A DNA stretch of 64,000 nucleotides from an uncultured Pseudomonadota bacterium. Its GTDB lineage: Bacteria; Pseudomonadota; Gammaproteobacteria; Methylococcales; Methylomonadaceae. Below the pieces are notes generated by a model. That model saw nothing but the letters and a program-made list of their open reading frames with translations, was not told where the DNA came from and made no database searches. The translations under genes and the position numbers were made by a program. The DNA lies in the NCBI GenBank assembly GCA_903848935.1, contig CAINHO010000015.1:4426-68425 (forward strand). Direction: 5' to 3'. Every line of letters begins with the position of its first letter. The stretch's first letter is position 1. This document shows, in pieces, positions 1 through 64,000 of this stretch.

Positions 1-321
1 GAGTTTTGATTTTTCGGCGCGAACATTCACATCAGGATTTAAATTTTTTATCGTGTTGCGGGTTGAAATGACTTTATCGCCCCCTATATCTGCCGTGTGA
101 TGAGCAATTTGCCGTTGTAAATTAGACAAATCCACGCTGTCATCGTCGTAAATCACTAAATGACCCACGCCAGCCGCCGCTAAATACATGGCGACGGGCG
201 AACCCAAACCACCAGCCCCAACAATCAAGACTTTTGCAGCGAGTAATTTTTCCTGCCCTGCAATGTCGATTTGTGGAAGCATAATTTGGCGGCTATAGCG
301 GAGAAGTTGGTTGTCATTCAT
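1..321 (-). CDS. ThiF/MoeB-family adenylyltransferase, N-terminal part (gene runs off the left edge of the window)
   Basis: Own minus-strand translation from ATG at 321-319: MNDNQLLRYSRQIMLPQIDIAGQEKLLAAKVLIVGAGGLGSPVAMYLAAAGVGHLVIYDDDSVDLSNLQRQ... It has the YSRQI motif and GAGGLGS nucleotide-binding loop typical of MoeB/ThiF. It is absent from the ORF track because there is no stop codon in the window. Confidence 0.8.
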   Translation of the reverse strand, partial: MNDNQLLRYSRQIMLPQIDIAGQEKLLAAKVLIVGAGGLGSPVAMYLAAAGVGHLVIYDDDSVDLSNLQRQIAHHTADIGGDKVISTRNTIKNLNPDVNVRAEKSKL

Positions 322-405
322 GATTTTTGGATGGGCAGTAAGTGGTTCAAGTTTTCCCCACAAGTGTGGGATTGTTTTTTATTTTAATCTATCTAGGAGT
401 TTTAC

Positions 406-693
406 ATGAAAATTACCCCATTACACGACCGCGTTATCGTTAAACGTGTTGCCGAAGAAACCGTCACATCAGGCGGCATCGTTTTACCAGGTTCTGCCGC
501 AGAAAAACCAAGCCAAGGCGAAGTCTTAGCGATTGGCGCAGGCAAAGTTTTAGACAACGGAACGATTCACCCAATGCACGTCAAAATCGGCGATAAAGTG
601 TTATTCGGCAAGTATTCTGGCAGCGAAGTCAAAATCGACGGCGAAGACGTAATCGTGATGCGTGAAGACGACATTTTAGCGATTTTAGGTTAA
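406..693 (+). CDS. groES: co-chaperonin GroES
   Basis: 95 aa. [14 protein letters not shown]...[18 protein letters not shown] is a canonical Cpn10. AGGAG lies upstream and groEL follows directly. Confidence 0.97.
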
Positions 694-708
694 TTCTTTT
701 TCAAATAA

Positions 709-2382
<1,674 letters not shown>

Positions 2383-2416
2383 GTCGCAGGCTTAACGCCT
2401 TTTTGCTTTGAATGAT

Positions 2417-2453
2417 AAAAAGCCCCAATTTGCTGTGATGCAAGTCGGGGCTT
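2417..2453 (-). terminator. Rho-independent terminator hairpin, member of a 4-copy motif family; also serves groEL from the other side
   Basis: The minus strand reads AAGCCCCGACTTGCATCACAGCAAATTGGGGCTTTTTAT immediately after the TGA of the 2454..2798 gene. GC-rich stem plus T-run. On the plus strand it lies 35 nt after the groEL stop. Confidence 0.75.
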
Positions 2454-2798
2454 TCACTTTTTCATCAATTCGATAATTTCTTTCAAATAAGCGACTTCCA
2501 TTTGCAATTTTTCAACTTCGCATTTTAATTTAACATCTTCGACTAATTTTGAACCAATGTTGCAATGATTTTGAGTGTCGCTAAAGTTGAAAACATTTTG
2601 TTCAGTTCTGTTGAGTAATTCGATTAACTCTACACCAAATAATTCTGAAAGTTGCTCAAGCCTTGATAATTTAATATCAACTTCACCACGTTCAATTCCA
2701 CCATAACCGTTTGCTGTCATACCTAATTTTTCTGCAATTTCTTCTTGTGATAAACCTTGAGCTTGGCGCAAATGTTTAATTTTGTCGCAAACCTTCAT
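2454..2798 (-). CDS. XRE-family HTH regulator with C-terminal coiled-coil-like tail (paralogue A)
   Basis: 114 aa. IKHLRQAQGLSQEEIAEKLGMTANGYGGIERGE is a Cro/C1-type HTH. The C-terminus KLKCEVEKLQMEVAYLKEIIELMKK is heptad-like. It aligns by eye with the ORFs at 15820 and 16260. Confidence 0.8.
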   Translation of the reverse strand: MKVCDKIKHLRQAQGLSQEEIAEKLGMTANGYGGIERGEVDIKLSRLEQLSELFGVELIELLNRTEQNVFNFSDTQNHCNIGSKLVEDVKLKCEVEKLQMEVAYLKEIIELMKK

Positions 2799-2918
2799 AA
2801 ATAACGCTCCTACAGGGAAAATATCAGTTTCATTTGGTGGTTAATTTCAAGTTTGCAATCTAACATATTCAGCTAATTTTTTGATTATTTTTTATTGCTA
2901 ATTTAGTGAGGTATTAAC

Positions 2919-3299
2919 GTGGGGTTTTTTAGTTCTGTAGTGAAAGCATTTAGCATGAGCGAAGATGAAATTGAAGATGCGTGGCGGCAATGTAAGCGGA
3001 TGAATGATCTTGAACAACTGCAATATATTTACAAATCACAGTTTCGCAACCCGAAAGGAATTTTAGCGTTGCTCACGATTTTTCAAAATTCACACCAAGA
3101 TGCAACTTCAACTATAAGAACGCACACACCAAATGATTCAGGCGGTAGACCTGAATTGTTGGTTGAGGATGTTTATAGACGTTTAAAGAACTTTTCTAAA
3201 AGTGAAGCCGTATGTATGGGACGTGGTAGCTCATTCGATTCAATTAGAAATTTGCTTACCGAATTACTCGATAAACCTGATTTAGATTTTAGATATTAA
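2919..3299 (+). CDS. hypothetical protein (126 aa, GTG start; alternative ATG at 2955)
   Basis: Open frame with GAGG upstream of the GTG, followed 7 nt later by a terminator hairpin. No family recognised. Confidence 0.5.
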   Translation: MGFFSSVVKAFSMSEDEIEDAWRQCKRMNDLEQLQYIYKSQFRNPKGILALLTIFQNSHQDATSTIRTHTPNDSGGRPELLVEDVYRRLKNFSKSEAVCMGRGSSFDSIRNLLTELLDKPDLDFRY

Positions 3300-3306
3300 G
3301 CAAATT

Positions 3307-3342
3307 AAAGCCCCGATTGCATCACGCCGTCGGGGCTTTTTT
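3307..3342 (+). terminator. Rho-independent terminator hairpin (motif family copy 2)
   Basis: AAAGCCCCGATTGCATCACGCCGTCGGGGCTTTTTT. Stem GCCCCGA/TCGGGGC followed by T6. Confidence 0.8.
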
Positions 3343-3383
3343 GTGTAGAATTGCCGCAGTTATTGTTTATCTTTGGAGTTGAA

Positions 3384-3602
3384 ATGAAATTAACCGCTGT
3401 TTTTCAAAAAGTGCCAGAAGGTTATATTGCTTTCGTGGAAGAATTAACAGGCGCAAATACACAAGGCGCAACCTTAGACGAAGCGCGTAAAAACTTATTC
3501 GAAGCCATAAAAATGGTTGTGGATGCGAATCGGTTTTTAGCCGAAGAATCTTTGCGTGGTCGAGAATTCATCAAAGAAACGTTTGATTTTGCGACATTAT
3601 GA
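3384..3602 (+). CDS. hicB: HicB-family antitoxin (short, N-terminal HicB fold only)
   Basis: MKLTAVFQKVPEGYIAFVEELTGANTQGATLDEARKNLFEAIKMVV is HicB/UPF0150-like. GGAG sits 5 nt upstream of ATG 3384; the track's TTG at 3351 overlaps the preceding terminator. The stop overlaps the hicA start (ATGA). Confidence 0.75.
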   Translation: MKLTAVFQKVPEGYIAFVEELTGANTQGATLDEARKNLFEAIKMVVDANRFLAEESLRGREFIKETFDFATL

Positions 3603-3790
3603 AACGGCGTGACCTGTTGCGTTATTTGGAACAACACGGTTGCGAATGTTTGCGTGAAGGCGGAAGCCATACGATTTATGTGAATCGGCAAGAACAAAAA
3701 GTTTCAACCATTCCGCGTCATCGAGAGATTGACGAAATGTTAGCCCGAAAAATTTGTAAGGATTTAGGCGTTTCGATTTCAGTTCATTGA
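3599..3790 (+). CDS. hicA: HicA-family mRNA interferase toxin
   Basis: 63 aa. MKRRDLLRYLEQHGCECLREGGSHTIYVN...STIPRHREI is the YcfA/HicA signature (GSH...P.H). Confidence 0.85.
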   Translation: MKRRDLLRYLEQHGCECLREGGSHTIYVNRQEQKVSTIPRHREIDEMLARKICKDLGVSISVH

Positions 3791-3795
3791 AAATA

Positions 3796-3832
3796 AAAAG
3801 CCCCGATTGAATCACGCCGTCGGAGCTTTTTT
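3796..3832 (+). terminator. Rho-independent terminator hairpin (motif family copy 3)
   Basis: AAAAGCCCCGATTGAATCACGCCGTCGGAGCTTTTTT. One stem mismatch relative to copy 2. Confidence 0.75.
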
Positions 3833-3949
3833 CATAAACTTGGACACAAAAATTTTAATCCTTTAGACTCCAAACCGTTACTTTTGAATCAAACGGTTTT
3901 GATTTAAAGCTGACATTTCCCATTTTGGATAAATTTTGGAGAGAAAGTT

Positions 3950-4402
3950 ATGAAATTATTAACTTGGATAGTCGTTGCCAACAATAGTTCTGCTCGTTTT
4001 TTTACAGCTGTAAATCAGTCTGCACCACTCACCGAAATCGAAACACTCACGCATTCGGAAGGACGTTTGCATGATCGAGACATGACTTCTGATTTATCGG
4101 GGAAAAATAAGGGCGAATGTGGCACAGGTGGTCACGCTTTTGAACAATCCACAGATCCTAAAAAACATGAAGCCGAACTGTTTGCTCATTTGGTTGCCAA
4201 ACATTTGGAAGCGGCATTGAACGAACATAAATTTAAACAATTAGTGCTTGTTGCCGAGCCGTCCTTTCTGGGTTTATTGCGAAATCAATTATCTGAACAA
4301 GTGGCGAAAATGGTTTGCCTGGAGCTTGACAGTAATATCGTGCATTTAACACCCACCGAAATTCGCGCTCATCTTCCCGAATTCCTGCCGCATCTTCACT
4401 AA
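3950..4402 (+). CDS. host-attachment-protein family protein (Pfam Host_attach-like)
   Basis: 150 aa. TWIVVANNSSARFF...HSEGRLHDRDMTSD...GGHAFEQSTDPKKHEAELFAHLVAKHLE...LVLVAEPSFLGLLRNQL matches my memory of the Host_attach family layout. GGAGAG SD. Confidence 0.7.
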   Translation: MKLLTWIVVANNSSARFFTAVNQSAPLTEIETLTHSEGRLHDRDMTSDLSGKNKGECGTGGHAFEQSTDPKKHEAELFAHLVAKHLEAALNEHKFKQLVLVAEPSFLGLLRNQLSEQVAKMVCLELDSNIVHLTPTEIRAHLPEFLPHLH

Positions 4403-4410
4403 CCGCGTGT

Positions 4411-4450
4411 AAAAAAAGCCCCGATGGCATCACGCTGTCGGGGCTTTTTT
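4411..4450 (+). terminator. bidirectional terminator hairpin (motif family copy 4) between convergent genes
   Basis: AAAAAAAGCCCCGATGGCATCACGCTGTCGGGGCTTTTTT. A-run and T-run flank a GC-rich stem. Confidence 0.8.
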
Positions 4451-4453
4451 GTG

Positions 4454-4936
4454 TTATGAGGAAAATCCATGATAAACCGCACCGCGTTGTTTAAAACAGC
4501 GACGACTAAATAACACTTGATGCGTAAAGGTTTGTATTTGTGGGTGTGAATTTATTTGTGCGATTTGAGTGAGAACCGTATTTCTGTCTTTACCATGAAT
4601 CATGCAGTACAAATTGTAATTCCATTCAGGCAGGGCAGGGCGTTGATAACATAGCGTTACAAACGAAAATTCTAATAAGTATTCCGCGATTTCGTCGATT
4701 TCCGTTTCAGGCACTTGCCACACGCACATCGCATTAGCCCGATAACCGAGCGCGGCGTGTTTTACGATTACTCCGAAACGCTTAATGATTCCGCTCGTTT
4801 GAAATTGTTTTAAACGTTCAATGATTTCAGTTTCGCTAACACCCAAACGTTCGCCAATTTCTAAATATGGACGGGAACAAATCGGCAGCCCTTTGGCGAG
4901 TTGCACGAGTAATTGTTGATTCAAATTATCCAACAT
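4454..4936 (-). CDS. siroheme decarboxylase subunit, NirL/NirH (AhbB)-like, AsnC/Lrp fold
   Basis: 160 aa. N-terminal HTH-like region, then VTLCYQRPALPEWNYNLYCMIHGKDR, characteristic of NirL/NirH. Overlaps the upstream partner by 11 nt. Confidence 0.75.
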   Translation of the reverse strand: MLDNLNQQLLVQLAKGLPICSRPYLEIGERLGVSETEIIERLKQFQTSGIIKRFGVIVKHAALGYRANAMCVWQVPETEIDEIAEYLLEFSFVTLCYQRPALPEWNYNLYCMIHGKDRNTVLTQIAQINSHPQIQTFTHQVLFSRRCFKQRGAVYHGFSS

Positions 4937-5387
4937 TCGCCAAATCCAACCGAAAACTCAAATCGATAAAAAACGCCTTCTCCAACGGAAAACGCAACAC
5001 GTTATAACCCGTTTCAAGTTCAATTGTACGAATTACGTCGTCCAAATGCGCCGCATCATTCGCAATTACCACAAACCATAAATTCAACACATTTTCACGT
5101 TCATAATTATGATTTACTTCGCTGAAATCATTGATTTGCGAGGCGACACGTTCTAATTCAGTTTCAGGGACAGAAATCGCTGCTAAGGTACTTACGCCGA
5201 TTTGATTCGGTGGAATTATCGCCCCGATTCGACTGATAAATTTTTTCTCATTGATGTCTTGAAAGGCTTGTAACACGTCGTTTTCTGTCACATTTAATTG
5301 AGCGGCAATATCGGCATAAGGCGTAGGCGAAAGAGGAAAATCATGTTGGAAATTGTTTAATAATTCTTTTTGTAAATCCGTCAGCAC
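4926..5387 (-). CDS. siroheme decarboxylase subunit, NirD/NirG (AhbA)-like
   Basis: 153 aa. FQHDFPLSPTPYADIA...ISRIGAII...STLAAISVP...VNHNYERENVLNLWFVV is the typical NirD/G pattern. Lies directly downstream of nirF. Confidence 0.75.
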   Translation of the reverse strand: MLTDLQKELLNNFQHDFPLSPTPYADIAAQLNVTENDVLQAFQDINEKKFISRIGAIIPPNQIGVSTLAAISVPETELERVASQINDFSEVNHNYERENVLNLWFVVIANDAAHLDDVIRTIELETGYNVLRFPLEKAFFIDLSFRLDLANVG

Positions 5388-5389
5388 GA

Positions 5390-6556
5390 TTACATTCCAA
5401 TCCGATGCGCTCGCGCTGAAAAGAAAATACCATTCGGTTTTTCAGCAGGCAAACGTGCCACTTCTTTCAACGTGTCGGTGTCATAAATGGCGACGGCATT
5501 ATCGTCACGCAATGCAATCCAAACCTGTTCACCGCGTGGCGTGAATTCAAAATGTAATGCGGCTTTACCCGCGCTAAATGTATTTGAAACAGCCAATGAA
5601 TTCGCGTCGATAATTTGAATTTGTGAATTATCAGGCATCGCAAAATTTACCCAAATTTGCCGCCCATCAGGTCGAGCCATCACAAACACAGGTTGTCCGA
5701 CGACTGGAATTGTTTTAACGAGTTGCCACGTTTTTTTATCGACAACTAACACTTCATGTCGTCCAACCGCTGGCACAAAAACATAATCCGAAGTCATCGC
5801 CCACCCTTCAAAATGCGGCATTTTATAAACAGGTAACTGCTCATTGTCTTTGCCGTAATTCGCTAAAATCCGTTTTATACCCAATTCTGGATGCCATAAA
5901 TCCAATAATGCCAAACCTTTTTCACCGAATAATCCTGCAATGTAATAACGTCCGTCGGGTGAAATTAGCGCGTCGTAAGGTTGTTTGCCGATATTGGTAA
6001 ATTTTTCAATACGCGGCGATTTTGGATTTTTTACATCAATTACCCAGATTTCACCCGCATCAAATAAACTCACCACAAACTTTTGATTCGGCGCATCGAC
6101 CAAACCAACCGTTTTAGAAAGTTGCCCTTTCGCATCAATCGCAGGAATTTCGGCAATCAATTCCAACGTGTTCGCTGAAAATAATTTCACGCCAGCGGGT
6201 TGGTAATTTGACACCGCAATTATTTTTCCGTCTTGCGAAATTGCGCCACCGATTGAATTGCCGCCTTGAATAATTCGCGCCGTAATTTCATCTTCGAGCA
6301 AATCTATTTTACTCAACCCCCCGTCACGTCCAAAAACGTAAGCAAATCGTTCATCCCGTGAAAACACTACCGAAGCGTGTGATAAATCACCTAGACCTTG
6401 GATTTTAGCGATACGACTTGGTTGTGTGGTGTTAATAATCAGCGCAGAATTCGATTCGCGTTCGATAACTAAACCCAAATCACCCGTGGCGCGTAAATCA
6501 TCAGCATGGACATTTAACGCAAATAATAAACCGAAAACAGAAACAATTTTTTTCAT
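5390..6556 (-). CDS. nirF: heme d1 biosynthesis protein NirF (cytochrome d1 beta-propeller-like), with signal peptide
   Basis: 388 aa. Signal peptide MKKIVSVFGLLFALNVHA, then TGDLGLVIERESNSALIINT...DLSHASVVFSRDERFAYVFGRDGGLSKIDLL, a NirF/NirS d1-domain-like propeller. Context is the nirD/L-like genes. Confidence 0.8.
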   Translation of the reverse strand: MKKIVSVFGLLFALNVHADDLRATGDLGLVIERESNSALIINTTQPSRIAKIQGLGDLSHASVVFSRDERFAYVFGRDGGLSKIDLLEDEITARIIQGGNSIGGAISQDGKIIAVSNYQPAGVKLFSANTLELIAEIPAIDAKGQLSKTVGLVDAPNQKFVVSLFDAGEIWVIDVKNPKSPRIEKFTNIGKQPYDALISPDGRYYIAGLFGEKGLALLDLWHPELGIKRILANYGKDNEQLPVYKMPHFEGWAMTSDYVFVPAVGRHEVLVVDKKTWQLVKTIPVVGQPVFVMARPDGRQIWVNFAMPDNSQIQIIDANSLAVSNTFSAGKAALHFEFTPRGEQVWIALRDDNAVAIYDTDTLKEVARLPAEKPNGIFFSARAHRIGM

Positions 6557-6673
6557 GGAAGTGGCTAAAAATAAACGGAATAATGCCGACCATGATAACG
6601 AAAAAATGACGAATCTACGTCAAAAAATGTTAAAATTTCTTCAACTATTCAAAGGCAACGAGGTATTTTTATT

Positions 6674-7531
6674 ATGACAAACGCTTTGGCTTTACCTACA
6701 AATTTATCTGTTGGGACGTTTGACGCTTATTTAAATGTTGTTCGGCAAATGCCGCAATTAACCGCTGAACAAGAACACGAACTTGCTGTGCGTTTTCATG
6801 AACATGGCGATTTAGAAGCGGCGCGTGAATTGGTGATGACCAATTTGCGTTTTGTGGTTCATGTCGCTCGCGGTTATAGCGGTTACGGTTTATCGATGCC
6901 AGATTTAATTCAAGAAGGTAACGTCGGTTTAATGAAAGCCGTGAAACGTTTCGACCCCAATATGGGCGTGCGTTTGGTATCATTTGCGGTGCATTGGATT
7001 AAAGCTGAAATTCATGAATATGTGATTAAAAATTGGGGCATCGTCAAAATTGCCACCACCAAAGCGCAACGTAAATTATTTTTCAATTTACGCAAAATGA
7101 AAAAAGATTTGAATTGGCTTTCACACGATGACGCACAAGCGATTGCGGCTGATTTAAATGTGAATTTGACCGACGTTTATGAAATGGAAAAACGTCTAAG
7201 TAGTCATGATATGTCGTTTGATATGTCGAGTGATGATAGCGATGATGAAAATTACACCGCGCCAGTAAATTTTTTACAAAAATATCACGCCGACCCAGCA
7301 GAATTATTGGAAGCGTCCGATTGGGAAGGGCGCGAGCATGAGTTATTAACCGAAGCGATGAAAACGTTGGACGAACGCAGTTTAGACATTTTGGCGAGTC
7401 GCTGGCTAATTGAAAAGAAATTGACGCTACAAGATTTGGCAGCGAAATATAACGTTTCAGCGGAACGTATTCGGCAGCTCGAACAAAATGCGATGAAAAA
7501 GATTCGTAACGCTTCGGTGTTTGTGGCTTAA
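6674..7531 (+). CDS. rpoH: RNA polymerase sigma-32 (heat-shock sigma factor)
   Basis: 285 aa. [16 protein letters not shown] plus the RpoH box [16 protein letters not shown]. Confidence 0.97.
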
Positions 7532-7548
7532 ACGTCCTTTTCGTGCAT

Positions 7549-7579
7549 AAAAAAACCGCCTTTACGGCGGTTTTTTTTT
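7549..7579. terminator. bidirectional Rho-independent terminator between rpoH and era
   Basis: AAAAAAACCGCCTTTACGGCGGTTTTTTTTT. Perfect ACCGCC/GGCGGT stem flanked by A- and T-runs. Confidence 0.85.
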
Positions 7580-7598
7580 GTTCAACATTCGGTTGAAA

Positions 7599-8480
7599 TC
7601 AATCCCGATAACCCAAACTTTGTAACGCTCGTTCGTTATCTGACCACCCTTTTTTCACTTTCACCCAAAGTTGCAAATACACTTTCTGCCCAATCAAACG
7701 CTCAATATCAATCCTTGCATCCGTACCCACTTTTTTCAGCATTTCGCCTTCTGTGCCAATGATGATGCTCTTTTGCGAGATGCGTTCAATCCAAATAATC
7801 GCGTAAATTTTGCTGATATTTTCGAGTTCTTCATAACGTTCGATTTCAACCGTCAATTCATAAGGTAACTCTGCCCCCAAACGGCGCATCAACTTTTCAC
7901 GAATAATTTCAGCCACCAAAAAACGTTCGGGTCTGTCGGTGATTTGGTCGGCAGGATAAATCAAATCGCCTTCGGGCAACAAGCCCATAATTTCACTTTC
8001 TAATTCGTCCAAATGAATGCGTTTTAAAGCTGAAATAGGGAAAATCGCGTGGAATGGAAAACGTTCTTGTGCCGCTGCAAAAAAAGCAAATACTTTGTCT
8101 TTATCGACAACTCTATCGATTTTATTGACCGCCAAAATCACTGGCAAACCAGCTTGTTTCAGTTTTTCAAAAATCACTTCGTCGTATTCTTGAAACGCTA
8201 ATCCATCGATTAACCACACGACAACATTCACACCCATTAACGCGCTGTCAGCGGTACGATTGAGTTGACGATTCAACGCTTTTTTTTGGTCGGCGTGCAT
8301 ACCAGGCGTGTCCATGTAGATGACTTGTCCTGCTTCCGTAGTATTGATGCCGATAATCCGATGGCGCGTGGTTTGTGGCTTGCGCGAAGTGATACTGATT
8401 TTTTGTTTGAGCAAATGATTCATTAAAGTCGATTTGCCCACGTTTGGGCGACCGATTAACGCGACGTAACCACAATTCAT
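7599..8480 (-). CDS. era: GTPase Era
   Basis: 293 aa. GRPNVGKSTL, DTPG, NKID G-motifs and a C-terminal KH domain. Start overlaps the rnc stop. Confidence 0.97.
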   Translation of the reverse strand: MNCGYVALIGRPNVGKSTLMNHLLKQKISITSRKPQTTRHRIIGINTTEAGQVIYMDTPGMHADQKKALNRQLNRTADSALMGVNVVVWLIDGLAFQEYDEVIFEKLKQAGLPVILAVNKIDRVVDKDKVFAFFAAAQERFPFHAIFPISALKRIHLDELESEIMGLLPEGDLIYPADQITDRPERFLVAEIIREKLMRRLGAELPYELTVEIERYEELENISKIYAIIWIERISQKSIIIGTEGEMLKKVGTDARIDIERLIGQKVYLQLWVKVKKGWSDNERALQSLGYRD

Positions 8481-9163
8481 ATTTTGTATTCCTTAGCTAA
8501 TAATTCGAGGAGGATTTCAGCGGCAGCTTGTTCCGCGCCTTTACGGGTTACGCCTGCGCCAATGCTGGGCGAAGGCAATAACGAAATTTTGCACTGCACT
8601 TTAAACGTTTGTTCATGCGCCAAACCCGATGCCGTCAATAATTCGTATTGTGGCAAGTCCAATTGTTTGGCTTGCATAAATTCTTGCAAACGGGTTTTGG
8701 GGTCTTTTTGACCAGTGTTTAATGAGGAGTTTTTCAATTTTTCGGCAAATAATTCAACGACCCATTTTTGACACACCGCCATGCCTTGATCTTTAAATAA
8801 CGCGGCAATAATTGCTTCAACAGCATCGGATAAAATTGAATCACGACGAAAACCACCACTTTTCAATTCGCCCGAACCGAGCAATAAATAATCGCCGAAA
8901 TTATGTTCGCGTGCCAATTCAGCCAATGACCGTTGATTCACTAAGCTGGCGCGTAAGCGACTTAATACGCCTTCGGGTGCGTCAGGAAATAGGAGATATA
9001 ACTGTTCGGCAATTACGAAACCTAAAATGGCATCGCCTAAAAACTCTAACCGTTCATTGTTGTTTGAACTCGCACTGCGATGCGTCAACGCACGAATAAA
9101 CAGTTGTGGATTGTTAAAAACTAATCCCAATTTTCTACTTAATACTTCTGGTTTTTTTGTCAC
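8477..9163 (-). CDS. rnc: ribonuclease III
   Basis: 228 aa. RNase III signature NERLEFLGDAILG plus a C-terminal dsRBD. Confidence 0.97.
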   Translation of the reverse strand: MTKKPEVLSRKLGLVFNNPQLFIRALTHRSASSNNNERLEFLGDAILGFVIAEQLYLLFPDAPEGVLSRLRASLVNQRSLAELAREHNFGDYLLLGSGELKSGGFRRDSILSDAVEAIIAALFKDQGMAVCQKWVVELFAEKLKNSSLNTGQKDPKTRLQEFMQAKQLDLPQYELLTASGLAHEQTFKVQCKISLLPSPSIGAGVTRKGAEQAAAEILLELLAKEYKI

Positions 9164-9248
9164 ACAACACTCGCTTTAAATTTGTTTATCTAAATTCACT
9201 ATGAACGATTATACAGCCTTGTATAGTCTTCACTTCGAATTTAAAAGG

Positions 9249-11501
9249 CTAATCCTGAAAATTCCAATACTTCCCTGCCGTATCGCGCAAACTTTCAACT
9301 TTTACGCCGTCCGAATCTAAACGAACCGTCAACGCGCCATCGTTTGCACTGGTAAAAATTTTTGTATTTAGCGATTGATAACGCGCCACAATTTCTTTGC
9401 TCGGATGGTGAAATTGGTTGCGATAACCTGCTGGAATCAAAATAGTTTCTGGTTTTACAGCGTCTAAAAACGACATTGTTGAAGAGGTTTTACTGCCGTG
9501 ATGAGGCGCGATTAACACGTTGGCGCGTAATTGTTCACGCGCATTTTCAACTAACCAATTTTCTGCCGTCGTTTCAATATCGCCCGTCAATAATATCGAA
9601 CCTGTCGCTGTTTCGATTTTCAAAACACAGGAATTATTGTTGTCGATTTCAAAAGTTTTCGCAGGTGAAAGCATTGTGAAAATTACGCCTTCCCACGTCC
9701 ACGTTTGCCCCGTTTCACACTTTATTGATTGGGCAAATTTCTCTGGCACGCTGGTCAAAATTTGTGCAACTGGCAATGCTTTCAAAACCGATGCTGCACC
9801 ACCGCTGTGATCGTTGTCGTCGTGACTAATCAGCAAGGTATCTATTTTTTTAACGCCGTGATAACGAAAAAAGGGCAGCACCACATTTTTTCCCATGTCG
9901 CCGCCATTCGGAAATTTCGCACCTGTGTCGTAAAGCAATTGATGCTTTTGGGTTTGTACTGAAACAGCCAGCCCTTGTCCCACGTCCAACATCGTCACAA
10001 TCGCTTCGCCATAATTTAATGTTGGAATAATCGGAAACAATAACGGCAAATTTAAAATCAAACCCAGCCAACGTGCGGGAATGCCACGCGGTGCAAATAA
10101 CCACAACAAGCCCAAACACGATAAAACCAAAATGAAAATTGATGGTTGTGGCGAATCAATTACGGCATTCGGCAACGATTCAGCGAATTCAAACCCTTGC
10201 ATTAACCGCTGCAAAATGAAATCCAAAACGTCGAAAATTTTCTCCGCGAGCCACGGAAAAAGCCACATCAATGGAATTTGAAGTAACGCCAACGGCACAA
10301 CCACTAATTCCACAATCGGTACAGCGATAAAATTCACGAGCGGGGAAATTAACGATGTTTGTTGAAAAAAGAACAACAATAACGGCGATAAACCGAGTGA
10401 AACCGTGAGTTGAATATCCACGCCATTTAACCAATTCGACGGTGATTTCAACCGTCCTGCGACACGATATAAAATTAACGCCACGGCTAAAAATGATAGC
10501 CAAAATCCAATCGACAACAACATCGTCGGGTTAAAAATCAACATCGCTAACAAGGCAATCGCAAAACTTTGCAAATGTGAAAATTGCCGCTGATAAAAAC
10601 TTGCAATCGCTACCATGCCCAACATAATCACCGCACGTTTTGTCGGAATCACATAACCTGCCAAACTTGCGTAAAAAATCGCCGTAAATAAACTTGCCAA
10701 TGCTGCGGCGCGAGGCGGTGAAAAGCGCAAAATGTTCAGGTGAGTCCACAGTTTCAACGTCAGCCAATAAACCAGCCCAGCCACTAACGCAATATGCGAA
10801 CCCGAAATCACGATTAAATGCGTCGTGCCAGTAATCCGAAATGTGTCCCAGTTTTCAGCACTCAAACCGTTGTCATCGCCAATCGTTAAGGCTTTTAATA
10901 ACGCGGTGTTGATATTTTCGCCGTATCGTTCCGTTAACGTATCGCCCATTTTTTGCCGAAAATGATTGATGCTAAATGGCGAAGCCGGTGCGATAAAAAT
11001 CGGCAGTTTTTTCGACACCGTTCCTGTCGCGCCAAGATTTTGCATAAATAACCAACGTTCATAATCGTTGCCACCGACGTTAAAATTCGCGTGCGGACGT
11101 TTGAGTTTGACGGTAAATGTCCATGTTTCGCCAGCGTGTAAAATGGAGGTCGGGTCGTACCAACTGAGCTTTATGTTGTGGGGTAATTTTTCAGCGGATT
11201 CTAAAACTGCAAATTCAAAATTGGCACGTTGTGAATTTTGGTCTGGCAAATTGGCGATTTCACCTGTGACGGTCAGTGGCACGCCTTCAAATTCAGGCAA
11301 TAAGCGGTCATGCAATTGATAATAACCGAACGCACTCGCCCACAAAAACCCCATTATAAAAAAGAGACAATACCAATAGCGCAACCGTGCCATAATTGCC
11401 GCTAACGCGCCAATAATCACCCATGCAGAAATCGGCGGCAATGCTAAAAATTGTTGCAACGCCAAATCACCGCATACAAACGCTAACGCGCGAAGAATCA
11501 T
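9249..11501 (-). CDS. comEC: DNA internalization-related competence protein ComEC/Rec2
   Basis: 750 aa polytopic membrane protein. Competence domain (TGTTHLIVISGSHIA) and C-terminal metallo-beta-lactamase domain (LLISHDDNDHSGG). Confidence 0.9.
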   Translation of the reverse strand: MILRALAFVCGDLALQQFLALPPISAWVIIGALAAIMARLRYWYCLFFIMGFLWASAFGYYQLHDRLLPEFEGVPLTVTGEIANLPDQNSQRANFEFAVLESAEKLPHNIKLSWYDPTSILHAGETWTFTVKLKRPHANFNVGGNDYERWLFMQNLGATGTVSKKLPIFIAPASPFSINHFRQKMGDTLTERYGENINTALLKALTIGDDNGLSAENWDTFRITGTTHLIVISGSHIALVAGLVYWLTLKLWTHLNILRFSPPRAAALASLFTAIFYASLAGYVIPTKRAVIMLGMVAIASFYQRQFSHLQSFAIALLAMLIFNPTMLLSIGFWLSFLAVALILYRVAGRLKSPSNWLNGVDIQLTVSLGLSPLLLFFFQQTSLISPLVNFIAVPIVELVVVPLALLQIPLMWLFPWLAEKIFDVLDFILQRLMQGFEFAESLPNAVIDSPQPSIFILVLSCLGLLWLFAPRGIPARWLGLILNLPLLFPIIPTLNYGEAIVTMLDVGQGLAVSVQTQKHQLLYDTGAKFPNGGDMGKNVVLPFFRYHGVKKIDTLLISHDDNDHSGGAASVLKALPVAQILTSVPEKFAQSIKCETGQTWTWEGVIFTMLSPAKTFEIDNNNSCVLKIETATGSILLTGDIETTAENWLVENAREQLRANVLIAPHHGSKTSSTMSFLDAVKPETILIPAGYRNQFHHPSKEIVARYQSLNTKIFTSANDGALTVRLDSDGVKVESLRDTAGKYWNFQD

Positions 11502-11527
11502 CTTAGAAAAATAATAATGAAGGAAGA

Positions 11528-12085
11528 ATGACGATGGCTAAAAAACTGATTCAAAAACTGATGCACAAATTTATTCCCGACCCTGAAGTGATTAAACGCC
11601 ACAAAAGTCTACAGTTTTTGGGTGATAAATTACACGACCCAAATTTGTGGCATTTAAATCGGAGGTCAATTTCGATGGCATTTGCAGTGGGATTATTTTT
11701 TGCGTGGGTGCCAACGCCAACGCAAATGGCATTTGCAGCGGCGGCGGCAATTTATTTTCGCGCCAATTTACCCGTTTCAGTCGCGTTAGTTTGGATCACG
11801 AATCCATTAACGATGCCACCGTTGTTTTATTTCGCTTATCAAATTGGATTAGACGTTTTAAATCAGCCTGCTCAAGCAGACTTTTCGCTCGACAGCGTGT
11901 TATCGGGTTTGGGTGATGTGTGGCAACCATTTTTGCTTGGGTGTTTGATTATGGGCGTAATTTGTTCGACGGTCGGTTATTTTGGAATGCAGGCGTTTTG
12001 GAAATATCATGTTAAGAAAAAATGGACTCTGCGCCGTCAAAAAATCCGTTATCCTGTTTTTCATGCGAGCGTTTGGCGACGTTAA
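11528..12085 (+). CDS. DUF2062-family membrane protein
   Basis: 185 aa. LHDPNLWHLNRRSISMAFAVGLFFAWVPTPTQM...ITNPLTMPPLFYFAYQIG matches the DUF2062 pattern. Confidence 0.7.
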   Translation: MTMAKKLIQKLMHKFIPDPEVIKRHKSLQFLGDKLHDPNLWHLNRRSISMAFAVGLFFAWVPTPTQMAFAAAAAIYFRANLPVSVALVWITNPLTMPPLFYFAYQIGLDVLNQPAQADFSLDSVLSGLGDVWQPFLLGCLIMGVICSTVGYFGMQAFWKYHVKKKWTLRRQKIRYPVFHASVWRR

Positions 12086-12100
12086 TTTATTGAAAGGTTT

Positions 12101-13783
12101 TTGAAAATGAAAAAGTTTTTAGTTTTTGTGAGTTTAATGGGTGTAACGGACACGGTTCTCGCGGTAACACCTGAACAACCGTGGTTACTTACGCCAGTCA
12201 GTGCAACACCACTGCCTTTAGCTACACCCGTGACATTCACTTGGGCAAATACAAAGCCGCTTCCAAAATATCGGCTGATTGTTTCGACGACTTCCGCTTT
12301 TAGTGGTTACAATCAAAAAACCAGTAAATGCAATAGCTCTTGTTTCACCACAACGCTTTCAAAACTTGCGTACACTTTATCGAGTACCGCTGCGATTTTA
12401 AAACCCAATAACAATTATTATTGGCGTGTTGAAGCAATTAACGCCGCTGGGGGAAGTAGCCTTTCGGATATTCGGGCATTTGCATTTGGTACACCTACCA
12501 CGCCGATTGATCCAAAGTTTGCACTCGCCGTTATGCCAATCGTAACGGATGTGCCACCTTCGCCTGCGTCGGTCGTTCAAGGAACGCCTATCACATTTGC
12601 CGCGACACTTGATATTCCTTTGCCGACGGGTTACAGCGTTAAAGTGGATTACGGTAATGGTTTAATTTTAATGAAAGATTCGGGAACTGGAATAAATTTT
12701 AGTTATGCTGCAACACCGTCGTCAGCAACATTTTCGCTTTACACGCTTGGCATTTATGACAGCAAAAATGTGTTGAAAAGCAATAAAGTCATAGGTAATT
12801 TTGAGGTCACTCCCGTTATTCCACCGAATGTCCCGCCCGTTTTAAGTCTTGTCAGTGGTGGCTTAACTGCTAATGTAGATGCGATTTACACGGTCACACT
12901 TTCAGCGACCGATGCCAACGGTGATTTGCGTTTAATTACTATCGATTGGGGTGACGGCACGAGCGATTCATCCAATGCGGCGGACGGTGCAAATGTGACG
13001 TTTTCACATAGTTATAATCCCGCTGGTTCTTATACTTGGACAGCGAACGCCTATGATTACAGTGATGCGGTAAGTCTTGTACCAGTGACACAAACGGTTG
13101 TGGTCAGCGTTGCACCGCCAGTCGTTCCATCAACCACCGCGACATCCGCGAGTACAACAGGCTGTTACACCGATTCGAAAACGAGCTTGACATGGGAGGT
13201 TAAAACCAATGACAAACGTTTGCATGACAAAAATTGGACGTACAGTTGGTATGAACCCGATGCGAGTAAAAATGGTGGTTACTCCGGTGCTGCACACAGT
13301 GGAAAATGTAACGGCACAAGTCAATGTAACACTTACGATTATATCAATGCCGTGAATACCGAAGGCTTGTGTGGCGTGACAAATTGGCGATTGCCAACAA
13401 AAAGCGAATTAGAAAGTTTAGTGTTATGTTCCGATGGTTTATCGACGACATTGGGTGCAAATACACAAGGTAATATCTGTACGGGTTTACCCACACATCC
13501 AACGATTGATACCCTGAATTTTCCGAATACTAAAAGCGATTGGTTTTGGACATCGTCCACGGTTGTTCAGCCAGTCGTCGTTGTGCAAACGCCCACGACA
13601 ACTACCGCTACAGCCACTACGACAACAACTGTAAAACCAGTGACAACGCCAATTAAACAACCCACAGCACCAACCGTAAAACAGGATGCGCTTTCTGCGT
13701 GGATGGTGCTTTTCTACGATGGTTCAAGTCACCCGTATAACAAAGGGAATGCGGCTGGCGTTCGATTGGTGTCGGGAAAATAA
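12101..13783 (+). CDS. secreted multidomain protein: FN3/Ig-like N-terminus, PKD-like repeat, C-terminal DUF1566 (Lcl-like) domain
   Basis: 560 aa. Signal peptide MKMKKFLVFVSLMGVTDTVLA. PKD-like ITIDWGDGTSD...FSHSYNPAGSYTWTANAYD. DUF1566-like LTWEVKT...NWRLPTKSELESLV...FWTSS...VRLVSGK, interrupted by a T/P/V-rich tract. Confidence 0.7.
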   Translation: MKMKKFLVFVSLMGVTDTVLAVTPEQPWLLTPVSATPLPLATPVTFTWANTKPLPKYRLIVSTTSAFSGYNQKTSKCNSSCFTTTLSKLAYTLSSTAAILKPNNNYYWRVEAINAAGGSSLSDIRAFAFGTPTTPIDPKFALAVMPIVTDVPPSPASVVQGTPITFAATLDIPLPTGYSVKVDYGNGLILMKDSGTGINFSYAATPSSATFSLYTLGIYDSKNVLKSNKVIGNFEVTPVIPPNVPPVLSLVSGGLTANVDAIYTVTLSATDANGDLRLITIDWGDGTSDSSNAADGANVTFSHSYNPAGSYTWTANAYDYSDAVSLVPVTQTVVVSVAPPVVPSTTATSASTTGCYTDSKTSLTWEVKTNDKRLHDKNWTYSWYEPDASKNGGYSGAAHSGKCNGTSQCNTYDYINAVNTEGLCGVTNWRLPTKSELESLVLCSDGLSTTLGANTQGNICTGLPTHPTIDTLNFPNTKSDWFWTSSTVVQPVVVVQTPTTTTATATTTTTVKPVTTPIKQPTAPTVKQDALSAWMVLFYDGSSHPYNKGNAAGVRLVSGK

Positions 13784-13834
13784 TTCAAATCAAAATTAAA
13801 TAATCTAACTTCACACCACTTTTATAGGAAAAAC

Positions 13835-14794
13835 GTGAAAACAAAACAAATGAATAAACCCGTCGCTTTGCGCGATAGAAAACAACCGAATAAACCAGCG
13901 AGCCAATTACGTCGTGAAAATGTGCGTCCAAATACCATCAGTAGAAGAGAACCTGTTGAAAAACGCCTGGTCGATGTAGAAATTTCAAAAGATGGTGAAC
14001 GAATTCAAAAAGTATTGGCGCGAGGCGGTGTGGCTTCGCGACGTGAAATTGAACGTTGGATTACTGAAGGGCGTTTGAAAATTAACGGCATTTTAGTCAA
14101 ACAAGGCGCACATTTAAAAACGGGCGATTATCTGCAACTTAATGACCGCGTGTTGAATTGGGAAAAATTTGCGATTCAACCGACGCGCGTGTTGATTTAT
14201 CACAAACCGACGGGCGAAATTGTGACACGCCATGATCCGCAAGGTCGTCCGACGATTTTTGCGTCTTTGCCCAAATTGGACACGTCGCGATGGATTGCGG
14301 TCGGACGTTTAGACGTGAATACATCGGGCTTGTTGTTGATTACGAATAACGGCGAATTAGCCAACAAATTGATGCACCCATCTACCGAAGTCGAACGTGA
14401 ATATGCGGTGCGAATTTTGGGCGACGTGCCAGATGAAAAATTAACATTGCTCAAACAAGGCATTCAACTTGAAGACGGCGAAGCGAAATTTGACCAGATT
14501 TATTTCATGGGCGGCGAAGGCGCGAATAAGTGGTATCACGTCATCGTCAGCGAAGGTCGAAATCGTTTAGTGCGTCGTTTGTGGGAAGCGCAAAATGTAG
14601 TCGTCAGCCGTTTGATGCGAGTACGTTATGGGCCAGTTGTTTTGTCGGACGGTTTACGCACTGGAAAATGTCAGGAATTGAACGCCAAAGAATTAGATTT
14701 ATTATTTGAATTCGCAGGCTTACCTGCGGAAACATCGCACGTCGTTAGAGGAGAGAAAAAAGATGTCAAAACCAAGCATTCTTCAAGTCGCTAA
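13835..14794 (+). CDS. rluB: 23S rRNA pseudouridine synthase RluB
   Basis: 319 aa. Basic N-terminus, S4 domain (RIQKVLARGGVASRREIERWI) and RsuA/RluB catalytic motif GRLDVNTSGLLL. Confidence 0.9.
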   Translation: MKTKQMNKPVALRDRKQPNKPASQLRRENVRPNTISRREPVEKRLVDVEISKDGERIQKVLARGGVASRREIERWITEGRLKINGILVKQGAHLKTGDYLQLNDRVLNWEKFAIQPTRVLIYHKPTGEIVTRHDPQGRPTIFASLPKLDTSRWIAVGRLDVNTSGLLLITNNGELANKLMHPSTEVEREYAVRILGDVPDEKLTLLKQGIQLEDGEAKFDQIYFMGGEGANKWYHVIVSEGRNRLVRRLWEAQNVVVSRLMRVRYGPVVLSDGLRTGKCQELNAKELDLLFEFAGLPAETSHVVRGEKKDVKTKHSSSR

Positions 14795-14948
14795 AAGTGT
14801 TTTTGCCGCCGCGACCGGTATTCAAACGAATAAAAATCGCGAGCAAGATTTTCAACACGGTTCGCTGTCTGCGTATGTAATTGGCGGCGTGCTGTTTACG
14901 ATTACGTTGATTGGTGTGATTGCGTTGGTGGTTTCGATGGTGTTGTAA
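14762..14948 (+). CDS. DUF2970-family small membrane protein
   Basis: MSKPSILQVAKSVFAAATGIQTNKNREQDFQHGS... plus a C-terminal TM helix. ATG 14762 follows GAGGAGAG. The track ORF starting at 14706 is a 5' extension inside rluB. Confidence 0.65.
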
Positions 14949-14963
14949 TCAGTCAGTTTCAAA

Positions 14964-14997
14964 TAAAAAACGCGACTTTTTAGGGTCGCGTTTTTTT
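14964..14997. terminator. Rho-independent terminator
   Basis: AAAAAAACGCGACTTTTTAGGGTCGCGTTTTTTT. Stem CGCGAC/GTCGCG with T7. Confidence 0.8.
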
Positions 14998-15019
14998 GGA
15001 AATTTCAATAATTTGATAA

Positions 15020-15703
15020 TCAAACGGTAATGACGGAATCTGAAACATATTCTTCCAAGCCTTGACGAACAAGTGTTTTATTATCACGATTCCCCGTAAT
15101 AATGACTGTCATGCCTTTATTTTTTAACCATTCAAATAACCGACGAAGTTCAGCACGCAAAACAATCAGATTCGAATAACCTGAAAACAAGGATTCAATC
15201 GTATCGAGAACTACACGTTTCGCGCCAATGTTATGAATGGCGCAACCTAAACGAATAAACAAATCTTCTAAATTGAATTCACCATTTACTGTGATGTCGC
15301 TCACAAAATCCACCGAGATTTTTTTACGCTCAATTAAGTCATCGTAGTCAAATCCAAGCCACGTTGAATTTAAGATTAAATTTTCTGTTGAGGCTTCAAA
15401 TGTGACAAATACACCTGGTTCGTCATGCTCTATCACGCCACGCGCTAAAAATTCCATTGCAAGTAACGATTTACCTGCATCGCCGCAAATCAGCGTTGGA
15501 CGACGCAGCAGGTTATTACTCACAATTCCGTCAAGTTCCTGAATATCTGTCGGTGTTTCTACAGGAAGTAAATAATGTTCATCTTTAAAATAACTGCTTA
15601 CATCTGCTGAACTATCAAATAGATAACAAAGGTGTGGTGAACTTCTTTCACCACAATCGTTACAGTTCATGCAGAAACTTTTCATTTTTTTTAAACTGTT
15701 CAT
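15020..15703 (-). CDS. KaiC/RecA-superfamily ATPase-like protein, C-terminally truncated with degenerate P-loop (possible gene remnant)
   Basis: 227 aa. Colinear by eye with the KaiC CI domain: HDEPGVFVTFEAS..., RVVLDTIESLF, GMTVIITG, LEEYVSDSVITV-stop, so the ORF ends where KaiC continues. The Walker A region reads LICGDAGKS, two residues shorter than GxxxxGK[ST]. The N-terminus has a Cys cluster, CMNCNDCG...HLC. Confidence 0.55.
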   Translation of the reverse strand: MNSLKKMKSFCMNCNDCGERSSPHLCYLFDSSADVSSYFKDEHYLLPVETPTDIQELDGIVSNNLLRRPTLICGDAGKSLLAMEFLARGVIEHDEPGVFVTFEASTENLILNSTWLGFDYDDLIERKKISVDFVSDITVNGEFNLEDLFIRLGCAIHNIGAKRVVLDTIESLFSGYSNLIVLRAELRRLFEWLKNKGMTVIITGNRDNKTLVRQGLEEYVSDSVITV

Positions 15704-15816
15704 TTTATACTCCCAAGTTTTTTAATTCGTGTATATTCTTAACTTACCAACTTTGTATTACAACCCCCTAAATAGGGTGTTACCTACCGTGTTTGTTGTG
15801 ATTACTTACCTGTTTT

Positions 15817-15852
15817 GAAGTGATTATGAATTTTGAGGTGATTATGAATTTT
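15817..15852 (+). repeat. imperfect 18-bp tandem duplication spanning the SD/ATG of the XRE paralogue B gene
   Basis: GAAGTGATTATGAATTTT followed by GAGGTGATTATGAATTTT (1 mismatch). Confidence 0.9.
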
Positions 15853-16221
15853 ATCAATGAAAAAATACGTTCAATACGCAAATCAAGGGATTGGTCACAA
15901 GAAGAAATGGCAGAAAAGTTAAGTATGTCTGTTCATGGCTATGGAAAAATTGAACGCGGAGAAACAAAACCTAATATTCTAAAATTGAGAAAAATAGCAG
16001 AAGTGTTAAATGTAGATTTACTGAAATTACTACTGTCTAACGGAAATAATAACAGTTACAACGATGCGAATAGTGGTTCATCGCGGGAAGTCACCTTTGA
16101 AATGGAAATACTCAAAATGGAAATTTCACACAAAGATGAAGTTATTTTCCTTCAAAAACGAGAAATAGCACATTTAGAACATATAGTTGAAGTGATAGAA
16201 TCCCGACGAAGCCAACGCTAA
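15820..16221 (+). CDS. XRE-family HTH regulator with coiled-coil-like C-terminus (paralogue B); probable start ATG 15844 (or 15826)
   Basis: MNFINEKIRSIRKSRDWSQEEMAEKLSMSVHGYGKIERGE is an HTH. An N/S-rich linker follows, then EMEILKMEISHKDEVIFLQKREIAHLEHIVEVIE. Confidence 0.8.
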   Translation: MIMNFEVIMNFINEKIRSIRKSRDWSQEEMAEKLSMSVHGYGKIERGETKPNILKLRKIAEVLNVDLLKLLLSNGNNNSYNDANSGSSREVTFEMEILKMEISHKDEVIFLQKREIAHLEHIVEVIESRRSQR

Positions 16222-16259
16222 TTGGGCAACACTGAATCTTCTCGTTTTACGTTTTCACC

Positions 16260-16739
16260 TTGCAACTCCGCGTTAGAATCAACAAAATGGTATTTAGGGT
16301 TATTTATGAAAATCGACGAAAATCGACGAAAATCGACGAAAAAATACGAACAATGCGAAAAGCAAGGAATTGGTCACAAGAAGAAATGGCAGAAAAGCTA
16401 AATATGTCTGTTAATGGCTATGCAAAAATTGAACGCGGGGAAACAAAACCTCATATTCCCAAATTGAAAGAAATCGCAGATGTATTAGACGTGGATTTAT
16501 CGGTGTTGTTAATCAATGATAAAAACGTGTATTTAATTAGCGGTGATAACAATAGTAATAATTCAAATAGTAATAACTCAGCGGGCAACCGTAACATTAT
16601 TGGCACACCGCCAGATGTTGCTTTTGAAATTCAAAAACTTCAAATGACGGTGAGCCATAAAGATGAGGTGATTGATTTTCAAAAACGAGAAATTGAGCGT
16701 TTGGAAGAAATTATTGTGTTGATGAAATCTGTGAATTAG
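16260..16739 (+). CDS. XRE-family HTH regulator with coiled-coil-like C-terminus (paralogue C); start uncertain (TTG 16260, ATG 16287 or ATG 16352 in frame; SD-linked ATG 16306 out of frame)
   Basis: IRTMRKARNWSQEEMAEKLNMSVNGYAKIERGE is an HTH. The linker is NNSNNSNSNNS. The tail FEIQKLQMTVSHKDEVIDFQKREIERLEEIIVLMK is very similar by eye to paralogue B. Confidence 0.8.
   Translation: MQLRVRINKMVFRVIYENRRKSTKIDEKIRTMRKARNWSQEEMAEKLNMSVNGYAKIERGETKPHIPKLKEIADVLDVDLSVLLINDKNVYLISGDNNSNNSNSNNSAGNRNIIGTPPDVAFEIQKLQMTVSHKDEVIDFQKREIERLEEIIVLMKSVN
16309..16338 (+). repeat. perfect 10-bp tandem repeat AAAATCGACG x3 (plus degenerate 4th unit to 16348) inside the 5' end of the XRE paralogue C gene
   Basis: Read directly: ATG AAAATCGACG AAAATCGACG AAAATCGACG AAAAAATACG. 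Confidence 0.95.
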
Positions 16740-16747
16740 GAGCAATT

Positions 16748-17137
16748 ATGAAATCAAAATTAGTTGTTGCGGTATTGATGTTGGCATTGCCTTTGTTGGC
16801 GAATGCTGACCGATATGGACATCGCGGTGGAAATCGTGGACACGGTAATGGTTGGATTGCGCCTGCAATTATCGGCGGTGCAATTGTGGGTTCGGCAATA
16901 TATGGGGCAACTCGAAATGATGAGCGTCAGTATGATGATGACAGAAATTATCGTCGTCAATTAACGCAACAAGAAATGCGAGAAGAGCAATTAAGATTGC
17001 GTGAAATGGAACTTGAACGCCGTGAACATGAGTATTACGAACGGCAAAATCGCGCTCGTGGCTATAATCGTGAAAACTGCAAAGAGTATTATCGTGATGA
17101 CGGCAATTCAAATTATTATTCGAAAAATTGTTGGTAG
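16748..17137 (+). CDS. small secreted protein with glycine-zipper segment and R/E/Y-rich charged tail (hypothetical)
   Basis: 129 aa. Signal peptide MKSKLVVAVLMLALPLLANA, IIGGAIVGSAIYG, then QQEMREEQLRLREMELERREHEYYERQNR, with two C-terminal Cys. AGGAG sits 6 nt upstream, and the start is 8 nt after the XRE-C stop. Confidence 0.6.
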   Translation: MKSKLVVAVLMLALPLLANADRYGHRGGNRGHGNGWIAPAIIGGAIVGSAIYGATRNDERQYDDDRNYRRQLTQQEMREEQLRLREMELERREHEYYERQNRARGYNRENCKEYYRDDGNSNYYSKNCW

Positions 17138-17275
17138 CGTTCACGGCGTGGCAATCTTGAATAATATCATTCGTGCATGAGCTGATTTTGCTAGAATAGC
17201 GCAAACAAACCGCACGGATTAGCTGCATCGTTGGCTAGTCCGATTTTTTTACCTTCAAATTGCAAAAAGTAGCCC

Positions 17276-19075
17276 GTGGATTTAAAACATATTAGAAATT
17301 TCTCCATCATTGCCCATATCGATCATGGCAAATCAACGCTCGCCGACCGTTTCATTCAACTGTGTGGTGGCTTATCTGACCGCGAAATGTCCGCGCAAGT
17401 GCTAGATTCAATGGACATTGAACGCGAACGCGGCATCACGATTAAAGCGCAAAGTGTCACGCTTGATTTCAAAGCGGCTGACGGCGAAACGTATCAATTA
17501 AACTTTATCGACACACCAGGACACGTTGATTTTTCGTATGAAGTTTCGCGTTCCTTAGCGGCGTGTGAAGGTGCATTATTGGTGGTCGATGCGGCGCAAG
17601 GCGTGGAAGCACAAAGCGTCGCGAATTGTTACACCGCCATCGAACAAGGGCTAGAAGTCGTTCCTGTTTTAAACAAAATCGATTTGCCGTCGGCTGAACC
17701 CGAACAAGTCAAAAACGAAATTGAAGAAGTTATCGGCATTCCGGCTGACGAAGCGTTGATGATTAGCGCGAAAACGGGCTTGGGTGTGAAAGACGTTTTA
17801 GAACAACTCGTGTTGAAAATCCCACCGCCTCAAGGCGATGCGGATGCACCGTTGCAAGCGTTGATTATTGATTCGTGGTTTGACAGTTATTTGGGCGTAG
17901 TTTCATTAGTTCGCATCATGAATGGCAGTATTAAGCGCAAACAAAAAATCACGATTATGTCCACGGGCAAATCATTTTTAGCGGAAAAAATCGGCGTATT
18001 TACACCGAAACGTGTCGAAAAAGAAATTTTAAATACGGGCGAAGTGGGCTTTTTAGTCGCAGGTATTAAAGATATTTTTGGTGCGCCTGTCGGTGATACC
18101 GTCACATGGGCGGACAACCCAGCAACGGAACAATTAACGGGTTTTCAACGGGTTCAACCGCGTGTTTTTGCGGGTTTATATCCCGTTAGTTCGGATGATT
18201 ATGAAGACTTGCGCGATGCCTTAAACAAATTGAATTTGAACGATGCTTCGTTGCAATTTGAACCCGAAACGTCGCAAGCGTTGGGTTTTGGATTTCGTTG
18301 TGGATTTTTGGGTATGTTGCACATGGAAATTGTGCAAGAACGCCTCGAACGTGAATATGACGTTGATTTAATTACGACAGCACCAACGGTAATTTACGAA
18401 GTCATTACGCAAACGGGTCAAACCATCATGGTGGATAATCCTGCAAAATTGCCTGAAAACGGCACAGTGGCTGAAATTCGTGAACCGATTATTCGTGCCA
18501 ACATTTTGGTACCAGAGGCTTATGTCGGTGCGGTGATTACGTTATGTATTGAAAAACGGGGCGTGCAAAAAGATATGCTCTACGTCGGTCGGCAAGTTTC
18601 ATTGCATTACGAAATGCCTTTGAATGAAGTGGTTTTAGATTTTTTTGACCGATTGAAATCAGTCAGTCGGGGTTTTGCATCGTTCGATTATGAATTTTTG
18701 CGTTTCCAAGTCGCGTCGTTAGTGAAATTGGACGTGTTGATTAACGCTGAAAAAGTCGATGCGTTGTCGAGCATTGTGCATCAGGATTTGAGCGTGAAAC
18801 GGGGTCGCGATTTAGTCGAAAAAATGAAAGAGTTAATCCCGCGCCAAATGTTCGAGATTGCGATTCAGGCGGCAATTGGCTCGAAAATTATTGCTCGTTC
18901 GACCGTGAAAGCGATGAGCAAAAACGTGTTGGCAAAATGTTATGGCGGTGATATTTCACGCAAGAAAAAACTGCTCGAAAAACAAAAAGCGGGTAAAAAA
19001 CGCATGAAACAAGTGGGAAATGTTGAAATTCCACAAGAAGCGTTTTTAGCCGTTTTGAAATTGAACAAAGACTAA
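17276..19075 (+). CDS. lepA: translation elongation factor 4 (LepA)
   Basis: 599 aa, GTG start. [33 protein letters not shown], and C-terminal LepA-specific domain ending ...[15 protein letters not shown]. Confidence 0.97.
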
Positions 19076-19085
19076 GGCGGCGACG

Positions 19086-19862
19086 ATGGATTTTGATTTT
19101 TCGTTTTTTTTATTTGTAGCAACAGCCGTTACTGGCGTGATTTGGGGCGGTTATGCGTGGTATTTGAAACACCAAAATGTGCCTTATGATATTGAAAAAG
19201 AGCCGCTTTTAGTCGAATACGCGCATTCATTTTTCCCCGTCGTGTTAATTGTTTTTTTACTACGTTCTTTTATTGCTGAACCGTTTCGGATTCCTTCTGC
19301 GTCAATGATGCCGACATTGTTAGTCGGTGATTTTATTTTGGTGAATAAATTTACTTACGGCATTCGTATTCCGGTGATTAACAAAAAAGTCATTGAATTA
19401 ACCCAGCCCAGACGCGGTGATATTGTGGTGTTTCGCTATCCGAAAAATCCCGAAGTTGATTACATCAAACGTTTGATTGGTTTGCCGCATGACAAAATTT
19501 CGTATGCGAATAAACGTTTAACCGTGAATGGTCAGGCGATTCCAGAAACCGCGTTAGGCGAATTTCAAGGCGTTGGACAAGGCGAAGATATGACGGGAGC
19601 GGCGAACTTTTTGGAAAATTTGACCGGTGTAGAGCATCAGATTTTGAATCGTGACGGCGTGCAGTCGGTGGAATTTACTTACACCGTTCCAGAAGGTCAG
19701 TATTTTATGATGGGCGACAACCGTGACAACAGTAACGACAGCCGTTATTGGGGAACGGTTCCCGAAGAGAATTTAGTCGGCAAAGCATTTTTCATTTGGA
19801 TGAGTTGGGATTGGCAACATAAAGGCGTGGATTTTTCACGCATCGGAACGATTTTGAAATAA
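19086..19862 (+). CDS. lepB: signal peptidase I
   Basis: 258 aa. SASMMPTL (catalytic Ser), KRLIGLPHD (Lys box), GDNRDNSNDSRYWG. Confidence 0.95.
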   Translation: MDFDFSFFLFVATAVTGVIWGGYAWYLKHQNVPYDIEKEPLLVEYAHSFFPVVLIVFLLRSFIAEPFRIPSASMMPTLLVGDFILVNKFTYGIRIPVINKKVIELTQPRRGDIVVFRYPKNPEVDYIKRLIGLPHDKISYANKRLTVNGQAIPETALGEFQGVGQGEDMTGAANFLENLTGVEHQILNRDGVQSVEFTYTVPEGQYFMMGDNRDNSNDSRYWGTVPEENLVGKAFFIWMSWDWQHKGVDFSRIGTILK

Positions 19863-19899
19863 GCAGCGAGTGGCATTTATTTGAAACGAGGAAACGAAT

Positions 19900-20310
19900 A
19901 TGAGCGCAATCAATACTGTAAACAAAACGGCTATGACACAACTAGATGTAGAACGTCGTAGCGGTAAACACGTCGCCATGTTGACACTAAATTTAGGCGA
20001 TTTTGAATCGTTGAGCGACAATTTCAGCCACACTGAAGGTGAGCAATTATTACGAAAAATGGAACAATCTATTCGTGAACAACTACGAGATGTTGATTCT
20101 GTGGCACGGGTGGATGGCAATAATTTTATTGTGTTACTTGACAGTCTTCATACGTCGGATAATGCCGAAAATGTTGCCGATGCGCTGATTGAAAATTTGT
20201 CACAATCGTTAAGCTCAATACCAGAGCATAACGAACGACTTGGTGTGAGTGTTCACGTTGATTTTGTTCAAGAAGATGATAACCGTGACGGTGAAAAATT
20301 CGTCATCTAA
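19900..20310 (+). CDS. stand-alone degenerate GGDEF-domain protein (active-site motif DGNNF, RxxD I-site retained)
   Basis: 136 aa. VAMLTLNLGDFESLSDNFSHTEGEQLLRKM...LRDVDSVARVDGNNFIVLLDS is colinear with the GGDEF consensus ...LDLDhFK.iND.yGH..GD.vL...R..D.vaRlGGDEFavLl. GAGGA SD. Confidence 0.7.
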   Translation: MSAINTVNKTAMTQLDVERRSGKHVAMLTLNLGDFESLSDNFSHTEGEQLLRKMEQSIREQLRDVDSVARVDGNNFIVLLDSLHTSDNAENVADALIENLSQSLSSIPEHNERLGVSVHVDFVQEDDNRDGEKFVI

Positions 20311-20319
20311 ATTAACGGG

Positions 20320-22020
20320 TTAGCGACTATTGATGTTCATTTCCCGTTTTACAACTCTGAAAACGCTTCTGCCGCGATTCTCTTGCGCCTTCCACAATAC
20401 GTTGTTAATTTGAATCTCGGTGCCGGGATAAACCCCAAGTGTCGCGATAATTTTAGAATTATCGACAATGCTAATGTTCGCGACTAATTCATTGAGTTCG
20501 TCGCGCAACGCATCCGCCTCAATCATCAATTTACTCAAGGTGTGGTGTAGTTTTTCGAGTGTTTCTTCATTTCTTTTTTCGGGGTGAGCATCCATGAACG
20601 ACACAACGGCATGAATATCATTTTGACTTTTCGTGTTTGGTGTTAATGCCTCTCTTATGGCGGCTATTCGTTTTTGAATATAAGGATTTGTACCTACTTG
20701 AATGCGGGTCGCTATACCTGCACTTGAACCGATAATGGATGCTTTAACCAGCGTCATTGCCCAAGTAACACCGCCGATAATTGACGATTTTCGACCTATA
20801 TTTTTATTACCAACTACGATTTTATTCTGCGCCATTAGCTGCGTATTCATCGAATATTTATCAATAACGATGTCACCGCCCGCTTCAATGATAAAATTTT
20901 CTACAAATCCGACACTGACCGAGCCGCGCGTAATAATTTTTGCGGTGTGTTTGTCGTCTTTCGAATGTTCGGATTTACTGTAACCCTGAATGCCACCTCG
21001 AATCATCACGTCTCCATTAGCAATCAATTCACTATGACCCGTTACGCTCCCTTTAATTGTTAAACTTCCCATACACTCAAGCGTTGCACTGGCGATATTG
21101 CCTTCAATCACAATATCTTCAAGAGCAAAAACTTTCATTCCGTCTTTAACGTCGCCCGTCACAGTGACAGAACCATTAAAACGAATATTACCTGACGACA
21201 AATCTACCCGTTTCACCGTTAACACCGGCAGTACGATTATCCCATTGGGAACTAAAACAGGTTGCCCAGTCATGGTTGACATGAGTTGATTTTCATTTTC
21301 AGGATTTAAACAAATTCCTTTTTTATCGTTAGAAAATGGCGTATCCGCTCCGCCGCTTGGCAGAACAATTTCTCCAAAGATATTGCGTCCTTTTTTACCT
21401 GGAATAGGTGGAATTCGACTCATCAAAATATCGTCTTTATTGACAATAACGACACTGCCTAATTCGCGATAATCGACAACACCATCTTCATCAACAAGCG
21501 GTTTACGTTCTTGTTGTTGTAAATCCAACAGTAAACTCAAAAACTGTGCATCGACACCGGGAACGGTTTCCAGTCCTTGAGCAATCAAAAAATCAGAAGT
21601 TTCACCGCCAACTAAAACGGCTTCGATGTCTTCTGCCGGTACAATTCCCCAGACCACTCCCTTGTCTTGCAATAATTGCATGACATCGAAAAGTGCAACA
21701 TCCTTACCACCGAAATTGGGCGTTAATGTGAGACGCGCTTGCATATTGTCTTCGGAAATGTGAATTTCACAATTTGCATCATGTATCTCGCCAATTTGAA
21801 ATTGAAACGCCTCGTCCACTGCGTAATTGTAACGATAGATTAAATCGGAGACGGCAGAATCATTGATAAATAAATGCGAAAGTGCCGCCTTTTCTAAGAA
21901 TTCCTGAACAATATGCGCTGTCAGTTTGGTTTTATCACTATGCGCTTCAACAACGGAAAATAATTTACGATTATCTGAGCCTAATTTAAAACTTAGACCA
22001 TATTCAATTGCGGCGTTCAT
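20320..22020 (-). CDS. DUF342 / FapA-family protein
   Basis: 566 aa. PGKKGRNIFGEIV..., beta-helix-like repeats DLSSGNIRFNGSVTVTGDVKDGMKVFALEDIVIEGNIASATLECMGSLTIKGSV, and a C-terminal coiled coil. Pattern typical of DUF342. Confidence 0.65.
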   Translation of the reverse strand: MNAAIEYGLSFKLGSDNRKLFSVVEAHSDKTKLTAHIVQEFLEKAALSHLFINDSAVSDLIYRYNYAVDEAFQFQIGEIHDANCEIHISEDNMQARLTLTPNFGGKDVALFDVMQLLQDKGVVWGIVPAEDIEAVLVGGETSDFLIAQGLETVPGVDAQFLSLLLDLQQQERKPLVDEDGVVDYRELGSVVIVNKDDILMSRIPPIPGKKGRNIFGEIVLPSGGADTPFSNDKKGICLNPENENQLMSTMTGQPVLVPNGIIVLPVLTVKRVDLSSGNIRFNGSVTVTGDVKDGMKVFALEDIVIEGNIASATLECMGSLTIKGSVTGHSELIANGDVMIRGGIQGYSKSEHSKDDKHTAKIITRGSVSVGFVENFIIEAGGDIVIDKYSMNTQLMAQNKIVVGNKNIGRKSSIIGGVTWAMTLVKASIIGSSAGIATRIQVGTNPYIQKRIAAIREALTPNTKSQNDIHAVVSFMDAHPEKRNEETLEKLHHTLSKLMIEADALRDELNELVANISIVDNSKIIATLGVYPGTEIQINNVLWKAQENRGRSVFRVVKREMNINSR

Positions 22021-22195
22021 AAATGGGGCGTTCTGAGCAAAGCGAACCTCTTCTCTAAAAATGGTCGTATCACCTTCGATTTTTGCCGTTGCGATGGAAA
22101 GTACAATGAGAAATCTCTAAAGTTTTACATTAAAAATACGCGCCATTTTACTTATTTTTCAGAAAATTATCGGAACTACGTCACATAAACGACAT

Positions 22196-23074
22196 CTACT
22201 TTTGCCTTTGATTCAAAAATCGTTCCCGTGCTGTATTCGCATAACTGAATAATTCAAAAAGTTTCGCCTCATCGTTCGTTTCAATTAAGTTTTGAATTTT
22301 CGATAATTCTGTTTTGAATTGTTCCAACAATGGCAGAAGTTCCATTTTATTTGCACCACAAATCGCCGTCCACATGGTTGGGTCACTCGATGCGATGCGG
22401 GTAAAATCTCGAAATCCACCTGCGGCAAATTTAAAAATATCTTCTTGTTCATCACGATGCCCCAACATATCGACTAACGCAAATGCTAACAAATGTGGCA
22501 AATGACTGGTTGCAGCCAACACGCTGTCGTGTTGTTGCTCGTCCATTATTGAGACTATCGCCCCGATTTTTTCCCAAAACTGCTGCGTTTTTTGTAACGC
22601 CACCGCGTTGGTATTTTCAAGCGGCGTAATAATTAGCCGTTTATTAACAAACAAATCAACTAACGCCGCTTGAACACCGCTATTTTCTGCGCCAGCAATC
22701 GGATGTGCAGGAATAAAATTATCTGGAACAAAACCAAAAACCGTTTCGGCAGCGGCAACGACATTTCCTTTCGTGCTACCGACATCGAAATAAATGGTTT
22801 TCTCTGACCAAAATGGTTTGAGTATTTTGAAAACACTTTCTGTTGCGGCAACGGGCGTAGCGATAATCACACAATCCGCATCTTTCACCGCCGTTTCAAT
22901 ATCGGTGTAAAACTCATCAATCACGTTTAAATCTTTGGCGAGTTGCAAGTTTTCAACGTCATCCAACCGCCCAAAACCGACAAGCGTTTCCACTAAATTA
23001 TTAGCACGCGCCGCTTTTGCAATCGAACCGCCAATTAAACCTACGCCAATCACACATACTTGTTTAAACATCAA
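22196..23074 (-). CDS. tyrA: prephenate/arogenate dehydrogenase
   Basis: 292 aa. VIGVGLIGGS Rossmann loop, HPIAG motif. Downstream of hisC, as in the pheA-hisC-tyrA-aroA clusters of other gammaproteobacteria. Confidence 0.88.
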   Translation of the reverse strand: MMFKQVCVIGVGLIGGSIAKAARANNLVETLVGFGRLDDVENLQLAKDLNVIDEFYTDIETAVKDADCVIIATPVAATESVFKILKPFWSEKTIYFDVGSTKGNVVAAAETVFGFVPDNFIPAHPIAGAENSGVQAALVDLFVNKRLIITPLENTNAVALQKTQQFWEKIGAIVSIMDEQQHDSVLAATSHLPHLLAFALVDMLGHRDEQEDIFKFAAGGFRDFTRIASSDPTMWTAICGANKMELLPLLEQFKTELSKIQNLIETNDEAKLFELFSYANTARERFLNQRQK

Positions 23075-24167
23075 TCAAAACTTCCTTCAAAGCATTTAAG
23101 AATTTTGCATTTTCGGTGGGTGTGCCGATGCTAATGCGTAAAAAATTTGGCATTTCATACACATCGATAGGACGCACAATCACGCCTTTTCGTAATAATT
23201 TTTCGTAAATTGGCAAACCCGCTTGTTTTAAGTCCACCGAAACAAAATTACCCGCTGATGGAATCCAGGTTAAATCCAATTCTTTGAAACCTTCAGTGAG
23301 TTGCACCATTCCCAGCGTGTTATTTTCAATCGTAGCACGAACGTGTTCCACATCACTCAATGCAGCTTTGGCGGCAACTAACGCGAGTGAATTATTATTA
23401 AACGGTTGACGAACACGGTTCAATAAATCAGCGATTTCGACACTCGACAAACTATAACCTACACGCAATCCCGCTAAACCGTAGGCTTTTGAAAAAGTGC
23501 GCGTGATGATTAAATTCGGAAAATTTTGCAACCACGAAACCGAATCAACTGCTTCTGTTTGACTGACAAATTCAAAATAGGCTTCATCCAATACGCAAAT
23601 AACGTGTGCCGGCAATAAACCAATGAAATGCTCAAGAGCTTCTTGTTTAAGTAATGTACCCGTTGGATTATTCGGATTCGCAATAAATACCACACGAGTT
23701 TTAGCCGTTACGCGCTCCAACATTTCAACCAAATTGTGTCCGTAATTTAACGCTGGCGTAACAACAGCCTTTGCGCCAACCGCTTGTGTCACAATCGGAT
23801 AAACTGCAAAAGCGTGTTGTGAAAAAATAACTTCATTTTCAGGTGTTAAAAAAGCCCGTGCGACCAATTCTAAAATTTCGTTTGAACCGTTACCGAGCGT
23901 GATTTGCTCGGATGAAACAGCATATTTTTTTGCCAACGCATTTTTTAAATGAAAGCCACTGCCGTCAGGATACAACGCTAAATCTGCAACCGCATTTTGA
24001 ATTGCTGCGCGTGCTTTTTCGCCAATGCCTAACGGATTTTCGTTTGACGCAAGTTTGATAATGTTAGAAATACCCAATTCCCGTTCCAATTCTTCAATCG
24101 GTTTGCCGGCTTTGTAAGGAATCAGTTTTTGTACGCCTTCGACGGCGAGAGAATAAATGTTGTTCAT
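23064..24167 (-). CDS. hisC: histidinol-phosphate aminotransferase
   Basis: 367 aa. LASNENPLG, NPNNPTG, TFSKAYGLAGLRVGY (PLP lysine). Confidence 0.92.
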   Translation of the reverse strand: MNNIYSLAVEGVQKLIPYKAGKPIEELERELGISNIIKLASNENPLGIGEKARAAIQNAVADLALYPDGSGFHLKNALAKKYAVSSEQITLGNGSNEILELVARAFLTPENEVIFSQHAFAVYPIVTQAVGAKAVVTPALNYGHNLVEMLERVTAKTRVVFIANPNNPTGTLLKQEALEHFIGLLPAHVICVLDEAYFEFVSQTEAVDSVSWLQNFPNLIITRTFSKAYGLAGLRVGYSLSSVEIADLLNRVRQPFNNNSLALVAAKAALSDVEHVRATIENNTLGMVQLTEGFKELDLTWIPSAGNFVSVDLKQAGLPIYEKLLRKGVIVRPIDVYEMPNFLRISIGTPTENAKFLNALKEVLIDV

Positions 24168-24268
24168 AAGAATTTTAAAATGAATGGTTAAAAAAACAGC
24201 GAAAAGTTTGACACACTTTGCAATATCGCAACAATGCTATTTTCACTTTAAACCTTCGACTCACGCAA

Positions 24269-26023
24269 ATGACCACACTTTATTATCAAGGCGTAAAAAA
24301 AACTATCGTGCCGCGTCCCGTTTTAGAACAAAGTGATGATTTCGGTGACTTGCCTACGATATTGAAACGTATTTTTTTGGCTCGCGGTCTAACGTCGAGC
24401 GAACAATTAGAGCGTAGTTTATCCAAATTACCGTCACCATTTTTGTTGTCGAATATGGAAACGATGGTGACGCATTTAATCGTGGCATTAGAACAGCAAC
24501 AAAACATTTGTATCGTCGCGGATATTGATGCCGATGGCGCGACGAGTTGTGCTGTAGCCATGAAAGGTTTTCATTCATTAGGTGCAAAAAATGTCGATTT
24601 CGTTGTTCCGAATCGTTTTGAACATGCGTATGGACTTACGCCTGAAATTGTCGAACTCGCGACGCAGAAAAACGCACATGTGATTATCACCGTCGATAAT
24701 GGAATTAGCAGTCACGAAGGCGTTTTAGTTGCAAAAGAACGCGGTATGACGGTGTTAATTACGGATCATCATTTACCCGCTAAAACGCTGCCTGCTGCCG
24801 ACGCGATTGTGAATCCCAATTTAATTTTTGATGAATTCCCAAGTAAATCGATTGCGGGTGTGGGTGTCATTTTTTATGTGTTATCGGCGTTGAGAAGTCG
24901 ATTACGCGAACGACATTGGTTTGAATCGCAAAACATTCCTGAACCCAATATGGCGCAATTACTGGATTTTGTCGCACTTGGCACCGTCGCTGACGTGGTG
25001 GCGTTAGATAAAGTAAATCGTACGTTGGTGCATCAAGGTTTATTGCGAATTCGAAATGGTCAAGGTCACGCGGGTATTTTGGCGTTAATCGAAGTTGCAG
25101 GGAAAAATACTGCGACGTTGCACGCCAGTGATTTTGGTTTTAGCGTCGCGCCACGTTTGAATGCTGCTGGACGCATTCAAGATATGTCGCTTGGCATCAA
25201 TTGTTTGCTGGAAAACGATTTTGCTACCGCGTTAAAAATGGCAACGCATTTAGATTCACTCAATACCGAACGGCGCGAAATTGAACATACGATGAAACAA
25301 GAAGCCATGAATTTATTGGCGGATACCTTTGCGCTCGATAAACCGCATGAAAAATGGGGCGTGTGTTTATATGACGCAAATTGGCATCAAGGCGTGATTG
25401 GAATTTTAGCGGCACGAATTAAAGATCGGTTGCATCGACCAGTCATTGCTTTCGCGACGGCGGGTCACGATTTATTGAAAGGGTCGGGACGATCGATTGA
25501 AGGTGTTCATTTGCGTGATGTATTGAGTGATATTGCAACCGAACATCCAAATTTAATTTTGCAATTTGGTGGTCATGCGATGGCGGCGGGTTTGAGTATG
25601 CACGCACACCATTTACCGTCGTTTACGATTGCATTTAATGAAATGGTTGGGCGACGTTTGAGTCAAATTGATTTACAGCAAAAAATTCTGTCAGACGGTG
25701 AATTAACAGAGGAAGATTTGAATTTAGAGTTTGCAGATTTATTACAAAATGTGACAACGTGGGGACAGCATTTCCCTGAACCCATTTTTCACGGCGTTTT
25801 TGAAGTGGTGAATGTGCGGATTTTAAAAGATGCTCATTTAAAATTATTGGTACGAACGAATGCAGCGGGTAAAGAATTGGACGCGATTGCGTTTAATGTC
25901 GATAAACCCGAAATGTGGCAAGGAATGCGGCGTGTGAGTTTGGCGTATAAATTAGACATCAATCAATATCGCGGCAATCGGAATCTTCAATTGATGGTGC
26001 AGTATTTGGAGAAAGTGCTGTAA
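24269..26023 (+). CDS. recJ: single-stranded-DNA-specific exonuclease RecJ
   Basis: DHH motifs (IVADIDADGATS, ITVDNGI, ITDHH) and the DHHA1 GGHAMAAG. ATG 24269 is preferred over the track's 24218 TTG extension. Confidence 0.93.
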   Translation: MTTLYYQGVKKTIVPRPVLEQSDDFGDLPTILKRIFLARGLTSSEQLERSLSKLPSPFLLSNMETMVTHLIVALEQQQNICIVADIDADGATSCAVAMKGFHSLGAKNVDFVVPNRFEHAYGLTPEIVELATQKNAHVIITVDNGISSHEGVLVAKERGMTVLITDHHLPAKTLPAADAIVNPNLIFDEFPSKSIAGVGVIFYVLSALRSRLRERHWFESQNIPEPNMAQLLDFVALGTVADVVALDKVNRTLVHQGLLRIRNGQGHAGILALIEVAGKNTATLHASDFGFSVAPRLNAAGRIQDMSLGINCLLENDFATALKMATHLDSLNTERREIEHTMKQEAMNLLADTFALDKPHEKWGVCLYDANWHQGVIGILAARIKDRLHRPVIAFATAGHDLLKGSGRSIEGVHLRDVLSDIATEHPNLILQFGGHAMAAGLSMHAHHLPSFTIAFNEMVGRRLSQIDLQQKILSDGELTEEDLNLEFADLLQNVTTWGQHFPEPIFHGVFEVVNVRILKDAHLKLLVRTNAAGKELDAIAFNVDKPEMWQGMRRVSLAYKLDINQYRGNRNLQLMVQYLEKVL

Positions 26024-26042
26024 TTTTTAACAAAAAGATTGT

Positions 26043-26071
26043 GCGAGTTCACGACAAAATCGTGAACTCGC
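26043..26071. terminator. 12-bp perfect hairpin between convergent recJ and the PPIase gene
   Basis: GCGAGTTCACGA-CAAAA-TCGTGAACTCGC. Confidence 0.6.
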
Positions 26072-26079
26072 CCTCAAAA

Positions 26080-27057
26080 TTATTTTGCAGGTTCAGCAGG
26101 AACTGTAGCGGCAACAGGAGCTGCGGGTTCAGCCGCTGTTGGTTGAACGGATTCAATGGTTGCTGGTGCAGCCGCTGCAGGTGCTTCAACTTTCGGTTTT
26201 TCTTCCGTTAATGGAATTAAAACTTCAACTTTTGCCGCAGTTCGCAAACTTTTCAACATATTTTCAATTTTTTGACGTTGTAAGAACGGCATCAATTGTT
26301 CTTTCACTGCGTCTAATGCAGGCGGGGTTTGTGGACGTGATTCTTCACGCATAATTACATGAAAACCAAATTGAGTTTGGACGGGCGTTTTGGTGTATTT
26401 GCCATTTTCCAAAGCGGCAACCGCATCTGAAAAAGGTGCGACCATTTGTGCCGCTAAGAACCAACCCAAATCCCCGCCGTTTTGCGCTTCTTTACCGTCT
26501 AACGAGAATTTATCCGCCAATTTTTTGAAATCGCTGCCTTTGTCTAAATCAGCAATAATTTTTTTCGCTTCGGCTTCCGTTTTCACCAAAATATGACGCG
26601 CTTTGTATTCAGTGCCTTTTTCAGCCGCCACTTTCGTGTCGTATTCGGCTTTAATTTCGGCATCTGTCACTGGATTCGCGGCGATAAAGGCTTGTAAATC
26701 ACTTTGTGATAACAAGGCTTTGCGGGCATCGTTCAAACGTGTGACGAATTCAGGATTGGTATCCAAATGTTTTTGGGTTGCATCTTGAATCAATAATTCG
26801 CGCTGAATCAATTCTTCAACCAATTTTTCTTTTGGGAAAGTTTGACCGTGACTGCGCGTGGCAATTTCTTTTTCCAATTCTTCCAATGCCGCTTTAGAAA
26901 TATATTGACCATTTACAACCGCAACAGCATTTGCTTTATCAACGGTTGGCGCAGCAGCGGCTACAGGTGCAGATGTAGCGGTAGTATTTGCAGGTTTTTG
27001 ATCGCAACCGGTCATTGCTAAACCAGCAACCATTAAAGAGAGTAATTTAATTTTCAT
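26080..27057 (-). CDS. parvulin-type peptidyl-prolyl isomerase lipoprotein
   Basis: 325 aa. Lipobox LAMTGC, SurA-N-like region, PpiC rotamase (ARHILV...GGDLGWF...FGFHVI), and an Ala/Pro-rich C-terminal tail. Confidence 0.85.
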   Translation of the reverse strand: MKIKLLSLMVAGLAMTGCDQKPANTTATSAPVAAAAPTVDKANAVAVVNGQYISKAALEELEKEIATRSHGQTFPKEKLVEELIQRELLIQDATQKHLDTNPEFVTRLNDARKALLSQSDLQAFIAANPVTDAEIKAEYDTKVAAEKGTEYKARHILVKTEAEAKKIIADLDKGSDFKKLADKFSLDGKEAQNGGDLGWFLAAQMVAPFSDAVAALENGKYTKTPVQTQFGFHVIMREESRPQTPPALDAVKEQLMPFLQRQKIENMLKSLRTAAKVEVLIPLTEEKPKVEAPAAAAPATIESVQPTAAEPAAPVAATVPAEPAK

Positions 27058-27342
27058 TTATTTGTTTCCTTTGGATTCTTCAGTTGGAGTAAGCGCGTTA
27101 ATGCCTAAAGCGTGAATTTGCTCTTTCATCATATCACCCAACGCCGTATAAATCAGTTGATGACGTTGGACAAGGGTTTTCTTTTCAAACTCGGTACTTA
27201 CAATCGTGACGTTGTAATGACCACCGCCCTTTTGTGCGCCAGCGTGACCCGCGTGTGCCGCACTGTTATCGATGATTTCTAGCAACGACGGTTTCAACGT
27301 AGTGGTTAAATTATGTCGAATTAAATCTATGGTTTCTTTCAT
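27058..27342 (-). CDS. BolA-family protein
   Basis: 94 aa. [10 protein letters not shown]...[27 protein letters not shown]...[13 protein letters not shown]. Confidence 0.85.
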
Positions 27343-27641
27343 GATGGAAAAACTTGTTTAAAAGGTTTAACAACGACGTGAGCATAAATGCCCGCGTCCA
27401 TATAAGGGTCAACATTTGCCCAATTCTGCGCGTCTTCAAGTGAGGCGAATTCTGCCACAATCAAACTTCCAGTAAAACCCACTTCCGCAGGATTTTCAGA
27501 ATCAATCGCGGGATGTGGCCCTGCGAGAATTAAACGTCCCGCATCTTGCAAGGCTTGCAAACGGGCTAAATGCGCGGGACGTGCCAATTGCCGTTTCGGC
27601 AAACTATTCGCGACATCTTCGCTCATAATCGCATAAAGCAT
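27339..27641 (-). CDS. yciI: YciI-family protein
   Basis: 100 aa. [11 protein letters not shown]...GRLILAGP...DPYMDAGIY. Located between yciB and bolA. Confidence 0.8.
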
Positions 27642-27643
27642 TT

Positions 27644-28183
27644 TTACACCTCGCTATCGGGTAAATGTTTGTAAAGAAAAATCATTTGAACGACGATGAA
27701 TACAGCCATCATCGCAGGCACTATAAACGTTTTGAATGTCACCCAATCGTTAGTATCGTAATTGAACATGACGTACACGTTTAAACAGCCCACGCCGATG
27801 AAAAAAGCTGCCCAACAGAGATTTAATGCTTTCCAAATTGTGGCAGGTAACGTGAGTTGACTCGACATCATGCGTTCGATAAACGGTTTTTTACCGATAA
27901 ATTGACTGCCTAAAAATGCGCCGCCGAATAGCCATTCGATAATCGACAATTTCCATTTGACGAATTGTTCATCGTGCAAAATCAATGTTAAGCCGCCCAT
28001 CACCACGACTAAAATTAGCGTAATCCATTGCATAGTTTCAACTTTTCGGTGTTTGTACCACGCAAAAGAAACTTGCAAAATCGTGGCGACAATAACGACC
28101 GCTGTAGCAACGTAAATATCGTAAAGTTTAAACGCGATAAAAAAAAGTAAGATGGGGAAAAATTCAATGAGTTGTTTAATCAT
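27644..28183 (-). CDS. yciB: inner-membrane septation protein YciB (IspZ)
   Basis: 179 aa. [29 protein letters not shown]... Five TM segments, classic YciB N-terminus. Confidence 0.88.
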
Positions 28184-28333
28184 GAAGTTGCGGTAAGTGA
28201 TGGAATGAAAACGTGAACGGTTAAGGCGAAATCCCTAACGTGGACGGTATTGTAAAATCTTTGCCGTGCAATGTATAGGCAGAATAATTCTGCTAAAATG
28301 CTGCGAAACACTCATTCACATAAATTGGAAAAC

Positions 28334-28633
28334 ATGACATCAACACAACAAACTGAATTAGAAGCCGCCGCTTTTCGTCACTTAGTTTCACATTTACAAA
28401 CCCACACTGAAGTTCAAAATATCGAGCTAATGGTACTCGCCGATTTTTGCCGAAATTGTTTGGCGAAATGGTACGCTTCAGCCGCGCAAGAACAGGGCGT
28501 GGAATTAGATTACGAACAAGCTCGCGAAGTTGTTTACGGTATGCCTTATGGTGAATGGAAAGAAAAATTTCAAACTGAAGCCACGCCTGAACAGCTCGCT
28601 GCTTACGCTGCCAAACAACAACGAGATTTATAA
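28334..28633 (+). CDS. DUF1244-family protein
   Basis: ELEAAAFRHLVSHLQTHTEVQNIELMVLADFCRNCLAKWY...VYGMPYGEWKEKFQ. ATG 28334 is preferred over the upstream in-frame ATG at 28271 (track start). Confidence 0.7.
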   Translation: MTSTQQTELEAAAFRHLVSHLQTHTEVQNIELMVLADFCRNCLAKWYASAAQEQGVELDYEQAREVVYGMPYGEWKEKFQTEATPEQLAAYAAKQQRDL

Positions 28634-28634
28634 T

Positions 28635-29363
28635 ATGAGTGCGAAATACGATGCGTTATTTTCGGGTGTGATTGGGCAAGATTACGATATGCTCAATTTG
28701 ATTTGTCCGTTGGCGACGAAAATGAGTCATTTGGTGGGCGAAACGTTAAAGGATTATACCGCCACGAAAACTGGAAAATTGAGTGTCGTTGAACTAGGTG
28801 GTGGTACGGGAATTACGACATTGGCGTTACTCAACGCCAGTGAAAATACGCACATTTTAAGCATCGACAACGAACCCGTGATGCAAAATCAAGCGAAAAA
28901 TAATCTCAATGCGTGGGTTGAATCGGGACAGCTCACATTTTCACAAAATGACGCACTAACCGCGTTGCAAAATCTGTCAGATGCCAGCGTTGACGTGATT
29001 GTTTCAGCGTATACATTGCATAATTTTTTGAATACTTATCGCGCTGATGTGGTTGGTGAAATTTTTCGTGTATTGAAATCGGGCGGACAATTTATCAACG
29101 GCGATCGTTATGCCTTGGACGATATTTCACAACACACACGCACGATTCAAGAAGAAGTGGCGGGGTATTTTCGAGTGTTAATTGCCGAACAGAAATTGGA
29201 TTTACTCGAACATTGGATTATTCATTTGTTTAATGATGAATCCGAAAATCATGTAATGCGTGAAATGGTCGCTTTGACACAATTGCATGACGTGGGTTTT
29301 GGTGAAATTCATTTAACACATCGTGTCGCGGCGAATGCCTTGGTAACGGCAGTTAAATCGTAA
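28635..29363 (+). CDS. class I SAM-dependent methyltransferase
   Basis: [12 protein letters not shown] (motif I) and [14 protein letters not shown] 28635 lies just after the DUF1244 stop; the track start 28530 overlaps that gene. Confidence 0.75.
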
Positions 29364-29854
29364 TGAAAATAGCTCAATTCACTCATTTCAACGCCGCTGG
29401 TGAGGCGCACATGGTTGATGTTGGCGATAAGGATTTTACGACGCGCATCGCGATTACCGAAGGTTTTATTTCGATGCAATCGGCGACATTAAACCTGATT
29501 TTGCAAAGCGGACACAAAAAAGGTGATGTGCTTGGTATTGCTCGAATTGCGGGGATTATGGCGAGTAAACGCACCGCTGATTTGATTCCATTATGTCATC
29601 CACTGCCATTAACTCACGTTGAAATTCTTTTCACATCGCAACCTGAAAATCAACGCATTCGTTGCCAAACCACCGCAAAAACACATGGGCAAACGGGTGT
29701 TGAAATGGAAGCCTTAACGGCGACGCAAATCGCGCTGTTGACGATTTACGATATGTGTAAAGCGGTCGATCGCGGTATGGAAATTAACGGCGTGCGACTA
29801 CTTGAAAAGTTGGGCGGAAAATCTGGACATTGGCGCGTGAACGACGCGATTTAA
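29363..29854 (+). CDS. moaC: cyclic pyranopterin monophosphate synthase MoaC
   Basis: 163 aa. [44 protein letters not shown]. Confidence 0.95.
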
Positions 29855-29880
29855 CTCACTCAAAACCAAGAGAAATCAAC

Positions 29881-30924
29881 ATGGCAATGACGATTAACGA
29901 ATTAGCAACCGCTTGTGGTGCGACGTTAGAAGGTGGCAATCCTGAGCAAATGATTACCGCTGCAAGTGACATTACTGCCGCACAAATCGGACAAGTAACA
30001 CAATTAACACAAGCGCGTTATCGTCACCATTTACAGGCTTCTCAGGCTTCGGCGTGTTTTATTGCAAATAATTTCGAGGTGGAAAACGTTCCTGAATCCT
30101 TGGTTTTATTACGTTGTTTCGATCCAGAAATGGCGTTTGTAAAAGCGGTAACTTTGCTGCATCCAGATGTAAATTATCCTGCAATTATTTCGCCGCACGC
30201 GGTAATTTCTGAAAGCGCAATCGTTCATGAAAACTGTCACGTTGGCGCATTTGTGGTGTTGAATGATAATGTAGAAATCGGTGCGAATAGCGAAATTTTG
30301 GCAGGCGTTTATTTAGGAAAAAATGTCAAAATAGGCAAAAACTGCCGAATTTATCCGTATGCGGTGATTTATGATGGTTGTGAAATCGGTGATAACGTCA
30401 TTATTCATTCGGGTGCAATTATTGGTGCAGACGGTTTTGGCTATAAATTTCGCAACGGGCAACACGTTAAAGTGCCACAAATCGGTAATGTGGTGATTGG
30501 TGATAACGTTGAAATTGGCGCGAATACTTGTGTCGATCGTGGTGCGTTGGGCAGTACGGTGATTGGTGCGGGTAGTAAAATCGACAATTTAGTTCAGATT
30601 GGACATAACAATAAAATCGGTCAACACGTTATTGTGTGCGGACAAACAGGCATTTCGGGGTCGTGTACGATTGAAAATTATGCGATTTTAGCAGGTAGTG
30701 CAGGCATTGCGGATCATGTCAAAATTGGACAAGGTGCGGTTGTGATGGCGCGGGCGGGAGTGGCAAATGATGTTGCACCAAAGACGCAAGTTTTTGGTAG
30801 TCCGGCGAAAGAAAAACGGGTGGCATATCGTGAGCAAGTGGCAATCAGTCAACTGCCCGAATTATTGAAAACGATTAAACAATTGGAAGCGCGGTTAGCA
30901 CAATTAGAAAATCTTAAAGGCTAA
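29881..30924 (+). CDS. lpxD: UDP-3-O-acylglucosamine N-acyltransferase LpxD
   Basis: Left-handed beta-helix hexapeptide repeats, [35 protein letters not shown] 29881 is preferred over the track's 29830. Confidence 0.85.
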
Positions 30925-30931
30925 AAACAAC

Positions 30932-30968
30932 TTAGCCCGACTTTTGAGTTCATCAAAAGTCGGGCTAA
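30932..30968. terminator. 16-bp perfect hairpin between lpxD and the convergent small ORF
   Basis: TTAGCCCGACTTTTGA-GTTCA-TCAAAAGTCGGGCTAA. A T-run follows only on the minus-strand reading (AAGTTGTTTTT). Confidence 0.65.
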
Positions 30969-31012
30969 ATCTCAACGGAACGCTCTTTGGTTACAAAGAA
31001 AAATTTAGAAAA

Positions 31013-31201
31013 TTAGTTAGTTCTGTTGTTTGAGTGTTTGTTTTCGATTTTTTGGAAAACTTCTGCTTGGCTTTGCGCTACTGCACCACTTTGCAGATGT
31101 TTAGTTTCATCAGCTTTCAACATCAAAACTAAAACAATAGTTGCAGCAATCAAACCACCGATGTAGAACCAAAAATAATCTTTTTCTTGTGTATCAGACA
31201 T
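31013..31201 (-). CDS. small single-pass membrane protein (hypothetical)
   Basis: 62 aa. One TM (FWFYIGGLIAATIVLVLML). GAGGA sits 8 nt upstream of the ATG, and the hairpin at 30932 lies downstream. Confidence 0.45.
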   Translation of the reverse strand: MSDTQEKDYFWFYIGGLIAATIVLVLMLKADETKHLQSGAVAQSQAEVFQKIENKHSNNRTN

Positions 31202-31418
31202 TGTTAAATCCTCGTAGTTATTATAATAATTTTGTCTCTTTCTTCGAAGAGGTCATCCTAAAATGACGGCATATTTTTATCATGAATTTAGGTGTCGTGT
31301 CAAAACCATAAATTTAAAATTGCATTTTAAAACGATTAAATTTCGTCAAATGCCTTTATGAATTCTGCATGAATTCACTTAACATACCGCTTAACTCTAC
31401 TTTCAAATTAGACACTTT

Positions 31419-31991
31419 ATGCCAAAAATTATTCTCGCTTCCGCTTCTCCCCGCCGTCAAGAACTGCTGAATCAAATCAACGTGCGGCATTTGGTGCAAA
31501 TCGTTGATATAGACGAAACGCCATTATTTAACGAATCACCCACCGATTATGTACAACGTTTAGCCGCTGAAAAAGCTGCTGCATGTGTTCAACAATTTAA
31601 TTCACAATTGCCTATTCTTGCCGCCGACACCACCGTCGTTTTGGGCGACCATATTATGGGAAAACCTCAAAATCAAAACGAGGCATTGGCCATGTTGCGC
31701 CAACTGTCTGGTAACACGCATCAAGTATTTACCGCCATCGCTCTATTCGGACGCATCCACCATCACGCCCTAAGCGTCACCGAGGTGACATTTAAACCCC
31801 TTTCTGAGGCTGAAATCCTCGCTTATTGGCACAGCGGCGAACCGCTCGACAAAGCAGGCAGTTACGCCATTCAAGGCGTGGGCAGTCTGTTTATCGAACG
31901 TATTAACGGCAGTTTTTCTGGTGTGATGGGGTTGCCACTTTTTGAAACTGCACAATTACTCGCCCGCGAAGGCATCGAGTTACTCGCATGA
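31419..31991 (+). CDS. maf: Maf-family nucleoside triphosphate pyrophosphatase
   Basis: 190 aa. ILASASPRRQELL, AADTTV, KAGSYAIQG. Followed by rng, as in the mre-maf-rng clusters. Confidence 0.92.
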   Translation: MPKIILASASPRRQELLNQINVRHLVQIVDIDETPLFNESPTDYVQRLAAEKAAACVQQFNSQLPILAADTTVVLGDHIMGKPQNQNEALAMLRQLSGNTHQVFTAIALFGRIHHHALSVTEVTFKPLSEAEILAYWHSGEPLDKAGSYAIQGVGSLFIERINGSFSGVMGLPLFETAQLLAREGIELLA

Positions 31992-33442
31992 GTGAAGAAA
32001 TTTTAATTAACGTTACACCGCCTGAAACTCGTGTTGCCGTGATTGAAAATGGCGTGTTGCAAGAACTGATTATTGAACGTAGTTGCAAAATCGGTCTTGT
32101 TGGCAACATTTACAAAGGCGAAGTTTGTCGTGTATTACCAGGAATGCAGGCAGCTTTTGTCGATATTGGTTTGTCACGTTCCGCATTTTTGCATTTATCC
32201 GATTTATGCCCGCGTGAATTGGAAAAGAAAGATTCCGCTAACATTGAACATTATTTACGCGAAGGGCAGCACATTGTGGTTCAAGTATTTAAAGATCCGC
32301 TAGGCAGTAAAGGCGCACGCTTAACGATGGATATTTCAATTCCATCGCGCTACCAAGTTTATATGCCTTACTCGACAAATATCGGCATTTCACAGCGCAT
32401 TGAATGTACCGAAGAACGCACTCGTTTAAAAACGTGTTTAGAACAATTTAAGCAAACAAATAATTGCGGCGGATTTATTGCCCGAACGGCGGCTGAATCG
32501 GTTGAAGACACGGTGTTGCTGGCAGATATGGAATTTTTACTAAAATTATGGGAATCCATTAGCGCGAAAATCGCCACTGCCACACCTAAACAATTTATTC
32601 ATAAAGATTTGCCGTTGAGTATTCGTACATTGCGCGACTTGTATCGCGAAGGCATTGAACGGATTCGTATTGATTCTAAAGAAACGTATTTGAAACTGAT
32701 TGAATTCGCCGAAATTTTTACGCCTGAAATCATTCCCGTAATTGAACATTACGCGGGTGATTGTCCAGTTTTCGATATTTACAGCGTTGAAGATGAAATT
32801 GAAAAAGCCTTGGCGCGAAGAGTAAAACTCAAATCGGGCGGACATTTAGTGTTTGACCAAACGGAATCGATGACCACGGTTGATGTAAATACGGGCGGTT
32901 ATGTGAGCGGTCGGAATTTAGAAGAAACAATTTTTAAAACTAATTTAGAAGCCGCGCAAGCGATTGCGCGACAACTGCGGCTGCGTAATTTGGGCGGCAT
33001 CATCATCATTGATTTTATCGATATGAAAGGCGAAGAACATAAACAGCAAGTGTTGCAGGCGTTGAATCGACATTTAGAAAAAGATCACGCGAAAACGAAA
33101 ATTACCGAAGTGTCGATTTTAGGTTTGGTTGAAATGACGCGAAAACGCACCAGAGAAAGTTTAGAGCATATTTTGTGTGAACCGTGTTGTGCGTGTGGTG
33201 GTCGCGGCGTTTTGAAAACCGCCGAATCGGTTTGTTTAGAGATTTTTCGAGAAATTATTCGAGAAGTTCGACAATACAAAGTGCAGCAAATTTTGGTGCT
33301 GGCATCGAACGAAGTCGTTGAATTGTTGCTAGATGAAAAAGCCGATATGCTTTCTGATTTGGAAACATTTCTAAATGTGCAAATTAAATTCCGTTCTGAA
33401 TCGGGCTACAATCAAGAACAGTACGACGTGGTTTTATTGTAA
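31988..33442 (+). CDS. rng: ribonuclease G
   Basis: 484 aa. S1 domain (GNIYKGEVCRVLPGMQAAFVDIG), RNase E/G catalytic core (TTVDVNTG..., GGIIIIDFIDM). Confidence 0.95.
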   Translation: MSEEILINVTPPETRVAVIENGVLQELIIERSCKIGLVGNIYKGEVCRVLPGMQAAFVDIGLSRSAFLHLSDLCPRELEKKDSANIEHYLREGQHIVVQVFKDPLGSKGARLTMDISIPSRYQVYMPYSTNIGISQRIECTEERTRLKTCLEQFKQTNNCGGFIARTAAESVEDTVLLADMEFLLKLWESISAKIATATPKQFIHKDLPLSIRTLRDLYREGIERIRIDSKETYLKLIEFAEIFTPEIIPVIEHYAGDCPVFDIYSVEDEIEKALARRVKLKSGGHLVFDQTESMTTVDVNTGGYVSGRNLEETIFKTNLEAAQAIARQLRLRNLGGIIIIDFIDMKGEEHKQQVLQALNRHLEKDHAKTKITEVSILGLVEMTRKRTRESLEHILCEPCCACGGRGVLKTAESVCLEIFREIIREVRQYKVQQILVLASNEVVELLLDEKADMLSDLETFLNVQIKFRSESGYNQEQYDVVLL

Positions 33443-34183
33443 ATGACGCAATAAAAAATCCCGTGTTCGTTTTGCGGTTCGTAAAACAGGTGCAGAACCG
33501 CCCATTGCTACGGCATCAACCAAACAATACCACGCCGCCACACCGCTCGGTGGATTTCCTTGTGGCAAACCTAAAACGGGATCGATTGCCGCCCATTGCC
33601 ACGTTCCGACTGCTGTGCCAATGATTTCTAGCCACGTTGTAATAAAAAATGCTGCCAAATAAACCAGCGGTGAACGTCCTTTGAACAAATAAAGTAAAAA
33701 AATTACAAACAGTAATGCGCCGACAAAATCGCCTTGCGCCGCAAACGTAATTCCCCACAACGACCACGCGCCACAAACTGTGACCACAAAATAAGCAATT
33801 TGCCGCGCATATCGTACAAACAAACCTGAACGTCCCAGTGCAACTGCTGTTAAATAAACCATGCCGTGACCAGCGGGAACATAAGCAGGAACATTGTGAA
33901 AACGGTAGGTGTAACCGCCCATAAACGGTGACGCGAAATGTTCCCCAACCGTTGCAAATAACACGGCGATTAAGACTTGGACACGGATTTCTTTGTTTTC
34001 ACCGAGCAACCAACCGATTAAAAATACCCAACCGCTTACACCTAAAGCGTTTTGTTTTTCTAAACTGGCATCGGCATCGGTAATTAAACACACCGCCACA
34101 CAAAAAAAAGTAAAAGCGGCAATGTAATAATCACGGTAATTGTGGGGGTGGAGATTTTGTTGCGGGGGAAAATAACGGAACAT
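33434..34183 (-). CDS. polytopic membrane protein (hypothetical)
   Basis: 249 aa with about 7 hydrophobic segments. No family recognised. 3' end overlaps the rng 3' end by 9 nt (convergent). Confidence 0.5.
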   Translation of the reverse strand: MFRYFPPQQNLHPHNYRDYYIAAFTFFCVAVCLITDADASLEKQNALGVSGWVFLIGWLLGENKEIRVQVLIAVLFATVGEHFASPFMGGYTYRFHNVPAYVPAGHGMVYLTAVALGRSGLFVRYARQIAYFVVTVCGAWSLWGITFAAQGDFVGALLFVIFLLYLFKGRSPLVYLAAFFITTWLEIIGTAVGTWQWAAIDPVLGLPQGNPPSGVAAWYCLVDAVAMGGSAPVLRTAKRTRDFLLRHLQ

Positions 34184-34330
34184 TTAAAGGCTCTGAAAAT
34201 AGAAAGGATAATGACAGCTTTGAAGTCTAGCATTGCGACACGGCTTTTCATAGCGCGTTTATAGCCTGCAAAAGGCGAAACCGTTATGATATGCGCTACT
34301 TTCACTTTGAACCTTTTGCCACAATTCACT

Positions 34331-34645
34331 ATGAACACACTAAAGTTTCTCAATCGTCTTTTGCTAAGTTTATGCTTACTGAGTGCAATCGTCGGTTGCA
34401 CGGATAATACCAAACACGAAAGCACGGGTGAGTATTTCGACGACACCGTTTTGACCACCAAAATTAAATCCACTTTTTTGGGTGATTCGCGTTTAAAAAT
34501 GCTCGATATTAACGTCAAAAGTTATAAAGGTCAGGTGCAATTGAGTGGCTTTATTGACACCCAAAAAGAAGCCGATCGCGCCGTCCAATTAGCTCGCACC
34601 GTCAAAGGTGTCAAAGCCGTCAATAACAGCCTCATCATCAAATAA
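34331..34645 (+). CDS. BON-domain lipoprotein (OsmY-like)
   Basis: MNTLKFLNRLLLSLCLLSAIVGC is a lipobox. YKGQVQLSGFIDTQKEADRAVQLARTVKGVKAVNNSL is a BON domain. Confidence 0.8.
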   Translation: MNTLKFLNRLLLSLCLLSAIVGCTDNTKHESTGEYFDDTVLTTKIKSTFLGDSRLKMLDINVKSYKGQVQLSGFIDTQKEADRAVQLARTVKGVKAVNNSLIIK

Positions 34646-34648
34646 TTC

Positions 34649-37042
34649 ATGACAGATTCTCTAAAACTCCCCCTTGAAACCTTAAAAGCCACCATCGATT
34701 TAAGTGCTATCGATTTCACCCCTCCCCTAAATTCAGAAATTGGAATTTTGGGGCAAGAACGCGCTCAAGCTGCACTCGAGTTCGGTATTGCCATGCCAAA
34801 TTCTGGCTATAACATTTTTGTGATGGGCGAGACTGGCTCAGGACGCTTGTCGATGATTATGCAGTATTTAAATGCCCTCGCACCTAATCACCCTGCACCA
34901 TCAGCGTATGCGTATGTTGATAATTTCGACAATGCTCGTGAACCAATTGCAGTTCAATTACCAGCGGAACACGGACAAGAGTTTTGTAAAGCGATTGAAA
35001 ATTTAATCACCAACGTGCTTGCGACCTTTCCAGCGGCATTTGAAAATCCCAGTTATCAACAGAAAAAAACCGTGGTGGAACGCCAATTTGTTCACACTTA
35101 TCGCGATGCGACCGAGCGCGTCGATGAGCAAGCGCGAGAATTGGGAATTGGTTTATTTTCAGAAAACGACACGTTTAATTTTTTACCACTTATTGAAAGT
35201 CGTCCGATGCGCGAGGAAGAATTGTCCGCGTTATCCACGGAAGATCGCGACACATTTAAACAGTGTGTTGAAGAATTGGAAGATTGTTTAAGCGGCGCAT
35301 TATTGGAATTACCGCAATGGCGCAGAGAACTGGCTGCTTCGATGACGCAGCTCAATAACGATACGATTGACGCGGCGATTGAACCGTTATTTGAGGAATT
35401 AAATGCGCGTTATGAAGGCATTGAAGACGTGGTAACGTATTTATCGGAAGTGAAAAAAAATCTGCGCCTCACGATTAACGATTTTTTAATGCCGGTTTCG
35501 ACCAGCGAACCGATTGAACGTGATTACACGCTTAAGCGGCTAATTATGGAACAATACGCGCCGAACATTTTGATCGATTACAAGCAAGATAACGGTGCGC
35601 CAGTCATTTATGAAACGCATCCGACATATCAAAATTTGTTTGGGCGTGTCGAATATGCGAATGATCAAGGTACGCTCGTGCCGCATTATCGCCGCATTTG
35701 TGCCGGTGCTTTGCATAAAGCAAATGGTGGTTATTTGATTTTAGATGCCGAAAAAGTGCTGCATTATCCGTTTGTGTGGGAAGGATTGAAACGGGCATTG
35801 AAATCGGGGTGTATTGAAATTGAATCGCCATATACCGAACAAAGTGCCAACACGATCACGCTCAAACCCGAAGTAATTCCGTTGAACGTGAAAATTATTT
35901 TGGTAGGTAATTGCGATATTTATTATTTGCTGGAATCAATGGACGACGAGTTTAACGAATCGTTCCGCGTATTAGCGGATTTTAATTATCGGATTCTCCG
36001 CACGCCCGACACGATGCGCCATTTCGCGCAACTGATGCAAAAACAAGCCACTGATGCGAAAACTTGTCCGCTCACGCAAGCGGCGATTGAAAGTTTAATC
36101 GAACACAGTTGTCGCTTGGCGGAAAGTCAGCAGTATTTTTCAGCGTGCATTAACGACGCGCTCGAAATCATTGGTGAAGCACAATTATTTGCGACCAAAA
36201 CGAAAAGCGAACACATTGATCGGCTTCAAATTGAACAGGCATTAACGGCACGGGAATATCGCAACGGGCGTGTGTCGCAAACGATTTTAGAAGAAATGCT
36301 CGATGGCACGATTTTGATTGATACCGATGGTGCGGCAGTGGGCAAAATCAATGGCTTGACGGTATTAGATATGGGAGGAAGTAGTTTTGGCACGCCAGCT
36401 CGAATTAGCACCACGGTTTATCCAGGTTCACGCGGCATTATCGACATTGAACGCGAAGCCGAATTGGGTCAATCGTTGCACACCAAAGGCGTGATGATTT
36501 TGACAGGTTATTTGGGGCATCGTTACGCACAACAATTTCCCTTGGCGATTTCTGCCAGCATTGCGATTGAACAATCTTACGGGCATATCGACGGCGATAG
36601 TGCAGCGTTAGCGGAATTGTGTAGTTTGATTTCGGCGTTGACGCGCGTGCCGATTAAACAAAATTTTGCAGTCACGGGATCGATTAACCAATACGGCGAA
36701 GTGCAAGCCATCGGTGGCGCGAATGAAAAAATTGAAGGCTTTTTTAGACTTTGCCAAGCGCGTGGTTTAAATGGTTCGCACGCGGTCATTATTCCAGCGG
36801 CAAATAAACGTAATTTGATGTTAAAACAAAACGTTTTAGACGCGGTTGAAGCAGGATTGTTCTCGATTTACGCGGTAAGTACGGTGGATGAAGCGTTGGA
36901 ATTATTGACGGGTGAAATTGTGGGGATGTTGGATGCTGATGGCAATATACTTGAAAATAGTTTGAACTTTAGAGCGATTGCACGTTTGAAAGAAATTTCT
37001 GAATTGAGTGACGACGATGACGACAAAGAAAATGAACACTAA
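34649..37042 (+). CDS. Lon-like protease (AAA-like domain + C-terminal Lon Ser-Lys protease domain)
   Basis: 797 aa. The P-loop-like GETGSGRLS has Arg where Walker A Lys is expected. The Lon_C region has IDGDSAALAELCSLISAL (catalytic Ser context) and GGANEKIEGFF (Lys). Acidic C-terminus. Confidence 0.8.
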   Translation: MTDSLKLPLETLKATIDLSAIDFTPPLNSEIGILGQERAQAALEFGIAMPNSGYNIFVMGETGSGRLSMIMQYLNALAPNHPAPSAYAYVDNFDNAREPIAVQLPAEHGQEFCKAIENLITNVLATFPAAFENPSYQQKKTVVERQFVHTYRDATERVDEQARELGIGLFSENDTFNFLPLIESRPMREEELSALSTEDRDTFKQCVEELEDCLSGALLELPQWRRELAASMTQLNNDTIDAAIEPLFEELNARYEGIEDVVTYLSEVKKNLRLTINDFLMPVSTSEPIERDYTLKRLIMEQYAPNILIDYKQDNGAPVIYETHPTYQNLFGRVEYANDQGTLVPHYRRICAGALHKANGGYLILDAEKVLHYPFVWEGLKRALKSGCIEIESPYTEQSANTITLKPEVIPLNVKIILVGNCDIYYLLESMDDEFNESFRVLADFNYRILRTPDTMRHFAQLMQKQATDAKTCPLTQAAIESLIEHSCRLAESQQYFSACINDALEIIGEAQLFATKTKSEHIDRLQIEQALTAREYRNGRVSQTILEEMLDGTILIDTDGAAVGKINGLTVLDMGGSSFGTPARISTTVYPGSRGIIDIEREAELGQSLHTKGVMILTGYLGHRYAQQFPLAISASIAIEQSYGHIDGDSAALAELCSLISALTRVPIKQNFAVTGSINQYGEVQAIGGANEKIEGFFRLCQARGLNGSHAVIIPAANKRNLMLKQNVLDAVEAGLFSIYAVSTVDEALELLTGEIVGMLDADGNILENSLNFRAIARLKEISELSDDDDDKENEH

Positions 37043-37392
37043 AGCTGCACGTCAAACCATTCCAAACATTTGACCATGCCAAAATAAGCGAGGGCGGTGA
37101 CAATACAAGCCGCCGTCAAACTTAACCAAAAGTTCACGCCGACGCGAAGTAAAAGTGGCAGCACAATAAACAACGCGAGCGATGGTAAAACTAACCAGAA
37201 AATTCCTTGCGAAAGGGCGGCAACTTTTTCAACGTCGCCCGAATCCAGATAAAGCCAAACGAAAGCCAGTAAAGACGTAAGCGGGATGGATGCTAATGCC
37301 GCGCCTAAAAACGAACTGCGTTTCGCCAATTCGGAAATAGCGACTAAAAGCGTTGCTGAAAGGATGATTTTTAAAGCGTATTGCCACATCAA
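37039..37392 (-). CDS. small 4-TM membrane protein (DUF3147-like)
   Basis: 117 aa. KIILSATLLVAISELAKRSSFLGAALASIPLTSLLAFVWLY. Overlaps the upstream GGDEF gene by 4 nt. Confidence 0.55.
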   Translation of the reverse strand: MMWQYALKIILSATLLVAISELAKRSSFLGAALASIPLTSLLAFVWLYLDSGDVEKVAALSQGIFWLVLPSLALFIVLPLLLRVGVNFWLSLTAACIVTALAYFGMVKCLEWFDVQL

Positions 37393-38876
37393 GACATCGT
37401 GTTTGAATCGTAACGAACGTATTTAGACTTTCCAGTTTCTTTCGCGTGATACATTGCTAAATCGGCGTGTTCGAGCAAAACTTCTGGTACATTTTTATCT
37501 AGTGGATAAAGCGTTACGCCAATACTCGCGCTGACGTGTGCCACGTCATCACCAATCTGAACAGGTTCTTTAATGTGAACCAATAGTCTATCGAGCAACA
37601 TCTGATAATCGTTGGGCTTCGTTAAATCACCAAACAAAATCACAAATTCGTCACCGCCAAACCGCGCAACCGTATCATTGGCGCGTAATAATTTAGAAAA
37701 ACGTCGCGCCACTTCTTTGAGTAATTCGTCGCCCGCCGCGTGTCCCTGTGTATCGTTCACCGCTTTAAAACCGTCCAAATCTAAATAACAAACCGCAAGA
37801 TATGTTTTACTTCGTTCTGCCCGAGCCAACGCCTGTTTTAATCGATCCGCCAGCAAAATCCGATTTGGCAAGCCCGTTAACGCATCGTGATAAGCATGAT
37901 GTTCTAATTCATTTTTTAGTTCTAATAAATTCGCGACATTTGAAAAAACTGCCACATAATTTGTAACTGCACCAAGTTCGTTTTTTACCGACGACAAGGT
38001 AAGCCATTCTTCATTACGTTCATCAGCTACAATTTGATCATGAATTTCACCGCTCCAATAACCACATTGTTCAAGCTCGCGTTGAATGATTTCAAGTAGT
38101 GACTCATTTTTAAAAGCAGTTTTTACATCAGCTAAATTCAGACCAATTAACTCATCAAGCGATAATTGTTTAGCACGACAAAATGACGGATTGGCTTCGA
38201 TAATATTCAAGTTTTTATCGGTAATACAAATCGCATCTAAGGTATTTTCAAACACGCTGGACGATAAACGTTGTTTGGCTTCGTGTTTTTGTCGTTCCAA
38301 AATTTCTTTCATGAGTTGAACCGTGCGACTGCAAATACTGTCGTACATCGACAAAACCGTTTCGATTAAAACTTTCATCGCGCCAGACATTTCGTGTTCT
38401 GACAGATGTTTAGCCTCGTCTAACGTCGCACCACTTTGTATTGCCAAAATTGCTTTCGCCATCCGTTTATCTGTTTCCAAAATATGGAAAGCGAGCCACT
38501 GCGTTAAAAACGACAAAACCTCTTCGATGACTTGCTCGGTACTTACGTCTCCTTCTTCATTTTTGAGTCGAATAATTTCGGCAATAAAATTTTTGTGTGT
38601 CGCTTTATGTGTGATTTCTAATTCATCATCTGGAAAATACTTGTGCCAAATCGCTTCTTCCGTTTGAAAGTGATAAATCGTGTAGTCAGTTAGCTGCTTG
38701 AAAATAGCGTTAAGCGTTAGCGTGTCAGATTGATGCACAAAATGTTTCGCCAGCAAATTTACCAGTTCTAAAAGTTTTTTGTGTTGTTCGTCGATGATTT
38801 CAATGCCCGTATCAAAATTCTTATTCCAGGGAAAAATATCAATGTCATTTGCGATTTGAAGATCTGTTTCAGTCAT
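37389..38876 (-). CDS. bacteriohemerythrin-PAS-GGDEF diguanylate cyclase
   Basis: 495 aa. Hemerythrin motifs (WNKNFDTGIEIIDEQHKKL, HFQTEE, HKATHKNF, FHILETD), a PAS region, and a GGDEF domain with intact RFGGDEF and RxxD (RAND). Confidence 0.85.
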   Translation of the reverse strand: MTETDLQIANDIDIFPWNKNFDTGIEIIDEQHKKLLELVNLLAKHFVHQSDTLTLNAIFKQLTDYTIYHFQTEEAIWHKYFPDDELEITHKATHKNFIAEIIRLKNEEGDVSTEQVIEEVLSFLTQWLAFHILETDKRMAKAILAIQSGATLDEAKHLSEHEMSGAMKVLIETVLSMYDSICSRTVQLMKEILERQKHEAKQRLSSSVFENTLDAICITDKNLNIIEANPSFCRAKQLSLDELIGLNLADVKTAFKNESLLEIIQRELEQCGYWSGEIHDQIVADERNEEWLTLSSVKNELGAVTNYVAVFSNVANLLELKNELEHHAYHDALTGLPNRILLADRLKQALARAERSKTYLAVCYLDLDGFKAVNDTQGHAAGDELLKEVARRFSKLLRANDTVARFGGDEFVILFGDLTKPNDYQMLLDRLLVHIKEPVQIGDDVAHVSASIGVTLYPLDKNVPEVLLEHADLAMYHAKETGKSKYVRYDSNTMS

Positions 38877-38897
38877 CGGATTTCCCCTGTTAGTTAT

Positions 38898-40664
38898 TTA
38901 ATATACGCGAGCTTTAGGCGCAATCATTTCAACTGCGTTTGTGAGAGTGTACAAATGCACTGGACGATAATCAATTTTTACTTTGTCATCACACAACCAA
39001 GTCAGGGTATGTTTCAACCAATTTTTATCGTCACGGTTAGGATAATCTTCACGCGCATGACCCCCCCGACTTTCATGACGATTTGCCGCCGCGTGAATGG
39101 CAACGGTGGCTTGCGCCAATAAATTATCAAGTTCCAACGCTTCGACTAAATCGGTATTCCAAATCAGCGAACGGTCGGTTAAGCCTAAATTCACAAAGGA
39201 TTCACGCACGATTTTCATTTCGGAAATACCTTCGTCTAATGTGGTTTGTGTTCTAAAAACGGCGGCTTTACTTTGCATCGTTTTCTGCATGGCTGAACGA
39301 ATTTCAGCGGTGCTTGATTCTCCTTTTGCGTGACGAATTCGTGCAAATCTCGCTAACGCTTCGGCGTAACATTCAGGTTCTAGTTCTGAATGCGGTTGAT
39401 TTGGCGTAATCAATTCAGCACAACGTAACGCGGCGGCACGTCCAAAAACGACCAAATCCAACAACGAATTTGAACCTAAACGGTTTGCGCCATGAACTGA
39501 AACACAAGCCGCTTCGCCAATTGCCATCAAGCCTTTGACGATAGAATTCGGATTGTTATCGCTTAACGTCACGACTTCAGCGTGATAATTCGTTGGAATC
39601 CCGCCCATGTTGTAATGAACCGTCGGAAGCACAGGAATCGGTTGTTTGGTGACATCGATGCCAGCGAAAATTCGTGACGTTTCAGAAATTCCAGGCAAGC
39701 GTTCATGAAGTAGGGCAGGGGGCAAATGTTCGAGGTGCAAATGAAGGTGGTCTTTCAATTCGCCTACACCGCGACCAGCATGAATTTCCATCGTCATGGC
39801 ACGACTCACTACGTCGCGCGAGGCTAAATCTTTGGCGTTTGGTGCGTAACGTTCCATGAAACGTTCGCCTTCGGAATTGGTGAGATAACCGCCTTCGCCG
39901 CGTGCGCCTTCGGTAATTAAACAACCTGCGCCGTAAATACCCGTCGGGTGAAATTGAATAAACTCCATGTCTTGCAACGGTAAACCTGCGCGTAAAACCA
40001 TTGCATTGCCGTCGCCGGTAACAGTGTGTGCCGACGTACAAGAAAAATAGGTTCGTCCATAACCACCCGTTGCTAAAATCGTGGCGTGCGCTTTGAAAAG
40101 ATGCAATGAACCATCGTCTAAACACCAAGCAATTACGCCACGGCATTCGCCATTGTCCATGATTAAATCGAGAACGATATATTCCACGAAAAATTCAGCT
40201 TTATGTTTTAAGGCTTGTTGATAGAGCGTGTGCAGAATTGCGTGACCGGTTTTATCGGCAGCGGCACAAGTGCGTTGTGCTTGACCTTCGCCGTAATGCG
40301 TTGTCATGCCGCCAAACGCACGTTGATAAATTTTACCGTCGGCGGTGCGTGAAAATGGTACGCCATAATGCTCCAATTCAACCACGGCAGGAATCGCTTC
40401 GCGACACATATATTCAATCGCGTCTTGATCGCCGAGCCAATCAGAACCTTTCACTGTATCGTAAAAATGGTAACGCCAATCGTCTTCGCCCATGTTACCT
40501 AACGCGGCACTAATGCCACCTTGGGCAGCAACCGTGTGACTTCGGGTTGGAAAAACTTTGGTTAAACAAGCAGTTTTTAGCCCTTTTTCAACCGTACCAA
40601 GCGTGGCGCGTAAGCCCGCACCACCGGCACCAATAACAATCACATCGAATTCGTGGACAATCAT
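38898..40664 (-). CDS. sdhA: succinate dehydrogenase/fumarate reductase flavoprotein subunit
   Basis: 588 aa. [24 protein letters not shown] (covalent-FAD His), [28 protein letters not shown]. Colinear end-to-end with E. coli SdhA from memory. Confidence 0.93.
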
Positions 40665-41588
40665 TTATTCTGGATGGCGAGGAGTTTCAGCGGAACGCAT
40701 AAACGAAATGGGGGCATTATCTTCGTTGTCAAAGCTGACCATTTCCCAAGCGTCTTTGTCTTCAAGTAACGCGCGTAATAACAAATTATTTAAGCCGTGA
40801 CCGGATTTATGACCGGTAAATTCACCGATTAAACTGTGACCGAGCAAATATAAATCGCCAATCGCATCGAGGATTTTGTGTTTTACAAATTCGTCAGCGT
40901 AGCGCAGCCCGTCTTCGTTAATTACTTTGTCGTCATCGACCACAATCGCATTGTCTAAACTGCCACCTAATGCGAGATTGTTTTTTTGCAGCGTTTCAAT
41001 ATCTTTCATAAAACCAAAAGTTCGCGCTCGACTGACTTCGCGCACAAAAGTTGTCGATGAAAAATCCATCGTGGCGGTTTTGACGTGATTTTCAAATGCA
41101 GGATGTTCAAAATCAATTGTGAATGTCACTTTGAAACCATTGAATGGTTCAAATGCCGCCCATTTATCGCCGTCTTCTACTCGCACAGCACGTTTAATTC
41201 GTAGATATTGTTTGGGGCAATCTTGTTCTTGCACGCCGGCAGATTGTAGCAAAAACACAAACGGACCTGCACTACCATCCATAATCGGCACTTCGGGTGC
41301 GGTCACGTCGATAATTGCGTTATCAATTCCTAAACCCGCAAAAGCAGACAACAAATGCTCAACGGTAGAAATTTTAACATCCCCCAAAACCAACGTCGTT
41401 GAAAGCGTAGTTTCGCCGACATTTTCCGGCGTGGCTTGAATCGTGACGGGCGTTTCTAAATCGACACGGCGAAAACAAATTCCTGTATTCGGCTCGGCAG
41501 GATGCAACGTTAAATAAACTTGCTCGCCGGTGTGTAAGCCTACGCCTGTGGCGCGAATGGTATTTTTTAAAGTGCGCTGTTTAATCAT
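40665..41588 (-). CDS. lpxC: UDP-3-O-acyl-N-acetylglucosamine deacetylase
   Basis: 307 aa. MIKQRTLKN...[21 protein letters not shown]. Downstream of ftsZ, as usual. Confidence 0.96.
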
Positions 41589-41678
41589 AACGTGAATTGC
41601 CCGTTAAAAATAACGCGCCCAATTGAGCGCGTTAGTTAGGGTTGCTTGCAGGTGAAAACCCTGCAACAGAAAAGAGTG

Positions 41679-42866
41679 TTAATCGGCTTGTCGTCTTAAA
41701 AAAGCGGGAATATCCAAGTATTCAATATCGCCACCTTGTTTCGGTTGTGCGCCAAAACGGGTTTCACGACCTTCGCCACGATTGGTTTGTGCTGAATGTT
41801 GACGCATGACCGTTGGTTTGTCCAAGCCATCATAATTCATTTGACCGCCAGCGATATGGCGCGAGGTATTTACATTTTTCTGTGGTGCTTTGACTTCAAC
41901 AGCCGGCATTCCCATGCCTGTTGCCACGACAGTAACTTTAATTTCGTCGTCTAAATCAGGGTTAATCGACATACCAATTTTGATGGTTGCATCTTCCGAG
42001 GCAAACGCTGACACAATATCGCCGACTTCACTAAATTCTGCCATGCCCATATCGGATGCAGAAATGTTCACCAAAATACCGCGTGCGCCTTTCAAGTTAA
42101 TATCTTCGAGCAATGGGCAAGCAATCGCTTTTTCAGCGGCTTCACGCGCACGGTGTTCGCCGGTCGCCGAACCTGTTCCCATAATTGCTGCGCCCATGCC
42201 AGACATGACGGTGCGAACGTCCGCGAAATCCACGTTAATCATGCCAGGGTGAACAATTAAATCGGTGATGCCTTGAACAGCATCTAACAATACGTCATTA
42301 GCGGCTTTAAACGCATCAATCAATGACACTTTGTTACCCAAAACAGGCAATAATTTTTGATTTGGAATCGTAATTAACGAATCTACGAAACGTTCTAATT
42401 CGATAATGCCCTTTTCAGCCGCATCTTGTTTTCTCTTGCCTTCAAACAAAAATGGTTTTGTGACGACGGCAACCGTTAAAATGCCCATGCTGCGGGCGAT
42501 TTCTGCGACAACCGGAATTGCGCCAGTTCCCGTACCACCACCCATGCCGGCGGTTAAAAATACCATGTCCGCGCCTTCCAAAACTTCACGGATACGGGCT
42601 TTATTTTCTTCTGCCGCTTGACGACCGACTTCCGGATTTGTGCCTGCGCCCAAACCTTTGGTTAATTCCACACCCAATTGAATAATTGTGCCGAAATTTA
42701 ATTTGCGTAACGCTTGAGCATCAGTGTTCGCACAAATGAATTCTACGCCTTCAATGTGGTTGCCCGCCATATGACTTACCGCGTTATTGCCCCCGCCACC
42801 AATGCCAATGACCTTAATTACTGCGCTCTCGCTGTAAGTATCAATCAATTCAAATGCGTCTTTCAT
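41679..42866 (-). CDS. ftsZ: cell division protein FtsZ
   Basis: 395 aa. Tubulin signature GGGTGTG, NTDAQAL, C-terminal DIPAFLRRQAD. Confidence 0.99.
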   Translation of the reverse strand: MKDAFELIDTYSESAVIKVIGIGGGGNNAVSHMAGNHIEGVEFICANTDAQALRKLNFGTIIQLGVELTKGLGAGTNPEVGRQAAEENKARIREVLEGADMVFLTAGMGGGTGTGAIPVVAEIARSMGILTVAVVTKPFLFEGKRKQDAAEKGIIELERFVDSLITIPNQKLLPVLGNKVSLIDAFKAANDVLLDAVQGITDLIVHPGMINVDFADVRTVMSGMGAAIMGTGSATGEHRAREAAEKAIACPLLEDINLKGARGILVNISASDMGMAEFSEVGDIVSAFASEDATIKIGMSINPDLDDEIKVTVVATGMGMPAVEVKAPQKNVNTSRHIAGGQMNYDGLDKPTVMRQHSAQTNRGEGRETRFGAQPKQGGDIEYLDIPAFLRRQAD

Positions 42867-42926
42867 GTTGTAATGCTCCTTGGATTTTGTATTTAGTTAA
42901 GAATGTGTTTTGTAGAAAATGTGTGT

Positions 42927-44171
42927 TTAAAAATTACCTTGAAACCAGTTTTTTATTTTTGATGCCAGTGACCCACCGCTGTCGTGATCAGCGATACGAT
43001 GCAAGCCTTGTTGCTGATGGTGATCGCGTCCGTACATCAACAAACCTACGCCTGTCGAATGAATCGGATTTTTTACGACTTCAGTTAAACCGTTGACATT
43101 TTGCGGACTTCCCATTCTGACTGGCATGTGAAAAATCTCTTCCGCCAATTCGATTAAGCCCCAAACTTGCGAACTGCCACCTGTTAAAACGATGCCCGCC
43201 GCAATTTGTTCTTCATAGCCGACCCGCCGCAATTCGGATTGTACGAGCAACATCAGTTCTTCGTAACGCGGTTCGATAATGTCTGCAAGTGTTTGACGCG
43301 AAATTTTGCGAAACGGTTTGTTATCGCTAATGCTGGGAACTTCAATAATATCCTCGTCATCGTTCAACAATTTCGTCATCGCACACGCATAACGTTGTTT
43401 AATTTCTTCCGCACTCAATGTCGGCGTGCGTAAAGCCACAGCAATGTCATTTGTGACTTGGTCGCCGGCAATAGGAATAACCGCCGTGTGTTTAATCGCA
43501 CCTTCAACATAAACTGCAATATCTGTCGTGCCGCCACCAATATCAATCAAACAAACGCCTAATTCTTTTTCGTCGTCGGTTAATACGGCGTGGCACGATG
43601 CAAGCTGCTCCAACACAATATCATCGACTTCTAAATTACAACGACGAATACATTTAATGATATTTTGCGACGCGCTAACACTGCTGGTCACGATATGAAC
43701 TTTCGCTTCTAAACGAATGCCCGACATACCAATCGGCTCTTTAATACCTTCTTGGGTGTCGATAATAAATTCTTGCGGCAAAATATGTAACACTTTTTGA
43801 TCGGCCGAAATTGCTACCGCTCGCGCCGAATCAATTACTCGGTCAATGTCGTATTGCGTCACTTCTTTATCTTTAATCGCCACCACACCGAGTGAGTTGC
43901 GGCTACGAATATGGCTGCCTGCAATACCTGCGAAAACCGATTTGATTTGGCAACCTGCCATCAATTCGGCTTCTTCAATGGCGCGTTGTATCGACTGTAC
44001 GGTAGTTTCTAAATTGACCACCACGCCTTTTTTCAAACCTCTCGAAGGCGTTGACCCAAAGCCAATGACTTCGAGATGCCCGTCGCCTGTCAATTCGCCT
44101 ACGATTGCCGCGACTTTTGAAGTGCCAATATCAAGTCCGACGATTAAATTACGTTCTGTTTTTTTTGCCAT
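42927..44171 (-). CDS. ftsA: cell division protein FtsA
   Basis: 414 aa actin-like ATPase. GLDIGTSKV, DIGGGTTD. Confidence 0.97.
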   Translation of the reverse strand: MAKKTERNLIVGLDIGTSKVAAIVGELTGDGHLEVIGFGSTPSRGLKKGVVVNLETTVQSIQRAIEEAELMAGCQIKSVFAGIAGSHIRSRNSLGVVAIKDKEVTQYDIDRVIDSARAVAISADQKVLHILPQEFIIDTQEGIKEPIGMSGIRLEAKVHIVTSSVSASQNIIKCIRRCNLEVDDIVLEQLASCHAVLTDDEKELGVCLIDIGGGTTDIAVYVEGAIKHTAVIPIAGDQVTNDIAVALRTPTLSAEEIKQRYACAMTKLLNDDEDIIEVPSISDNKPFRKISRQTLADIIEPRYEELMLLVQSELRRVGYEEQIAAGIVLTGGSSQVWGLIELAEEIFHMPVRMGSPQNVNGLTEVVKNPIHSTGVGLLMYGRDHHQQQGLHRIADHDSGGSLASKIKNWFQGNF

Positions 44172-44195
44172 TTTTTACTCTGTTGCAGCCTATTT

Positions 44196-44951
44196 TTATC
44201 TGTTTGCAGCTTGCGCGGCGGGTAAGTTTTTCCAATCTATAATTTGTGCATCTGGTTTCCATGATACCGCATAACCATTAGGATAGCGTAAATCAACAAC
44301 AGCCATTGCATTGATTTGTTCGCGTCCTAAAATATCCAATGTTTTCATAAAACGTTGTAATTTTTTTAGTTGATCATTACGTCCGAGTAAAATTTCCAGT
44401 CCAGTGGTGAGTTTAATCTTCCATGCCCAACGGTTGTTAATGCTGAATTCTGCCATACTCATTTCATGGTCAGATAATGCAGTATTTACACCTTTCATAA
44501 TTTCTAACGACTTTATTTCTTGACCTTCCACACCATATAAAATCGGTAAATTTTCAAACGGTGTAATGTCGGTAGGTCGGATAATTTCACCGCGATTGTT
44601 TAATAAAGCCTCGTCACCCCAACGTACAAATGGACGTTTTTCTTTAATTTTGATTGCTATCGTATCCGACCAAACACGATTTACGGTCGCATCTTCAACC
44701 CAAATCATTTGCGCTAATGTATCGTGTATCGCTTGCACGTTAGCATCAAAAAAACCAACATCTACTAAGGGTTCAAGCGCGGCTTTGATTTCGTCTTTAC
44801 TCAGGTACTGAAACGCACCATCAACTTTTATATGTTTGATTGGAACCACCTGTTTCACAGAATAAACTAAGCTCGTGAATAACGCCATAATGACGATGAT
44901 TTTTAGCAAACGCATCAGCTCAACCGAACGCTCGTTTCCAAAATTCGCCAC
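44196..44951 (-). CDS. ftsQ: cell division protein FtsQ (start may be ATG 44915, overlapping the ddl stop as TGATG)
   Basis: Single TM, then POTRA (IKHIKVDGAFQYLSKDEIK) and the FtsQ domain. Position is between ddl and ftsA. Confidence 0.9.
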   Translation of the reverse strand: MANFGNERSVELMRLLKIIVIMALFTSLVYSVKQVVPIKHIKVDGAFQYLSKDEIKAALEPLVDVGFFDANVQAIHDTLAQMIWVEDATVNRVWSDTIAIKIKEKRPFVRWGDEALLNNRGEIIRPTDITPFENLPILYGVEGQEIKSLEIMKGVNTALSDHEMSMAEFSINNRWAWKIKLTTGLEILLGRNDQLKKLQRFMKTLDILGREQINAMAVVDLRYPNGYAVSWKPDAQIIDWKNLPAAQAANR

Positions 44952-46726
44952 ACAAGTTCATTAAAATCTATGCCCGCCTGTTTTGCCGCCATCGGTACCA
45001 AACTGTGATCCGTCATGCCTGGAACCGTGTTGATTTCAATCAATTGCGCTTGCCCATTTTGGTCGATAAAAACATCCACTCGCGCCCAACCTTCCACGCT
45101 AATAATTTCGCTCGCTTGCAATGCTAATTCTTGTAATGTCTTTTCTTGTTCAGCGTTCAAACCGCATGGACAATGATATTGCGTGGTAGTTGAATTGTAT
45201 TTCGCCTCGTAATCGTAAAATTCACGCGGTGTTTCTAAACGAATCACGGGCAACGCTACGCCTTGCAAAATTCCGACGGTATATTCATCGCCCGTTACCC
45301 ACGCTTCCGCATAAACTTCACAATTACACGCTAACGCAACCTCTAACGCGGCAACTAATTCAGTGCGATTTTTTGCTTTGCTCATGCCAACGCTTGAACC
45401 TTCGAGCGAAGGTTTAACGATAATCGGGAAATCTAACGCTTCAATGCAGGCATCAATATCGGCTTCAGTTTTCAATACAAACCAATTCGGTGTCGGTAAA
45501 TTCGCACCACGCCAACAAAGTTTAGTGCGTAATTTATCCATTGCGAGAGCAGAAGCTAAAACATTGCTACCGGTATAAGGTAAATTTAAAACTTCTAAAA
45601 CACCTTGCAACACGCCATCTTCACCGCCGCGTCCATGAATGATGTTGAAAATTCTATCAACTTCAAGTTTCGCCAATGTGTCAATCACATTATCGGTGAC
45701 ATCAACGGTCAGTGCATTTACGCCGCGAGCCATTAAAGCCGCGTGAACCGCCGCGCCACTTCGTAAGGAAACTTCTCGTTCAGCCGAATTTCCACCCATC
45801 AAAACAGCAACACAGCCAAAATCTTCGGCACGTTCAATTTGTTTTGAATTTAACTTTTCACCCACGATGCACACCTCTGTTTGTAAATTGATACCGTGTT
45901 TTTTCGACACTTGTGTTTGAACGTAAGCAATCAATTGTTCAATATCTGCCGCTGTTGCTGTACCTGTGTTAATAATAAAATTAGCGTGTTTTTCAGAAAC
46001 TTGTGCATCACCGATTTTAAAACCTTTCAGTCCCGCCGCTTCAATTAAACGTGCAGCATGGTCGCCCGTTGGATTTTTAAATACTGAACCACAACTCGGT
46101 TGATTCGTAGGTTGCGAATTGGCACGTTTTGCAAGTAGAGCTTTAATGTTTTGTTGGCTTTCGCTCGTATCGCCGCGTTGTAATTTCAACGTTGTCGCTA
46201 AAAACCACTCGTCATTTTTCAAATTAACGTGTCGATAACTGATTTCAAATTCATTGGCTGATTTTGTGAAAACTTCACCGCGACGATTGAGCATTTCAAC
46301 ATTTTGAACGATTTTCCACGTTTCACCACCAAATGCGCCTGCGTTCATTTTCAACGCACCGCCCATTGTGCCTGGAATTCCAGCTAAAAATTCTGCACCG
46401 ACTAAACCTTGTTCAGCACAAAATTTTGCGACCAACGCACAAGGTACGCCCGCTTCAACGTAAATGGTTTCATCATCTATACGTTGCATGATTTTGAGGC
46501 GGTTTTTTGTGTTAATCACCGTACCGCGAATGCCGCCATCACGCACCAACAAATTACTACCTAAACCCATCCAAAAAAGCGGTTCGTTTTCGGGCAGATT
46601 TTGCACGAAACAAATCAAATCCGCTTTGTCAGCAGGTTGATAAAAACGTTCTGCCACGCCACCGATACGCCAACTTGTATAGTTCGCAAGCGGTTCGTTA
46701 TACCGTAGTTGTCCAGACGATTTCAT
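44915..46726 (-). CDS. murB/ddl: fused UDP-N-acetylenolpyruvoylglucosamine reductase (MurB) / D-alanine--D-alanine ligase (Ddl)
   Basis: One uninterrupted 603-aa ORF. Residues 1 to about 293 are a complete type-II MurB (YTSWRIGGVAERFY, GLGSNLLV, PSCGSVFKNP, ...EVCIVGE). Residues from about 305 to the end are a complete Ddl (VAVLMGGNSAEREVSLRSG, IVKPSLEGSSVG, EINTVPGMT). Confidence 0.9.
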   Translation of the reverse strand: MKSSGQLRYNEPLANYTSWRIGGVAERFYQPADKADLICFVQNLPENEPLFWMGLGSNLLVRDGGIRGTVINTKNRLKIMQRIDDETIYVEAGVPCALVAKFCAEQGLVGAEFLAGIPGTMGGALKMNAGAFGGETWKIVQNVEMLNRRGEVFTKSANEFEISYRHVNLKNDEWFLATTLKLQRGDTSESQQNIKALLAKRANSQPTNQPSCGSVFKNPTGDHAARLIEAAGLKGFKIGDAQVSEKHANFIINTGTATAADIEQLIAYVQTQVSKKHGINLQTEVCIVGEKLNSKQIERAEDFGCVAVLMGGNSAEREVSLRSGAAVHAALMARGVNALTVDVTDNVIDTLAKLEVDRIFNIIHGRGGEDGVLQGVLEVLNLPYTGSNVLASALAMDKLRTKLCWRGANLPTPNWFVLKTEADIDACIEALDFPIIVKPSLEGSSVGMSKAKNRTELVAALEVALACNCEVYAEAWVTGDEYTVGILQGVALPVIRLETPREFYDYEAKYNSTTTQYHCPCGLNAEQEKTLQELALQASEIISVEGWARVDVFIDQNGQAQLIEINTVPGMTDHSLVPMAAKQAGIDFNELVWRILETSVRLS

Positions 46727-46732
46727 AAACTA

Positions 46733-48154
46733 TTAACCTGGAAAAGCCTGTGAAAGCAACTGTGGTAATTGTGTCGAAAATTGACCAACATTCCCAGCAC
46801 CCATCGTTAAAATCACGTCATTTTCGTGAATAATTCCTGCCAACAATTTAGGCAACTCTTCCCAATGTTCAACAAAAATTGGATCAACTTGACCACGCAA
46901 ACGAATCGCCCGACTTAATGAGCGTCCATCTGCGCCCGTAATTACACTTTCACCAGCAGGATAAATATCCATCAAAATCAACACATCCACGCCCGCCAAA
47001 ACTTGCACAAAATCTTCAAATAAATCGCGGGTTCGGGTGTAACGATGCGGCTGAAAAATAATAATCGAACGGCGCGATGGATACGCTTGTTTTAAGGCTT
47101 CCAATGTCGCAGCAATTTCACGCGGATGATGTCCATAATCGTCCACCAATGTCACGATACCATTTCGAACAGGCAAATCACCTTGAATTTGAAAGCGTCG
47201 CCCAACCCCTTTGAACGCATTTAAACTGCGTTGAATCGCGGCATCGTCCACCGCCAATTTTGTCGCCACGGCAATTGCTGCCAACGCATTTAACATATTG
47301 TGCCAACCTGGCATATTTAATGTGACTTCGAGTGGCGCGTAATCACCGCGACGTTCCACGGTGAAATGCGTCTGCATTCCATCCTGACGAATGTTAATCG
47401 CTCGAAAATCTGCGTCTTCATGCACGCCATAAGTCACCATCGGTTTTGAAAGCGACGGCAAAATTTCACGCACGCCGTCGTCATCCAAACACAAAACGGC
47501 TAATCCGTAAAAAGGCAAATGGTGTAAAAACTCAACGAACGTTTCTTTCAAACGTGAATAGCTATTTTCATACGTTTCCATGTGGTCATGGTCGATGTTA
47601 GTCACAATCGCAATCATTGGCTGCAAATACAAAAATGACGCATCGCTTTCATCAGCTTCGGCAACCAAATAATTCCCAGAACCGAGTTGAGCATTTGTTC
47701 CCGCACTGTTTAAGCGTCCACCAATGACAAATGTTGGATCTAAACCACCTTCAGCAAGCAAACTTGCGGTTAAACTGGTTGTCGTTGTTTTGCCGTGCGT
47801 GCCTGCGACCGCAATTCCAAACCGAAACCGCATCAACTCTGCCAACATTTCAGCGCGAGGAATGACAGGGATGCGTTGCTGATACGCTTCGTCCACTTCG
47901 GGATTTTTGCGGTCAATCGCACTCGAAACCACCACCACATCAACTTGCGTAATGTTTTCGCGTTGATGACCGATGGTGACGTTGATGCCCAAATTTGTAA
48001 GACGTTCAGTCGTTGCGCTTTCTTTGATGTCTGAGCCTGAAATTGCATAACCCAAATTTAACAATACTTCGGCGATGCCGCTCATGCCCGTGCCGCCGAT
48101 ACCGACGAAATGAATACGCTGCACTGAACCTAAAGGACTGTTTGGAAAATTCAT
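46733..48154 (-). CDS. murC: UDP-N-acetylmuramate--L-alanine ligase
   Basis: [25 protein letters not shown] 48154 overlaps the murG stop (ATGA); the track's 48175 start is an extension. Confidence 0.96.
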
Positions 48155-49209
48155 GCTTTCGCCTCCGCGATACAAATTTGAGCAACGGTTTCGGTTGCGT
48201 TTAAATAGGCTAATGTTTGAGAAATAGCGCGTCGTTCAGGCAAATTTACACACAATTTTTCAATTTGTTGCGCTAAATTTTCTGCCGTTAAATCATTTTG
48301 TTTTAATAAAATTGCCGCGCCCGATTCGGTTAAATACTTTGCGTTGGCAGTTTGATGGTCATCAATCGCATTGGGTAACGGAATGAAAATAGCGGGAACA
48401 CCCATTGCAGCAACTTCGCTAATTGTCATGGCACCTGCTCGACAAATAACTAAATCTGCCCACGCATAAGCCGCCGCCATATCGTCAATAAATGCGCTGG
48501 CTTCTGCGTTTAATTTCAAAGTTTCGTATTTTTTAGCAACTTCATTTTGCATTGCTACGCCCGTTTGATGACGAATTTGCACCGAATTTTTTAACAACGA
48601 AATCGCATTGGGTACAGTTTCATTCAAGGCTTTCGCGCCTTGACTGCCACCGACAACTAAAATTCTAAGAGTTTCATTTTTTATAAAATTATTTTGATTT
48701 GCAGAATCAACAAAATTTTTTCTAAGCGGATTTCCCGTGCAAATCGCATTAAATTTAGGCGCAAAACTATTCGGGAAACCTTGTAAAACTTTCGTCGCAA
48801 TTTTTGCTAACAAACGATTCGTTGTGCCGACGACGCGATTTTGTTCGTGAATGATGAGCGGAATCCCTAAAAATTTCGCCATCAAACCACCTGGTGCGGC
48901 AACAAATCCACCCATTCCCAAAACCACGTCAGGTTTACGTTGTTTTAAAATTCTTCGCGTTTCAATACATGATTTAGCAAGTTTGAAAATCGCAGTGCAT
49001 TTACTCAACAAGCCTTTGCCACGCAAACCTGAAACTGAAAGCCAGTCAATTTCAATCCCATTTTCAGGAATGACGCGACTTTCTAAACCTGCTTTTGTAC
49101 CAAGCCACGAAACTTTCCAACCTTGTTGTTGCAGAAATTGTGCGACCGCCAACGCAGGAAAAATATGTCCGCCCGTACCGCCTGCCATAATTACAATGCG
49201 TTTAGTCAT
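48151..49209 (-). CDS. murG: undecaprenyldiphospho-muramoylpentapeptide beta-N-acetylglucosaminyltransferase
   Basis: 352 aa. [22 protein letters not shown]. Confidence 0.97.
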
Positions 49210-50371
49210 GCCAATAACCTTTGGGTAAATTTGCGTTATATTCAGTAATTTCGTGATGAATGCGAAACAGCAACGCCACCGCTAAACACATAATCATCAT
49301 ACTGCCGCCGCCGTAACTCATCAGCGGTAAGGTTAAACCTTTTGTGGGCAATAAACCCATATTTACGCCCATATTTACAAATGCTTGGAAGCCAAACCAA
49401 ATGCCGATGCCGTAAGCGATAAAAGCCGAGAAACGTTCGCCTATTTTTTCAGCCGCCACGCCAATGGCAAAGGATTTCCACACAAATGTGGCGAATAATC
49501 CAATAATTGTCACCACGCCAATCAAGCCTAATTCTTCAGCAATAACAGAGAATAAAAAGTCGGTATGTGCTTCGGGTAAATAAAATAATTTTTGTAAACC
49601 ATTTCCCAAACCTACGCCAAACCATTCGCCGCGACCAAATGAAATCAAGGCTTGTACCAATTGAAAACCTGTTTTCAGCGGGTCAGCCCACGGATCCATA
49701 AAACTGGTGACGCGCTGCCAACGATACGGCGAAAAATACACCAACATTCCCGCCATCAAACCCACGCCAGACAATAATGCGATAAATTGCAAAAGCCGTG
49801 CGCCTGCCAAAAACATTACGCCCATCACGATGATTAAAATCACCACCGACGAGCCAAAATCAGGTTCTAGTAATAACAAAAAACTGACAACGACGAAAAT
49901 ACCTAACGGCTTGAGCAATCCTGTTGAAGATTCTTGAACATCTTTTTGCTGTTTAGTGACGTAATTCGCCATGAAAATCACGGTAAAAAATTTCACAATT
50001 TCAGAAACTTGAATCCGAAACCCTGGAATGTTTAGCCAGCGTGTACTACCGTTCACTTTTACGCCTAAACCAGGAACGAGTACGACTAACAATAATGCCG
50101 CGCTAATTAAAAATGCTTTGCCGCCGTATTCTTTCCAAAAGTGCATCGGGCGATACGCTACGAATGTCGCGGCAATCAAGCCTAAAATCATGTGAACAAA
50201 TTGCCGTTCGGGATAATAAAGCGTGTCATTATTTATTTTCGCACCCAAATGTAACGACGCAGACGACACCATCACAAAACCAATTAACAACAAACTAAAA
50301 CTGACCAATACCAAAACGGGGTCAGTGTGCAGTTTGAAACGAAACGATGCAGGTTTTTCGCGTTTTTTCAC
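49202..50371 (-). CDS. ftsW: lipid II flippase / peptidoglycan glycosyltransferase FtsW
   Basis: 389 aa SEDS protein. PEAHTDF, LPTKGLTLPLMSYGGSS-like motif. dcw position. Confidence 0.95.
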   Translation of the reverse strand: MKKREKPASFRFKLHTDPVLVLVSFSLLLIGFVMVSSASLHLGAKINNDTLYYPERQFVHMILGLIAATFVAYRPMHFWKEYGGKAFLISAALLLVVLVPGLGVKVNGSTRWLNIPGFRIQVSEIVKFFTVIFMANYVTKQQKDVQESSTGLLKPLGIFVVVSFLLLLEPDFGSSVVILIIVMGVMFLAGARLLQFIALLSGVGLMAGMLVYFSPYRWQRVTSFMDPWADPLKTGFQLVQALISFGRGEWFGVGLGNGLQKLFYLPEAHTDFLFSVIAEELGLIGVVTIIGLFATFVWKSFAIGVAAEKIGERFSAFIAYGIGIWFGFQAFVNMGVNMGLLPTKGLTLPLMSYGGGSMMIMCLAVALLFRIHHEITEYNANLPKGYWHD

Positions 50372-51660
50372 GCTGGCAACGCCTCAATCGCCGCAGCAAA
50401 TTGGTTGCCACGGTCTTGATAATTTTTGTATTGATCCAAACTTGCACAGGCGGGTGACAATAAAACGGTGTCGCCAATTTTACTAACGTGTGCCGCAATC
50501 GCCACAACTTCGCGCATATCTTGAGCATGATAAGCGGGAACGATTTCAGATAATAAATTTAATGCGGCTTCGATTTGAGGCGCGTCTTTACCAATTAAAA
50601 TTACCGCTTTAGCTTTGGCAAAAATGACAGGCGCAAGTTCGTTCATGTCTTGCCCTTTGCCTTCGCCGCCTGCAACCAAAATTACTTTTTCATCGTAGCC
50701 TTCCAGTGCGGCAATGCACGCACCGATATTCGTGGCTTTGGAATCATTGACCCAGTTGATACCGTTTTTCGTGCTGACTTTTTCCATTCGGTGATGCAAA
50801 GCTTTAAATTTTTGTAACGCTTCGCACATTTTGACTGAATCCAAACCAACTGCTGTGCCTAATGCTAATGCTGCCAGCGCATTCGCAGCATTGTGTTTGC
50901 CTTCGAGTGGTAAATCTGCAAGCGACATCAAAACGTTTTCATCGTGCATCAAATTATTGTCAGCTAAATAAAAATCCGCTTTTTGTTTAATTGAAAAGGT
51001 AAGCGTTTTACGCGATTCATCACGCATCGCTGCAACCATTTCGTCATCTACATTTAAAACTATTACACCATCACCGCTAAAAATTACTTGTTTGGCTTGT
51101 GCGTAATTTTCTAAATCATCGTGACGGTCTAAATGGTCAGCCGAAATGTTTAAAACCGTTGCTGCTGCGGCATTTAAAACGTGAGAACGCTCAAGTTGAA
51201 AACTCGATAATTCCAACATGTAAAATTCCGCCGCATCGTCGAGTAAATCCAAAGCAGGTTTGCCCAAATTTCCGCCTACGCCGACATTTTTACCACAAGC
51301 TCGCGCCATATCGCCGAGCATTGTAGTGACGGTACTTTTGCCGTTCGCGCCCGTAATTCCAATGATTGGCACGTTCACAACCGCCGCGAATAAATCAATA
51401 TCACTGACCAACTTTGCACCAGAATTTAATGCAGTGGCAATCGTTGGTTCAGAAAGCGCAACACCTGGGCTGATGATTAAATGTGTCGCGTCTTTAAAGG
51501 TTTCAAATGTGAAAGTAGCTTTTCGGCTATCAACTGTTGAAAAAGGTAAGTCTTGCGCTTGCAAAAAATTGGCAACCGATGTTCCCGTAATGCCTTCACC
51601 AACGACAATAATTTTAGATTCTGCTGTTAAATCGAATTTTTCTTTTAATATATTTTTCAT
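50368..51660 (-). CDS. murD: UDP-N-acetylmuramoylalanine--D-glutamate ligase
   Basis: 430 aa. GITGANGKSTV, Mur ligase central and C-terminal domains. dcw position. Confidence 0.96.
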   Translation of the reverse strand: MKNILKEKFDLTAESKIIVVGEGITGTSVANFLQAQDLPFSTVDSRKATFTFETFKDATHLIISPGVALSEPTIATALNSGAKLVSDIDLFAAVVNVPIIGITGANGKSTVTTMLGDMARACGKNVGVGGNLGKPALDLLDDAAEFYMLELSSFQLERSHVLNAAAATVLNISADHLDRHDDLENYAQAKQVIFSGDGVIVLNVDDEMVAAMRDESRKTLTFSIKQKADFYLADNNLMHDENVLMSLADLPLEGKHNAANALAALALGTAVGLDSVKMCEALQKFKALHHRMEKVSTKNGINWVNDSKATNIGACIAALEGYDEKVILVAGGEGKGQDMNELAPVIFAKAKAVILIGKDAPQIEAALNLLSEIVPAYHAQDMREVVAIAAHVSKIGDTVLLSPACASLDQYKNYQDRGNQFAAAIEALPA

Positions 51661-51663
51661 GAT

Positions 51664-52746
51664 TTATCTCAACTTCAAGGTCGCCAAACCAATCAACACT
51701 AAAATTACGGTGATAATCCAAAAACGTACAATTACACGCGGTTCTGGCCAGCCTTTGAGTTCAAAATGGTGGTGAATCGGAGCCATTCTGAAAACACGTT
51801 TTCCTGTCAATTTGAACGATAACACTTGAATCATGACCGATAACGTTTCCATCACAAATACGCCGCCCATAATGACTAAAACCATTTCTTGACGCACCAA
51901 AACCGCCAATGTGCCGAGTGACGCACCTAACGCTAACGCACCGACATCGCCCATGAAAACCATCGCGGGATATGTGTTAAACCATAAAAAGCCTAACCCC
52001 GCGCCAACTAATGCCGCGCAAAAAATCACTAATTCACCGGCGTGCGGTAAAGACGGAATCGCTAAATACTGTGAAAATGTCGCGTGTCCCGACAAATATG
52101 CAAAAACGCCTAAACCTGTTGCCACCATGACCGTCGGCATAATCGCCAACCCGTCCAAACCATCGGTGAGATTGACTGCGTTGCTCGTGCCGACAATGAC
52201 GAAATAGACAAATACAACGTAAAACCAGCCCATATCAAACACAACGTCTTTGAAAAATGGCACAATCAATTGCGTTTCAGCAGGTAACGTCGCCGTTTTA
52301 AATAAAAATAACGCCGCTGCAAAACCAATAATCGATTGCCATAAATACTTTGAACGCGCCGAAAGTCCGTCGCTATTGCCTTTGACAACTTTTCGATAGT
52401 CGTCAATAAAACCAATCACACCATAACCCAGCGTTACCAACAAAATGACCCAAACGTAACGATTGCTCAAATCTGCCCACAACAAGGTTGTAATCGTAAT
52501 CGCCACCAAAATCAACGCTCCGCCCATCGTCGGCGTACCGGCTTTTTCATAATGGCTTTGAGGCCCAAGCTCACGAATACTTTGTCCGATTTTGTTCCGG
52601 CTTAATTTACAAATCATCCAAGGTCCAATAATGAACGAAATCAGCAACGAAGTCAGAACCGCTAAAATCGCTCGAAACGTCAAATAATGAAAGACGTGAA
52701 AACCGCTGTCGAAGCTCGTTAGGTAATCGGCGAAATAAAATAACAT
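51664..52746 (-). CDS. mraY: phospho-N-acetylmuramoyl-pentapeptide transferase
   Basis: 360 aa. [39 protein letters not shown]. Confidence 0.98.
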
Positions 52747-52749
52747 GGC

Positions 52750-54114
52750 TTAAAATCCTGTAGGGTCTACTAAAACAGCGGTGACATTTTCCATGTGTTG
52801 TGACCGTGAGCCTTTAATTAAAATAGTTTCGCTGCCTGTTAATTCAGGGATTAACACGGCGAGTAATTCAGTTTGTGAAGCGAAATATAGAGCCTTTTCA
52901 CCAAACGCAGCGACAGTTTGTTTTGTTAATTCACCCACCGCAAATAAGCGTTTCACGCCGGCATTTTTTAAGGTTTCGCCCATTTCAAAATGCAATTTTT
53001 CGGTGTCATCGCCCAATTCGCCAAACGCGCCTAAAACAACCCAATGTTCGCCGTCACATTTTGCTAAAACGTCCAACGCTGCTTTTAACGACGACGTGTT
53101 GGCGTTGTAAGTGTCGTTGATAACCGTACAGCCTTTTTGTCCACGCAGTAATTGCAAACGACCTTTGACGGGCGACATTGATTCTAAGCCTTGTTTGATT
53201 TGCGCTAACGGAATGCCGATTGTTAACGTCGCCGCTGTTGCGGCAAGCGCATTTAAAACATTGTGATTTCCAGCCAAAGGCAGATTCACACGACTCTCAC
53301 TGTCAGCTGTTTTTAAATCAAAACGCGTTATAAATTGATGATTTTTAATTTTTACGTCGATATTTTCAGCGTGAACATCGGCATTTTCATGCAATCCAAA
53401 CGTGATAATTTTTCGTGAACCTGCGACGCTTTGCCAATAATCAAAAAACGCATCGTCATGATTTAAGACTACCACGCCGTTTGAATTCAGCGTTTCAATG
53501 ATTTCGCCTTTCGCACGCGCCGCGCCGTTCACATCGCCAAAACCTTCCAAATGTGCCGCGCCAACGTTAGTAATAATTGCTACATCGGGGGCTGCTAAAC
53601 GGCTGGTGTAAGTGATTTCGCCCAAATGATTTGCGCCCATTTCAATCACCGCATAACGATTTTCGGACGATAATTTTAATAAAGTTAATGGCACACCGAT
53701 GTCGTTGTTCAAATTGCCTTGCGTGAAAAGTACCGAATCATTCACGCCTAAAATTGCCGCGAGCATTTCTTTTGTAGTGGTTTTGCCGTTGCTACCTGTT
53801 ACGCCGACGATTTTCGTAGTCACTTTTCTGCGCCACACATTCGCTAATTTTCCCAGCGCATAATGTGTGTTATCAACTAAAATTTGTGGCAAATCGGTTG
53901 TTAATTTTTTATGCGTTAAAACAGCGATTGCATCAGCGTCTTTTGCAGATTCAACAAAATCGTGACCATCGAAATTTTTACCTTCAATGGCAATATAAAG
54001 TTGCCCCGCTTTTAATGTTCTTGTGTCGATGCTTACGCCCGTTGCGACAAGGTCTGCGCCAATCAATGTGCCATTTACACAAGCCGCGATTTCATTCAAA
54101 TTCATTTTAATCAT
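52750..54114 (-). CDS. murF: UDP-N-acetylmuramoyl-tripeptide--D-alanyl-D-alanine ligase
   Basis: 454 aa. GVTGSNGKTTTKEM, DDAFF..., Mur ligase domains. dcw position. Confidence 0.96.
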   Translation of the reverse strand: MIKMNLNEIAACVNGTLIGADLVATGVSIDTRTLKAGQLYIAIEGKNFDGHDFVESAKDADAIAVLTHKKLTTDLPQILVDNTHYALGKLANVWRRKVTTKIVGVTGSNGKTTTKEMLAAILGVNDSVLFTQGNLNNDIGVPLTLLKLSSENRYAVIEMGANHLGEITYTSRLAAPDVAIITNVGAAHLEGFGDVNGAARAKGEIIETLNSNGVVVLNHDDAFFDYWQSVAGSRKIITFGLHENADVHAENIDVKIKNHQFITRFDLKTADSESRVNLPLAGNHNVLNALAATAATLTIGIPLAQIKQGLESMSPVKGRLQLLRGQKGCTVINDTYNANTSSLKAALDVLAKCDGEHWVVLGAFGELGDDTEKLHFEMGETLKNAGVKRLFAVGELTKQTVAAFGEKALYFASQTELLAVLIPELTGSETILIKGSRSQHMENVTAVLVDPTGF

Positions 54115-55565
54115 AATTGTGCCATTATTTCACGGACACATTCTGCGTCATTAAAAGGGAACTGTACGCCGTTAATTTCTTGGTAATTTTCGTGACCTTT
54201 GCCGGCAATTAGTATGCAATCTTGCGCGGTAGCTGTTTCGATGGCATTACGAATCGCTCTGGCGCGGTCATGAATAACTTTCGCTTCGTTATCCAAACAG
54301 CCACTTAAAATATCTAACACAATGGCTTCGTTCGATTCAAAACGCGGATTGTCGTCAGTGATGATGACCCAATCGGCAAACTGCTCTGCGACTTGCCCCA
54401 TTTGCGGACGTTTGCCCTTGTCGCGATTTCCACCGCAGCCAAAAACTACGCCTAATTTTCCTTTGGTATGTAATCGCAAACTTGCTAAAACTTTTTCGAG
54501 TGCGTCGGTAGTGTGAGCGTAATCGACGATGACTAATGGTTGATTATTTTCACCGCCAAAACGTTCCATGCGTCCATCGACGGATTTTAAATTCGTTAAA
54601 CGGTTTGCTGCGTCATCGAGTTCAATGCCTAATTTCAACATTACCGCCAATACACACAACACATTTTCTAAATTGAAAAGCCCGATTAACGGAACGTGTA
54701 AGGCTTGTTTTTGATTTTGCCAAAGCGCATCAAATTGAATGCCGTTCAAATTTAACTCGATATTTTCTGCGCTTAATGTTTGACCACGAACCGCGATTTT
54801 ATCTTTGGTCGTTACGCCAATAATCGTCACATTTTTAGGAATGGCAGCAATGATTTTTTCGCTGATTTCGTCATCTAAATTGATAACTGCGAATTCGAGT
54901 TGTGGCGTGTTGAACAGTTTTAATTTGGTTTCTAAATACGCTTCCATTGTGCTGTGATAATCTAAATGGTCGCGACTGAAATTAGTAAAAATCGCACCTT
55001 TGAATTTCACGCTATTCACGCGACCTTGTGCTAAACCGTGTGATGACACTTCCATTGCGACATTTTTGCAACCGTCATTTTTCAACGTCTCTAACATTTT
55101 TTGAACAGCTAAAGCATCAGGTGTGGTGTTTAACGTTTGTTTTAATTCGCCGATTTTTCCCCAACCGATTGTGCCGATTACGCTGCAATTGTCTAAAGCT
55201 TGTGCTAAAAATTGACTGCAAGATGTTTTGCCATTTGTACCGGTAATGCCGATGACGTTCATTTCGTGCGAAGGTTCACCGTAAAAACGTGCCGCAATGT
55301 CACTTAAGTTTTTTGCCAAATCTTTAATGGAGATTTTTAAAACACGGGTATCGGTAAGAAATCCGTCAGCAATTTTTGCATCTTCGCTATCAAATAAAAT
55401 AGCGATTGCACCTTTTTCAATGGCTGATTTTGCATAACTTAAACCATGATGATTCGCGCCATTCAACGCAATAAAAATACTGCCTTCGATAATTCCGTTA
55501 CTGTTCAAGGCTAAACTTGAAACGATTAAATCGCTGTCAAAATCAAGTAAGTCTGAAATTCTCAT
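54111..55565 (-). CDS. murE: UDP-N-acetylmuramoyl-L-alanyl-D-glutamate--2,6-diaminopimelate ligase
   Basis: 484 aa. GITGTNGKTS, DYAHTTDALEK, GCGGNRDKGKRP (DNPR-type mDAP motif ITDDNPR). Confidence 0.96.
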   Translation of the reverse strand: MRISDLLDFDSDLIVSSLALNSNGIIEGSIFIALNGANHHGLSYAKSAIEKGAIAILFDSEDAKIADGFLTDTRVLKISIKDLAKNLSDIAARFYGEPSHEMNVIGITGTNGKTSCSQFLAQALDNCSVIGTIGWGKIGELKQTLNTTPDALAVQKMLETLKNDGCKNVAMEVSSHGLAQGRVNSVKFKGAIFTNFSRDHLDYHSTMEAYLETKLKLFNTPQLEFAVINLDDEISEKIIAAIPKNVTIIGVTTKDKIAVRGQTLSAENIELNLNGIQFDALWQNQKQALHVPLIGLFNLENVLCVLAVMLKLGIELDDAANRLTNLKSVDGRMERFGGENNQPLVIVDYAHTTDALEKVLASLRLHTKGKLGVVFGCGGNRDKGKRPQMGQVAEQFADWVIITDDNPRFESNEAIVLDILSGCLDNEAKVIHDRARAIRNAIETATAQDCILIAGKGHENYQEINGVQFPFNDAECVREIMAQL

Positions 55566-57289
55566 TGTGTTTTACCCATCAATAAAACTGGCATATTGTC
55601 CGATTGGTCGGGTGCAACTTCGAGAATTCGTAACGCGCCACTCATCACTTTTGAAAATACAGGTGCAGATACAATCCCGCCGTAATACTGACCTGCTGAA
55701 GGCTCATCAATCATGACAACGATAATTAAACGTGGATTACTTGCGGGAGCCATGCCTGCAAAAACTGAAAAATAACTATTTTCAACATAACCACCAGCCC
55801 CTGCTTTTTTAACCGTTCCTGTTTTACCCGCAACGCTGTAGCCATCAACTCGCGCTTCGTAAGCTGTACCATCTTTAGAAATAACTGTTTCCATCATCGC
55901 CCGAACACTTTTTGCGGTTCGACTGGTGAAAATACGTTTCGGTTCGGGGTCTTCATCACGTTTAAATAAACTCACCGAATGTAAAATCCCGTTATCAGCC
56001 AATGCCGTGTAAGAACGTGCTAATTGCAACGCCGTCGAGCTTAAGCCATAACCAAATGACAGCGTGGCGCGGTCAAAAGGCTTCCAATTTTCATAATCTA
56101 ATAAACTACCACTGGCTTCGGTAGGAAAGCCGGATGCGGTCGATTCACCAAAACCAAGTTGATGATAAACCTCCCAAAAATACTTCGGCGGCATTCGTAA
56201 TGCCATTTGACTGACCGCGATATTACTTGATTTTTTAATTACACCCGTTAAATCCAGCGTGCCGTAATTGTGAACATCTTTGACAACGTGTGTGCCGATT
56301 TCAAAACTGCCGTTGGTTTCAAAAGTTTCATCGGGACGAACATAATGTCCGTCTAAAGCCGCTGCAACAACAAACGGTTTCACAGTCGAACCGGGTTCAA
56401 AAACATCGGTCAATGCCCGATTGCGGTATAAATTTTCTTTTAAACTTTTACGCATATTCGGATTAAAAGATGGCTGATTGACAGCGGCTAAAATTTCGCC
56501 ATTTTTTGCGTCTAAAACCACGAGTGAAGCAGATTTTGCGTGATTGATTGTAACGGCGTGCGCCAATTCTCGATAAGCTAAATACTGAATGCGTTGGTCG
56601 ATGCTTAATTCTAAGGTTTTGCCAGCAATGGGTTCTTTGATATTTTCAACGTCATCAATAATTTGCCTTTTGCCATCACGAATGACGCGCTTGCTTCCTG
56701 CAACGCCCCGCAATAAATGATCGTAAGCCGCCTCTAAACCTTCTTGACCTTTATCGTCTAAATCGGTAAAACCAATTAAATGCGCTGCCACGCCACCTGT
56801 CGGATAAAAACGTTTAAATTCACGTTCAGAATAAACGCCCGACAGTTTCAAATTTTTCACTTGTTCCGCTAAATTTGGGCTAACTTGTCGCGCCAAATAT
56901 GCAAACTGTTTGTGTGGGTCGGTTAGGAATTCTTCAATTTTTCCATCTTCCAAATTCAACAACCGATTAAGTTGTTTAATTTGTTGGCGCGTTGCGGTAA
57001 TTTTAAACTCTTGCGGGTTAATCCAAATAGATTCAACCGGCGTACTAATCGCAAGTGGCGCACCATTTCTATCTCGAATCATGCCGCGATATGCAAAAAC
57101 AGGTACGTCGCTGACGTGGCGCATATCGCCTTGTTCTTTTAAAAATTCTTTGTCGAAAACCTGCAAACTAACCGCTTTACCCACTAAAATCAGCATTCCC
57201 GCGATAATCGTACCTAAAACCCAACGCCGACGAATCGAATAGTCGTGGGTAAATAGGGTGGCTTCGTTTTTATGTCGTCGATACTTCAT
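55562..57289 (-). CDS. ftsI: peptidoglycan D,D-transpeptidase FtsI (PBP3)
   Basis: 575 aa. N-terminal TM, STVKP (SxxK), SSN, KTGT motifs. Confidence 0.96.
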   Translation of the reverse strand: MKYRRHKNEATLFTHDYSIRRRWVLGTIIAGMLILVGKAVSLQVFDKEFLKEQGDMRHVSDVPVFAYRGMIRDRNGAPLAISTPVESIWINPQEFKITATRQQIKQLNRLLNLEDGKIEEFLTDPHKQFAYLARQVSPNLAEQVKNLKLSGVYSEREFKRFYPTGGVAAHLIGFTDLDDKGQEGLEAAYDHLLRGVAGSKRVIRDGKRQIIDDVENIKEPIAGKTLELSIDQRIQYLAYRELAHAVTINHAKSASLVVLDAKNGEILAAVNQPSFNPNMRKSLKENLYRNRALTDVFEPGSTVKPFVVAAALDGHYVRPDETFETNGSFEIGTHVVKDVHNYGTLDLTGVIKKSSNIAVSQMALRMPPKYFWEVYHQLGFGESTASGFPTEASGSLLDYENWKPFDRATLSFGYGLSSTALQLARSYTALADNGILHSVSLFKRDEDPEPKRIFTSRTAKSVRAMMETVISKDGTAYEARVDGYSVAGKTGTVKKAGAGGYVENSYFSVFAGMAPASNPRLIIVVMIDEPSAGQYYGGIVSAPVFSKVMSGALRILEVAPDQSDNMPVLLMGKTQ

Positions 57290-57555
57290 CAGGGTTTGAT
57301 ATAAATGATTTTTTCGCGTGCTGGTAGCACTAATTTCAACTGTTCACGCGCTACTTGTTCAACACGATTTTGTTCGGCAAGTGTGGTGAGTTCAAGTTGT
57401 AATTGTCCCCACGCGACTTCGTATTGATCGAGTAATTTTTCTTGTTTTTGGATTTCGATAAAAATTAAGCGCGAATTATATTTTTTATAAATCACCATCA
57501 ATGCCGATACCAGCAAAATGGAAATTAAAATACTCATGCCTAAAAATCGCACCAT
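57289..57555 (-). CDS. ftsL: cell division protein FtsL
   Basis: Small bitopic protein MVRFLGMSILISILLVSALMVIYKKY... followed by a coiled coil, located between rsmH and ftsI. ATG 57555 lies 4 nt after the rsmH stop; the track's 57615 start overlaps rsmH. Confidence 0.85.
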   Translation of the reverse strand: MVRFLGMSILISILLVSALMVIYKKYNSRLIFIEIQKQEKLLDQYEVAWGQLQLELTTLAEQNRVEQVAREQLKLVLPAREKIIYIKP

Positions 57556-57559
57556 AAAA

Positions 57560-58492
57560 TCAAACTCGTTCTGCGACACGCAAAACGGCACTGCGCGAGC
57601 GAGAATTTTGTGCAATTTCGTCAGCCGTAGGTTTTATGGCTTTGCTTAATACGTTCAAAACGCCTTTTTCAATGTCTGCCTCTTTGATTGGTAATTTGCC
57701 GACATTACGTTTTACACCTGATTCGTCGCGCATAAAACGTTTGACGATACGGTCTTCAAGCGAATGGAACGAAATTACAACCAATCGACCGTGTGAATTT
57801 AGCACTTTTGTCGTTTGTTCCAAAACCGAAGTCAGTTCACCGAGTTCGTTATTGACCGCAATCCGAATGGCTTGGAAGCTGCGTGTTGCAGGGTGTTTAT
57901 GTTTTTCACGAAATGGAATTGTGTCTTCAATGAGTTTTGCTAATTGGTGTGTCGTTTTGATGGGTTGAATTGTTCGTGTAGTAACAATTGCATTTGCGAT
58001 TCGCCGAGCAAAACGCTCTTCGCCGAAATCAAACAAAACGTGTGTTAAGGTTTTTTCGTCGATTTGTGCAAGCCATTCAGCGGCAGATAAACCTTGCATG
58101 GTATCCATTCGCATATCGAGCGTGCCGTCGTTCATGAAACTAAAACCACGAGTTTCATCATCGAGTTGCGGAGAAGAAACGCCTAAATCCAGCAAAATAC
58201 CGTCAACTTTTCCATTTAATTCCAATTCAGTAATGACTTTTTCCATTTCTGAAAAGGGTGCATGAATTAACTGGAAACGTGAATCGTGTGATAGTTGTTG
58301 GGCGCGTTCACAATGAATTGCGGTGTCGTCGCGGTCAAACGCAATCAACCGACCATTTTCACCAAGTGCTTTTAAAATGCGTTGACTGTGTCCGCCGCGT
58401 CCAAATGTTCCATCTATGTACACACCATTTGGGTTGATTGCTAAATGGTGCAATGCTTCTTCGAGCATTACGGATAAATGGATCATTAACAA
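57560..58492 (-). CDS. rsmH: 16S rRNA (cytosine1402-N4)-methyltransferase RsmH (first ATG at 58486; 58492 is TTG)
   Basis: HLSVMLEEALHHL...YIDGTFGRGGHS, DLGVSSPQLD, ISFHSLEDRIVK. Confidence 0.96.
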   Translation of the reverse strand: MLMIHLSVMLEEALHHLAINPNGVYIDGTFGRGGHSQRILKALGENGRLIAFDRDDTAIHCERAQQLSHDSRFQLIHAPFSEMEKVITELELNGKVDGILLDLGVSSPQLDDETRGFSFMNDGTLDMRMDTMQGLSAAEWLAQIDEKTLTHVLFDFGEERFARRIANAIVTTRTIQPIKTTHQLAKLIEDTIPFREKHKHPATRSFQAIRIAVNNELGELTSVLEQTTKVLNSHGRLVVISFHSLEDRIVKRFMRDESGVKRNVGKLPIKEADIEKGVLNVLSKAIKPTADEIAQNSRSRSAVLRVAERV

Positions 58493-58710
58493 ATTCTTCC
58501 GTTGTTAAAAAGCTATAAAAAAAGCCCTATCGGGCGTTGAATTCGTTCAATATAGATTTCAAATAAGCCTTAGTCAAGCGTGAATTCAATTAGAAATCTT
58601 GTTGTATTGTTAAGGGGTTACGTCTTTTTGAATGGTTAAAAATAAATGCCGCGTTATATCAAAGCGTTATTCATTTTTAGTTATAAACTACTTTAAGTCA
58701 TTCGAGTATT

Positions 58711-59071
58711 AGGTGAAAGAGTTAGCCTGTAAGCCGGATTTTGTCGTGGACAGTCATTCATCTAGGCGACAAATCACTTTGTCGCTCAAGCAATCTACCC
58801 AAAAGCCGCCAGGGCGGACGAATGCTTTCCTATTTGATCTTGCTCCGAGTGGGGTTTTCACTGCCACACCTGTTACCAGTTGCGCGGTGCGCTCTTACCG
58901 CACCATTTCAACCTTACTGATTCGCCGAAACGAATTTAGCGGTATATTTTCTGCTGCACTTTCCGTAGGCTCACGCCCCCCAGTCATTATCTGGCACTCT
59001 GCCCAGTGGAGTCCGGACTTTCCTCCCTTCTATCATTACAATAAAACGGCGACTGCCCAGCCAACTCTTTC
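58711..59071 (-). ncRNA. rnpB: RNase P RNA, bacterial type A
   Basis: The reverse complement reads GAAAGAGTTGGCTGGGCAGTCGCCG...GGGAGGAAAGTCCGGACTCCACTGGGCAGAGTGCCAG...GGTGCGGTAAGAGCGCACCGCGC...GGAGCAAG...CCTAGATGAATGACTGTCCACGACAAAATCCGGCTTACAGGCTAACTCTTTCACCT. It is colinear with E. coli M1 RNA, including the universally conserved GGAAAGTCCGG and ACAGAA-CCGGCTTA blocks. End coordinates are approximate to about 5 nt. Confidence 0.93.
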
Positions 59072-59075
59072 GCGT

Positions 59076-59945
59076 TTAGTTTAGCACAGTATTTGTGTTG
59101 CTGAGTGCTAACGCTGCCTGATAAATTGGTTTCTTTTTTCCGCCTGTAATTTCAACTGTTAATTCCACCGCTTTTTTAACGCTACATTCCGTCAGTAATA
59201 ATTTCAAAATACGCTCTTGTTCAGGTGCAATTGTATTTTCGGACACATCAATTTTCACCGCACCTTCAACAATAACAACAAATTCACCGCGCCGCATATT
59301 CGCATCGGTTTCGACCAACGTTAACATTTCGGCGAGCGGTAATTTTACAATTGTTTCATGTAATTTGGTTAATTCGCGGGCAATCACAATCGAGCGTTCC
59401 GGTGGTAAAACGGCTGTCATATCCTGCAAGCAATCTAAAATTCGATGGCACGATTCATAAAAAATCCACGTTGTTGAAATCGCCGACCGTTCTACGAAAA
59501 ATGTTTGGCGAGCTGACGAAGTTCGCGGCGTAAAACCTTCAAACGTAAACGGTGTAATTGCCACACCCGCTGCAGATAAAGCTGCAATTAACGCGCACGC
59601 GCCGACAATTGGCACAACGGTTAAGTTCGCCTCATGAACGGCTTTAACCACGGGCATTCCTGGATCACTGATTAACGGCGTACCTGCATCTGAAACCAGT
59701 GCAATAGATAATCCTGAACGTAATTTTTCGACAATTTCACTAGCCGCTTTGTCTTCGTTATGCTGATGCAAGGCGATAACTTTATTGCTAATCCCATAAT
59801 GTTGCAGCAGCATTCGGACGTGGCGGGTATCTTCGGCGGCAATTAAATCCACGCTTTTTAAAGTTTCAATCGCACGAAACGTAATATCTGCTAAATTGCC
59901 AATCGGCGTGGCAACAATGTATAACTTACCCATTTCTTGAATCAT
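59076..59945 (-). CDS. rsmI: 16S rRNA (cytidine1402-2'-O)-methyltransferase RsmI
   Basis: 289 aa. LYIVATPIGNLADIT.RA...L..VDLIAAEDTR, SDAGTPLISDPG. Confidence 0.93.
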   Translation of the reverse strand: MIQEMGKLYIVATPIGNLADITFRAIETLKSVDLIAAEDTRHVRMLLQHYGISNKVIALHQHNEDKAASEIVEKLRSGLSIALVSDAGTPLISDPGMPVVKAVHEANLTVVPIVGACALIAALSAAGVAITPFTFEGFTPRTSSARQTFFVERSAISTTWIFYESCHRILDCLQDMTAVLPPERSIVIARELTKLHETIVKLPLAEMLTLVETDANMRRGEFVVIVEGAVKIDVSENTIAPEQERILKLLLTECSVKKAVELTVEITGGKKKPIYQAALALSNTNTVLN

Positions 59946-59965
59946 TTTTTTCTCGGTTAGAATTT

Positions 59966-60349
59966 ATGACTGCCTATCTTAAACCAAAACCTAAAGCTGC
60001 CCACTTACTACGCGGTGAACAATCTGAACAACACGCTTGTGATTTTTTAATCGCACAAGGGCTGACGCTGGTTGAGCGCAACTTTCGGTGTCCTTATGGC
60101 GAACTCGATTTAATCATGAAAGACGGTAAAACGTTGGTGATTGTCGAAGTGCGTTATCGCAAAAATGCGAAATTCGGCAGTGCATTAGAAAGTGTGACGC
60201 GCTCGAAACAAATGAAAATTATTGCCGCAACGGAAGTTTATTTAAATACGTTGCCCAGCGATGACTTGATGCCGATGCGTTTTGACGTGGTGGGAATTTT
60301 AGGGGAGGGCGATTTGCAGTGGGTGAAAAATGCGTTTGAAACCTATTAG
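59966..60349 (+). CDS. yraN: YraN-family (UPF0102) endonuclease-like protein
   Basis: 127 aa. GEQSEQHACDFLIAQGLTLVERNFRCPYGELDLIMKDGKTLVIVEVRYR...RFDVV. Divergent from rsmI, as in other gammaproteobacteria. Confidence 0.9.
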   Translation: MTAYLKPKPKAAHLLRGEQSEQHACDFLIAQGLTLVERNFRCPYGELDLIMKDGKTLVIVEVRYRKNAKFGSALESVTRSKQMKIIAATEVYLNTLPSDDLMPMRFDVVGILGEGDLQWVKNAFETY

Positions 60350-60369
60350 GGCGGATTTTGAATCCGCCC
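60349..60369. terminator. 9-bp hairpin between convergent yraN and mltD
   Basis: GGGCGGATT-TTG-AATCCGCCC. No strong T-run on either side, so function as a terminator is tentative. Confidence 0.45.
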
Positions 60370-60377
60370 AAACGAAA

Positions 60378-61811
60378 TTAACCGTGTTTAGACTTTTTGT
60401 TTTGAGACGTATTTTTCGTTACGGCAGCAACATTTACAGGCGTTTTCGCTACAGGTTTTTGACCTTTCGTCACGGCTTTAGTTTTCTCTGCTAACGCTTT
60501 GTTATTTACAGAAATCTTTTGCGCCATCGCAACGATGTGATTCGTCGGTATTTTTATGGATTTGCCTTTCACATTGTCTTTGCTTTTTGAAGCAACGCTA
60601 ACTGATTTCTTATCGTTTTTATCCGACTTTTTAGCAGTCAACAAGGCTTTGACGCTTTGTTTAGACGTTACTTTTGCAATAATTTTCACAGATTCAGCTT
60701 TCGCTTTATGAACGGTCACAGTAGGTTTTGACTCTAAATAAATCGCCGTACTTTCATCATCATCTGCAGGATAACTTTCAGTAATCCATTGTTCAAATGG
60801 TAATTGCGCCAAGTTTTCTTTGAATGATTCGGCTTTTGCCACAGGAATCAACAAGCGGCGAGGACCTGAACCTTCAGGTGCAGTTTTTGATTTATTGAAA
60901 CCAGGATTTAGTTTCATAAAATCGTGCAACGACATATCCGCCATTTCAGCGGCTTTGTTTAAATTCAACTGTGAATCTAAATGAACGACTTCAAAATAAG
61001 GTTTATTTGGAATGTGGTGCAAATTCACATTGTATTCATCGGCATGCGCGAAAATCTTCGCAATCGCTAATAAACGAGGTACATAATTTGATGTTTCTTC
61101 AGGCATTCTCAATGACCAATAATCTGTCGGCATATTGCGACCTTCATTGTGTTCAATTGATTTTTTAACGTTACCTTTGCCCCAGTTATATGACGCAAGA
61201 GCCAACAACCAATCACCATCAAACGTTTCGCTAAGTTGTTTTAAATAAGTCGTGGCGGCTTTCGTCGAAGCATAAACGTCGCGGCGACCGTCGTACCAAG
61301 AATTTTGTTGTAAGCCAAACATTCGACCGGTTGCCGGCATAAATTGCCACAAACCCGACGCATCGACTCGAGAATTGGCATTCGGCACAAACGCACTTTC
61401 GACCACAGGTAATAACGCCAATTCACCTGGGATATTTTTGGCTTCTATTTCGTCGAGAATGAGGTGCAAATAAGGCTCAGCGCGGTGTTGAATTGTATTT
61501 AACGCTTGCGGATGATTCAAATACCAATCGATTTCACGATCAATACGATCGTTTTCAATTTTTGGTAGTGAATACAAAGATAGCAACCGTTCCCAAACGG
61601 TGTCCTTGTGAGAAGCGGCAGTTTTACTGATTTCCGTTTTGTTTATCGGTTGATAATTTTGATAGTAATGATCAACATAAGCGTTATTTTCTTCAGGAGA
61701 GAGTTCGGTAATAGTCAGCGCATCTTTCGCATTTTGCGAACAACCAGCAGCTGTGAGCGTCATCAACATCACTAATAAATTAACGTGTCTGTTTAGTTTT
61801 ACTGGCATCAT
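60378..61811 (-). CDS. mltD: membrane-bound lytic murein transglycosylase D-like lipoprotein with Lys-rich C-terminal tail
   Basis: 477 aa. Lipobox LTAAGC, SLT domain (LPVVESAFVPNANSRVDASGLWQFMPATG...ALASYNWG), one LysM-like segment, then a roughly 130-aa K/S/V-rich tail. Confidence 0.85.
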   Translation of the reverse strand: MMPVKLNRHVNLLVMLMTLTAAGCSQNAKDALTITELSPEENNAYVDHYYQNYQPINKTEISKTAASHKDTVWERLLSLYSLPKIENDRIDREIDWYLNHPQALNTIQHRAEPYLHLILDEIEAKNIPGELALLPVVESAFVPNANSRVDASGLWQFMPATGRMFGLQQNSWYDGRRDVYASTKAATTYLKQLSETFDGDWLLALASYNWGKGNVKKSIEHNEGRNMPTDYWSLRMPEETSNYVPRLLAIAKIFAHADEYNVNLHHIPNKPYFEVVHLDSQLNLNKAAEMADMSLHDFMKLNPGFNKSKTAPEGSGPRRLLIPVAKAESFKENLAQLPFEQWITESYPADDDESTAIYLESKPTVTVHKAKAESVKIIAKVTSKQSVKALLTAKKSDKNDKKSVSVASKSKDNVKGKSIKIPTNHIVAMAQKISVNNKALAEKTKAVTKGQKPVAKTPVNVAAVTKNTSQNKKSKHG

Positions 61812-61896
61812 TTGACCTTTGTAGTTACGAAGTGTTTTGATTATAGTAAGTTTTTAGCCCAAAATCATTAAAACCACCTTAAATTGAGTAGTCATT

Positions 61897-62607
61897 ATGA
61901 AACGCGATTTTTTATTTGCTTATTACCAAACGCCGCGCGGAAAATTATTGAAAGAGCTTGAAGTCGCTTATTTACAGCGTTCTATTACGGTCGGATGTCA
62001 GCAAACAATTTTGCAAGTTGGCGGTCTCGGTTGGGAAAATAAATTTATCGATTGTTCGCTATATCAGAATTTTTCGGTGCTGGATGCCAAGCAATTAGGT
62101 TGGGATGGCGCACGGAAAATTCAAGCCAAATCTTATGCTTTGCCGATTCAAAGTAATTCTATTGATATGATTATCGTGCCGCATTTACTGGAATTTGACG
62201 CGGCACGTTTTCAAACGTTTAGAGAATTGGAGCGCGTTTTGAAACCCGAAGGTATTTTATTAGTATTAAATTTTAATCCATGGAGTTTTTGGGTGCGTTA
62301 TCAATACTTACTAGATAAACGATTGGCGTATTCGTGGCGTGGACATTTTATTTCACGATCACGGTTATTTGATTGGTTAAAATTATTGAATTTTGAAGTC
62401 ACTAACAAAACGGAGTTTTATTTGGATTGTACCAAAACACAGAATGGAATGGACGCGCTCAATAGTTTTGCATTTACATCTACAGCGTATGCGGTGAAAG
62501 CGATTAAGCGGCGATTTAATCCAATTCCAATAACTGAAATTAAAACATTTATGCCGCGTTTAGCTGTGGCGAATCCCATGGCGGCAACGGTGGAACATCA
62601 TGACTGA
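61897..62607 (+). CDS. class I SAM-dependent methyltransferase (YafS-like position upstream of rnhA)
   Basis: 236 aa. [39 protein letters not shown]. Overlaps the rnhA start by 8 nt. Confidence 0.75.
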
Positions 62608-63037
62608 ACCGGTGATTATTTATACCGATGGCGCGTGTCGCGGTAATCCAGGGAAGGGCGGTTGGGGTGCGATTTTGCGTTACAAAGGCACAATCAAAGA
62701 ATTGCACGGCGGCGAACGTGATACCACCAATAATCGAATGGAATTGATGGCGGCAATTGCAGCGTTGGAAGCCTTGAATAAACCATGTGCCGTTCAGTTA
62801 CACATTGATTCAAAATACGTTTTAGATGGGATTACGAAATGGCTGCCGAATTGGAAAAAAGCGGGTTGGAAAACGGCGGCTAAAAAACCGGTAAAAAATG
62901 AAGATTTGTGGCGGCGTTTAGATACTGCAATTCAGCCGCATACAATTGATTGGCGTTGGGTCAAAGGACATTCTGGTAATCAAGGTAATGAACGCGCCGA
63001 TGCGTTGGCGAATTTAGGGGTTGATTCGTTGCGGTGA
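62600..63037 (+). CDS. rnhA: ribonuclease HI
   Basis: 145 aa. [47 protein letters not shown]. Confidence 0.97.
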
Positions 63038-63111
63038 GTCTCGGAAGTATTTACCGATAGTCGCACAATCAAACCTAATATTTTGTTAAAACCACTGATG
63101 GTTAGTCCACT

Positions 63112-64000
63112 ATGAAAATTAAAAATTACTTATTCAATTTGCCGCCCACAAACACTCAAACCTCGTTGCGACGCAACGCGCTTTATTTGGCAATTATGGC
63201 GATTTTGTACCCCGCCGTTTCGTCGGCAAATCCCAATCATGCCCAAGTGATTAGCGGTCAAGTCAGCATTGATCAATCGGTTGCTGGCATAACAACGGTA
63301 ACAAATTCGCCGAATGCGATTATCAATTGGCAGGATTTCAATATCGCCCAACATGAAATCACTCGATTCATTCAACAAAACGGACAAAGTGCGGTGTTGA
63401 ATCGAATCATCGGTGGCACTCCGAGTGAGATTTTGGGTTCATTGTTTTCAAACGGTCAGGTGTTTTTGATTAACCCGAATGGCATTGTGTTTGGTGCGGG
63501 TTCACAAATCGACACGCAAGGCTTGATTGCATCGAGTTTAAATCTCAGCGACAACGATTTTCAAAAAGGGAATTTTCATTTTATCGCCGGTTCAAAAGCA
63601 GGCGATATTTCTAACGAAGGCATTATTCACGCGGGCAAAGATGGCAATATCGTCCTGATTGCGCCGAACATCGAAAATAAAGGCATTATCCAAAGCGAAG
63701 GCGGCAAAATCGTTTTAGCGGCGGGGCAAGAATTGATTTTGACCAACATGGATGACCCTGAAATTCGTTTTCAAGTTCAAGCCCCAAAAAATCAGGTCTT
63801 AAACATCGGACAACTGTTAACCGAAGGCGGCGCGATTAACGTATTTGCAGGTTCGATTAAACACAGCGGCGATATGAATGCCGATAGCGTTGAAGTTGAT
63901 AAACAAGGCAACATTCGTTTGGTTGCCAAAGGCGATGTGACGCTCGACAAAGACAGCAAAATCTCAGCGAATAATGAAAAAGGCGAAGCAGGCAAAATTG
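63112..64000 (+). CDS. two-partner-secretion exoprotein (filamentous hemagglutinin family), N-terminal TPS domain; continues beyond the right edge
   Basis: Own translation from ATG 63112: MKIKNYLFNLPP...AILYPAVSSANPNHAQVISGQVSIDQSVAGITTVTNSPNAIINWQDFNIAQHEITRFIQQNGQSAVLNRIIGGTPSEILGSLFSNGQVFLINPNGIVFGAGSQIDTQGLIASSL... It has the classic haemagglutination-activity (TPS) domain with the NPNG motif. It is absent from the ORF track because there is no stop codon in the window. Confidence 0.9.
   Translation, partial: MKIKNYLFNLPPTNTQTSLRRNALYLAIMAILYPAVSSANPNHAQVISGQVSIDQSVAGITTVTNSPNAIINWQDFNIAQHEITRFIQQNGQSAVLNRIIGGTPSEILGSLFSNGQVFLINPNGIVFGAGSQIDTQGLIASSLNLSDNDFQKGNFHFIAGSKAGDISNEGIIHAGKDGNIVLIAPNIENKGIIQSEGGKIVLAAGQELILTNMDDPEIRFQVQAPKNQVLNIGQLLTEGGAINVFAGSIKHSGDMNADSVEVDKQGNIRLVAKGDVTLDKDSKISANNEKGEAGKI

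Follow-up and report, generated by a model that had tools for sequence, protein, structure and literature searches.

The window, by which we mean the whole 64-kb stretch of DNA analyzed here, carries two adjacent genes for regulators of the XRE (Cro/C1) type, XRE1 and XRE2. The downstream gene, XRE2, is the subject of this study (Table 1). Its product was recognized through the Pfam HTH_3 domain (61.1 bits against a gathering cut-off of 23) at residues 29-83 of a 159-aa open reading frame, and PADLOC and NCBIfam returned generic HTH matches only, under the family cut-offs. The LepA encoded by the second gene downstream shares 97% identity with Methylococcaceae MAG proteins and 90-91% with those of Methylobacter, and judged by these identities the host is a Methylobacter-related, freshwater, free-living Methylococcales methanotroph. 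Contigs matching the window bear the label BUCK21, and a set of stratified-lake metagenomes goes under PRJEB38681 (PMC8121793); we infer a lake origin for the clone. Divergent from the XRE pair lies a gene for a single-domain KaiC-like ATPase of 227 aa with a Cys-rich N-terminus (CMNCNDCG...HLC), which is a possible target of these regulators.

The repeat tract and the reading frames of XRE2

Directly 3' of the ATG at 16306, which is preceded by an SD-like AGGG (16296-16299), stand three perfect copies of the 10-bp unit AAAATCGACG and a degenerate fourth, AAAAAATACG, just as a preliminary description of the locus had read them. Tandem Repeats Finder places the tract at 16308-16342 (period 10, 3.5 copies, 100% matches), and it is the sole perfect tandem with at least three copies of a 4-20 bp unit across the window. 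Not one of 500 mononucleotide shuffles of the window contained a perfect tandem of at least three copies with a unit of 7-20 bp, and three copies at lag 10 have an analytically expected number of about 9e-8. The unit holds no stop codon in any frame. The tract is thus a perfect tandem in or near a coding region whose unit is not a multiple of three, and its three copies sit at the exact minimum for SSR candidates in published in-silico screens, which take more than two perfect repeats for 4-10-mers (PMC5231331) or at least three repeats for longer units (PMC5953494). As for the degenerate unit, the same GAAAAAATACG also occurs in the upstream paralog and in orthologs.

Copy number sets the frame. 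As previously described, the present three-copy state sends the ATG at 16306 through 31 codons into a TAA (16399-16401), and one, four or seven copies bring it into the HTH frame. With two or five copies the HTH frame is closed by a TGA overlapping this ATG and the internal ATG alone is left, while with zero, three or six it is open back to the ATG at 16287 and the TTG at 16260. In the three-copy state a complete HTH domain can therefore be reached solely through the frame of these two upstream codons. Both had been listed as entry points in the preliminary description and hold as such; the internal ATG that it had put at 16352 lies at 16353-16355. The product of this internal start is without residues 1-9 of the native protein and probably without most of helix 1.

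Among the candidate starts, only the ATG at 16306 has an SD-like match. Its anti-SD duplex energy of -3.6 kcal/mol is close to the median (-3.2) for the starts of long ORFs in the window, and the values for the ATG at 16287, the TTG at 16260 and the internal ATG at 16353 are +0.2, +1.2 and +0.1 kcal/mol, respectively. A return to the HTH frame by -1 ribosomal frameshifting at G-AAA-AAA (16338-16344) was considered and set aside, the A6 being conserved E-K-I coding in all homologs. As a separate observation, the TAA that ends the 31-codon frame sits 2 nt before an HTH-frame ATG at 16404 (the M of ...KLNMSVNGY...), where termination-reinitiation would yield an HTH-less protein consisting of the C-terminal coiled-coil-like part alone.

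Table 1. Features of the XRE gene pair and its surroundings (window coordinates).
Feature	Position	Strand	Basis
KaiC-like ATPase gene	15020..15703	-	Pfam PF06745, E = 4e-36
22-bp imperfect direct repeat upstream of XRE1, core TACCTACCGTGTTTGTnGTGATT	15780..15823		
In-frame 18-bp tandem duplication of SD and ATG of XRE1 (TTTTGAAGTGATTATGAA / TTTTGAGGTGATTATGAA)	15813..15848		
Upstream paralog XRE1, 125 aa, 54% identical, intact, strong SD	15844..16221	+	ORF, pairwise comparison
Promoter-like TTTTCA-16 nt-TAGAAT	16252..16279	+	Consensus match; alignment to L002
159-aa ORF, HTH frame, from TTG	16260..16739	+	Open frame
150-aa ORF, HTH frame, from SD-less ATG	16287..16739	+	MVFRVIYENRRKST precedes KIDEKIR
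Conserved native start codon ATG	16306..16308	+	Ortholog starts, P0001 start, DdrOC alignment, anti-SD energy
31-codon out-of-frame ORF from native start	16306..16401	+	Peptide MKIDENRRKSTKKYEQCEKQGIGHKKKWQKS; TAA 16399-16401
Three perfect AAAATCGACG copies (+20 bp against the one-copy allele)	16309..16338	+	Clean 20-bp gap in L001 alignment
Degenerate fourth unit AAAAAATACG	16339..16348	+	Conserved coding of (E)KIR, helix 1
128-aa ORF from internal ATG (M32)	16353..16739	+	Begins 3 residues inside HTH_3 match

Homologs and single-copy relatives

A search over 5.8 billion proteins yielded 282 relatives of the regulator at an E-value of 1e-5 or better, and the nearest named ones belong to Methylococcales metagenome-assembled genomes. 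The motif MK[IV]xEKIR is present in 18/18 fetched proteins, either N-terminally or just after an open upstream frame, and 80 family loci in species-representative genomes start with M-x-x-x-[E/D]-K-[I/V/L]-R. The structurally characterized DdrOC (PDB 6rnz), one of the XRE regulators in which helix 1 begins at the N-terminus, is likewise an HTH_3 protein, and its N-terminus, MK[IL]HE[KR][IL]R, aligns from the first residue of both proteins; this match is limited to the HTH domain (E = 6.6e-5), whereas the C-terminal coiled-coil-like half of the protein studied here is family-specific. Given the ortholog N-termini and the DdrOC alignment, the ATG at 16306 is the conserved start. XRE2 in the window has no intact frame from that start, and in the relative on contig L001 this frame is intact. 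The ortholog starts and the anti-SD energy together bear out the earlier proposal that the repeat cuts the HTH frame off from its conserved, SD-linked start.

The tract itself is neither conserved nor recurrent in orthologs. None of the 80 family loci has a tandem repeat (unit of at least 4, at least 2.5 copies) within -60 to +90 of the start, and none of the orthologous proteins read carries a repeat tract there; the homologs checked include Pasteurellaceae and Neisseriaceae members. Because it is absent at the start in every ortholog and family member, the tract does not represent a conserved, selected feature. The family as such, defined by an XRE HTH domain, a C-terminal coiled-coil-like half and the M-x-x-x-E/D-K-I/V-R start, is widespread and often multi-copy (loci L029-L090, in Pasteurellaceae, Neisseriaceae, Moraxella and Chromatiaceae); its best NCBIfam match is the phage RstR repressor, under the cut-off.

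The closest protein match, P0001, is a 137-aa protein (MKIDEKIRTLRKARNWSQEEM...) encoded on L001 and starting at the ATG equivalent to 16306. It is the one-copy protein that the preliminary description had predicted (MKIDEKIRT...), apart from one substitution. L001 is 97.5% identical to the window at the DNA level over 4 kb and has exactly one AAAATCGACG unit, and the alignment has a single indel, at the repeat, where 20 bp are cleanly missing from L001 (one unit against three). A more distant relative on L002 (73% aa identity) reads GGAGGTGAGT-ATG-AAAATTGATG-AAAAAATACG, again with one unit behind a strong SD. Since both L001 and L002 carry one unit, two units were gained in the lineage of the window. 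A scan of genome contigs gave a best match of 64% aa identity, and no conspecific genome was found in it; the loci that it returned were the ones surveyed for repeats across the family.

Compared by eye, the window and L001 differ at four positions within the gene, three non-synonymous and one synonymous, and against the outgroups P0002 and P0003, also by eye, all three amino acid differences are derived in L001. The three-copy allele, judged from these three changes, would therefore be either very young or still under selection. Further stops, frameshifts or an excess of derived amino acid changes, as expected of a pseudogene, were not seen in it, a comparison that has little power with so few differences.

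A second, independent lesion was found in an unrelated family member, the P0114 lineage (L104-L108), which has another genomic context and reads ATGAAAATACATGAAAAATACG, the A6 of intact relatives being shortened to A5. The deletion lies in ATGAAAATACATGAAAAAATACG, some 70 nt before the gene as called, and frameshifts the conserved start; 12 contigs of JGI, ENA and Logan assemblies carry it. As it arose independently in the same A-rich stretch, we regard this region as a slippage-prone mutational hot spot. Four other short calls (P0019, P0024, P0045 and P0057, beginning MRES... or MSVNGY...) were considered as recurrent N-terminal disruptions and dismissed as choices of the gene caller, the DNA being intact; among the short homolog calls examined, P0114 alone has a real frameshift.

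The surroundings of the gene pair also vary among the relatives. L001 (~988-1649) carries about 660 bp absent from the window (~14985-14995), between the DUF2970 and KaiC-like genes, with a 101-aa gene without Pfam match and a 106-aa gene with matches to dnstrm_HI1420 and, weakly, HTH_3, possibly a toxin-antitoxin pair. The core of the imperfect repeat upstream of XRE1, TACCTACCGTGTTTGTnGTGATT, is conserved in L002 (~595-625), ahead of the single-copy relative, which makes this repeat a candidate operator, and the segment is missing upstream of XRE2. XRE1 itself has two possible starts owing to its 18-bp duplication, the ATG at 15826 with a weak SD and the ATG at 15844 with a strong one. The duplication recurs unchanged in L001 and is lacking from the single-copy relative of L002, and it indicates that such duplications arise here without a switching role. 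Taken together, the P0114 frameshift, the XRE1 duplication and the survey of short calls show an N-terminal context that is prone to slippage, and no designed switch.

Copy number within the clone

The repeat number was three in 10/10 other assemblies of the window's clone, at the consensus level, where minority variants would not show. These comprise ERZ18665086, ERZ18665320, ERZ27313573, ERZ27313566 and ERZ27313574 as well as the Logan assemblies ERR4195065, ERR4194677, ERR4195058, ERR4194689 and ERR4194688, some of which may come from common sequencing runs. The seven that were compared with the window (L003-L009) are 100% identical to it over 1-3.4 kb of flank. The 150-aa product, which includes the repeat-encoded peptide and is therefore diagnostic of three copies, occurs on 17 contigs, and the 128-aa call on 9 contigs, with three copies in 5/5 of the places read; the identical downstream gene is found on 27 contigs. 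Identical DNA has thus been given products of 150 and 128 aa by gene callers, which should be kept in mind when annotations of such loci are used.

Alternative alleles were not encountered. Exact look-up among ~15 billion proteins gave no one-, four-, six- or seven-copy protein in the window's background, the cluster at 90% protein identity contains the 150-, 128- and 137-aa forms only, and there was no two-copy contig among the places read. A search of JGI metagenome contigs for the exact pattern TTATTTATGAAAATCGACGAAAA returned only an unrelated chance match (L010). Co-occurring strain-variant contigs (L096, L097 and L098), found through variants of the KaiC-like neighbor, all end inside XRE1; assemblies tend to break at the paralog pair, limiting the recovery of further alleles.

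Assembling repeats is generally difficult, and nothing more than this would favor the extra units being an artefact of assembly or sequencing that is absent from the DNA of the organism. Against it, the same three copies were obtained by different assemblers and pipelines (BUCK21 scaffolds, k141 MEGAHIT-style contigs and Logan contigs) in 10 assemblies, and a tract of 30-40 bp is well inside the read length, so that the artefact reading is effectively refuted and its probability close to nil.

The same data bear on the view that the locus is a contingency locus, in which the tract slips at an appreciable rate and reversibly moves the regulator, with its regulon, between a native-start ON state (one, four or seven copies), a hard OFF state (two or five) and an alternative-start state (three or six). 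A perfect, non-triplet repeat right after the conserved start, with a unit free of stops in every frame, is what such a locus would look like; one- and three-copy alleles do exist in strains that are 97.5% identical, the published in-silico cut-offs are satisfied, and phase-variable transcription factors are known, e.g., through the poly-C tract of Mga (PMC10330708). However, the consensus copy number is three in every assembly of the clone, the one-, four-, six- and seven-copy products and two-copy contigs were missing from the searches above, and the tract is missing from all homologs checked. There are only three units, and the host is a free-living Methylococcales methanotroph. The mutability of SSRs drops steeply at low copy number, and we know of no SSR phase variation described in the Methylococcales. 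We therefore consider a contingency locus distinctly unlikely. The slipped-strand contingency architecture put forward in the preliminary description is in part supported, by the change in copy number (one against three) and the agreement with screening cut-offs. Its further suggestion of an operating switch that could make a whole regulon phase-variable is not supported, given the uniform assemblies, the absence of alternative-copy proteins from the collection and the lack of such a tract at the start of any homolog, and the invariance that it had named as evidence against itself is largely what repeat counting in related assemblies gave at the consensus level.

Origin and consequences of the expansion

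We suggest that the three-copy allele is probably the result of a recent, lineage-specific slipped-strand expansion that is fixed and not switching, and that it uncouples the regulator from its native start, so that XRE2 is left null or hypomorphic, with the adjoining paralog as a buffer. The ancestral gene, as reconstructed from the one-copy relatives, is ATG-AAAATCGACG-AAAAAATACG, an imperfect 10-bp direct repeat (8/10) bracketed by GAAAA. It is formed by what are now the first unit and the degenerate one (GAAAA...GAAAA), and could have been the seed of slippage. Imperfect short direct repeats with microhomology are a classic substrate of slipped-strand duplication. Seeded in this way, replication slippage would have duplicated the unit from one copy to two, and the perfect two-copy tract would have slipped again to give three. 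The added 20 bp put the conserved, SD-linked ATG out of the HTH frame, and ribosomes starting there would produce a 31-residue nonsense peptide up to the stop at 16401. Two poor alternatives would be left, the SD-less ATG at 16287, possibly a near-leaderless AUG, for a 150-aa protein extended N-terminally by 14 residues, and the internal ATG at 16353 for a 128-aa protein with most of helix 1 gone. The net result would be a null or strongly reduced XRE allele, possibly rescued via the ATG at 16287, and tolerated in a clone that keeps an intact paralog immediately upstream. XRE1 is a possible functional back-up, and lower output of the XRE2 protein would be the expected phenotype.

Several observations sit less comfortably with a loss of function. 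The remainder of the gene is undamaged, and the window lineage has no derived amino acid changes relative to L001, pointing to an allele that is young or selected. Furthermore, the three-copy class keeps the HTH frame open to an upstream ATG where two copies close it with a TGA, which hints at compensation over plain loss. Minority copy-number variants would escape consensus assemblies, and low-rate reversibility is mechanistically possible.

An alternative is a compensated allele, in which two copies closed the HTH frame and the third reopened it to the ATG at 16287, giving a working 150-aa regulator translated from a leaderless or near-leaderless AUG. The copy classes behave as this would require (zero, three and six open to the ATG at 16287 and the TTG at 16260, two and five closed by the TGA), the ORF has no further lesions, the window lineage no derived amino acid changes, many samples yielded assemblies of the clone in which the allele is fixed, and the 150-aa ORF is the one picked by gene callers on 17 contigs. 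A near-leaderless AUG is conceivable from the sequence, since the promoter-like -10 element TAGAAT (16274-16279) ends 7 nt 5' of the ATG at 16287 and aligns with a TACAAT upstream of the single-copy relative in L002. However, a promoter scan found 6 sites where 6.0 are expected by chance, the ATG at 16287 has no SD (+0.2 kcal/mol), and it would face competition from ribosomes loading at the SD-linked ATG at 16306. By our own rough estimate, an open stretch of 23 codons with an upstream ATG has a chance of ~10-20%. The repeat-encoded extension is present in no homolog read, the few long N-termini among them being open frames before an intact MK[IV]xEKIR. On balance, a compensated allele seems unlikely.

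Very unlikely, in our judgment, is a three-state translational selector combining these elements, in which the native SD start would serve at one, four or seven copies, the frame would be closed by the TGA at two or five, and a near-leaderless AUG at the promoter of the gene itself would serve at three or six. If true, it would mean heritable and reversible heterogeneity of a regulon outside the host-adapted pathogens in which contingency loci are known. More generally, if the tract switches, SSR phase variation of a transcription factor would gain a case from an environmental methanotroph, in which the 10-bp unit is unusual and the logic has three states. On the preferred reading of a fixed expansion, the locus provides a well-documented natural case in which quasi-repetitive N-terminal coding seeds an expansion, which in one clone throws one copy of a duplicated regulator out of frame.

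Comparison with known systems

The opa CTCTT repeats sit just inside the coding region, and like other SSR loci of Neisseria, Haemophilus and Moraxella, XRE2 has a perfect non-triplet tandem just after the start codon, the copy number of which sets the frame. Those loci have many units (5-25 in the case of CTTCT repeats; PMC5953494), vary within a clone and recur across homologs and species, whereas the tract described here has three, is invariant in its clone and is absent from homologs, in a host that is a free-living methanotroph. In this locus, the copy number is three in all 10 other assemblies of the identical clone and one in the 97.5%-identical strain of L001.

Regulators subject to slippage include BvgS, with a poly-C tract, and FlgR/FlgS of Campylobacter. 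Phase variation of a transcription factor through slippage in its coding region is already known, e.g., for Mga of group A Streptococcus and its poly-C tract (PMC10330708). The likeness of XRE2 to all of these lies in slipped-strand mispairing within a regulator gene, leading to a frameshift that would alter a whole regulon; the difference is that theirs are homopolymer tracts with experimentally demonstrated reversible switching, while XRE2 has a 10-mer and switching is only a candidate property.

A further counterpart is the ordinary microhomology-mediated tandem duplication that causes a frameshift, as in an incipient pseudogene. XRE2 shares with this class the 5-bp GAAAA flank, the strain-specific and fixed occurrence and the disruption of the native frame, and a second member of the family (P0114) has suffered an independent A6-to-A5 frameshift in the same stretch. 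It departs from the class in that two successive unit gains were needed, and in that an upstream in-frame ATG has been kept while the remainder of the gene has not decayed.

Follow-up and report, generated by a model that had tools for sequence, protein, structure and literature searches.

In the genome of an uncultured lake methanotroph, we found that sdhA, the gene for the flavoprotein subunit of succinate:quinone oxidoreductase, starts directly after the stop codon of lpxC, the last gene of the dcw cluster, and that the remaining subunits of complex II are encoded at two other loci. The most convincing reading of this arrangement, in which we place high confidence, is that the organism makes a normal four-subunit, membrane-bound succinate:quinone oxidoreductase whose genes have become dispersed over three loci, with sdhA captured behind lpxC. 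The gene is intact in all its motifs and present in a single copy, its partner genes are present and conserved in the genus, and the lpxC-linked copies form one clade and evolve under purifying selection.

Identity of the flavoprotein and its genomic setting

The DNA analyzed, hereafter the window, is a stretch of 64,000 nucleotides on contig C15 of a draft genome (2.40 Mb, 51 contigs, 91% complete), which we searched as a whole. The coordinates of the features discussed are collected in Table 1.

Table 1. Features around the lpxC-sdhA junction, in window coordinates
Feature	Position	Strand	Description and basis
orf117, conserved hypothetical (PRK09272 / PF28289 family)	37039..37392	minus	NF006749, 142 bits (cut-off 119); 4-nt overlap with the GGDEF gene
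Hemerythrin-PAS-GGDEF diguanylate cyclase gene	37389..38876	minus	PF01814, PF13426, PF00990; 21 nt 3' of the sdhA stop codon
sdhA, flavoprotein subunit of succinate:quinone oxidoreductase	38898..40664	minus	588 aa; stop codon 38898-38900; ORF list and translation
lpxC stop / sdhA start junction, TAAATG	40662..40667	minus	Zero spacer, same reading frame; sequence read
lpxC (UDP-3-O-acyl-GlcNAc deacetylase), last dcw-cluster gene	40665..41588	minus	307 aa; PF03331, 379 bits
Conserved GC-rich hairpin with U-run, terminator-/attenuator-like	41611..41634	minus	ftsZ-lpxC spacer, 22 nt before the lpxC ATG; terminator scan
ftsZ	41679..42866	minus	Tubulin and FtsZ_C Pfam matches on the identical gene in L189; synteny in relatives

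The protein encoded by sdhA scored 964.5 bits on the equivalog model TIGR01816 (sdhA_forward, cut-off 727.35), with a match covering its full length (residues 4-588 against model positions 1-584), and it contains the domains PF00890 (FAD_binding_2, 416 bits) and PF02910 (Succ_DH_flav_C, 156 bits). It aligned end to end both with the solved mitochondrial SDHA (884 bits) and with E. coli SdhA (1NEK_A, 655 bits). All FAD-binding and catalytic motifs are kept, namely GAGGAG, RSHT (position 41), FHPTG (238), TEGARGEGG (251), RDVVSR (283), HYNMGG (350) and HGANRLG (391), and the histidine of the covalent 8-alpha-N3-histidyl FAD linkage (RSHTxxAQGG) as well as the catalytic His, Arg and Thr-Glu align identically with the solved SDHA. 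In its two-domain architecture, its covalent-FAD histidine and its catalytic motifs, the protein is thus like the type C SQR represented by E. coli SdhCDAB (1NEK) and mitochondrial SDHA. Its closest named relatives, at 78-82% identity, are the SdhA proteins of Methylobacter, Methylomonas and Methyloprofundus.

In the profile search, the protein remained below cut-off on the FrdA, NadB and flavocytochrome models. NadB and the soluble fumarate reductases share the FAD_binding_2 fold with SdhA and can work without iron-sulfur and anchor subunits; unlike NadB, the window protein stayed at 345 bits when scored with the nadB model (cut-off 453), versus 964 with the SdhA model. Judged by its sequence, the window gene is therefore an ordinary covalent-FAD SdhA of respiratory complex II and not a new enzyme. 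It is a usual member of its family, and its location alone is unusual.

On the minus strand the junction reads ...CCAGAATAAATGATTGTC... (codons CAT CCA GAA TAA ATG ATT GTC), with the TAA of lpxC directly abutting the ATG of sdhA. An earlier note on this DNA had described a full-length SdhA-type flavoprotein with the covalent-FAD histidine motif, starting immediately after the lpxC stop codon and followed 21 nt on by a diguanylate cyclase gene, with no sdhB, sdhC or sdhD nearby. All of this is borne out by our data, the last point by a tblastn search of the 64-kb window with the genome's own SdhB, SdhC and SdhD, which returned none of the three genes. The extent it gave, 38898-40667, is right as to the gene and wrong as to its end, since position 40667 takes in the lpxC stop codon and the gene ends at 40664.

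Five ORFs at 15820-19862 (133, 159, 129, 599 and 258 aa) were considered as a hidden sdhCDAB operon and rejected, as they encode two XRE regulators, a DUF6732-like protein, LepA and LepB; the 599-aa/258-aa pair at 17276-19862 is lepA-lepB, despite its sdhAB-like lengths. The frames of lpxC and sdhA are in phase in the window strain. An LpxC-SdhA fusion made by stop-codon read-through was nevertheless rejected, because in congeners the length of the spacer is not always divisible by three, and some spacers hold extra stops.

Downstream of sdhA, the GGDEF gene is found in the window's own genome and in G001, G010, G004 and G021. It is missing in G005, G014 and G015, where orf117 lies directly 3' of sdhA. 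The copies of orf117 that directly follow sdhA in three congeners are 87-90% identical.

Given that the genome is a 51-contig, 91% complete draft assembled from a metagenome, we considered that the adjacency of lpxC and sdhA might be a mis-assembly or a binning chimera. However, stratified-lake metagenomes from several samples, assembled independently in ENA and Logan, contain the identical SdhA with ftsA-ftsZ-lpxC-sdhA-GGDEF neighbors (the identical protein is indexed in 32 blocks of lake-metagenome assemblies), and 19 sdhA loci of further genomes in the genus show the order ftsZ-lpxC-sdhA. Because of this double agreement, the junction is not an assembly artefact, and we attach practically no probability to a chimera.

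Partner subunits are encoded at two other loci

The one-operon sdhCDAB layout, which is usual for type C SQR but does not strictly define it, was not found in this genome, where the sdh genes occupy three loci on three contigs. The sdhB gene lies at C20:11552-12322 (NF004616, 368 bits versus a cut-off of 228) and retains the cysteine motifs for the 2Fe-2S, 4Fe-4S and 3Fe-4S clusters. Nine nucleotides after it follows a short gene for the flavinylation factor SdhE/Sdh5 (PF03937, 55 bits versus 27), carrying the RGxxE motif, and further downstream a rhodanese gene and then the gene for the Fe-S carrier ApbC. Contig C11 encodes SdhC (TIGR02970, 108 bits versus 52) and SdhD (TIGR02968, 77 bits versus 42), in which the heme-His and EDY motifs are visible; the sdhC-sdhD pair is divergent from a Nudix hydrolase gene and is followed by a carboxynorspermidine-decarboxylase-like gene. 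Both loci are intact and tightly packed among unrelated genes, with both flanks visible. As in E. coli SdhCDAB, SdhB, SdhC, SdhD and the assembly factor SdhE are thus all encoded in the genome; unlike in E. coli, sdhA stands outside an sdhCDAB operon and at zero distance from lpxC.

The window sdhA is the sole SdhA/FrdA gene of the 2.40-Mb genome. Two candidates for a second one were rejected: the second-best match, on C30, is a separate NadB (892 bits on the NadB model), and the match on C22 covers an N-terminal FAD motif only. A profile search of the genome also found sucA, sucC and a class I fumarase gene for the neighboring TCA steps, and therefore both the supply of succinate and the use of fumarate are encoded. 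The genome carries pmoA, which identifies the organism as a methanotroph.

These results bear on what the earlier note had left as alternatives. Its term "orphan" holds insofar as the window contains no sdh partner gene and fails in the functional sense, the partners being on C11 and C20. Its suggestion that partner subunits are encoded elsewhere is supported, with sdhC-sdhD and sdhB-sdhE intact and above curated cut-offs. The stand-alone soluble flavoenzyme that it also considered finds no support, in view of the SdhA equivalog assignment with all motifs and the presence of the partner genes. Finally, the scenario of a complete sdhCDAB operon elsewhere, with the window copy as a silent paralogue, is excluded for the 91% complete assembly by the single-copy status of sdhA and the identity of the next match as NadB.

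Gene order in the genus and the family

We compared 25 genomes of the window's own genus, each of which holds sdhA, sdhB and sdhC in a single copy, with sdhD and sdhE adjoining sdhC and sdhB at nearly all of the loci checked. Among 18 species/loci with sdhA behind lpxC, the spacer is 0 nt in eight, where the junction is identical, 3-9 nt in five and 25-38 nt in the remaining five. The sdhB locus mostly reads bioF-sdhB-sdhE-rhodanese-apbC, with sdhB about 15 nt behind bioF, and the insertion of dcm between these two genes is specific to the window strain. The arrangement nudix<->sdhC-sdhD-decarboxylase is found in nearly all species. One congener, G024, which has the largest genome, keeps sdhC-sdhD-sdhA together and sdhB-sdhE elsewhere, and its lpxC is apart from ftsZ.

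At the family level, we sampled 121 genomes from 36 genera, 117 of them with SdhA. The sdhB gene lies downstream of sdhA on the same contig in 100 of these 117 genomes, at a gap of at most 5 nt in 94 and with an insertion of 79-1553 nt in six, in agreement with the earlier view that a lone sdhA is unexpected here. The 15 cases in which sdhA and sdhB are split belong to the window genus, to the genera g29 and g37 and to one g18 genome. Outside the lpxC-linked group, the split cases that were checked keep sdhCDA together, and sdhCDA with sdhB-sdhE elsewhere is found in two other genera besides G024. Likewise, at 80 loci recovered from a species-representative collection, sdhC and/or sdhD are directly upstream of sdhA in all and sdhB is downstream in most, and lpxC adjoins sdhA in none (0/80). 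In the ancestral Methylococcales unit sdhE directly follows sdhB as well, and the order sdhCDAB-sdhE has been retained by most family members. Within the family, the junction of sdhA and sdhB looks like a place where the operon breaks repeatedly.

We attempted to order the events by shared flanking genes, asking whether sdhB split off first and sdhA moved later. The genes that flank the sdhCDA and sdhB loci of G024 have no counterparts beside the sdh loci of g29, g37, g18 or Methylobacter/Methylomonas, and with no common flanking genes a single shared split is not demonstrable. The stepwise scenario is thus only the parsimonious one.

Phylogeny and selection

All lpxC-linked SdhA proteins group together in a maximum-likelihood tree (SH-aLRT 99), in a clade that lies within the family and has a fairly long stem branch of 0.12. 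This topology argues for a single relocation of sdhA followed by vertical inheritance. The GC and GC3 contents of sdhA (0.47 and 0.41) match those of lpxC and ftsZ, and horizontal transfer as judged by composition was accordingly rejected.

A different origin may still be envisaged, in which the lpxC-linked sdhA was acquired horizontally from a related methanotroph and replaced the operon copy, with no relocation inside the genome. The lpxC-linked clade, G024, g29 and g37 share no genes flanking sdhCDA or sdhB, which leaves the course of the rearrangement untraceable; moreover, the tree has poor resolution near the clade and places G024 with g37 rather than in its own genus. Nevertheless, the lpxC-linked proteins lie inside the SdhA radiation of the family, the gene has the composition of its neighbors and no mobile-element genes beside it, and the identities of SdhB and SdhC/D to their counterparts across the family follow the pattern seen for SdhA. 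We therefore hold such an acquisition to be very improbable and favor the relocation of the native gene.

Pairwise Nei-Gojobori estimates gave a dN/dS of 0.058 for the lpxC-linked sdhA genes and the same value, 0.058, for the operon-borne ones; the values for the other genes are 0.09 (sdhB), 0.19 (sdhC), 0.19 (sdhD), 0.13 (sdhE) and 0.04 (lpxC). In this comparison with operon-borne copies, nothing points to a relaxation or redirection of selection on the relocated sdhA.

These values also bear on the idea that SdhA has been freed from complex II and has its main or an additional role as a soluble flavoenzyme, such as a fumarate reductase of the SdhA-SdhE type in hypoxic, fermentation-like methanotrophy, with an expression linked to that of lpxC and of the O2-sensing hemerythrin-GGDEF gene. 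Such a role would fit the physical, and probably transcriptional, uncoupling of sdhA from sdhB and sdhCD, the presence of a hemerythrin-PAS-GGDEF gene 3' of sdhA in several species, the use of sdh as a marker of fermentative succinate formation in papers on lake methanotrophs (PMC7840105, PMC9723741) and the length of the stem branch. On the other hand, the protein is an SdhA equivalog by score with every motif intact, sdhB and sdhC persist in 25 of 25 genus genomes with sdhD and sdhE adjoining them, all four partners are under purifying selection, and the dN/dS of sdhA does not differ from that of operon-borne copies. In addition, a dedicated NadB is already present, and the GGDEF neighbor is absent in several species. 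A freed SdhA consequently seems to us a poor explanation with a very small chance of being right, and a dispersed but otherwise normal complex II remains the preferred one.

Expression signals at the lpxC-sdhA junction

The last ~19-22 nt 5' of the sdhA ATG contain no SD-like sequence (anti-SD duplex dG +0.2 kcal/mol), as the earlier note had observed. This is a property of the whole group: anti-SD pairing has a dG of at least 0 in all 18 lpxC-linked sdhA genes (18/18 without SD-like pairing). Operon-borne members of the family differ in this respect, since 18 of 20 have an SD-like AGGGT/AGGAT element with a dG of -3.3 to -9.5 kcal/mol, and they also have about seven more N-terminal codons than the lpxC-linked copies, including that of the window. 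The lpxC-linked proteins begin with MI(V/T)HE..., or with MANSI... in one subclade.

Among the other genes of the window, about 9 of 31 also have a dG of at least 0, although some of their start codons may be wrong. Starts lacking an SD are thus not rare in this genome, which weakens the argument for obligatory coupling. Furthermore, the spacers of 25-38 nt in five of the 18 species make classical termination-reinitiation less likely there.

In a terminator scan, neither the lpxC-sdhA junction nor the interval from sdhA to the GGDEF gene showed a terminator-like hairpin. The scan revealed the hairpin in the ftsZ-lpxC spacer (Table 1), whose stem is invariant and whose loop is variable across 11 species. 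The spacer has a predicted fold of -30.4 kcal/mol (z = -4.2), and there was a sub-threshold match to the Rfam family Xoo8. In view of this conserved element before lpxC, the unit may be lpxC-sdhA with regulated read-through and not the simple ftsZ-lpxC-sdhA message that the earlier note implied, and the entry of transcription into lpxC-sdhA may be attenuated or regulated by the hairpin. A consensus promoter scan detected no sigma-70-like site in lpxC or the ftsZ-lpxC spacer on the minus strand; with fewer hits overall than expected from shuffled sequence, it is uninformative. A promoter inside lpxC that drives sdhA is possible. The TAAATG layout and the missing SD-like element are in keeping with termination-reinitiation. 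From the layout of the junction, we infer that sdhA is most likely co-transcribed with lpxC and that its translation may be coupled to that of lpxC.

Discussion

Our data are consistent with a model in which the ancestral Methylococcales operon sdhC-sdhD-sdhA-sdhB-sdhE broke into three pieces in this genus of lake methanotrophs, each piece being now tightly packed among unrelated genes of the same strand. The sdhA gene would have landed 0-38 nt behind lpxC, losing about seven N-terminal codons and its SD-like element in the move. The sdhB-sdhE pair would have been placed about 15 nt behind bioF (behind the inserted dcm in the window strain), and sdhC-sdhD immediately ahead of the carboxynorspermidine-decarboxylase-like gene. 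In this model, sdhA would be transcribed from whatever drives lpxC. Its translation would proceed by termination-reinitiation at spacers of 0-9 nt, and the longer spacers, with their AU-rich leaders, would call for SD-independent initiation. With SdhE assisting its flavinylation, SdhA would finally join SdhB and SdhCD, the products of the other two loci, in one complex.

We describe this case as a lineage-specific fragmentation of the operon with capture of sdhA behind lpxC, dispersed sdh genes being already known in Anaplasmataceae and cyanobacteria. According to PMC2764437, which cites Massung et al. 2008 (Gene 414:41), the sdh genes of Anaplasma phagocytophilum and Neorickettsia risticii are split, with sdhCD directly 3' of the 16S rRNA gene. 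The likeness lies in the spread of sdh genes over several loci, one piece standing behind an unrelated housekeeping gene. Unlike those reduced genomes of obligate intracellular bacteria, with an rRNA gene as host, the one studied here belongs to a free-living methanotroph with three pieces, in which sdhA abuts a protein-coding gene. In Synechocystis sp. PCC 6803, as reported in a preprint (bioRxiv 10.1101/2021.09.27.461999, citing Cooley and Vermaas 2001), sdhA (slr1233) is unlinked from sdhB (sll1625 and sll0823), and SDH function has been demonstrated genetically. The flavoprotein and iron-sulfur subunit genes at separate loci are common to both organisms; the cyanobacterium differs in its other type of SDH, its non-canonical anchor and its two sdhB paralogues, and its sdh genes have no known linkage to cell-envelope genes.

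The break-up of the operon might be adaptive rather than neutral. With sdhA behind lpxC, sdhB-sdhE behind bioBF and beside the rhodanese and ApbC genes, and sdhCD alone, each subunit could receive an expression of its own. We regard this reading as unlikely. If it were true, a soluble pool of SdhA, or of SdhA and SdhE, could, in hypoxic conditions, reduce fumarate or serve as a redox valve, and respiration capacity could be coupled to envelope growth.

Our literature search found no account of sdhA linked to lpxC, or of methanotrophs with a split sdh operon; papers on lake methanotrophs give only the presence or absence of sdh, and MAG tables of lake Methylococcales show patterns such as sdhABC or sdhAB (PMC7840105). 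With sdh genes at three loci, draft bins will often seem to miss one or more subunits, and dispersed loci may explain some of the incomplete patterns in published MAG tables. They matter, therefore, for metabolic calls based on MAGs in lake methanotrophs.

For the organism itself, a possible mis-annotation is removed: the flavoprotein is not an orphan and most probably not a soluble flavoenzyme, and the genome encodes a complete complex II. The genus as a whole offers a small natural experiment, in which a stoichiometric four-subunit membrane complex has stayed under strong purifying selection after its operon dissolved.

Genes around sdhA and lpxC

What follows sdhA on its 3' side differs between congeners. 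A hemerythrin-PAS-GGDEF gene stands there only in some species (our genome, G001, G010, G004 and G021), while in G005, G014 and G015 sdhA is directly followed by orf117, a conserved hypothetical gene, with no hemerythrin-PAS-GGDEF gene between them. Therefore, the site behind sdhA is variable for insertion or deletion.

On the other side of lpxC, the second hairpin of the spacer that separates this gene from ftsZ lies 22 nt upstream of the lpxC ATG; in the 11 species of the genus compared, the stem of this hairpin does not vary, but the loop does. This element resembles a terminator, an attenuator or a 5'-UTR element of lpxC. In a search of Rfam, positions 41516-41692 matched the sRNA Xoo8 at 37.5 bits, below the threshold of 90. 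In G024, the congener with the largest genome, lpxC is found away from the end of the dcw cluster (locus L175, G024:C51:15129-19031); its flanking genes there are one for an AFG1/ZapE-like ATPase, in divergent orientation, and esterase genes in convergent orientation.

Coordinates of the features discussed, in the window or on contigs (C) of its source genome, G000, with positions in the extracted locus (L008) in brackets
Feature	Position	Strand	Remarks
ftsZ-lpxC spacer	window 41590-41678	minus	two hairpins inside
Second hairpin of the spacer	window 41611-41634	minus	TAACGCGCTC-loop-GGCGCGTTA, then TTTTT
Hemerythrin-PAS-GGDEF gene, 3' of sdhA	window 37389-38876	minus	
dcm, DNA cytosine-5 methyltransferase gene	G000:C20:10541-11521 (L008 5542-6522)		TIGR00675
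sdhB-sdhE, then rhodanese-domain gene and apbC	G000:C20:11552-14208 (L008 6553-9209)	all one strand	
Succinyl-CoA synthetase beta-type gene, full length	G000:C26:129075-130229		TIGR01016
Succinyl-CoA synthetase beta-type gene, full length	G000:C19:15003-16154		TIGR01016

Other succinate dehydrogenase and related loci

We also observed a second, more divergent sdhC-sdhD-sdhA fragment in the congener MAG G009 (contig C216, L174), with an SdhA identity of 77%; the contamination of this MAG is 5%, and the fragment probably comes from a co-binned relative. Both succinyl-CoA synthetase beta-type genes of our genome exceed the TIGR01016 cut-off, and one of them may be a malate thiokinase-like paralogue.

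At the sdhB locus, sdhB starts about 15 nt behind bioF in congeners, whereas in our strain alone dcm is inserted between them. Most species of the genus share the order sdhB-sdhE-rhodanese-apbC, the last being an Fe-S cluster carrier gene; these genes may be grouped by function, in the maturation of Fe-S proteins, or the arrangement may be coincidental.

Elsewhere in the family, 79-1553 nt are inserted between sdhA and sdhB in six genomes (G059, G132, G149, G096, G068 and G154), and genera g29 and g37, as well as a single g18 genome, carry sdhB wholly apart from sdhA. G028 and G036, which belong to another family of the order, have no sdhB within 1.5 kb 3' of sdhA. The sdhA-sdhB junction seems to be a recurrent breakpoint.
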